Source: an uncultured Oscillospiraceae bacterium | Lineage (GTDB): Bacteria; Bacillota; Clostridia; Oscillospirales; Oscillospiraceae | Length of the DNA: 26,690 nucleotides | NCBI GenBank assembly: GCA_944385815.1 | Contig: CALWYQ010000066.1 | Span: 1-26,690 of the forward strand | Direction of reading: 5' to 3' | Part shown: positions 1 through 26,690 of the stretch, piece by piece | Layout: each line of letters opens with the position of its first letter | How positions within the stretch are numbered: position 1 is the stretch's first letter | The notes under the pieces: generated by a model | Databases searched by the model: none | What the model saw: only the letters and a program-made list of their open reading frames with translations | What the model was told of the DNA's origin: nothing | Program-made: the position numbers and the translations under genes

Positions 1-829
1 CCTGGCTGATGGCGGCTTTCAAGGCATAGCCTATGCTGCCGCCTATAATGGCGTTGGGTACAAAGGCATATTTGAATATCATGGCAAAGGTCTCAGGCAC
101 ATACCGGATGCGGCATATGAGCAGCACCAATCCGCCCAGGATATACAGGGCCGCCATTACCGGCACCATCTTCTCCGTCACCCCGGCAATGCGCTGTATT
201 CCGCCAAGGAAAACGAACACAGCCACCAGCGCCACCATCAGCCCCACTATCCAGCTGTGGATGCCGAATGCCGTGCTGCAAGTTTCGCCTATTGAATTGG
301 ACTGTACCATGCAGCCCATAAAGCCCAGGGCAAGTATTATGGCCACGGCAAAGAATCCGGCCAGGAATTTCCCCATGGGGCCCTTCACAGCCTTGCGGAT
401 ATAGTATACGGGGCCTCCGGCGATGCTGCCGTCAGCTCTGATCTCCCGGGTCTCCTGAGCCAGAACAGCCTCGGCATAGATAGTGGCCATGCCGAAAAAG
501 GCGATTATCCACATCCAGAAAATGGCCCCGGGGCCGCCGGTTAGTATCGCGCCCGAGGAGCCGACGATGTTGCCCGTGCCCACCTGCGCCGCTATGGCCG
601 TGGCCAGGGCCTGGAACGAGCTCATGCCGCTGTCGTGCTTGAAGCCCTTGAGCTTGAAATTCCCGAAGGTCCGGCGCATACCCTCGCCGAAGCAGCGCAC
701 CTGTATGAAGCGGGTGCGTATGGTGTACCACAGGCCCACGCCTATGAGCAGGAACACAAGGATATAGTTCGAGAGATACTCGTTAATCTTTACTACTATG
801 CCGTACAGCGTTTCTTCCAGCCCGGACAT
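1..829 (-). CDS. Sodium:alanine/glycine symporter (AGCS family). N-terminal 276 codons only; the gene continues past the left edge of the window.
   Basis: Absent from the ORF track because it is open at the window edge. My translation of the reverse strand from ATG 829..827 reads MSGLEETLYGIVVKINEYLSNYILVFLLIGVGLWYTIRTRFIQVRCFGEGMRRTFGNFKLKGFKHDSGMSSFQALATAIAAQVGTGNIVGSSGAILTGGPGAIFWMWIIAFFGMATIYAEAVLAQ... with no stop down to base 1. The SFQALxxAxAAxVGTGNIxG block and the repeated hydrophobic helices are typical of AGCS transporters. A GGAGG SD (841..837) lies 7 nt upstream of the ATG. Confidence 0.9.
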   Translation of the reverse strand, partial: MSGLEETLYGIVVKINEYLSNYILVFLLIGVGLWYTIRTRFIQVRCFGEGMRRTFGNFKLKGFKHDSGMSSFQALATAIAAQVGTGNIVGSSGAILTGGPGAIFWMWIIAFFGMATIYAEAVLAQETREIRADGSIAGGPVYYIRKAVKGPMGKFLAGFFAVAIILALGFMGCMVQSNSIGETCSTAFGIHSWIVGLMVALVAVFVFLGGIQRIAGVTEKMVPVMAALYILGGLVLLICRIRYVPETFAMIFKYAFVPNAIIGGSIGYALKAAISQ

Positions 830-848
830 TTTTTCTCCTCCCTCTGCA

Positions 849-878
849 AACAAAAAAGCTGCGGAAAAGCCCGCAGCC
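849..878 (-). terminator. Intrinsic terminator forming the expression platform of the glycine riboswitch.
   Basis: On the minus strand: GCTGCGG (877..871), loop, CCGCAGC (864..858), followed by TTTTTTGTTT (857..848). It lies between the aptamers and the symporter SD. Confidence 0.8.
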
Positions 879-879
879 G

Positions 880-1085
880 AGAAAGGACAGGCCCAAAGCC
901 GGGCATACGCCCGGTGAGCCTGAGTCTCTGTCCTTTTGCCTGAGAGATTAGCGGCCCGCGCCGCCTTGCACCTTCGGCCCTCATTGCTGAGCTTCTCCAG
1001 AGTTCATCCACGCACAGTCTCCGTCCCGCAGGACGCCTGAGAGTTTCACTCCTTCGGCAAGCTGAGCTTTTTCCTGAGCGCTTCA
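880..1085 (-). promoter_or_regulatory. Tandem (two-aptamer) glycine riboswitch in the 5' leader of the AGCS symporter gene.
   Basis: The minus-strand RNA reads ...GCGCUCAGGAAAAAGCUCAGCUUGCCGAAGGAGUGAAACUCUCAGGCGUCCUGCGGGACGGAGA...ACUCUGGAGAAGCUCAGCAAUGAGGGCCGAAGGUGCAAGGCGGCGCGGGCCGCUAAUCUCUCAGGCAAAAGGACAGAG. It contains the glycine-aptamer hallmarks twice: CUCUGGAGA, (A/G)CCGAAGG(N)GCAA, and CUCUCAGGCAAAAGGACAG. AAAGGACAG (936..928) is complementary to CUGUCCUUU (890..882) in the platform, which gives an alternative pairing. Confidence 0.85.
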
Positions 1086-1110
1086 TCTGCAATGTTCACT
1101 TGAGGTGGAC

Positions 1111-1139
1111 ATTATAATGCAGCGGGCGGACATTGTCAA
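1111..1139 (-). promoter_or_regulatory. SigA-type promoter driving the riboswitch-symporter unit.
   Basis: On the minus strand: TTGACA (1139..1134), a 17-nt spacer, then TATAAT (1116..1111). Both hexamers are exact consensus. The predicted TSS is near 1104, just upstream of aptamer 1. Confidence 0.8.
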
Positions 1140-1167
1140 TACAGTCCGGGATATTTTGCCCCTTCGG

Positions 1168-1193
1168 ACAAAAACGGAGCCCGCGCCCCGGGC
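1168..1193 (-). terminator. Possible weak intrinsic terminator after the response regulator gene.
   Basis: On the minus strand: GCCCG-GGGCG-CGGGC (a 5-bp GC stem, 1193..1179), then UCCGUUUUUG. The stem is short and the U-tract is offset by 3 nt. Confidence 0.35.
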
Positions 1194-1216
1194 CAGGTGC
1201 GGCAATATGAAAAAAT

Positions 1217-2308
1217 TTATGAGTTCTTTTTAAAGCGGAACTGCGACGGCGTCATGCCGACGGCCTTTTTAAAGGTCTGCATGAAGTGCTTTTCATGGCG
1301 GTAGCCTACAAGCTCCGCTATGCGCTGTATGCTGAGCTGGTCCTGCAATAAGAGCTCCTTTGCGTGGTCTATGCGGACCTTGTGGATATAGGCCGTGAGC
1401 GTCACGCCCATTTTCTCCCTGAAAAGGCTGCTCAGATAGGGCGGGGAGACAAAAATCGCCTCCGCTATCCTCCCGAGGGTGAGGCTCTCCGCGTAGTGCC
1501 GGTCGATGTACTCAACGGCGGCCATGACGACGGACGAGCGCTTCCTGCCCTCGGCGATGAGGCAGTGCGCGTCCAGCGCGGCGGAGTGCAGGGCCTCGGA
1601 GAGCTGGGCGCAGGCGTTCTCGCGCGTCCAGCTGCGGTCAAAAAACACGTTCCCGGCCGGGAAGCTGCCGCTGCGCTCCATAACGAGCCGGCATATCTCA
1701 AAATACAGCATTTCGCCGTAATTGAGCGCCGCGGACAGCGGCAGGCCGGGCAGGCATTCGGCGAGGAAGCCGTCCACACTGCGCTTCACGTCCTCCGCGG
1801 AGCCCGCCGAGACGGCGGCGAGCACCCGGCGCTCGCCTTCCACGGGGTAACGCCCGGCGGAGGCCCTCGGCGCCTCGGCCTGGCAGTCCTTTACGAAGGA
1901 TATGAAATCATTGTTCGCAATGCCGCGGCTGACCTCAACATGCAGCAGGGCGCGCTGTATGGCCTCCATCAGCTCCCTGGGCGGGAAGGGCTTGAGCAGA
2001 TACTCCTCCACCTTCAGGCGTATGGCCTGCTGGGCGTAGCTGAATTCGTTATAGCCGCTGACTATTATAAAGGCCGGCGGGTTCGGAAGCTCCTCGCGGC
2101 AGCGCTCTATGACCTGTATGCCGCTGAGCTTTGGCATATATATGTCCAGGATGGCGATGTCCGGCCTGCAGCCGAGTATCATCTGCAGGGCCTCCTCCCC
2201 GTCGCCGGCGGCTCCTACCAGCTCAAGGCCGTTGGCGGCCCAGTCTATATACTGGATTATATTGTCCCTGGCTTCAATCTCGTCGTCTGCCAGCAGGATT
2301 TTTATCAT
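1217..2308 (-). CDS. Two-component response regulator, REC domain plus AraC-type HTH (YesN-like).
   Basis: 363 aa. N-terminal receiver motifs: ILLADDE, AILDIYMPKLSG, LLKPF. C-terminal AraC/XylS double HTH: LGRIAEAIFVSPPYLSSLFREKMG and IAELVGYRHEKHFMQTFKKAVGMTPSQFR. GGAGG (2321..2317) lies 8 nt upstream of the ATG. The start is 3 nt after the kinase stop codon. Confidence 0.93.
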   Translation of the reverse strand: MIKILLADDEIEARDNIIQYIDWAANGLELVGAAGDGEEALQMILGCRPDIAILDIYMPKLSGIQVIERCREELPNPPAFIIVSGYNEFSYAQQAIRLKVEEYLLKPFPPRELMEAIQRALLHVEVSRGIANNDFISFVKDCQAEAPRASAGRYPVEGERRVLAAVSAGSAEDVKRSVDGFLAECLPGLPLSAALNYGEMLYFEICRLVMERSGSFPAGNVFFDRSWTRENACAQLSEALHSAALDAHCLIAEGRKRSSVVMAAVEYIDRHYAESLTLGRIAEAIFVSPPYLSSLFREKMGVTLTAYIHKVRIDHAKELLLQDQLSIQRIAELVGYRHEKHFMQTFKKAVGMTPSQFRFKKNS

Positions 2309-2311
2309 GGC

Positions 2312-4147
2312 TTACACCTCCCGGTAGTCGTTTGGGATGGACAGATAGACCCCCGCCCCGCCGCCGGGCAGGTTCCGCAGCGTAAAGCCGCAGCGCTCCT
2401 GGTAACGTATCCTCAGCCTTTCATATATGTTGCGCAGCGCGAAGCGCTCCCCGCCCTGCTCCCCGCCGGGCCCGGACTTGAAATATTCCTCCAGCCTGTC
2501 CGGCCAGTGCTCGAGCAGCTCCTGGCTGAAGCCGACGCCGTTATCCTCCACCGCGAAGCTGAGCGTCCCGCCGTCCCCGGAGACGCCGGCCGAAATGCGC
2601 ACGGAAAAGTGCGTGTCGCCGCTGTCCATGCCGTGGACTATGCTGTTTTCCACAATGGGCTGGAGAATAAGCCTCGGTATGAGCGCGTCGTATACGGCCG
2701 GGTCGGCGTCTATCGTCCAGTGGATGCGGCTGCCGAAGCGGTACTGCTGCAGCTCGAGATAGTGGCGCACAAGGTCAAGGCTGCTGCGGACGCTTGTCAT
2801 CTCGCCGCCGCGGTTCAGGCTCAGCCGGAAGAACTGGCCGAGGTTGTATATTATGTCCGCCGTCGGCTCGTCGTGGTTCTTGAGCGCGCTCCAGTAGGCG
2901 GTGTGCAGCATGTTATAGAGGAAATGCGGGTTTATCTGCATCTGGAGCATGGAGAGCTCCGCCTCCTTCTCGCGCAGCTTGAGCACATAGTTCAGGTCTA
3001 CCAGCCGGCGGTTTTCCTCAACCATGTTGTTGAAAACCCGGCCGAGCCGTCCGATGTCGTCGGCATATTTAAAATCCGCCTTGGCGCCGTAGTCGCCCTT
3101 GGAGAAACGCCGCATGGAGTCCGAGAGCTTGTTGAGCGGCCGGGTGAGCATGTTTACGAATATGCGCGAGAGCAGCAGCATGGCCACGAGGAAAACGCAG
3201 ATTATCAGCAGTGCGGAGCGCATTATCGAGGTCTCGCGCCAGAAGGACGAGCTGTCCCGGTCTATGACGCAGCTTATAAAGGGCGTCCCCGCGCAGGACT
3301 GGTAGTAGAGGTTGAAGCCCTCGCCGTTAAAATCGGTCTGGTACACGGCGGGCTTCTCCGCGGCGTGCGAGCAGAGGTAGCCGATAAGCTCCCCGGGCAG
3401 GTCTATGCCCGTGCGGTTCAGGGCGACTTCGTTATTGTGCGAGAGCAGTATCGTGCTCTTCTGCGTGTCCGCCGCCATGTCGGAGCCGAGCAGCTTGCGC
3501 ACGTCCACGGAGACGGCGACGGCGCCGATGATCTCCTTGGTGTTGTAATCCGTCATCTTCTTCCACAGCACCAACTTTGGGGAGTGGTCCATGCTCATAA
3601 AATAATCCGAGTAGGCGGGGATATACTCCCACTCCGACTCGAGATAGGAGCCGACGAGCCGGTCGAAGGGCCGCTCGGGGTCGCGCCCGCTCTGGGGCAC
3701 CGGGCCGTAGGAGTTATCTATGGAGACAAAGTCTATCGCCTCGCCGCGGATATTGTAAAATACCACGCTCAGGAGGTACATCTTGAAGCGGGCGCTCTTG
3801 AGCAGCTCCTGCGTCCTTTCAAGCGGGACGGGAAGGCCGTCGTTGCTCATATTGACAAGCTCCTGGGCCTCGGTTGAGGAGATATAGTATTCAATGAGCC
3901 CGTCGAGGTAGCGCTGGTCCTTCTCTATCAGGATGCGCACGTATTCGAGGGACTGCAGCCCCTTTGCGTCCTGCCTGTCGCGGATGTACCGCAGCCCGCT
4001 GTCGGCGAGGACGAGGGAGGTGAAAATGAGCACGGCTAAAAGGATGCCGGAAAACATGAGCGAAAACTTGGTGCTCAGCTTGAGGTCCAAAAACCTTTTG
4101 ACCGCCTTCCCGATAAGGCCGTGGCGCCTTCCTTGGCCAGTGTGCAT
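2312..4147 (-). CDS. Sensor histidine kinase, YesM/LytS-type (His_kinase plus HATPase_c) with two TM segments and a HAMP-like linker.
   Basis: TM1 is FSLMFSGILLAVLIFTSLVLA. There is an extracytoplasmic segment of about 270 aa, then TM2 ALLIICVFLVAMLLLSRIF followed by LTRPLNKLSDSMRRF. The H-box is QINPHFLYNMLH. The ATPase boxes are VENSIVHG and EDNGVGF. I prefer the ATG at 4147 (MHTGQ...) because GGAGG (4159..4155) sits 7 nt upstream. The track start at 4162 is the alternative. Confidence 0.9.
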   Translation of the reverse strand: MHTGQGRRHGLIGKAVKRFLDLKLSTKFSLMFSGILLAVLIFTSLVLADSGLRYIRDRQDAKGLQSLEYVRILIEKDQRYLDGLIEYYISSTEAQELVNMSNDGLPVPLERTQELLKSARFKMYLLSVVFYNIRGEAIDFVSIDNSYGPVPQSGRDPERPFDRLVGSYLESEWEYIPAYSDYFMSMDHSPKLVLWKKMTDYNTKEIIGAVAVSVDVRKLLGSDMAADTQKSTILLSHNNEVALNRTGIDLPGELIGYLCSHAAEKPAVYQTDFNGEGFNLYYQSCAGTPFISCVIDRDSSSFWRETSIMRSALLIICVFLVAMLLLSRIFVNMLTRPLNKLSDSMRRFSKGDYGAKADFKYADDIGRLGRVFNNMVEENRRLVDLNYVLKLREKEAELSMLQMQINPHFLYNMLHTAYWSALKNHDEPTADIIYNLGQFFRLSLNRGGEMTSVRSSLDLVRHYLELQQYRFGSRIHWTIDADPAVYDALIPRLILQPIVENSIVHGMDSGDTHFSVRISAGVSGDGGTLSFAVEDNGVGFSQELLEHWPDRLEEYFKSGPGGEQGGERFALRNIYERLRIRYQERCGFTLRNLPGGGAGVYLSIPNDYREV

Positions 4148-4220
4148 ATACGGAGCCTCCATGATTATAATTCCCTGCCTCTATTTTACTACGCAATGCA
4201 ACTCCCCGGCGCGGAGGGCA

Positions 4221-4256
4221 GTCAAAAGGGCCGGGGCGCTTCAGGCGCCCCGGCCC
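4221..4256 (-). terminator. Intrinsic terminator ending the ABC/M24 operon.
   Basis: On the minus strand: GGGCCGGGGCGC (4256..4245), 5-nt loop, GCGCCCCGGCCC (4239..4228), followed by UUUUGAC. It starts 7 nt after the stop codon of the M24 gene at 4263. Confidence 0.8.
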
Positions 4257-4262
4257 TGCCTT

Positions 4263-5465
4263 TTATACGACGAGCGGCTCGACCGTTTTGCCGTTGAGGA
4301 AGCAGCAGCCGCCGTCTGTTACGACGACGTTCTGCCTCAGCGTCAGGACGCCTACGGAGGCGTGGCGCACGGAGGCGGTGAGCGTGAGCGTCATGCCGGG
4401 GCGGAGGACAAATTTGCTGCCGGCGCGCAGCAGCGGCCCGTCGATGCGGCCCCAGCCGATGCCGGAGCCGGCGTAGCCCGGCTGCACTACCCAGCCTGCC
4501 TTGCCCTGCGCGGCGGCAAAGGCGTCCATGGCCTCGGCCGCGTCGCCGGCGCAGGCGCCGGGCCTGACGGCGGACATGGCGCGCTCTATCATGCCGGAGG
4601 CGAGCTCCCAGGCCGGCTGCTGCTCGGGCTGCACCCCGCCGACAACGATGTTTGCGGTGAAGGGCGCGTTGAGCTCCCGGCGCACGGCGCCGCCCTCCAC
4701 GTGGATCGTCGTGCCGGGCGCGTCGGGGATGACGACGGCGTCGGAGGCCGGGCAGCCGGCGCACAGGGCGCGCCCGGCCCCGGCGAGCACGCTCATGTAT
4801 GTGAAGTGCTCGCTGCCGGCGAGATAGCCGGCCTTGGCTATCTCCCTGTAGAGCTCCAGCTCGGTCATGGCGCCGGGCCTGACGGCCTCGAGGCCCCTCG
4901 CCGCGGCGCGGCGGTTTATCTCCTCCGCGTCGCGCAGGTTCCTGAGCTGGGCCTCGCTCTTTACGGCGAGGATATCCCAGAAGAGCTCGGAGGAATCGAC
5001 AAATTCGAGCCCGGGGAACTCGCGTCTGAGGTCGTTGAACATGGCGATGTCCATGTGCAGGTGGAAGCCGCCGCTGAGCTCGCAGCCTATGCGGCCCTTA
5101 GTGAAGCCGAGGTGGCGCAGGGTGTAGCACAGCGCGTCATAGTAGTTGAGGGCCACGCCGTAACGCCCGGAGGCGTCGAAGAAGTAGAAGTCCTCCTTCT
5201 CGAGGCAGGTGGTGTACATGGCGGTGTCCACGGCGCTGAAGGAGCCTACAACGCCGAAATTCCCGTCGGCGCCGAGGAAGATAAGGCCCGGCGTGGACAG
5301 CTTGCTCTTCCACGCGACGGAGCGCAGGCCGGTCAGGTAGCAGACCATGGCCTTGGAGGAGCCCATTATGCAGTCGAGGCCGGCCGCCTTTATCTTTTCG
5401 GCCGCCCCGGCCATGCGGTCCTTGAACTCGGAAACGGGATACTCAAGCATCGGTGATTGACGCAT
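4263..5465 (-). CDS. M24-fold (creatinase/prolidase family) protein with degenerate metal-binding residues.
   Basis: 400 aa with a Creatinase_N-like N-terminal half and a pita-bread C-terminal half. It aligns by eye to the adjacent paralog, anchored on (M/A)VRPGA and PGM. The five canonical M24 metal-ligand positions read E (IHVEGG), P/F (NAPFT), S (AGSGIG), T (LTLTAS) and Q (LRQN) instead of D, D, H, E, E. A GGAGG SD lies 9 nt upstream of the ATG at 5465. Confidence 0.85.
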   Translation of the reverse strand: MRQSPMLEYPVSEFKDRMAGAAEKIKAAGLDCIMGSSKAMVCYLTGLRSVAWKSKLSTPGLIFLGADGNFGVVGSFSAVDTAMYTTCLEKEDFYFFDASGRYGVALNYYDALCYTLRHLGFTKGRIGCELSGGFHLHMDIAMFNDLRREFPGLEFVDSSELFWDILAVKSEAQLRNLRDAEEINRRAAARGLEAVRPGAMTELELYREIAKAGYLAGSEHFTYMSVLAGAGRALCAGCPASDAVVIPDAPGTTIHVEGGAVRRELNAPFTANIVVGGVQPEQQPAWELASGMIERAMSAVRPGACAGDAAEAMDAFAAAQGKAGWVVQPGYAGSGIGWGRIDGPLLRAGSKFVLRPGMTLTLTASVRHASVGVLTLRQNVVVTDGGCCFLNGKTVEPLVV

Positions 5466-5496
5466 AATCTTTTACCTCCCTTTGCAGCAGTATTGG

Positions 5497-6705
5497 TCAG
5501 GAGCGCCGCGGGACATAGATGTCCTGCAGCTGAGGCGTCAGATTCTCGCAGCCGTCCTCAGTTACAAGATAGTTGTTCTCAAGGACGATCTGGCCCTCAA
5601 CGGGGTGGATAATGGTCGGCTCGAAGGCAAAGACCATGCCGGGCTTGAATTCCTTGTCGGCAAACACGCTCTTGATAACCGGCATCTCGTGGACGTCGAG
5701 GCCGACGCCGTGGCCGGAGTTATTCATGGTCAGGCAGATATCCTCAACGCCGTGGGCGCGCATGAAGTCGTCGTGCGCCTTGCAGAAGTCGCCGATCCTG
5801 GCGCCGGGCCTGACCATTGCGATGCAGGATTTGTGGCACTCGAGGCTGATGTCATAGAAGTCCTGCTGGGCCTTAGTGGGCGGATTGAGCTTGCCTATGC
5901 GTATCATGTCGGAGACATAGCCCTTATAGGACGGGCCGCTGTCGGCAAAAACGCACCAGTCGGGGTCCTCATACACGCGCGCGCCGGGCATGCAGTTCGG
6001 CTGCGGGCGGTCCGGGCCGAATTCGACAATGAGCTGGTACTCAAAGTCGTCGGCGCCCATGTCGAAGGAAGCGGCGACATACTCGTGGTACATCTCCTCC
6101 TCGGTGGTCTTGCCGAGCTCGAGCTTGTCCATGGCGGCCTTGAAGGCGTCTACGGACATGCCGCAGCACTTGCGCATTACCTCGATCTCGCGCGGGGACT
6201 TTATCTCGCGCAGGTCGAAGATATATTTGGCGAAGTCCATGGGCTGCATACCGGGCAGGGCCTCAAACAGGGCCGTGTAGTCGCCGTAGGTTATGCGCAT
6301 ACGGGCGACAAGGCCGGTCTCGGTGCCGAGCCTGCCGGAGGTCACGCCGAGCCGGCTGAGGGCGGAGACGATGGCCGGGACAAAGGCCTCGTGGCTGCCC
6401 GGCTCGCCAAAGCCGTCGAAGGCAAGAATCTCGCTTTCGGCGAGGCAGCAGGTGGCGAGGGCCGTGGGCAGCTGGCGCGTCGAGGTAACAAGCGCGGCCT
6501 TCCCGCCGCGCGCGGCGAGCAGCATCGCGGGATAGGCAAACTCGCTGTTCCAGCCGGCGGAGCGGTAGTCGCAGAAATAGCGCAGGTTTTCCTCGTTTGT
6601 CAGCAGTACGGCCTCGCAGCCCGCCTCCTCTATTTTGGCGAAAAGGCCGGCCATCCTCGCTTCGTACTCGTCGAGGGGGAACTCCAGCGTGGGAGCGCTT
6701 CTCAT
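5497..6705 (-). CDS. M24 family metallopeptidase (Xaa-Pro dipeptidase/aminopeptidase-like) with intact metal ligands.
   Basis: Canonical ligands are present: D (FADSG), D (YVSDMIR), H (SGHGVGLDVHE), E (FAFEP), E (VLENN). I moved the start to the ATG at 6705 (MRSAPTLEFPLDEYEARMAG). GGAAAGGAGAG lies about 7 nt upstream, and the longer track ORF (to 6738) would read through the GC hairpin at 6726-6750. Confidence 0.88.
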   Translation of the reverse strand: MRSAPTLEFPLDEYEARMAGLFAKIEEAGCEAVLLTNEENLRYFCDYRSAGWNSEFAYPAMLLAARGGKAALVTSTRQLPTALATCCLAESEILAFDGFGEPGSHEAFVPAIVSALSRLGVTSGRLGTETGLVARMRITYGDYTALFEALPGMQPMDFAKYIFDLREIKSPREIEVMRKCCGMSVDAFKAAMDKLELGKTTEEEMYHEYVAASFDMGADDFEYQLIVEFGPDRPQPNCMPGARVYEDPDWCVFADSGPSYKGYVSDMIRIGKLNPPTKAQQDFYDISLECHKSCIAMVRPGARIGDFCKAHDDFMRAHGVEDICLTMNNSGHGVGLDVHEMPVIKSVFADKEFKPGMVFAFEPTIIHPVEGQIVLENNYLVTEDGCENLTPQLQDIYVPRRS

Positions 6706-6725
6706 AATAACTCTCCTTTCCAAAG

Positions 6726-6750
6726 GCCGCCCGCGCAATGCGCGGGCGGC
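6726..6750 (-). promoter_or_regulatory. Intercistronic GC-rich stem-loop directly after the binding-protein gene.
   Basis: Perfect 11-bp stem GCCGCCCGCGC / GCGCGGGCGGC with a 3-nt loop. On the minus strand it is followed only by CUUUGG, so it is not a strong terminator. Confidence 0.6.
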
Positions 6751-6762
6751 GCGGATTTGTGC

Positions 6763-8319
6763 TTACTTGGAAGTTATAAAGCGGTACTCGGAATACCACT
6801 CGGGGTCGAGGTCAAGGCCGGTGAGGTCCTTGCTGATGCCCCAGATATTGTCCGCAAAGCGCACCCACAGCCAGGGCATTTCGTCGCGGAGCAGGGTCTG
6901 AAGCTCGGTGTAATACCCGGCGCGCAGCTCGGCGTCCATCTCCTTGGAGGCGAGGTCGAAGAGCTCGTTTACCTCGGGGTTATCGTAGTTGATCCAGTCG
7001 GCGCCGTCGTTGCCGGCCTGGAACATGGCGCGGTAGAACTCGCCGTCGTTGCCGCCGGCGACAAAGCCTAACAGGAAAGCCTGGGACTCGCCGTTATAAA
7101 TCTCGTTGAGCTGGGCGGAGAACTCCATGGACCGCACCTCGGTGTTGACGCCTATCTCCTTCCAGGCGTTGGCCAGCATCTGGGCCAGGGATATGCGGGC
7201 CTGGGACTCGTTGCAGCTCAGGATAAGGTCAAAGCCGTCGGCATAGCCGGCCTCGGCCAGGAGCTGCTTTGCCTTCTCGACGTCCTGCTCATACTGCTGG
7301 TCCTCGCCGGCGGGCACGTAGCAGGAGAGCGCCGGGGTCACAGGGCCGTCGGCCGGCAGGCCGCTGGCGAAGGCTATCTCGGAGATGGTGTCCATATCTA
7401 CGGCGTAGCGGAGCGCCTGGCGGACGCGCTTGTCGCTCAGCGGCTCATAGGCGGAGTTGAGGCCGCAGTAGTTGGTGGTGTAGCTCGGGGCGGAAACCAC
7501 GTCCACGACCTCGCTGTTTTTGAGCATATCAACCTGGGCGGGGGCGAAGTTGTAGGCTATGTCAACCTCGCCGGACTCGAGCGCGAGGGCGCGGGTGGTG
7601 TCGTCGGCGATGGTGCGGATGATGAGGTTCTTGAACTCGGGCAGCTCGCCCCAGTACTCCTCATTGCGCTCAAGGATGATGCGGTCGCCGGCAATCCAGT
7701 CAACAAACTTGTACGCGCCGGTGCCGACGGGCTGGCGGCCGTAGGCGTCGTCGCTGCCGGCGGCCTCGACGGCGCTCTTGCTGACGATGAGGGTGCCGTT
7801 GTTGGTGAGGTAGGAGAGGGCGGCCGGGAACACGTCCTTGGTGCCCAGCTCTATGGTGTACTCATCGACTATCCTGGTCTTGGCGGGGTCAAAGGGCTCG
7901 AAAATCATGGACTTCTGCGAGCAGGTGGCGCCGCGGTCAAAGGTGAACTTCACGTCCTCGGCGGTCATCTTGCTGCCGTCGTGGAAATAGACGTCGTCGC
8001 GCAGGTGGAAGCGGATGGTGTAGTCGTCAACGTATTCCCAGCTGGTGGCCAGGCTGGGCACGATTTCGCCGGTCTCATTGTCCTGGCGGACAAGGCCGTC
8101 GTAAATCTGGACGTTTACAAGCGCGGCGGGGACCATGTTCTGGTTGGGGGGATCGAGCACCGTGGGCTCGGCGTAGTTGCCGATAACCAGGGTGTCCTTA
8201 ACCTCTCCGTCACCGGTGTTTTCCGCGGACGGGTCGCCCTCCTGGGGGCTGCCTCCGCAGGCGGAGAGCAGCAGCACCATGGCGAGCATAAGGGCGAGAA
8301 TGCGCAGGTGAGATTTCAT
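6763..8319 (-). CDS. ABC transporter substrate-binding lipoprotein, family 5 (peptide/nickel/opine type, DppA/OppA-like).
   Basis: The signal peptide with lipobox is MKSHLRILALMLAMVLLLSAC-GG. The length of about 518 aa and the sequence pattern are typical of SBP_bac_5. I prefer the ATG at 8319 because GGAGG (8330..8326) abuts the track ATG at 8325 but lies 6 nt from 8319. Confidence 0.9.
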   Translation of the reverse strand: MKSHLRILALMLAMVLLLSACGGSPQEGDPSAENTGDGEVKDTLVIGNYAEPTVLDPPNQNMVPAALVNVQIYDGLVRQDNETGEIVPSLATSWEYVDDYTIRFHLRDDVYFHDGSKMTAEDVKFTFDRGATCSQKSMIFEPFDPAKTRIVDEYTIELGTKDVFPAALSYLTNNGTLIVSKSAVEAAGSDDAYGRQPVGTGAYKFVDWIAGDRIILERNEEYWGELPEFKNLIIRTIADDTTRALALESGEVDIAYNFAPAQVDMLKNSEVVDVVSAPSYTTNYCGLNSAYEPLSDKRVRQALRYAVDMDTISEIAFASGLPADGPVTPALSCYVPAGEDQQYEQDVEKAKQLLAEAGYADGFDLILSCNESQARISLAQMLANAWKEIGVNTEVRSMEFSAQLNEIYNGESQAFLLGFVAGGNDGEFYRAMFQAGNDGADWINYDNPEVNELFDLASKEMDAELRAGYYTELQTLLRDEMPWLWVRFADNIWGISKDLTGLDLDPEWYSEYRFITSK

Positions 8320-8417
8320 TTTCATCCTCCTATGTTCTGATTTTAATGTCGGACGCCCGCGCGCTTATATCCATGGGCGGGCCGGACGCCGACCGACATC
8401 CTTGCTTGCGCCGCGCC

Positions 8418-9374
8418 TCAGCCGGCGGAGCCGGCCAGGTGGCAGGCGACAAAGTGGTTTGGCCCGAGCTCCCTCAGCTCCGGCGTAGTCTCCCGGCACA
8501 GGTCCGTCGCATGGGGGCAGCGGCTTGCGAAGCGGCAGCCGGGGCCGGGGTTTATCGGGGAGGAGAGCTCGCCCTTGATTATTATCCTCTCGCGCTTAGC
8601 GTGGATGGACGGGATGGGTATGGCCGAGAGCAGGGCTTTGGTGTAGGGATGCAGGCTGTTGGTAAAGAGCTCCTTCGCAGGGGCCTTTTCAACAAGCTGG
8701 CCGAGATACATGACGCAAATGTGCTGCGAGATGTGCCTCACGACGGAGAGGTCGTGGGTTATGAACATGAGCGTCAGGCCGAGCTCGGCCTGCAGCTCCT
8801 GCAGCAGGTTGAGTATCTGAGCCTGGATGCTGACGTCGAGGGCGGAAACCGGCTCGTCGCAGACTATGAAGTTAGGGCCGAGGCAGAGGGCGCGGGCTAT
8901 GCCTATGCGTTGGCGCCGGCCGCCGTCGAACTCGTGCGGGTAGCTGTTTATGTTCCTCTGCGCGAGGCCGACCAGGTCCATGAGCTCGGAGATGCGGCGG
9001 CTGTACTCCTCCCGGGACCTGGTCACGCGGAAAATGCGCAGCGGCTCGCCGATAATCTCGCCCACGGTCATGCGCGGGTTGAGCGAGGAGAAGGGGTCCT
9101 GGAAGATTATCTGCATCTTCCTGCGCAGCTCCTTGAGCTCCCTGCCGCGCACGTTCGTTATGTCCTTCCCCTCAAAAAACACCTGGCCGCCGGTGGGCTC
9201 AAGAAGGTGGAGTATGGTCCGGCCGAGCGTGGACTTGCCGCAGCCGCTCTCGCCGACGATGCCGAGGGTCTCGCCCTGCTCTATCTGGAGGCTCACGTCC
9301 TCAACGGCGTGCAGGAAGCCCTTAGGCGTTTTAAAATATTTTTGGAGCTTTTTTGTTTCCAGAATCACTGACAT
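8418..9374 (-). CDS. ABC transporter ATP-binding protein (DppF/OppF-like).
   Basis: Walker A GESGCGKST, signature-like FDGGRRQRIGIARAL, Walker B FIVCDEPVSALD, and the C-terminal oligopeptide-transporter extension with CRFASRCPHATDLC. Confidence 0.93.
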   Translation of the reverse strand: MSVILETKKLQKYFKTPKGFLHAVEDVSLQIEQGETLGIVGESGCGKSTLGRTILHLLEPTGGQVFFEGKDITNVRGRELKELRRKMQIIFQDPFSSLNPRMTVGEIIGEPLRIFRVTRSREEYSRRISELMDLVGLAQRNINSYPHEFDGGRRQRIGIARALCLGPNFIVCDEPVSALDVSIQAQILNLLQELQAELGLTLMFITHDLSVVRHISQHICVMYLGQLVEKAPAKELFTNSLHPYTKALLSAIPIPSIHAKRERIIIKGELSSPINPGPGCRFASRCPHATDLCRETTPELRELGPNHFVACHLAGSAG

Positions 9375-9428
9375 GGCAACCCCTCATTCCGCCGGCAGCC
9401 CGGCATGGTTTTGGTTTGGACGCCGCCC

Positions 9429-10409
9429 TTACAGCAGGCCCTCCTCGGCCAGCACGCACTTGACCAGATGCCCGGGAGCAACCTCGACCTGGGAGGGGTC
9501 GTGCGTCATGCAGATCTCCCTCGCCTGCGGGCAGCGGCCGCAGAAGCTGCAGCCCTCGGGGAGGTCTGCGGAATTGACGGCCGGGCCGGTGATGGGCTGG
9601 AGCCTTTCCACGTCCTTGTCAAGGCTGGGTATGGTTGCGAAGAGGCACTTGGTGTAGGGATGCGACGCGTGGTCGAAGATGTCCTCAAGCGTGCCGTACT
9701 CGACTATCTCGCCGGCATAGATCACGGCCACCCTGTCGCAGGTCTCGGCCACTACGCCGAGGTCGTGGGTTATGAGCAGCATGGAGGTGCCGGAGGCGTC
9801 CTTGAGCTCGCGGATGAGGTCCAGGACCTGCGCCTGGATGGTTACGTCGAGGGCGGTCGTGGGCTCGTCGGCTATCAGCAGCTTCGGGCTGCAGGCCAGG
9901 GCCATGGCGATGACGACGCGCTGCTTCATGCCGCCGGAGAACTGGTGCGGGTATTCCCCGGCGCGCTCCGGCTGTATGCCGACCTTCTTGAGTATCTCCT
10001 GCGCCTGCCTCGCGGCGTCAAGGCGGGAAACATGCCGGTGCAGGCGTATCAGCTCGGCTATCTGGGCGTCTACTCGCATGACGGGGTTGAGCGCGCTCAT
10101 CGGGTCCTGGAATATCATCGACACGTCGCGGCCGCGCACGGCGCGCATCTCCCTGGCGGAGAGCGAGGTTATATCCCTGCCGCCGAGCTCTATGCTGCCC
10201 TGGACTATCCTGCCCGTATTCTTGGGCAGGAGGGACATAATGGCGAGGGCTATCGTGGTTTTCCCGGCGCCGGTCTCGCCGACAAGGCCGAGGGTCTCGC
10301 CGCCGCGGATTTCAAAGGAGACGTTGTTCACCGCCTCCACGACAGCCTTGTGCGTCTCGTAGTGGACCACAAGGTTGCTTACCTTGAGCAGGACTTCATT
10401 GTTATCCAT
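9429..10409 (-). CDS. ABC transporter ATP-binding protein (DppD/OppD-like).
   Basis: Walker A GETGAGKTT, signature FSGGMKQRVVIAMAL, Walker B LLIADEPTTALD, and a C-terminal Cys-rich tail CSFCGRCPQAREIC. Confidence 0.93.
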   Translation of the reverse strand: MDNNEVLLKVSNLVVHYETHKAVVEAVNNVSFEIRGGETLGLVGETGAGKTTIALAIMSLLPKNTGRIVQGSIELGGRDITSLSAREMRAVRGRDVSMIFQDPMSALNPVMRVDAQIAELIRLHRHVSRLDAARQAQEILKKVGIQPERAGEYPHQFSGGMKQRVVIAMALACSPKLLIADEPTTALDVTIQAQVLDLIRELKDASGTSMLLITHDLGVVAETCDRVAVIYAGEIVEYGTLEDIFDHASHPYTKCLFATIPSLDKDVERLQPITGPAVNSADLPEGCSFCGRCPQAREICMTHDPSQVEVAPGHLVKCVLAEEGLL

Positions 10410-10430
10410 AGCATTCCTTTCTGCCAGCGC

Positions 10431-11348
10431 TCAGTTCTTCGAGCGCGGGTCGAAGGCGTCGCGCAGGCCGTCGCCGAAGAGGTTCAGCGCGAATACGGTA
10501 ATCATTATCATTACACCGGGGAACACGACTATGTACCACTTGTCCAGGCTGGTGATGTACTGCTTGGCCTGCGTGAGCATACAGCCCCATTCCGGAGTGG
10601 GGGGCGCGACGCCGAGTCCGATGAAGCTCAGCGCGGCCGCCGTGGTTATGCCGCCGGCCACATCCAGCGTGGCGCGGACGATTATGGGGCCGAGGGCGTT
10701 CGGGAACATGTGCCTGAGTATAAGCCTCGCCTTGCTCGCGCCTATGGCCCGGGCGGCCTCTATATACTCCTGGTCCTTTACGGTCAGTATCGCCGCGCGC
10801 ACCGTCCTCGAAAACGAGGGCACAAGGGCTATGGTTATGGCGATTATCAGGTTTGTCATGCCGGTGCCCAGCGCGGCGCAGATGGAGATGGCCAGCAGCG
10901 TGCCGGGGATGGACATGAACACGTCGCAGATGCGCATGATTACGTTGTCCGATACACCTCCGTTCACCGCGGAGAGGGAGCCGAGCAGGCCGCCTAACAG
11001 CAGGCTGCAGAGCATGGAGATGAGCCCGACGGAGAGCGAGATGCGCGTGCCGTAAACCACGCGGCTGAAGATATCGCGGCCGAGGTCGTCGGTGCCCATG
11101 GGGTGCTCCGCGCACGGGGCGATGAATATCCGGCTGTAGTCCTGGTCGTCATAGCCGTATCCGGCAAATGCCTGCGGGAAAAGCGCGAAAAGCACCAGGA
11201 TGAGTATTATCACAAGCCCGAATACGGCGGCGCGGTTGCGCGAGAGGCGGTAGGCGACCTCCGCCCACACGCCCACGGCCTTGTCCTGGCTCTTGTTTTT
11301 CTTCTTTTTGTTCAGGCGTTCCATCGCCTCGGTGTGCATTTTTGCCAC
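10431..11348 (-). CDS. ABC transporter permease (DppC/OppC-like).
   Basis: Multi-TM protein with the BPD_transp_1 EAA-type loop YIEAARAIGASKARLILRHMFPNA. The track start is a GTG at 11348, with GGGGGGA about 7 nt upstream. The ATG at 11339 (MHTEAM...) is the alternative. Confidence 0.88.
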   Translation of the reverse strand: MAKMHTEAMERLNKKKKNKSQDKAVGVWAEVAYRLSRNRAAVFGLVIILILVLFALFPQAFAGYGYDDQDYSRIFIAPCAEHPMGTDDLGRDIFSRVVYGTRISLSVGLISMLCSLLLGGLLGSLSAVNGGVSDNVIMRICDVFMSIPGTLLAISICAALGTGMTNLIIAITIALVPSFSRTVRAAILTVKDQEYIEAARAIGASKARLILRHMFPNALGPIIVRATLDVAGGITTAAALSFIGLGVAPPTPEWGCMLTQAKQYITSLDKWYIVVFPGVMIMITVFALNLFGDGLRDAFDPRSKN

Positions 11349-11395
11349 GATTCCATCCCCCCGTCACAATTTAATTTCCCAAGCCCGCGGCCCGC

Positions 11396-12346
11396 TCAGT
11401 CGGCGCGCTTTTTGCCGCGGCTGTACTGCGACTTGATGCGCGGGTCAACATAGGCGTATATGATGTCCACCAGCAGGTTTACAAGGCTGAACACGATCGC
11501 GAGCAGCAGCACCCCGCCCTGGACGACCGGGTAGTCGCGGTTTTTGATGCTGTCTACCATGTACTTGCCGAGGCCCGGGATCGAGAACACGGACTCGGTC
11601 AGGACGGCGCCGCCGAGCATGGTGCCCAGCTGTATGCCCACGACGGTGATTATGGGTATGAGCGCATTTTTGAGCGCGTGCTTGACAATTATTATCTTCT
11701 CGCTCAGGCCCTTGGCGCGGGCGGTGACTATGTAGTCCTGGCAGAGCACCTCCAACATGCTCGAGCGCGTCATGCGCGTTATCGTGGCCATGCCCACCAT
11801 GCTGGAGGTGAAGGCCGGCAGTATCCAGCCCGTCCATGTGTCCACGCCCGAGACAGGCAGCCATTTGAGGTAGATAGAAAACAGCAGTATCAGCATCATG
11901 CCCGCCCAGAACGCCGGCATGGAAACGCCGATAAGCGCAAAGCCCGTCGAAATGTGGTCTATGATGGTATTCTGCTTGACCGCCGATATTATGCCGAGCG
12001 TTATGCCCACCACCGTCGATATGATTATGCTCAGCAGGGCCAGCTTCGCCGTCGTGGGGAAGCGGTCCATGAGCTCGTCTATGACCGGGCGCTTCGTCTG
12101 ATAGGAGGTGCCGAGGTCAAAGCCGGTGACTATGCCCTTGACATAGTTGAAAAACTGCACGTACAGCGGGTCGTTGAGCCCCAGCTCCTCCTCAAGGGCG
12201 GCCACGGCCTCGTCCGTCGCGCCCTCGCCGGCAAGCAGCTCGGCGGGGTTGCCCGGTGAGATATGGTTCATTATGAACACGACAAGGATCACGCCAAGCA
12301 GCACCGGTATCATCATGAGGATACGCTTTCCGATGTATTTTGCCAT
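11396..12346 (-). CDS. ABC transporter permease (DppB/OppB-like); first gene of the operon.
   Basis: 316 aa. N-terminus MAKYIGKRILMMIPVLLGVILVVF. EAA-type loop YIVTARAKGLSEKIIIVKHALKNA. GAGGGGG SD upstream of the ATG at 12346. Confidence 0.92.
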   Translation of the reverse strand: MAKYIGKRILMMIPVLLGVILVVFIMNHISPGNPAELLAGEGATDEAVAALEEELGLNDPLYVQFFNYVKGIVTGFDLGTSYQTKRPVIDELMDRFPTTAKLALLSIIISTVVGITLGIISAVKQNTIIDHISTGFALIGVSMPAFWAGMMLILLFSIYLKWLPVSGVDTWTGWILPAFTSSMVGMATITRMTRSSMLEVLCQDYIVTARAKGLSEKIIIVKHALKNALIPIITVVGIQLGTMLGGAVLTESVFSIPGLGKYMVDSIKNRDYPVVQGGVLLLAIVFSLVNLLVDIIYAYVDPRIKSQYSRGKKRAD

Positions 12347-12553
12347 GCCTCTGCCCCCTCAGTCACGATTTCGCGTTTTAAAACGAATAATGCCTATAAT
12401 ATAGCACTGCGCCGGCGCGCGGAAAATCCTCAGAATTAAGATTATTTCTCCATTTTTAATGTATTTGCGGCAGACGGCTACGAGGGCCCCGGAGCCCTGT
12501 GACGGACGGGCTCAAAACAAGAAAAACCGGGGACTTAATCATAATTTTAAGGA

Positions 12554-12582
12554 TTTTTATCGCGGCATTAATTAGTTATAAT
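12554..12582 (+). promoter_or_regulatory. Candidate promoter for the GcvT-family gene.
   Basis: Exact TATAAT at 12577-12582 in an AT-rich stretch. The best -35 at a 17-nt spacing is only TTTTTA (12554-12559). This is a weak call. Confidence 0.3.
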
Positions 12583-12636
12583 TTCGTTAACAGGCAAGTG
12601 CAAAAGCGAAAAAACTTTCAATGGAGGATGATTATT

Positions 12637-13749
12637 ATGAAGCATACGCCATTCCATGTGAACCACGCGGCCGCGCAGGGGCAGTTCGGGCCCGTGGGCG
12701 AGTGGACCGTCCCGTCCTTCTATGCCGGAGCCGAGGCCGAGCACCGCGCCACGCGCGAGCGGGTCACGATGACGGACTTCAGCACCATGTGCAAATTTGA
12801 TTTCAAGGGCCCGGACGCCGCCGGCTTTTTGCAGAAGCTGCTGGTTAACAACGTCAACAAGCTCCGTCCCGGCAAGGCGCTCTATTCCGCCATGTGCAAC
12901 GAGGCCGGGGAGTTTGTGGACGACGTCACGCTCTACATGCTGGGCGAGGGGCACTACATACTCATCGGCGGCATCCCCGCAAGGGCAAGCGACTCGGCCT
13001 GGTTCCAGGCAAAGCAGGCCGAGTTCGGCTATAAGAGCGTTTATATCACGGACATAACCTCCGCCCTCGGCGTGCTCAGCGTGGCGGGGCCGTATTCGCG
13101 GGACACCTTCCGCAAGCTCTGCGACGGCCCGTTCACGCAGCTGAAGTTCTTCGAGTTCTGCGGCGTATGCATCGGCGGCCATGACTGCCTGCTCTCGCGC
13201 ACCGGCGTCACGGGCGAATTGGGCTATGAGATCATCGCCAACGCCGAGGACTGCCCGGACATCTGGGACGCCGTGCTTGAGGCCGGCGCGGAATTCGGCA
13301 TAATGCCCTGCGGCATGGCGGCCAGCGGCACGCTGCGCATGGAAAAGGGCTATATCTCCGGCAGGGAGTTCCTCGGCCATACCAACCCCTATGAGATGGG
13401 GCTCGGCTGGTCCGTCGCGCTGGATACGGACTTCATAGGCCGCGAGGCCCTGCGCAGCGTCCGCGACGCCGGCCCGGCCAGGAAGCTCTGCGCGCTGAAA
13501 ATGCCGGACAGGGGCATCGTGGCCCCGGCGCAGGCCGAGGTCGTTGCGGACGGCGCCGTGATTGGCAGGGTGACCAGCTCCGCGTGGCTGCCGACGCTGG
13601 ATATCAGCTATGCGATGACCATAATCCCGGCCGAATACGCCGTGCCCGGCACCCGGGTGTCCGTAAAGCTCCCCGAGGCCGGAATTGTCGAGGCCGAGGT
13701 CGTTGAGAAGAACCTCTACGACCCCTCCGGCTCGCGCATAAAGGGCTGA
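12637..13749 (+). CDS. Aminomethyltransferase-family (GcvT fold, folate-binding) protein, standing alone without gcvH/gcvP.
   Basis: 370 aa from the ATG at 12637 (MKHTPFHVNHAA...), with GGAGG at 12623-12627 and a 9-nt spacing. The GcvT-family pattern includes TPFH, MTDFSTMCKFDFKGPDA..FLQKLL.N, LSRTGVTGELGYEI and RMEKGY. The track GTG start at 12499 would extend through the AT-rich promoter region. Confidence 0.88.
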   Translation: MKHTPFHVNHAAAQGQFGPVGEWTVPSFYAGAEAEHRATRERVTMTDFSTMCKFDFKGPDAAGFLQKLLVNNVNKLRPGKALYSAMCNEAGEFVDDVTLYMLGEGHYILIGGIPARASDSAWFQAKQAEFGYKSVYITDITSALGVLSVAGPYSRDTFRKLCDGPFTQLKFFEFCGVCIGGHDCLLSRTGVTGELGYEIIANAEDCPDIWDAVLEAGAEFGIMPCGMAASGTLRMEKGYISGREFLGHTNPYEMGLGWSVALDTDFIGREALRSVRDAGPARKLCALKMPDRGIVAPAQAEVVADGAVIGRVTSSAWLPTLDISYAMTIIPAEYAVPGTRVSVKLPEAGIVEAEVVEKNLYDPSGSRIKG

Positions 13750-13771
13750 AGGGCCGCGTAAAAACGCAGGC

Positions 13772-13822
13772 GCCCCGGCCCCGGGCGGCAAGATTGCCGT
13801 CCGGAGGCCGGGGCATTTTTTA
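13772..13822 (+). terminator. Strong intrinsic terminator after the GcvT-family gene.
   Basis: GCCCCGGCC (13772-13780) pairs with GGCCGGGGC (13806-13814). The inner stem continues to a 4-nt loop (13791-13794), giving about 19 bp in total. It is followed by ATTTTTT (13815-13821). Confidence 0.88.
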
Positions 13823-13840
13823 CGGGGTGAATTTCCCCGC

Positions 13841-13869
13841 TGTTATTTTTCCTGCGGCTGTGCTATAAT
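13841..13869 (+). promoter_or_regulatory. Extended -10 promoter for the GH13 gene.
   Basis: TGcTATAAT at 13861-13869 (TG at 13861-62, TATAAT at 13864-69). The -35 is poor (TGTTAT, 13841-46), which is acceptable for extended -10 promoters. Confidence 0.55.
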
Positions 13870-13902
13870 GCTTTCACCTTTGACATGCACGGGAGGTGCG
13901 GT

Positions 13903-15207
13903 ATGTGGTACAATAACAGCGTTTTTTATCAGATATACCCTCTGGGCTTCTGCGGCGCGCCGCGCGAGAACGACGGGGCGCTCTCTCACAGGCTCCTGAA
14001 GGTGGCCGAGTGGGCGCCGTACATAGCCTCGCTCGGCTGCGGCGCGCTCTATCTCGGCCCGGTTTTTGAAAGCGACCGGCACGGCTACGACACGCGCGAT
14101 TACCGCCGCGTAGACTGCCGCCTCGGCGACAACGCCGATTTGGCCGACGTCGTAAGCGTCCTGCACGCCAACGGCGTGCGCGTCGTGCTCGACGGCGTGT
14201 TCAACCACGTCGGGCGCGGCTTCTGGGCCTTCCGCGACGTGCAGGAGAAAAAGTGGGATTCGCCGTATAAGGACTGGTTCCATATAGATTTCGGCGGGAA
14301 TTCCAACTATAACGACGGCTTCTGGTACGAGGGCTGGGAGGGGCATTACGAGCTTGTGAAGCTCAACCTCCAGAACGGCGCCGTTGTGGATTACCTGCTC
14401 GACACCGTGAGGAGCTGGGTCGCGCTCTACGACATAGACGGCCTGCGCCTCGACGTGGCCTACTGCCTCGACAAGGGCTTCCTCGCCCGGCTGCGGGAGC
14501 TTGCCGACACGCTCAAGCCGGAGTTCTTCCTCCTCGGCGAAACCCTCCACGGCGACTACAACCAGTGGCTCTCGACACTCCACTCCTGCACCAATTACGA
14601 GTGCTACAAGGGCCTCTACTCGAGCATGAACGACCTGAACCTCTTTGAGATAGGGCACAGCATAAAGCGCCAGTACGGCTCAGAGCCCTGGGCGCTCTAT
14701 CGCGGGAGGCAGCTATTTAACTTTGTGGACAACCACGACGTCACGCGCGTTGCGAGCATACTGCGCGACAGGCGCGAGCTGCCGGTCATCTACGGCCTGC
14801 TCTTCGCCATGCCCGGCATCCCCTGCGTTTACTACGGCAGCGAGTGGGGCGCCGAGGGCAGCAAGAGCGACGGGGACGACGCCCTGCGCCCGGACTTCGA
14901 GCGGCCGTGTGAAAACGGCCTCTCCCGCCTGATAAGCGCCTACGCAAGGGCGCGGCGCGGCTCGGCGGCGCTCTGCGAGGGCGATTACGCCGAGGTGCTG
15001 CTCACGAACCGGCAGTATATTTTCCAGCGGCAGTTGGGCGGCGAGCGCGTCCTGTGCGCCTTCAACGCCGGCAGCGAGCCCTATACGGCGCACTTCAACG
15101 CCGGCTGCGGCCGCGCCGTTGACCTCGTAACCGGCGAGGGGCACGACTTCGGCGGCGGGAGCCTGCTCCCGCCCTACAGCGCGAGCTACTGGCTCTGCGA
15201 AAAATAA
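13903..15207 (+). CDS. Glycoside hydrolase family 13 (alpha-amylase superfamily), no signal peptide.
   Basis: All four GH13 conserved regions are present: DGVFNHVG, GLRLDVAYC, LLGETLHG, FVDNHDV. I prefer the ATG at 13903 (MWYNNSVFYQIYP) because GGGAGG (13891-96) lies 6 nt upstream. The track start at 13885 is unlikely. Confidence 0.9.
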   Translation: MWYNNSVFYQIYPLGFCGAPRENDGALSHRLLKVAEWAPYIASLGCGALYLGPVFESDRHGYDTRDYRRVDCRLGDNADLADVVSVLHANGVRVVLDGVFNHVGRGFWAFRDVQEKKWDSPYKDWFHIDFGGNSNYNDGFWYEGWEGHYELVKLNLQNGAVVDYLLDTVRSWVALYDIDGLRLDVAYCLDKGFLARLRELADTLKPEFFLLGETLHGDYNQWLSTLHSCTNYECYKGLYSSMNDLNLFEIGHSIKRQYGSEPWALYRGRQLFNFVDNHDVTRVASILRDRRELPVIYGLLFAMPGIPCVYYGSEWGAEGSKSDGDDALRPDFERPCENGLSRLISAYARARRGSAALCEGDYAEVLLTNRQYIFQRQLGGERVLCAFNAGSEPYTAHFNAGCGRAVDLVTGEGHDFGGGSLLPPYSASYWLCEK

Positions 15208-15214
15208 ATAAAAA

Positions 15215-15248
15215 CCGCGGGCGGGAAGACGTCTCTTCCCGCCCGCGG
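15215..15248. terminator. Bidirectional intrinsic terminator between the convergent GH13 and membrane-protein genes.
   Basis: Perfect 15-bp stem CCGCGGGCGGGAAGA / TCTTCCCGCCCGCGG with the 4-nt loop CGTC. It is flanked by an A-rich run on the left (15201-15214, a U-tract for the minus transcript) and CCTTTTC on the right. Confidence 0.88.
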
Positions 15249-15253
15249 CCTTT

Positions 15254-15667
15254 TCAGCTCTGCGCGAACATGAGACAGACCTTTGCAAAATCCGGGCAGG
15301 TCTCCGGCTTTACAAAGCGCCTCGCGCGGCGGAGATATTTGAATGCGTTGCGCCCGCGGACATTAAGCTGCTCCACGGAGAGGCCGAAGGCCATTATCGC
15401 GCCGGATATAAAGCCGCCGGCGGCGAATTCGCCGCCGAAGTAAAGCTCAAGCGCCGCGGCGCCGAGGCAGAGCGCGGCCCGGCAGGCAAATTCAATGCCG
15501 AAGCTCAGGCCTATGCGCGCGCGTTTTATGCCCCCGGGGAAAAGCCTGCCGAGCCGCCTTGTCAGCGGCACGTAGCAGAAGAGGACCAGCAGCGCGCCGA
15601 AGCCCACGAAAAAATACACGACGGCCCCGACAAGGAACATCGCCGCCATCAACAGCAGATTAAGCAC
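15254..15667 (-). CDS. Hypothetical small integral membrane protein.
   Basis: 137 aa with about four hydrophobic segments (for example LLLMAAMFLVGAVVYFFVGFGALLVLFCYV and GGFISGAIMAFGL). GTG start at 15667 with AGGGGG 6 nt upstream. No family recognised. Confidence 0.6.
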   Translation of the reverse strand: MLNLLLMAAMFLVGAVVYFFVGFGALLVLFCYVPLTRRLGRLFPGGIKRARIGLSFGIEFACRAALCLGAAALELYFGGEFAAGGFISGAIMAFGLSVEQLNVRGRNAFKYLRRARRFVKPETCPDFAKVCLMFAQS

Positions 15668-15952
15668 AGTACGCCCCCTAAAATCCGGCGGCTTCCGCGC
15701 AGAATGCGCGTCGCCCCGCCGCGGCGATAGATACAGCTGCCTCGTTGCCGTCCATGTGCTTCAGCTGAAGATGCAATTACATATTCACCTGTTTTGTAAC
15801 GGTTTTAGCCGATATCCGCCCGGATGCTGCAATAATCAGCGGATACCGGCGCATTATTTTACCTTTCGTGCCGGGCGCGCGAGAGCAGGTCCGGCAGATC
15901 GCATGCACAGTATATCACAAAATGCTCCATTTGTCTATGGAAATAGACGTTA

Positions 15953-15981
15953 TTGGCTCTCTTTTCCCGTAAAATTATATA
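15953..15981 (+). promoter_or_regulatory. Candidate promoter for the XRE regulator gene.
   Basis: TTGGCT (15953-58), 17-nt spacer, TATATA (15976-81). The inverted repeat GTCTAT-ggaa-ATAGAC (15933-15948) lies immediately upstream. Confidence 0.4.
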
Positions 15982-16007
15982 AATTTGGGAAAAATGAGGT
16001 GATTACA

Positions 16008-16271
16008 ATGAAACTTGACAGACGGGCCGCCGGCCGGGTCATACGCAGCCTGAGGCGCTCGCGGAAGCTGTCCCAGGATGTGCTCAGCGGCCTTGCGGGG
16101 ATTGCGCGCACGCATCTTTCGATGATAGAGACCGGCTCGAAGCAGCCGAACTTTGAGACGCTCTGGAAGCTTTCGGGGGCTCTCGATATCCGGCCCAGCG
16201 AATTGGTGGGGCTCATCGAGCTCGAGTGCGAAAAGGCGGAGGCTGAGGAGCGCGGCTACGAAGGCGCTTGA
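16008..16271 (+). CDS. XRE-family helix-turn-helix transcriptional regulator.
   Basis: 87 aa: MKLDRRAAGRVIRSLRRSRKLSQDVLSGLAGIARTHLSMIETGSKQPNFETLWKLSGALDIRPSELV..., which fits the HTH_3 pattern. GAGGTG (15996-16001) lies 6 nt upstream of the ATG at 16008. The upstream part of track ORF 15756.. is non-coding. Confidence 0.85.
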   Translation: MKLDRRAAGRVIRSLRRSRKLSQDVLSGLAGIARTHLSMIETGSKQPNFETLWKLSGALDIRPSELVGLIELECEKAEAEERGYEGA

Positions 16272-16296
16272 ATTATGCCCTGCCGGGTGCTACAAT
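16268..16296 (+). promoter_or_regulatory. Promoter for the GNAT gene, overlapping the XRE stop codon.
   Basis: TTGAAT (16268-73), 17-nt spacer containing the TG extension (16288-89), then TACAAT (16291-96). Confidence 0.6.
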
Positions 16297-16327
16297 AGGG
16301 CATATTCGCAAAAAAGGACGTGTTTTT

Positions 16328-16846
16328 ATGATTCGTTTGGCCTCGGCCGCAGACATTGACGCCATCTGCGCCCTCTATGGCGAGATATTCGCGCACGAGC
16401 GGGAGACGGAGTGCTTCACGCAATGGGTCGAGGGGCTCTACCCCACGCGCGAGACCGCCGAAAGGGGCGTTTCCGCCGGGACCATGTACGTATTGGAGGA
16501 GGGCGGGCGCGCCGCCGCGAGCATGATCCTGAACTCCTTCCAGCCGGAGGAGTATTACGAGATACCCTGGCTCTACCCGGCCGGGGACAGCGAGGTGCTG
16601 GTGATACACACGCTCTGCGTCTCTCCCGCGGCGTCCGGGCGCGGCCTCGGCACGCGCATGGCCGACTTTGCCGCCGGCTTTGCCCACGGGCGCGGCATGG
16701 GCGTAATACGCCTCGACACAAACGTAAAGAACACCCCGGCGCAGCGCCTTTACCTCAAAAACGGCTGGCGCCTCGCCGGCAGGCACCACAGCCTGCACGA
16801 GGGTGTGCTCGACACAGAGCTTGTCTACCTCGAGAGACGTCTCTGA
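16328..16846 (+). CDS. GNAT-family N-acetyltransferase.
   Basis: 172 aa from the ATG at 16328 (MIRLASAADIDAICALY...). Acetyl-CoA motif A LCVSPAASGRGLGTRM. C-terminal AQRLYLKNGWRLAG. AAGGA lies 9 nt upstream. Confidence 0.88.
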   Translation: MIRLASAADIDAICALYGEIFAHERETECFTQWVEGLYPTRETAERGVSAGTMYVLEEGGRAAASMILNSFQPEEYYEIPWLYPAGDSEVLVIHTLCVSPAASGRGLGTRMADFAAGFAHGRGMGVIRLDTNVKNTPAQRLYLKNGWRLAGRHHSLHEGVLDTELVYLERRL

Positions 16847-16853
16847 GGCCAAA

Positions 16854-16900
16854 AACCGCCCGGGGCTGTCTGTCAGCGCGGCCCCGGGCGGTTGCTTTTA
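16854..16900 (+). terminator. Intrinsic terminator after the GNAT gene.
   Basis: 13-bp stem AACCGCCCGGGGC (16854-66) / GCCCCGGGCGGTT (16881-93), 14-nt loop, then GCTTTTA. Confidence 0.75.
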
Positions 16901-16962
16901 ATGAGCGGAGGCAACCTGGTCTCCCATTTGGCCTCCCAATTAACAAGTCTATCACAGTACGG

Positions 16963-17006
16963 CCCGGCGCGCAAGGGGTAATCCGCGTCCGGGTTAAATT
17001 TTTGTT
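16963..17006 (+). terminator. Second terminator-like hairpin upstream of the orphan RNA promoter.
   Basis: CCCGG-CGCG (16963-71) pairs with CGCG-t-CCGGG (16984-93), with one bulge and a 12-nt loop. It is followed by TTAAATTTTTGTT. Confidence 0.5.
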
Positions 17007-17042
17007 AAGTCCGACAAAACTGTGAAACAAGTACATTCTGCC

Positions 17043-17071
17043 TTGACAATTGCGGCGCGTAGTGGTATATT
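17043..17071 (+). promoter_or_regulatory. Near-consensus SigA promoter with extended -10, not followed by any protein gene.
   Basis: TTGACA (17043-48), 17-nt spacer, TGg extension (17063-65), TATATT (17066-71). The upstream flank is AT-rich. The predicted TSS is near 17078. Confidence 0.75.
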
Positions 17072-17077
17072 ATGACC

Positions 17078-17686
17078 AGAAGGTAAGAGCAAAGGCGAAA
17101 GCAAAGAGCCAACAAGGCGGGAATGCGAGGGATAGAGCAAATACCCGGCAAACCCATTATCCCGAGCAAAAGCCCTGAGCCCGTATCCGGGAGGCAAAGC
17201 GCCGGCTTTATAAGGCAAAGCTTTAAAGGTTTTATATTTATAATATAAAACCAGAAAAGCAAAGCCAAAGCCTCATCCCATAAAAAGCCTCATAACCGGA
17301 TAAGGAAGCAAGCCTGAACCGGAAGCCAAAAGCAGTCATTCTAAAAGCGAAGGCGAATTAGAAAGACGCAACAAATGCTTAAAGCAGAAAGTTGAAACAG
17401 GTTTTGGCTTTCAGAGCTCAAAGCAAAAGCTGAACGCCTTACTAAATCGGACGACCATACAGAGCTGCGAACGAACAAAAGTTACCGCTGATGCATAATT
17501 TGGCCTTAGTAAAGGAAAAAGAGAAGAATAACAGAGCAGAATAAGACGGGGCTTATGAATTCGTAAAACGCGCTGTGCATGGAAGGACCGAAATCCGCAG
17601 AAAGAGAGGTTAAAATGATGTTAGATATCAAGAATCACCGCATCTGACCCCTGTTTGAGTTGAGACAGGGGTCAGGTGTTTTTTAT
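17078..17686 (+). ncRNA. Candidate noncoding RNA of about 600 nt, unclassified. It is A-rich and T-poor with a 5' domain of AAAGC repeats.
   Basis: It is bounded by the promoter at 17043-17071 and the terminator at 17644-17686. The track shows no + strand ORF of 60 aa or more here, and my reading finds only tiny ORFs. The composition shifts sharply from the GC-rich background: in 17281-17340 I count 25 A, 13 G, 14 C and 8 T. There are 13 exact AAAGC copies between 17098 and 17430. The ends are estimates. Confidence 0.55.
17644..17686 (+). terminator. Intrinsic terminator of the orphan RNA unit.
   Basis: 11-bp stem CTGACCCCTGT (17644-54) / ACAGGGGTCAG (17665-75), 10-nt loop, then GTGTTTTTTAT. 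Confidence 0.85.
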
Positions 17687-17694
17687 GCGCGTTT

Positions 17695-17722
17695 CCGCCC
17701 GGAGCCGGGCGGTTATTTTTTT
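17695..17722 (+). terminator. Second, tandem + strand terminator.
   Basis: CCGCCCG (17695-701) / CGGGCGG (17706-12) with a 4-nt loop, followed by TTATTTTTTT (17713-22). On the minus strand the stem is followed by AAACGCGC, so it is oriented for + strand transcripts. Confidence 0.7.
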
Positions 17723-17731
17723 GCCCGGGCC

Positions 17732-18850
17732 TCAGCGCTTGCGCCTGAAGCGGCCGATCACCGGCAGCTCGCGGCGCGCGCTTTCAACATAGGACCTGGC
17801 GAGGAGCTGCATGCCCTCGGTAAACACGGCGCGCTCGGCCTCGTCGCCGAGCAGGTCCCGCGCGGCTGTGAGGGCGCTGCGGACGCGGCGCTCGTTGAGA
17901 TCGGTGAGCGTGCGCGCGCCGGTGCTCTCAAGCGCGTCAAAAACGGCGTTTATAAGCTTCTGCCGCTGCTGGAGGTCAAGCCTCTCCGCCCAGCCCCGGA
18001 TAGCCTCGGCATAGACGCGGCTGCGCAGGGCGAAGGCGTGGCGGCGGACGAAGCGCCGGCCGAGCACCTGCCAGGTGAAGCCGTTGTGCGCCGCCGTGCC
18101 GGTCTCGCAGCTCTCAACTATCTCATAGGGCGAGTCCACGTTCAGCAGCACGCCGACCATCGAGTGCTGCGGCACCAGCATGCGTATCCTGTCCTTTATG
18201 CGGATAAAGCCGGGCTCGCCGGCCACGGAGCGCTTGAAGCCCGGGCCGTCGAAGTTATAGACCTCGGATATCCGCGCCTGAAGCTCCTCAGGTACGTTCA
18301 TCGCGGCAAAAACGGCGAGGTTCCCGCCCTTGGAGTGCCCGCCGACGCGCAGCTGCCCGTCAAATTCCCAGCCGGCGCGGAAGAGGTAGGCCGCGGCGTC
18401 CAGCTGCGCGGGGACGGCGTCGAGGGCGCTCATGTTGAAGTCCTCGCGCCAGGCGGCGAGGGTGTCGTCCGTGCCGCGGAAGGCTATGTAGCGCGTGCCG
18501 TCCGGCAGCTGCGCCGTCAGGGCGCAGAACTGCTCGGCCGCGTCGTCGTCCACGCGGTTGACGTAGCCGCTTATCCTGAGCCCGGCGAAGCGGCGGGAGG
18601 CAAGGAGCTTTTTGGCCATCGTCACAGTGCCGGCCGGCAGCAGGACGCCGAGCCGCCTGTCCTCCTCGCCGTAGTGCTTGAAATATTCGCCCAGCGCGTC
18701 CGCAAAGCCCATCTCGCCCCCGGGCGGGATGATGCCCGTGAAGTCGAGGCTGGTCAGCTTGCAGATGATAAGGCCGTCCACCTCGTTGAAGCCGTCGAGG
18801 GAGAGCGGGACGTCGCCGCGCCAGTCGAGGTAGTCTATCGCGTTCGCCAT
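17732..18850 (-). CDS. DUF2974 / Mbeg1-like alpha/beta-hydrolase-fold protein.
   Basis: 372 aa. The N-terminus MANAIDYLDWRGDVPLSLDGFNEVDGLIICKLT is typical of this family as I remember it. The nucleophile elbow is GHSKGGNLA (GxSxG). The start overlaps the upstream stop as TAATG. Confidence 0.75.
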   Translation of the reverse strand: MANAIDYLDWRGDVPLSLDGFNEVDGLIICKLTSLDFTGIIPPGGEMGFADALGEYFKHYGEEDRRLGVLLPAGTVTMAKKLLASRRFAGLRISGYVNRVDDDAAEQFCALTAQLPDGTRYIAFRGTDDTLAAWREDFNMSALDAVPAQLDAAAYLFRAGWEFDGQLRVGGHSKGGNLAVFAAMNVPEELQARISEVYNFDGPGFKRSVAGEPGFIRIKDRIRMLVPQHSMVGVLLNVDSPYEIVESCETGTAAHNGFTWQVLGRRFVRRHAFALRSRVYAEAIRGWAERLDLQQRQKLINAVFDALESTGARTLTDLNERRVRSALTAARDLLGDEAERAVFTEGMQLLARSYVESARRELPVIGRFRRKR

Positions 18851-19464
18851 TACAGGCGCGTCAGCGCGTGGCGCATGTAGGGGTTGTGCTCGCGCTCGGT
18901 GGAAAGGCGCGTCGCGAGGTCGTGGCCGGGGTAGACCTCGTAGTCGCCCTCGAGCTGGCCGAGGCGCTTGAGGCTCAAAAGCTCTGCCATCATGTCTCCG
19001 CCGGGGAAATCCGTGCGGCCGCAGGAGCCGCGGAAGAGCGTGTCGCCAGTGAAGAGCGCGTCGCCGCAGAGCAGCGTGACGCCGCCGGGCGTGTGCCCCG
19101 GGGTCTCGAGGACGCGGAACTCCAGCGCGCCTACGCGCACCGTGTCGCCCTCTGAGTAGTATACGGCGCCCTCCGGGGCCCTGAAGGGCCGGGCGCCGGG
19201 CAGGGCCTCGCCGGCCTCCTCCTTTTTGTTGAGGTAGAGCGGCGCGCCGGTCTCCTCAAGCACGGCGTCAAGGGCGCCGATGTGGTCAAAATGCGCGTGC
19301 GTGAGCATGACGGCGCGGCATTTGAGGCGGTTGTCCTCAATGTAGCCGAGGATCGTGTTGGCCTCGGCGCCCGGGTCGATGACCGCGCACTCGAGCGTGC
19401 CCTCGTCGGTCACGACATAGCAGTTGGTCTCTAAATGCCCTACGGGAAGGGTTTTGATAAGCAT
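18850..19464 (-). CDS. MBL-fold metallo-hydrolase (glyoxalase II-like).
   Basis: 204 aa. HxHxDH motif LTHAHFDHIGA, later GHTPGG and a C-terminal GH. A GGAGGA SD lies 7 nt upstream of the ATG at 19464. Confidence 0.88.
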   Translation of the reverse strand: MLIKTLPVGHLETNCYVVTDEGTLECAVIDPGAEANTILGYIEDNRLKCRAVMLTHAHFDHIGALDAVLEETGAPLYLNKKEEAGEALPGARPFRAPEGAVYYSEGDTVRVGALEFRVLETPGHTPGGVTLLCGDALFTGDTLFRGSCGRTDFPGGDMMAELLSLKRLGQLEGDYEVYPGHDLATRLSTEREHNPYMRHALTRL

Positions 19465-19497
19465 TAAGGTGTCCTCCGGTATATGTTTTCGCAGCGG

Positions 19498-19937
19498 TTA
19501 CAGCTCGGCGGTGTCGATTATGATGGTAACCGGGCCGTCGTTGACGCTTTCAACGGCCATGTCCGCGCCGAATTCGCCGGTCTCGACATGGAAGCCGCGC
19601 TCGCGGCACTTGGCGGTCACGCGCTCATAGAGCGGTATGGCGGTCTCCGGGCGCGCGGCGCGGGTGAAGCCGGGCCGGCGTGACTTCACGTCGGCGTAGA
19701 GCGTGAACTGGCTCACTATAAGCAGCTCGGCCCCGGCGTCCATGGGGTTCACGTTCATCTTGCCGTTTTCGTCCTCAAAGACGCGCAGGCCGCAAATCTT
19801 GTCGGCGACCCTGTCGGCCTGGGCCACGGTATCGTCCGCGGCGACGCCGAGCAGGACAAGGAAACCCTTGCCTATGGCCCCGACGGTCCTGCCGCCAATC
19901 ACGACGGATGCGGAATTAACTCTGGTTACTACGGCTC

Positions 19938-19941
<4 letters not shown>
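19498..19941 (-). CDS. dtd: D-aminoacyl-tRNA deacylase.
   Basis: 147 aa: MRAVVTRV...GKGFLVLLGV...SQFTLYAD...NDGPVTIIIDT, which covers the SQFTL and GPVT motifs. The start codon is TTG (19941..19939) and overlaps the rel stop TGA (19940..19938). The N-terminus aligns exactly with the family's typical M(R/K)AV(V/I)QRV start. Confidence 0.93.
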
Positions 19942-22338
<2,397 letters not shown>

Positions 22339-22346
<8 letters not shown>

Positions 22347-24384
22347 GCTTCCGCCTCCTGTCCATGAACTGGTCCCGGCGGGCTCTGAGCGCCGCCATGA
22401 CCGGGCTTGCCTCGAGGTCGGCCTTGCCCTCGCGCTTTTTTGCGTATACTGAGAGCTCGCTCCCGGCGCGCTCAATTCCGGCGATGCCCGCCTCGGCCAT
22501 GGCGCGCAGGCACAGCAGCGTCCCCGCCGGGCGGAGGCCCTGCGGCCCCCAGGCGGCAAGCGAGGCTATGTCGCCCCTCACGCGCCCGCCGGCGCGCTCC
22601 AGCCAGCGCCAGACGCGGACAAAGTCCCGCCGCTCCGGCATGAGCTCCGCGCTGTCCCAGGCCGGGGGCAGCGCGCCGCCGAGTATCGCCTCGCACTCGG
22701 CGAGGGTGTCCGTCCTGCGCAGGTCCGTCATCAGAAGCTGCACGCTCCTGCGGCCGCGGAATTCATTTATCTGCGGGTAAAAGGCCGCGTCCACGCGCTC
22801 GCCCTCATGCGCGCCCAGCTCGCTCTCGCGCACGCCGAACATGACGCAATCAAACTCCGCGCCGCCCTTGGCAAGGCGCAGCTTGAGGTGGCTGCCGCCG
22901 CCTATCGGCGTAACGCGCTCCAAAAGCGCGTCAACAAGGCAGACCGTGGGCTTGGCGTTGCCGGCTCCATAGGGCTCAAGGAGCTCAAGCTCCTCCACAC
23001 AGCTCATGCTCAGCCAGTCCGGGTCGTCTATGCGCACGTCGCAGACAAGCGCCGGCTCGTCCGGCGCGGGGCGGCTGCGGTAGTATTCGCCGAGCGCGGC
23101 GCGGAATTCGTCCACGCGCGAGCGCTTTATCGTAAGGCCGGCGGCGAGGGCGTGGCCGCCGAAGCCCTCGAGCGTCCCGGCGCAGGCCGTGAGCGCGTCG
23201 TACAGGTTAAAGCCGCCATAGCTGCGGCAGGAGCCCTTGCCCATGTCCCCGTCGAGGCAGATCATAACGCAGGGCAGGCGGAACTCCTCCGCCAGCCGGC
23301 TCGCCGCTATGCCGATGACGCCCTGGTGCCAGCCCTCGCTCGCGAGGACGATTGGCCCTGCGGGGGGATGGGCGGCGAGGTATTCGTGCGCCTGCTCGTA
23401 TATGCCGTGCTCAAGCTCCTGCCTCTCGCGGTTAAGGCGGCAGAGCTCACGCGCGAGCGGCGCGGCCTCGGCCTCGTCCGCGCTCAGAAGCAGCCTTGCC
23501 GCGAGGGAGGCGCTGCCGAGCCGGCCGGCGGCGTTGAGCCGCGGCGCTATGGTGAAGCCGACGGTCGTGGCGTTTATGCGCCGGTTCAGCCCGCCGCATT
23601 CGTTCAAAAGCGCGGCCACGCCCGGCCTCGGGCTGCGCTCGAGCTGCTCAAGCCCGCGGCGGACTATGTAGCGGTTCTCGCCCGTGAGGGGCATGACGTC
23701 CGCCACCGTCCCGGCGGCGACAAGGTCGGCGTAGCGGCCCAGCAGGGCCTCGGCGTCCCCGTCCACGGCGCACAGCAGCTTGAAGGCCACGCCCACGCCG
23801 GCAAGGCCCTTGTTGGGATAATCGCAGCCGGGCCGCTTGGGGTCCACGACGGCAAGCGCCTCGGGCAGCTCGCCGCCGCACTCGTGGTGGTCGGTTATTA
23901 TGAGGTCGAGCCCCGTCTCGCGCGCGTGCCGCGCCTCGGCCGCGGCGGTTATGCCGCAGTCCACGGTTATGAGCAGCGTGGCCCCGCGGGCGCGTATGCT
24001 GTCTATCGCCGCGGAGTTGAGGCCGTAGCCCTCGCCGATGCGGTCGGGGATGTACGGCAGGCAGCGCACGCCGCGCCCGCGCAGGTAGCTCGTGACAAGG
24101 CAGGCGGAGGTTATCCCGTCCACGTCGTAGTCGCCGTAAACGGCGACGGTCTCGCCCCGCTCTATGGCGAGGCGCAGCCTGGCGGCGGCCCTGTCCATGT
24201 CCCTGAGCCCCTCCGCCGGCAGCAGCGAAGCCGGCCCCGCGTCTATAAAAGCCCTGGCCTCTGCGGCACTGTCCAGCCCGCGCCTTGCGAGGGCCGCCGC
24301 CAAAAGAGGCGAAAACCCCGCGTCGAGCAGCTCGGACGGCGGCTCATATCCCGCGCGGGGCACTATCCATTTTCCGTATCTCAT
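22339..24384 (-). CDS. recJ: Single-stranded-DNA-specific exonuclease RecJ.
   Basis: DHH motifs VYGDYDVDGITS, ITVDCG, ITDHH, and DHHA1 GGHALAAG. I set the start at the ATG at 24384 (MRYGKWIVPRAG...) because the predicted promoter/TSS (about 24417) lies downstream of the longer track start at 24477. The stop overlaps the rel start by 8 nt (ATGACTGA). Confidence 0.9.
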
Positions 24385-24423
24385 CTCAGCACCCGGTATC
24401 AACACAATATTATTTATCAGTAT

Positions 24424-24452
24424 ATTATACCCGCCGGCGTGGTCAATATCAA
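24424..24452 (-). promoter_or_regulatory. Promoter of the recJ-rel-dtd operon.
   Basis: On the minus strand: TTGATA (24452..24447), 17-nt spacer, TATAAT (24429..24424). Confidence 0.65.
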
Positions 24453-24526
24453 GTACCATTCTGCGCCGTCCCGGCACACGGGGCCCGAAATACGGCGCTT
24501 TGGCGCGGTTTTTTTGAAGAGCAAGC

Positions 24527-24553
24527 TTGACGCGCCGGGCATTTTAGTATAAG
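24527..24553 (+). promoter_or_regulatory. Candidate promoter of the type III glutamine synthetase gene.
   Basis: TTGACG (24527-32) and TATAAG (24548-53), but the spacer is only 15 nt. The GAGAGGTAGG SD sits before the ATG at 24597. Confidence 0.35.
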
Positions 24554-24596
24554 CTGTCATGGCAGAGAAGAAACTAAACTTGAGAGGTAGGTAGAC

Positions 24597-26690
24597 ATGC
24601 CCGCTGTACAGGATATTTTCGGCACCATGGTATTTTCCGACAAGGTCATGCGCGAGAGGCTGCCCGAGGAGGCCTACGCCGCCGTCCAGCGCACGCTCAA
24701 GAGCGGACGCAGGCTCCAGCCGGACACCGCGGAAGCGGTTGCCTCAGCCATGCGCGACTGGGCGCTCGAGAAGGGCGCGACGCATTTTACCCACTGGTTC
24801 CAGCCCATGACCGGCGTCACCGCCGAAAAGCACGACAGCTTTATAAAGCCCGACGGCCGCGGCGGCGTGCTCATGGAGTTCTCCGGCAAGGAGCTTATCC
24901 ACGGCGAGCCGGACGCCTCGAGCTTCCCCTCCGGCGGGCTGCGCGCCACCTTTGAGGCCCGCGGCTACACCGCCTGGGACCCGACGAGCTACGCCTTTAT
25001 CCGCGACGGCGTGCTGTATATCCCGACGGCCTTCTGCTCCTATGGCGGCGAGGCCCTCGACCAGAAAACCCCGCTGCTGCGCAGCATGGAGGCCCTGGGC
25101 AGGCAGGCGGTGCGCGTGCTGCGCCTCTTCGGCCACGACGACGTGAAGGCCGTTTTCCCCATGGTCGGCGCCGAGCAGGAGTATTTCCTTGTAGAGCGGG
25201 ACATGTTTGAGCGCCGTGCAGACCTCATCTACACCGGCCGCACCCTCTTCGGCGCCAGGCCGCCCAAGGGCCAGGAGCTGGACGACCACTATTTCGGCAC
25301 CGTCAAGCCCCGCGTCGCGGCCTTCATGCGGGACATAAACGAGGAGCTCTGGAAGCTGGGCGTCTGCGCCAAGACAGAGCACAACGAGGCCGCCCCGGCC
25401 CAGCATGAGCTGGCCTGCATCTACAACACCGCCAACATAGCCGCGGACCACAACCAGCTGGTCATGGACGTCATGCAGAAAACGGCCAAGCGCCACGGCC
25501 TTGTCTGCCTGCTGCACGAAAAGCCCTTTGCCGGCGTGAACGGCTCCGGCAAGCACAACAACTGGTCCATGGCCACCGACACGGGCATAAATGTCTTTGA
25601 CCCCGGCGAGACCCCGGGCGAGAACGCGCAGTTCCTGCTCTTCCTCTGCGCGGTCATAAAGGCCGCGGACGACTATCAGGACGCGCTGCGCGCCTCCGTT
25701 GCCCGCGCGGGCAACGACCACCGCCTCGGCGCGGCGGAGGCCCCGCCGGCCATCATCAGCATGTTCTTAGGCGACGAGCTCACCGAGGTGCTCGACTCCA
25801 TAGAGAACGACAGGCCCCTCGGCCAGAAGGAGAAAACGCTCTTCAAGGTCGGCGTCCACGCCCTGCCGCCCTTCCCCAAGGACACGACGGACCGCAACCG
25901 CACCTCGCCCTTCGCCTACACCGGCGCGAAGTTTGAGTTCCGTATGCCCGGCAGCGCGGCGAGCATCTCCTCCTGCAACATAGCCATAAACACCGCAGTG
26001 GCCGAGGAGCTGCGCCAGTTCGCCGACGAGCTCGAACAGGCGGAGGACTTCAACGGCGCGCTGCACGCGCTTATCCGCCGCGTTATCCATGAGCACAAGC
26101 GCATAATCTTCAACGGCAACGGCTACGACCCCGGCTGGATAGAGGAGGCCGCCCGCCGCGGGCTGCACAACCTGCGCTCCACGCCCGAGGCCCTGCCCCA
26201 CTTCACCGACGAGAAAAACATCGAGCTCTTCACGCGGCACAGGGTTTTCACCGAAAACGAGCTGCGCGCGAGGCAGGAGGTGTTCCAGGAGGAGTACTGT
26301 AAGCTGGTGCTCATAGAGGGCAAGACCGCCCTCGGCATGGCCCGGCGGGAGATTTTCCCCGCCGTCAGCAGGTTTACCTGCAAGCTCGCCCAGAGCGCCA
26401 TGGCCCAGCGCGAGCTGCTGCCCGAGCGCCGCGCGCGGTATGAAAACAGCGTGGTGAGCTATCTCACCCAGCTCATGGACGCGGCCTACTCCCTCTCCGG
26501 CGAGCTCGAGGATGCGCTCACGGCCGCCGAGGGCATAAGGGATCTGACCGAAAAGAGCTTCCACCTGCGCGACCACGTCCTGCCCGTAATGGGCGCGCTG
26601 CGCGCCGCCTGCGACGATATGGAGACCGTCACCGGCGAGGACGCCTGGCCCATGCCCACCTATGGCGAGCTGCTCTACGGCGTAAAATAA
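24597..26690 (+). CDS. glnN: Glutamine synthetase type III.
   Basis: 697 aa, a length typical of GSIII. The N-terminus [24 protein letters not shown]...[14 protein letters not shown] and the central [17 protein letters not shown] and [14 protein letters not shown] blocks match my memory of GSIII. The ORF is complete, with TAA at the last base of the window. Confidence 0.9.

Follow-up and report, generated by a model that had tools for sequence, protein, structure and literature searches.

Adjacent M24 paralogues, one without metal ligands, as candidate subunits of a heterodimeric hydrolase

Two adjacent genes in the window (the whole 26,690-nucleotide stretch of DNA analysed here) encode paralogous proteins of the M24 fold, alpha and beta; on sequence grounds we consider that they probably form an obligate heterodimer, an M24 hydrolase in which only one active site works. 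The pair would go back to a single ancient tandem duplication of the gene for a homodimeric enzyme, after which, in several lineages, beta would have lost its metal ligands and alpha the consensus of a loop in its N-terminal domain; with beta lacking ligands and alpha lacking the loop consensus, each chain would therefore now need the other. The di-metal pocket of alpha would be completed in trans by the N-domain loop of beta (GLRSVAWKSKLSTPGL), and the reciprocal half, made up of the beta pocket and the alpha loop, would have degenerated, such that the alpha loop (DYRSAGWNSEFAYPAM) would face the dead pocket of beta. We infer that the two chains associate physically, that this particular loop acts in trans, and that the enzyme would cleave an amide linkage of some small, peptide-like molecule taken up by the apparently co-transcribed Opp-type importer. 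A two-component system of YesM/YesN type, encoded in the same conserved cassette, probably controls the operon.

Table 1. Coordinates, in the window, of the M24 pair, its N-domain loops and the neighbouring genes
Feature	Position	Strand	Details
YesN-type response regulator with AraC DNA-binding domain	1217-2308	minus	Pfam Response_reg, HTH_18
YesM-type sensor kinase	2312-4162	minus	Pfam HAMP, His_kinase, HATPase_c
G+C-rich 14-bp hairpin, then TTTT	4227..4257	minus	directly 3' of the beta stop codon
Beta subunit gene	4263..5465	minus	M24-fold paralogue, 400 aa, five metal-ligand columns replaced
Beta loop, residues 46-61, GLRSVAWKSKLSTPGL	5283..5330	minus	family consensus kept, 35 bits (canonical-relative matrix)
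Alpha-beta spacer, 31 bp	5466..5496	minus	GGGAGG ribosome-binding site some 8 nt ahead of the beta ATG; read from the sequence
Alpha subunit gene	5497..6705	minus	canonical di-metal M24 hydrolase with creatinase/prolidase N-domain, 402 aa
Alpha loop, residues 46-61, DYRSAGWNSEFAYPAM	6523..6570	minus	off family consensus, 6.6 bits (same matrix)
Family-5 solute-binding lipoprotein of the importer	6763..8325	minus	Pfam SBP_bac_5, 304 bits
Opp/Dpp-type ABC importer	8418..12346	minus	Pfam BPD_transp_1, OppC_N, ABC_tran, oligo_HPY
Importer ATPases	9429-10409 and 8418-9374	minus	Pfam
Importer permeases	11396-12346 and 10431-11348	minus	Pfam

The sizes of the two proteins and the short distance between their genes, both remarked upon in an earlier sequence-only reading, are borne out by the coordinates (Table 1). 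For alpha, the ATG start is preferred over an alternative TTG at 6738, which would give a protein of 413 aa, because all homologues begin MRxxP. The hairpin is likely to be the terminator of an importer-alpha-beta operon and, as hairpin and T run follow directly after beta, the importer genes seem to be transcribed together with alpha and beta as a single unit, in agreement with the earlier placement of the pair at the end of an ABC importer operon. From their position downstream of the hairpin, the kinase and regulator genes look like a separate transcription unit. These two genes lie within a conserved nine-gene cassette, the order of which is identical in four loci (L001-L004); the cassette alone recurs among these loci, and the genes that flank it differ. 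The closest solved relative of the solute-binding lipoprotein is 5u4o, the ligand of which is not known.

Both proteins are recognised by the Peptidase_M24 model (Pfam PF00557; cut-off 23), alpha with 138.4 bits and beta with 66.3 bits, and they are 26% identical to one another (E = 5e-41). The N-terminal domain of creatinase/prolidase type that marks the M24B subfamily is present in alpha by score (38.3 bits on Creatinase_N, Pfam PF01321) and in beta by fold: beta narrowly misses the cut-off of 22 with 21.7 bits, and its N-domain is covered by full-length fold alignments to the ectoine hydrolase DoeA and to prolidases. The AlphaFold2 model of alpha (pLDDT 92.4) has small prolidases and DoeA as its top fold matches, and that of beta (pLDDT 83.8) has DoeA (6yo9). 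All scores of the two proteins on NCBIfam equivalog models are far under the respective cut-offs. Membership of beta in either the DoeA or the creatinase family is rejected in view of its scores, its place in the tree and the position of the creatinase His.

Where the two proteins part company is in the metal site. HMMER alignments to solved prolidases (5cdl for alpha) and MAFFT alignments with more than 100 relatives agree in placing the five M24 ligands (D/D/H/E/E) of alpha, all kept, at D255, D266, H332, E362 and E376; beta has E257, P268, S334, T363 and R377 in the same columns and thus retains none of the five. The sequence-only reading had located all of the motifs correctly, except that it took the neighbouring Q378, rather than R377, as the last column of beta. 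Beta is likewise missing the second-shell His of GLDVHE, and has His at the N-domain position of Arg135. The site of alpha is itself not wholly conventional, in that Asn237 occupies the place of the prolidase PHG-loop His (His243 in E. coli PepP); Asn is found in this column throughout the 400-aa clade (motif NCPPS or NCMPG) in place of the His typical of M24B. The same column in beta is Gly237, and Gly, Asp, Glu or Asn across beta orthologues.

Alpha and beta have long been inherited together, always in the same gene order. Each beta orthologue with enough flanking sequence has alpha 20-32 bp upstream, the nine-gene cassette is conserved, and relatives at 30-40% identity also form tight pairs in the order alpha then beta. 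In the tree, genes verified as single branch off at the base; those that come first in a pair all have canonical ligands and make up one alpha clade (support 93/95), and those that come second fall on the beta side, with ligands that are intact or have given way to several unrelated sets of residues; by lineage, the five columns read DDHEE, RSHGE, ERYTQ, SYGST, SNFCA, TCFSS, GYASC or EP[STA]xR. The branching orders of alpha and beta are congruent. A survey of other genomes finds that the pair co-occurs outside the source genome, in every readable orthologous locus, with two paralogous M24 subunits, of which one has metal ligands and the other does not, always encoded together. Neither outcome that the sequence-only reading had named as refuting it, ligands retained in beta or a pair confined to this genome, was obtained. 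The co-occurrence rests mainly on metagenome contigs, relatives being few in the sampled species genomes (within the family 2 of 400, within the class 1 of 399). A GTDB scan returned four beta orthologues, all from gut MAGs of Oscillospiraceae or Candidatus Scatomorpha, and a search of JGI metagenome contigs with betas that lack the ligands returned only three distant single genes.

Nor is beta decaying, since its rate of amino-acid change equals that of alpha and it is adjacent to alpha in every readable orthologous locus. Over the same genome pairs, orthologue identity is 58-66% for alpha and 61-69% for beta, and dN is 0.23-0.30 for both; this comparison uses dN only, as NG86 dS (0.5-0.9) shows signs of saturation or bias in genes so rich in G+C, which makes dN/dS uninformative. 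The beta reading frame is open in all orthologues, which share more than 100 invariant columns down to 59% identity.

If beta is maintained but has no metal site, what might it contribute? Our proposal centres on residues 46-61 of both proteins, which align to CSFGRPY of creatinase (1chm), a stretch that we take to hold Phe62 and Arg64, residues reaching the active site of the other subunit; a search of the literature returned no usable source for these two residues. The proposed trans role of the loop rests on this homology and on analogy with the creatinase structure. It is in keeping with the structure of DddP, where each pita-bread site has a tunnel walled by the N-domain of the opposite chain, an embrace that occurs in creatinase and prolidases too (PMC4108388).

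We scored the loops with a matrix built from 13 canonical relatives, nine of them without known gene context. Alphas whose partner has lost its ligands average 10.5 bits and those with an intact partner 40.8 bits; the averages for betas are 35.3 bits without ligands and 34.4 bits with them. In all 11 pairs with a ligand-less beta, the beta loop outscores that of alpha, and in pairs where both genes retain their ligands (L009 g1/g2, L031 and L034) both loops follow the consensus. Alphas, then, lose the loop consensus only when the partner site is dead, whereas dead betas keep it. Although the correlation between loop and partner is perfect, the phylogenetically independent contrasts behind it number one or two, which does not suffice for a test. 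Arg135 behaves differently: dead betas alone have lost it, to His or Tyr, so that Arg135 tracks the protein's own site and the loop that of its partner.

Conservation within clades points the same way. In the clade of the source DNA, betas (clade B) are 87% identical in the loop against 61% in the rest of the protein, and alphas (clade A) 63% against 61%. In the other group with dead betas, the betas are 93% identical in the loop and 45% elsewhere, and their partner alphas 56% in the loop and 70% elsewhere. This reciprocal conservation of loop and metal site supports, indirectly, a complex in which the inactive subunit would aid the active site. Of the two explanations offered in the sequence-only reading, a catalytic/non-catalytic heterodimer is thereby the better supported, though in part only: the pair is old, co-inherited and fixed in order, and conservation of the loop follows the metal site of the partner rather than the protein's own.

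The asymmetry is milder in the source DNA's own clade than in the other group, and there both the altered alpha loop (NSEF.YPAM) and the beta pocket segments (ELNAPFT, LRQNV) are fairly conserved, such that the dead half may still do something. The other explanation in the sequence-only reading makes beta a metal-independent amidino- or amide-hydrolase of the product of alpha. In a broader form, in which beta would work like DoeA or creatinase on that product or on a related compound and the two would be sequential enzymes, it is in our view unlikely. DoeA/EutD is the top fold match of beta and TIGR02993 its top NCBIfam match, beta has E and (N)AP in common with DoeA-like proteins in the first two ligand columns, and its pocket segments are among the best-conserved parts of clade B, together with invariant Cys and His residues specific to that clade (C128, H135 and C235; C238 is invariant family-wide). 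The TIGR02993 score is, however, less than a tenth of the cut-off, and the tree has the DoeA-like clade (EPYPS) in its other half, which makes the match in E and AP convergent. Furthermore, the position of the creatinase loop His is variable within the beta clade, and T363, one of the replaced ligand columns, is free to vary: beta orthologues have T, V, L, I, Q or A there. Sister betas without ligands have unrelated residues in all five columns, and the alpha loop that would cover the beta pocket departs from the consensus kept by active relatives.

A second alternative, which we regard as doubtful, accepts the heterodimer but has the beta pocket and the alpha loop form a non-catalytic ligand site through which, for example, product or an effector would govern the one site that is active. 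Within the clade of the source DNA, the dead site is conserved in both its halves, and prolidase structures with loop mutations (7n02, D36S; 6xmr, H38S) are among the fold-search matches. The prolidase of Lactococcus lactis reportedly shows allosteric behaviour that involves the N-domain loop. Against this, the alpha loop of the other group varies freely (56% identity), a pattern more in line with simple decay than with a new binding site.

The same residues could be read more boldly still. E257, ELNAPFT and LRQN of beta, with its Cys and His residues and the NSEF.YPAM loop of alpha, might compose a new mononuclear or metal-free site, used for a second step on the product of alpha or for sensing an effector. 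We hold this to be improbable; were it true, one heterodimer would harbour two different chemistries. Finally, that beta is a functionless decaying duplicate, or that alpha and beta act independently, is strongly disfavoured and barely credible, for although beta is without any catalytic residue, its open frame, its dN matching that of alpha, its many invariant columns, the adjacency and order strictly kept over deep divergence and its highly conserved N-domain loop all speak against it.

The obligate heterodimer with one active site therefore remains the reading that we favour. If it is correct, the M24 family would gain a new architecture, that of a bacterial heterodimer which includes a pseudo-subunit, and the persistence of seemingly inactive M24 genes beside active ones would be explained. 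It would also offer a clean natural case of the passage from homodimer to obligate heterodimer by reciprocal loss, of the pocket in one chain and of the partner-serving loop in the other. Pairs with two intact sites coexist with pairs in which one is dead, even in a single operon (L009), so the steps should be reconstructable and testable. A practical warning also follows, in that alpha expressed alone may give an inactive or atypical enzyme. To our knowledge, M24 enzymes (methionine aminopeptidase, prolidase and aminopeptidase P, as well as creatinase) have all been described as single-gene enzymes, and a search of the literature for an M24 heterodimer found no description of one.

Among known systems, alpha resembles the homodimeric M24B enzymes prolidase/PepQ (1pv9, 1wy2, 3q6d and 5cdl) and YpdF, with which it has in common the pita-bread fold, the N-domain, the five ligands and GHGxGLxVHE; its fold matches to two-domain M24B enzymes reach a target-normalised TM-score of 0.91. 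Such enzymes are described as homo-oligomers of one gene product, whereas here there are two diverged subunits, one of them without a metal site. Alpha further differs from prolidases in having Asn for the PHG-loop His, and the small prolidases lack the 8-residue insertion in the N-domain loop that is present here.

DoeA/EutD (6twj, 6twk and 6yo9; TIGR02993) is likewise about 400 aa long with a longer N-domain, is the top fold match of beta (query-normalised TM-score 0.78), and has relatives that carry, as beta does, E and AP in the first two ligand columns. On the family model, however, beta reaches only 54.6 bits and alpha 56.8 bits against a cut-off of 613, and DoeA-like sequences (ligand columns E/P/Y/P/S) constitute a separate, fully supported clade with beta outside it. 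DoeA works with the deacetylase DoeB/EutE, and no gene for that enzyme was seen in the cassette. Creatinase (1chm, 1kp0 and 7yto) is a metal-free member of the fold, with an N-domain loop homologous to that of alpha and beta and, by analogy with DddP, an active site common to two chains. It is a homodimer, and its catalytic His, the base, sits in a PHG-type loop; beta has no such His, the residue there being variable, and among the NCBIfam hits no creatinase model matched either protein.

Loss of metal ligands from the M24 fold, as in beta, is known from Ebp1/PA2G4 and Spt16, but these are eukaryotic, of methionine aminopeptidase type, act on ribosomes or chromatin, and have no active M24 partner. 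In a review of pseudo-peptidases, Ebp1 is the only M24 pseudo-enzyme listed, and no bacterial M24 heteromer is included (PMC11266112). A parallel to the arrangement that we propose is found in the mitochondrial processing peptidase alpha/beta and bacterial M16B proteins, paralogue heterodimers in which one subunit binds the metal and the other, itself without ligands, supplies needed residues (PMC11266112), although these belong to another clan and fold (M16, not M24) and differ in geometry.

Alpha, the M24 protein with five metal ligands, and beta, its adjacent paralogue in which all five ligand columns are replaced, both match Peptidase_M24 and Creatinase_N (Pfam) and share 26% identity from end to end (E = 5e-41). 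In HMMER alignments to solved prolidases the columns fall at D255, D266, H332, E362 and E376 in alpha and at E257, P268, S334, T363 and R377 in beta, and an alignment with more than 100 relatives gives identical columns for both; the GLDVHE His, too, is missing from beta. Both alignments agree with the sequence-only reading, which had correctly described a canonical protein beside a substituted one, and its assignments for beta stand except in the last column, which is R377, not Q378.

The two genes belong to a nine-gene cassette on the minus strand, transcribed in the order permeases, ATPases, binding protein, alpha, beta, kinase, regulator. The 31-bp spacer between alpha and beta contains a GGGAGG ribosome-binding site (read from the sequence), and the stop codon of beta is followed by a G+C hairpin of 14 bp and a T run. 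This layout suggests a single operon of importer, alpha and beta genes, with the kinase and regulator forming a separate unit. A second G+C hairpin separates the end of the binding-protein gene from the start of alpha; no clear T run accompanies it on the coding strand, and its role may be to fix how much binding protein is made relative to enzyme. The best solved relatives of the binding protein have varied or unknown ligands. Outside the conserved cassette, a symporter gene truncated by the window edge is preceded by a glycine riboswitch (Rfam RF00504, 56 bits). A lone aminomethyltransferase gene, transcribed divergently from the importer genes, scores slightly below the GcvT cut-offs (280.6 bits vs 300; 221.9 vs 235.85) and is not present in the orthologous cassette loci L001-L004.

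Features of the window around the alpha/beta pair
Feature	Position	Strand	Basis
Na+:alanine/glycine symporter gene	2-853	minus	
Glycine riboswitch	918-1010	minus	Rfam
YesN-type response regulator with AraC domain	1217-2308	minus	Pfam
YesM-type histidine kinase	2312-4162	minus	Pfam
Hairpin and T run after beta	4227-4257		
Beta, 400 aa	4263-5465	minus	Pfam
Alpha, 402 aa	5497-6705	minus	Pfam
Alpha residues 235-239 (PHG-loop position)	5989-6003		
Hairpin before alpha	6726-6753		
Family-5 solute-binding protein	6763-8325	minus	Pfam
ATPase with oligo_HPY tail, second	8418-9374	minus	Pfam
ATPase with oligo_HPY tail	9429-10409	minus	Pfam
Opp-type permease, second	10431-11348	minus	Pfam
Opp-type permease	11396-12346	minus	Pfam
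GcvT-family aminomethyltransferase gene	12499-13749	plus	

Selection acts on beta, which is also tied to alpha. In a large protein collection its orthologues form about 26 full-length clusters at 59-99% identity, followed by a gap, with more than 100 invariant columns; the records that carry names come from Oscillospiraceae and Candidatus Scatomorpha gut MAGs. Every locus with sufficient flank has alpha 20-32 bp upstream of beta (one contig that ends too early is left out of the count), and the cassette is intact in L001-L004, where the flanks differ. Compared over the same genome pairs, alpha and beta both have dN of 0.23-0.30; because dS appears saturated, we compare dN only and draw nothing from dN/dS. 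Members of the family are rare: relatives occur in two of 400 genomes sampled from the same family, in none of five from the same genus and in one of 399 from the class, with 22 clusters at E ≤ 1e-30 among 1.84 billion representatives.

The pair is also old. Alpha relatives at 37-40% identity, and further relatives too, are again followed directly by a second M24 gene. At the base of a maximum-likelihood tree of 64 sequences are four verified single genes (G481, G149, L025 and L026), and the paired-gene clade is nested inside the single genes (support 98/99). First-of-pair genes, that of locus L034 excepted, form an alpha clade (93/95), all with D/D/H/E/E; second-of-pair genes fall on the beta side, which branches in an order congruent with that of the alpha side. 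The L034 pair is younger, its two genes 53% identical and both live (that is, with metal ligands kept; dead where replaced), and its first gene, P0136, falls on the beta side, so this locus breaks the alpha-first rule. L009:3302-8188, behind an Opp importer, holds a run of four M24 genes: alpha and beta of a live-live pair, then alpha and beta of a live-dead one. At L006, L007, L010, L009 and L034 the Opp permease and ATPase genes have one or two genes for TPR-repeat proteins (about 270 aa) as neighbours, and no family-5 binding-protein gene was seen in the fetched stretch.

What, then, distinguishes the two proteins beyond their metal sites? An N-domain loop (residues 46-61; consensus G-[FL]-[QR]-S-I-V-W-x-S-K-[IV]-S-[TN]-P-G) is present in the 400-aa relatives and missing from small prolidases. 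It aligns with the CSFGRPY stretch of creatinase (1chm), which we take to hold Phe62 and Arg64, reaching into the other subunit's active site. In DddP the N-domain of one chain supplies the tunnel wall at the pita-bread site of the other, and the subunits embrace in the arrangement seen in creatinase and prolidases (PMC4108388). AlphaFold2 monomer models are confident (pLDDT 92.4 for alpha, 83.8 for beta), the loop being the least confident part of beta, and the best fold matches are small prolidases for alpha and DoeA for beta.

Scored against a matrix from 13 canonical relatives, the loop averages 10.5 bits in alphas with a dead partner, 35.3 in dead betas, 40.8 in alphas with a live partner and 34.4 in live betas; beta outscores alpha in all 11 dead-beta pairs, and the window's proteins score 6.6 (alpha) and 35.1 bits (beta). 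Dead betas of the group comprising L006, L007, L010, G298 and the fourth L009 gene share 93% identity in the loop and 45% elsewhere, their alphas 56% and 70%; in the window's clade the figures are 87% vs 61% for beta and 63% vs 61% for alpha. Live-live pairs retain the consensus in both genes, and within L009 the alpha beside the live beta has it; only the alpha of the live-dead pair has lost it. An Arg in the N-domain, R135 in alpha, behaves in the opposite manner: dead betas alone have lost it, carrying His or Tyr instead. R135 thus tracks the metal site of the protein it sits in, and the loop tracks that of the partner; this loop-partner correlation amounts to one or two independent contrasts.

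The simplest reading is that alpha and beta would form an obligate heterodimer with one composite active site, made up of alpha's metal pocket and beta's loop, derived from a homodimer via duplication and then reciprocal loss. The heterodimer reading proposed from sequence alone is supported and sharpened, within the reach of those contrasts. The second site, of beta's pocket and alpha's loop, might nonetheless keep a residual role in ligand binding or metal-free catalysis: conservation in the window's clade extends to the altered loop of alpha and to the pocket segments of beta. Less probably, beta may be a second enzyme, as the sequence-only reading had alternatively suggested. The ligand columns are DDHEE in the live second genes of L009 and L031, RSHGE in L029, ERYTQ in the fourth L009 gene, SYGST in L006, SNFCA in L010, TCFSS in L007, GYASC in G298 and EP[S/T/A]xR in the window's clade; beta-side replacements with nothing in common speak against a new chemistry common to all of them at these sites. 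Homodimers of alpha are disfavoured: in them the loop would work at a live site and be expected to stay conserved, which it does not.

Regarding the chemistry of the proposed heterodimer, every member of the 400-aa clade, including the single genes, carries NCPPS (NCMPG in alpha) at the prolidase PHG-loop position. Asn replaces the PHG-loop His throughout, beside a nearly invariant Cys, so classical Xaa-Pro specificity is not to be assumed, and the chemistry may differ from that of classical Xaa-Pro peptidases. In beta, C128, H135 and C235, invariant among orthologues of the window's clade and missing from relatives, lie close to the family-wide C238; these four might form a candidate new small metal site at the two-domain junction.

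At the first two ligand columns beta and DoeA-like proteins have E and (N)AP in common (Glu, then Ala-Pro, in P0165, P0183, P0185 and P0188). This match is apparently convergent, since the DoeA-like clade is distant in the tree and family scores lie far below cut-offs. Our literature searches turned up no account of a bacterial M24 heteromer, and Ebp1 is the sole M24 entry in a review of pseudo-peptidases (PMC11266112). Functionally, the nearest analogue of the alpha/beta pair is the processing peptidase of family M16, which likewise has alpha and beta subunits.

Follow-up and report, generated by a model that had tools for sequence, protein, structure and literature searches.

A family of structured RNAs from gut Clostridia with a putative mini-ORF that ends inside the terminator

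The window analyzed here (26,690 nucleotides, contig CALWYQ010000066.1 of an uncultured Oscillospiraceae bacterium) contains around 17043-17722 a gap that is empty in the public gene calls of five near-identical contigs. It is flanked on the left by a GNAT acetyltransferase gene ending at 16846 and on the right by an Mbeg1-like/DUF2974 gene, which lies on the minus strand and ends at 17732. A sequence-only reading of this DNA had described the gap as a self-contained promoter-to-terminator unit for an ORF-free, mostly single-stranded, A-rich RNA of about 600 nt from no described family. The features that we recognize in it are listed in Table 1, where promoter use, 3' ends and translation of the mini-ORF are predictions, as they are throughout this work.

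Table 1. Features of the RNA unit and its surroundings, in coordinates of the window.
Feature	Position	Strand	Remarks
Terminator of the GNAT gene	16854-16900	+	16-bp stem (hairpin 16854-16893), then GCTTTTAATG
Conserved promoter-upstream region	16997-17037	+	both boxes in 8 of 8 Scatomorpha sequences, read by eye
Box 1, AAATTTTTGTTAAG	~16997-17009	+	
Box 2, TGTGAAACAAGTACATT	17021-17037	+	
Predicted sigma-70-type promoter	17043-17071	+	TTGACA, 17 nt, TG-n-TATATT; 11 of 12 consensus positions
P1, 5' strand	17082-17097	+	GGTAAG (17082-17087) and AAGGCG (17092-17097); pairs with 17435-17443
A-rich expansion of the P1 apical loop	17098-17434	+	337 nt; 13 AAAGC, AU-rich palindrome at 17220-17260, internal duplications
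P1, 3' strand	17435-17443	+	CGCCTT (17435-17440) overlapping CTTACT (17438-17443)
Conserved ATCGG, tentative P2 5' strand	17446-17450	+	after the P1 3' strand
Conserved central island ACCGCTGATGCA, tentative P2 3' strand and P3 5' strand	17484-17495	+	
Hairpin Px	17504-17515	+	CCTT (17504-17507), loop AGTA, AAGG (17512-17515)
Conserved CCGAAATCCGCAG, loop and 3' strand of the hairpin preceding the ribosome-binding site	from 17588	+	invariant in alignment A1
Purine tract and Shine-Dalgarno sequence AGAAAGAGAGG	17599-17609	+	no variation in alignment A1; in every family member
Putative mini-ORF	17618-17647	+	ATG TTA GAT ATC AAG AAT CAC CGC ATC TGA (MLDIKNHRI*); translation checked
Predicted terminator 1	17640-17686	+	14- to 17-bp GC-rich stem and T6 (hairpin 17640-17679); 5' arm includes codons 8-9 and the stop
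Predicted terminator 2	17695-17722	+	7-bp GC stem and T-run (hairpin 17695-17712)

The boundaries of the unit were recovered as that reading had placed them. The near-consensus promoter ranks best among six promoter-like sites in 15500-19000, where shuffled sequences give 1.3, and from spacing alone the start site is predicted at about 17078; its layout of a -35 box, a 17-bp spacer and an extended -10 box is common to all 13 clade A lineages. Both plus-strand terminators at the end of the unit were also found. The upper stem of the first one carries compensatory U-A to C-G changes at two pairs in 4 of 9 sequences, and in other species inserts enlarge its loop to approximately 74-195 nt. The second, fail-safe terminator occurs in most family members for which downstream sequence was read, and is specific for the plus strand, as no T-run follows the hairpin on the minus strand. 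The insulation proposed on the upstream side holds for one of its two elements. The hairpin nearest to the acetyltransferase gene is the terminator of that gene, its equivalent being located 3' of the GNAT stop codon in relatives; it shields the RNA unit from upstream transcription and is context only. The other element (16963-17006), however, is probably no terminator, since it is a weak 7-bp hairpin that overlaps a promoter-upstream box kept in relatives without any hairpin. The conserved block that contains this box begins, according to blastn, at about 16992, and the two upstream boxes may constitute an UP element or a regulator-binding site; matches to CodY or cre sites in them were too weak for a claim.

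The body of the unit (17077-17640) is indeed A-rich, with 39.5% A compared to 18% in the whole window, although its T content of 16.5% is slightly above the 13% of the earlier sample. Stop codons are numerous in all three plus-strand frames of the gap and none of its seven ORFs has a Pfam match at E < 0.1. This stretch of about 565 nt has no long ORF, but it cannot be called ORF-free, as a strong Shine-Dalgarno sequence followed by a frame of 8 or 9 codons (9 in the window) turned out to be the most conserved element of the family.

That a family exists is indicated by the comparison with relatives. The orthologous gap was traced through the neighbouring gene in seven species of Candidatus Scatomorpha, whose neighbour proteins are 67-82% identical. 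Its length varies between species from 431 to 1141 nt, and only the promoter with the 5' end and the last ~150 nt are kept, while the middle varies; hence the earlier expectation of conservation in relatives that retain the flanking genes is borne out for the two ends. The 3' module is matched exactly in all seven species and is carried by 78 metagenome contigs. Together, the metagenome and Scatomorpha loci form 31 sequence clusters with 29 distinct 3' modules; the clusters come from gut samples of humans, chickens, hares and other animals, and the GC content of the module-bearing contigs ranges from 42 to 66%. Members share the layout of an orphan unit in which a strong sigma-A promoter is followed by P1, a variable, A-rich but folded middle, the invariant AGAAAGAGAGGUUAAA-nn-G AUG UUA GAU AYC AAG AAY, an in-frame stop and a very stable terminator hairpin. 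In the shortest ones the distance from the start site to the ribosome-binding site is only ~50 nt and the RNA measures ~130 nt. Across the clusters the genes that follow the unit are for the most part convergent and have no function in common. A conjugative element carries some of the copies, and others form tandem arrays. The module pattern had no match in viral contigs, and blastn found nothing either for the class B unit in plasmids or for the 3' module of the window in phages.

Searches with the covariance models of Rfam 15 (cmscan) returned nothing relevant for the whole window at gathering thresholds, for 16800-17780 at E up to 10, for 15 Scatomorpha loci at gathering thresholds, or for 12 class B/C loci and four short-core loci at E up to 1; the only matches inside the unit were sub-threshold ones to eukaryotic RNA families and ones limited to a hairpin. 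With Rfam 15 empty on the window and 27 related loci, the unit still belongs to no described family. The absence of a tmRNA signature was likewise borne out, as neither Rfam nor ARAGORN reported a tmRNA, and ARAGORN found no tRNA gene in the window. A full-text literature search with peptide strings, motif strings and descriptive keywords retrieved no description of the family. We are therefore confident that the locus is a real conserved RNA gene and a member of a real family. This family is widespread in gut Oscillospiraceae and related Clostridia, and no earlier description of it was found in the databases and literature searched.

The predicted fold contradicts the proposal that the RNA is mostly single-stranded. 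The 609-nt transcript folds at -184.8 kcal/mol, whereas its dinucleotide shuffles reach -139.6 kcal/mol, which corresponds to z = -11.2. For the A-rich insert by itself z is -5.65, and the fold z is negative in 12 of 12 expansions tested. In the predicted fold 68% of A residues are unpaired, compared to 23-31% of C, G and U. The proposed helices are 90.9% paired in alignment A1 versus 34-47% when the partners are slid, and their covariation score is 0.278 versus 0.075-0.094 for slid partners, with 13 pairs changing on both sides; G-U pairs are compatible with the plus strand only.

Individual helices are supported to different degrees. P1, which is present in the minimum-energy fold and built of G-C, A-U and G-U pairs, has in 13 lineages a mean duplex energy of -9.3 kcal/mol for cognate strands versus -4.9 kcal/mol for shuffled 3' strands; this test is valid for P1 only, and the results for P2, P3 and P5 were discarded, their anchors having been misplaced in several sequences. 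Px is altered on both sides among relatives (GCUUU:AAAGC, GGCCC:GGGCC in L010, ACUUU:AAAGU in L040 and CCUU:AAGG in the window). P2, P3 and the hairpin that precedes the ribosome-binding site were identified by eye in the very sequences on which they were then tested, and with P2 being 70-89% and P3 82% paired both helices are tentative. RNAalifold yielded no convincing consensus for the 3' domain, and on trimmed cores its output was limited to P1b, Px, terminator 1 and a 5-bp long-range pairing of UGACC (17073-17077) with GGUUA (17608-17612), which we rejected because transcription is predicted to start 3' of the UGACC bases. We also dismissed a hairpin in the region of the AUG, as it pairs differently in the AUC and ACC variants and is not conserved.

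Of all parts of the RNA the A-rich body is conserved least; it amounts to an insertion of 4 to 386 nt, depending on the lineage, into the apical loop of P1. The loop comprises 4-9 nt in L001, L086, L049 and L096, and 147-386 nt in L009, L004, the window, L005 and L010. In the window the insert contains the pentamer AAAGC far in excess of the 1.0 copies expected, AAAGCCTCAT is present twice, and the segment 17084-17099 is duplicated at 17342-17357. A part of this expansion arose via local duplication of an ancestral loop of the GAAAGCCAA type. That the body represents a structured expansion specific to the lineage is, in our view, very probable. A 600-nt RNA class comparable to OLE or ROOL is therefore not supported. 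AAAGC was considered as a universal functional motif and discarded, being enriched only in the window and L005. Lineage-specific repeats occur elsewhere too, e.g. four GTACTGGNAGAC units in L085.

At the 3' end, the purine tract and the ribosome-binding region are predicted to be largely unpaired, and the spacing from the Shine-Dalgarno sequence to the AUG is fixed; a second ATG in the same frame, at 17615, is not conserved. Among the 29 distinct variants, the mini-ORF has 9 codons in 24 and 8 in five, so its length varies by exactly 3 nt, and it is closed by TGA in 23 and by TAA in six. The stop is always in frame and always within the 5' arm of terminator 1, and the positions next to it vary while the triplet itself is only UGA or UAA. 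On the strength of these regularities we consider the mini-ORF probably translated, with the qualification that the argument from the frame rests on about three independent length changes, since only two ORF lengths occur. On the other hand, in the seven Scatomorpha species found independently through the neighbouring gene codons 2, 3, 5 and 6 are unchanged, and codon 4 shows only the Ile/Thr change ATC/ACC. Nucleotide invariance of codons 2-6 without synonymous change would fit an RNA- or protein-binding site and is atypical of coding constraint. Because the search pattern used to collect all metagenome members itself fixes the module, its invariance outside the seven syntenic species is partly built in. 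Synonymous variation also lacks divergent members for comparison, because a 3'-module profile run with nhmmer over 118 sequences added one extra copy only. The sequence UUAGAUACC is presumably common to the module and to the 790 loop of 16S rRNA, but we abandoned the idea of a 790-loop mimic, as no consistent stem can be drawn from the flanks and ACC is replaced by AUC in Scatomorpha.

Taking these data together, we propose that 17043-17722 is a gene for a stable structured RNA of ~609 nt, whose 3' hairpin translating ribosomes must melt, a reading that we put at slightly below an even chance (roughly 0.45). Ribosomes would load on the mini-ORF and translate its 8-9 codons. Because the stop codon is inside the stem, a ribosome that reaches it would have to melt terminator 1, and ribosome loading and the 3' hairpin would be mutually exclusive. 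In this way the protection of the 3' end of the RNA, its conformation or its longevity would be coupled to translation capacity, and other molecules would be acted upon by the folded body, in which the A-rich loops are unpaired. Translation-coupled melting of the hairpin is offered as a working mechanism, and a tentative one. It is equally speculative to regard the RNA as the founding member of an undescribed family in which a ribosome-loaded frame within its own terminator sets the conformation or lifetime of the RNA, making it a free-standing "translation-capacity sensor" or a ribosome trap.

The first alternative, which we consider rather unlikely but the one to be taken most seriously, is a purely non-coding structured sRNA, in which the stretch resembling a Shine-Dalgarno sequence and AUG is not productively translated but stays single-stranded, as a conserved site or seed to which a protein, the 30S subunit or another RNA would bind. 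It would account for the constancy of codons 2, 3, 5 and 6 and the restriction of codon 4 to ATC/ACC despite the divergence of the neighbour protein (67-82% identity), for the lack of conservation in residues 7-9 of the "peptide", and for the predicted unpaired state of the purine tract and the AU-rich stretch. However, it does not explain why the spacing from the Shine-Dalgarno sequence to the AUG should be ideal and fixed, why the stop should always be in frame and only UGA or UAA amid variable neighbours, or why the length of the frame should shift by exactly 3 nt.

It is less likely that the RNA is a minigene-type toxin or a ribosome/tRNA trap, in analogy to the CRISPR-associated CreT RNAs or the bar minigenes of phage lambda. 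In this case ribosomes or a particular tRNA would be held by the strongly expressed short frame and the very stable hairpin behind it, and a promoter-bound regulator would normally repress the gene. All four published requirements of CreT toxins, i.e. a strong Shine-Dalgarno sequence, an efficient start codon, a mini-ORF and a stable stem-loop, are present in the unit (PMC8501985). The inverted repeats directly upstream of the -35 box, the occurrence on a conjugative element and as tandem arrays, and the UUA codon, expected to be rare at 62% GC, point in the same direction. However, CreT also requires two consecutive rare codons, with one tRNA being sequestered, and adjoins a CRISPR-like antitoxin, creA, and cas genes (PMC8501985). 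The frame UUA GAU AYC AAG AAY with its 2-3 variable codons contains neither two consecutive rare codons nor a tandem repeat, UUA is not expected to be rare in hosts with 42-49% GC, and the window has no creA-like repeat, CRISPR array or cas gene; among the neighbouring proteins, no match to cas or defence families was found save for a generic HTH domain. A toxin or trap would also leave unexplained the syntenic chromosomal position across the genus and the large structured upstream domain.

The strong translation signals, the conserved N-terminal hexapeptide and the existence of short members with little beyond the ORF and the terminators would suit a gene whose product is a peptide of 8-9 residues (fMet-Leu-Asp-Thr/Ile-Lys-Asn-x-x-x), preceded by a long structured 5' leader. 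We find this improbable, as the conservation is at the level of nucleotides rather than of the peptide, the C-terminal residues co-vary with the terminator stem, and no export or modification signal was seen. Besides, we know of no functional free peptide of such length outside cis-acting leader peptides.

The sponge model, i.e. a mostly single-stranded A-rich transcript of ~600 nt that captures a protein or RNA through its purine-rich body, draws on the A-richness of the segment between the start site and the ribosome-binding site across the family (30-47% A), on the strong enrichment of AAAGC in the window and L005, and on the repeats peculiar to other lineages, such as L085. We deem it a poor explanation nonetheless, since the predicted folding far exceeds that of shuffled sequence, the body is unalignable between species and absent from short members, and AAAGC shows only weak enrichment in L010 and none in L004 or L009. 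A protein sponge of the CsrB/RsmZ type was rejected in particular, as the CsrA-type GGA motif occurs 10 times in 564 nt versus ~13 expected from base composition.

A ribosome-binding site with an ORF of 8 or 9 codons, the last of which overlap a terminator stem, is what one would expect of a leader-peptide transcription attenuator of a downstream gene, or of a relic of one, and regulatory uORFs of similar size are known, e.g. the 8-codon toiL (PMC12121999). It is, however, very improbable here: the window has no co-oriented gene 3' of the unit, where the second terminator is followed by a convergent gene, the downstream genes in other lineages are mostly convergent and unrelated in function, and no alternative anti-terminator pairing was seen in the minimum-energy folds or by eye. 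Finally, a decayed protein-coding gene, to which the length of the gap, unusual for this genome, might point, can be dismissed: stops abound in all three plus-strand frames, the gap ORFs have no Pfam match, and the middle is not conserved between species, whose gaps differ in length from 431 to 1141 nt and yet retain the promoter, the 5' helix and the terminator module.

Provided that the family is real and undescribed, the non-coding repertoire of gut Oscillospiraceae and related Clostridia, so far poorly charted, gains a common and probably abundant RNA. Its architecture is unusual, in that the most conserved element of an orphan structured RNA is a translation start with a mini-ORF, whose stop is buried in the terminator stem, and it may offer a natural system in which to study how ribosome loading on a non-coding RNA controls the 3' end of that RNA. 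The loop of a single helix, with a length between 4 nt and 386 nt depending on the species, provides a view on the origin of RNA "expansion segments". There is also a lesson for annotation, namely that A-rich, seemingly unstructured gaps can mislead, as the conserved function may reside in a few dozen nucleotides at their ends.

Among the known systems, the large orphan RNAs OLE, ROOL, GOLLD, raiA and HEARO resemble the RNA of the window in its length of ~600 nt, strong predicted structure, A-rich unpaired loops and orphan gene; however, no covariance model matches it, most of its length is a non-conserved insertion, and its shortest homologues measure ~130 nt. The tag frame of tmRNA has no Shine-Dalgarno sequence and AUG of its own, in contrast to the frame described here. 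The dual-function sRNAs RNAIII/hld, SgrS/SgrT and SR1/SR1P likewise combine a structured RNA with a small ORF, a combination that in the gut-Clostridia RNA is recognized from sequence signals alone; their ORFs, however, encode 26-43 residues with a conserved peptide sequence, while the frame of 8-9 codons is conserved as nucleotides and located at the extreme 3' end. Spot 42 of E. coli has a ribosome-binding site and a short ORF ending at the terminator and yet is no mRNA, and it thus provides a precedent for the non-coding alternative; it is an untranslated enterobacterial RNA that base-pairs via defined seed regions, and bears no sequence or structural similarity to the family. The leaders of pyrBI, erm, cat and tet(M) are ribosome-sensing leader-peptide attenuators. 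With these, and with toiL, the family shares an ORF of 8-9 codons whose translation would be physically incompatible with the downstream hairpin, but the unit ends in two terminators, and no regulated gene lies 3' of it. The CreT RNAs are similar in the whole series of a strong promoter, a strong Shine-Dalgarno sequence, an AUG, a mini-ORF of few codons and a stable stem-loop immediately 3' of it. The gut-Clostridia family differs from them in having no consecutive rare codons, creA or cas genes, in carrying a further structured domain, 50 to 600 nt long, on the upstream side, and in the position of its stop codon inside the intrinsic terminator.

The gap between the GNAT acetyltransferase gene and the Mbeg1-like/DUF2974 gene is empty in the public gene calls of five near-identical contigs and holds a conserved orphan transcription unit with a structured core and expandable arms. 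What the sequence-only reading had observed in this unit was confirmed: the promoter matches the consensus at 11 of 12 positions and is the top promoter-like site within 15500-19000, two plus-strand terminator-like hairpins follow, and the body (17077-17640) is indeed A-rich, with 39.5% A and 16.5% T vs 18% A in the whole window. Stop codons are abundant in all three plus-strand frames of the body, and none of the 7 ORFs in the gap has a Pfam match at E below 0.1. The proposal that the RNA belongs to no recognised family agrees with our searches, as Rfam 15 returned no family at the gap, even when the limit was relaxed from gathering thresholds to E = 10, and ARAGORN found no tRNA or tmRNA gene in the window. 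The sole Rfam family over its gathering score in the window is the glycine riboswitch aptamer RF00504 at 918-1010 on the minus strand (56.2 bits, E = 2.7e-09).

Features of the RNA unit and its surroundings, in window coordinates
Feature	Position	Strand	Remarks
GNAT acetyltransferase gene	ends 16846	+	left flank of gap
Gap	16847-17731		between GNAT and DUF2974 genes
Conserved block 1	16992-17107		promoter, region upstream of it, first ~30 nt of transcript (blastn)
Promoter	17043-17071	+	TTGACA-17-TG-n-TATATT
P1 5' strand	17082-17097	+	(A)GRTRAG and AAGGCG at transcript start
P1 3' strand	17435-17443	+	CGCCTT/CTTAYC, pairs with 17082-17097
Conserved block 2	17581-17726		3' end of unit (blastn)
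Mini-ORF	17618-17647	+	MLDIKNHRI and stop
Terminator-like hairpin 1	17640-17679 plus T6	+	
Terminator-like hairpin 2	17695-17712 plus T-run	+	
Mbeg1-like/DUF2974 gene	ends 17732	-	right flank of gap

The window comes from Candidatus Scatomorpha, a genus of Oscillospiraceae known from chicken-gut genomes assembled from metagenomes. Orthologous gaps were found via the DUF2974 protein of the neighbouring gene, which makes the search independent of the RNA sequence. The convergent GNAT / gap / DUF2974 order recurs in seven species, with the neighbour protein 67-82% identical, and in all of them the promoter with the 5' end and the 3' end of the unit are kept. These are the only two blocks conserved according to blastn; the middle of the unit gave no alignment between Scatomorpha species, and the gap ranges from 431 nt (locus L001) to 1141 nt (L015). 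Two conserved ends around a variable middle, together with the lack of Pfam matches, exclude a decayed gene, and by sequence comparison the A-rich body is the least conserved portion of the unit. Two Scatomorpha species (L007, L014) lack the RNA at this locus and have a tRNA gene directly after the DUF2974 gene (L007 7224-7296, plus strand; L014 7195-7268, minus strand). In L010, and in no other species, an inserted 207-residue ORF on the opposite strand separates the RNA unit from the DUF2974 gene, so that the flanking genes lie about 1600 nt apart.

The variable A-rich body is an insertion in the hairpin loop of helix P1. The P1 duplex has a mean energy of -9.3 kcal/mol vs -4.9 with shuffled 3' strands (13 distinct lineages), and is present in the minimum-energy fold of the window RNA. 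The enclosed loop measures 4 nt (L001) or 8-9 nt (L086, L049 and L096; e.g. GAAAGCCAA) at the short end; the long versions, of 147 nt (L009), 225 nt (L004), 337 nt (window), 375 nt (L005) and 386 nt (L010), all contain 31-40% A. At least part of the window's expansion arose by local duplication, since it contains a second copy of the P1 5' strand (17084-17099 vs 17342-17357, 88% identical) and holds AAAGCCTCAT twice. The pentamer AAAGC was rejected as a family signature, its strong enrichment being confined to particular lineages: the window (13 vs 1.0 expected) and L005 (11 vs 1.1 expected), with weak enrichment in L010 and none in L004 or L009.

The suggestion of a mostly single-stranded transcript is contradicted by the predicted folding, according to which the RNA is highly structured. 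The predicted energy of the 609-nt RNA (17078-17686) is -184.8 kcal/mol vs -139.6 ± 4.0 for dinucleotide shuffles (z = -11.2), the P1 expansion by itself has z = -5.65, and the minimum-energy fold pairs 59% of bases. The unpaired fraction is 68% for A and 23-31% for C, G and U, and the AAAGC motifs mostly have their As unpaired and GC paired; the A-richness would therefore reflect internal loops rich in A that separate short helices, a frequent arrangement in structured RNAs, rather than a floppy single strand. Six P1 expansions and six terminator-loop inserts from other species also have uniformly negative z-scores (-1.5 to -4.7). In an alignment of 9 cores with expansions trimmed, from whose own sequences the tested helices were derived, the proposed helices have 90.9% of cells paired vs 34-47% with partners slid by 1-3 columns, a covariation score of 0.278 vs 0.075-0.094, and 13 pairs with both sides changed vs 3-7. 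Helix Px (window 17504-17515) shows both-sided changes among GCUUU:AAAGC, GGCCC:GGGCC (L010), ACUUU:AAAGU (L040) and CCUU:AAGG (window), and compensatory changes support the upper stem of terminator 1 well. Support for P1 comes mainly from G-C, A-U and G-U exchanges and duplex energies, its apparent double changes being largely a one-column register shift in L009; helices P2 and P3 and the hairpin preceding the ribosome-binding site are tentative. The G-U pairs are consistent with the plus strand only. RNAalifold also pairs UGACC (17073-17077, just past the -10 box) with GGUUA (17608-17612, in the ribosome-binding site), a complementarity kept in L009 with both strands changed (GAUC, GGUCA) and retained in other lineages, which we discount because 17073-17077 precede the predicted start site.

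Nor is the unit free of a credible ORF. All 8 Scatomorpha sequences contain CCGAAAUC-nnn-AGAAAGAGAGGUYAAA-nn-G AUG UUA GAU AYC AAG AAU, then 3 variable codons and a UGA stop, and this ribosome-binding site with a putative mini-ORF ending in the terminator stem is the most conserved element. Of the 29 variants of the 3' module, 24 have a frame of 9 codons and 5 one of 8; 23 stop at UGA and 6 at UAA. In every variant the stop is in frame and falls in the hairpin's 5' arm, whereas the stem positions around it vary and co-vary, which speaks for real translation. In the seven independently found species, codons 2, 3, 5 and 6 are unchanged and codon 4 shows only the Ile/Thr change AUC/ACC. With residues 7-9 unconserved, this speaks against a purely coding constraint; what is constrained is the RNA sequence over which initiation and early elongation take place. 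Loci of classes B and C of the family (e.g. L074, L077, L058, L078) carry the motif AGAAAGGRUGAKWCCA within the transcript's first ~30 nt, then an AUG with 1-3 codons to the stop (AUG UAC UAA, AUG UAC AGG UAA, AUG AAC AGC UAA). This looks like a second, even smaller putative minigene that has a Shine-Dalgarno-like tract to itself; Scatomorpha lacks it, the corresponding bases there being part of P1.

An exact-pattern scan for the module (Shine-Dalgarno sequence plus AUG UUA GAU AYC AAG AAY) found it on 78 metagenome contigs and 0 viral contigs. Judged by their names most of the contigs are from human gut, with hare, chicken and other animals also represented. Adding the earlier loci gives 31 sequence clusters with 29 distinct 3' modules, on contigs of 42 to 66% GC. 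All copies share one layout: the promoter is consensus-like and has an extended -10 box, the leader is A-rich and 50 to 600 nt long, and the module comes next, before a very stable hairpin with a T-run; most copies read have a second terminator. The expandable-arm architecture extends to the loop of terminator 1, which A-rich inserts enlarge to about 29-195 nt in L009, L015/L087, L040, L063, L049, L086 and L082, and to about 74-195 nt in several species. The inserts have internal repeats, are predicted to fold in the six cases tested, and are alike in L009 and L015; stem and T-run are kept.

Across lineages, most genes downstream of the unit are convergent and bear no functional relation to one another, and no neighbour is conserved beyond the genus, which argues against a cis-regulatory role. 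The 32 near-identical units of class B (L041 and 31 other contigs) are the shortest members, roughly 130 nt long when counted from the predicted start through terminator 1. They lie behind the CHAP/NlpC-P60 hydrolase gene of a conjugative element whose other genes include those for a VirB4/TraG-like ATPase and a C5 DNA methylase. The flank is constant upstream and differs between contigs downstream, placing the unit near the edge of the element. Paralogous tandem units, each with its own promoter and terminators, occur about 600 nt apart on L053 (two) and L085 (three), with two types of 5' region and, in one middle region, four GTACTGGNAGAC repeats. L085 also carries a ZMP/ZTP riboswitch (RF01750, 23-103, minus strand, 66.2 bits). 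Just 5' of the -35 box (window 16997-17037) conserved sequences were read by eye: ATTTTCGTYAA and TTGTGAAAYAAGYACATT in Scatomorpha, and in class C a near-perfect inverted repeat GCACTAA-n-TTAGTGC in each copy of L053 and L085. They look like putative regulator-binding sites, in which case the RNA gene would be controlled. An 87-residue XRE-type HTH protein and the 172-residue GNAT acetyltransferase (15998-16846, plus strand) adjoin the RNA gene in an order kept across the genus. The pair recalls the GNAT toxin/antitoxin modules that acetylate aminoacyl-tRNA; PADLOC gave only a generic HTH domain match for it. On the DUF2974 gene's own minus strand (17640-17732) neither hairpin is followed by a T-run, so its transcript may run antisense into terminator 1 and the mini-ORF.

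We class the RNA as a small RNA with a mini-ORF. Its translation signals are strong and so placed that no ribosome could reach the stop codon without first opening the 5' arm of terminator 1. The mini-ORF is probably translated, in which case translation and the 3' hairpin would be mutually exclusive. The supply of ribosomes would then determine how the RNA folds or how stable it is, and its folded body, rich in A loops, would act on other molecules; we give this last, tentative step a probability of about 0.3. Among its rivals, an untranslated binding site, as in Spot 42, would fit the unchanged codons, and has to be weighed against the in-frame stops; a ribosome or tRNA trap similar to CreT or bar is considered below. 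A tiny-peptide gene would account for the frame, to be set beside the unconserved residues 7-9, and a relic attenuator for its end inside the terminator stem, to be set beside the unrelated downstream genes. To a specialist, the notable features would be a module that does not vary, a stop codon placed within the stem, and arms able to expand. No Rfam 15 family covers the unit in the window or related loci, phage and plasmid records gave no match, and the peptide, motif and descriptive keywords were not found in the open-access literature, although an earlier description elsewhere is possible. With respect to CreT, the family has everything that was published as required, namely a strong Shine-Dalgarno sequence, AUG, mini-ORF and stable stem-loop (PMC8501985), but it lacks the tandem rare codons, and creA and cas genes are absent from the window.
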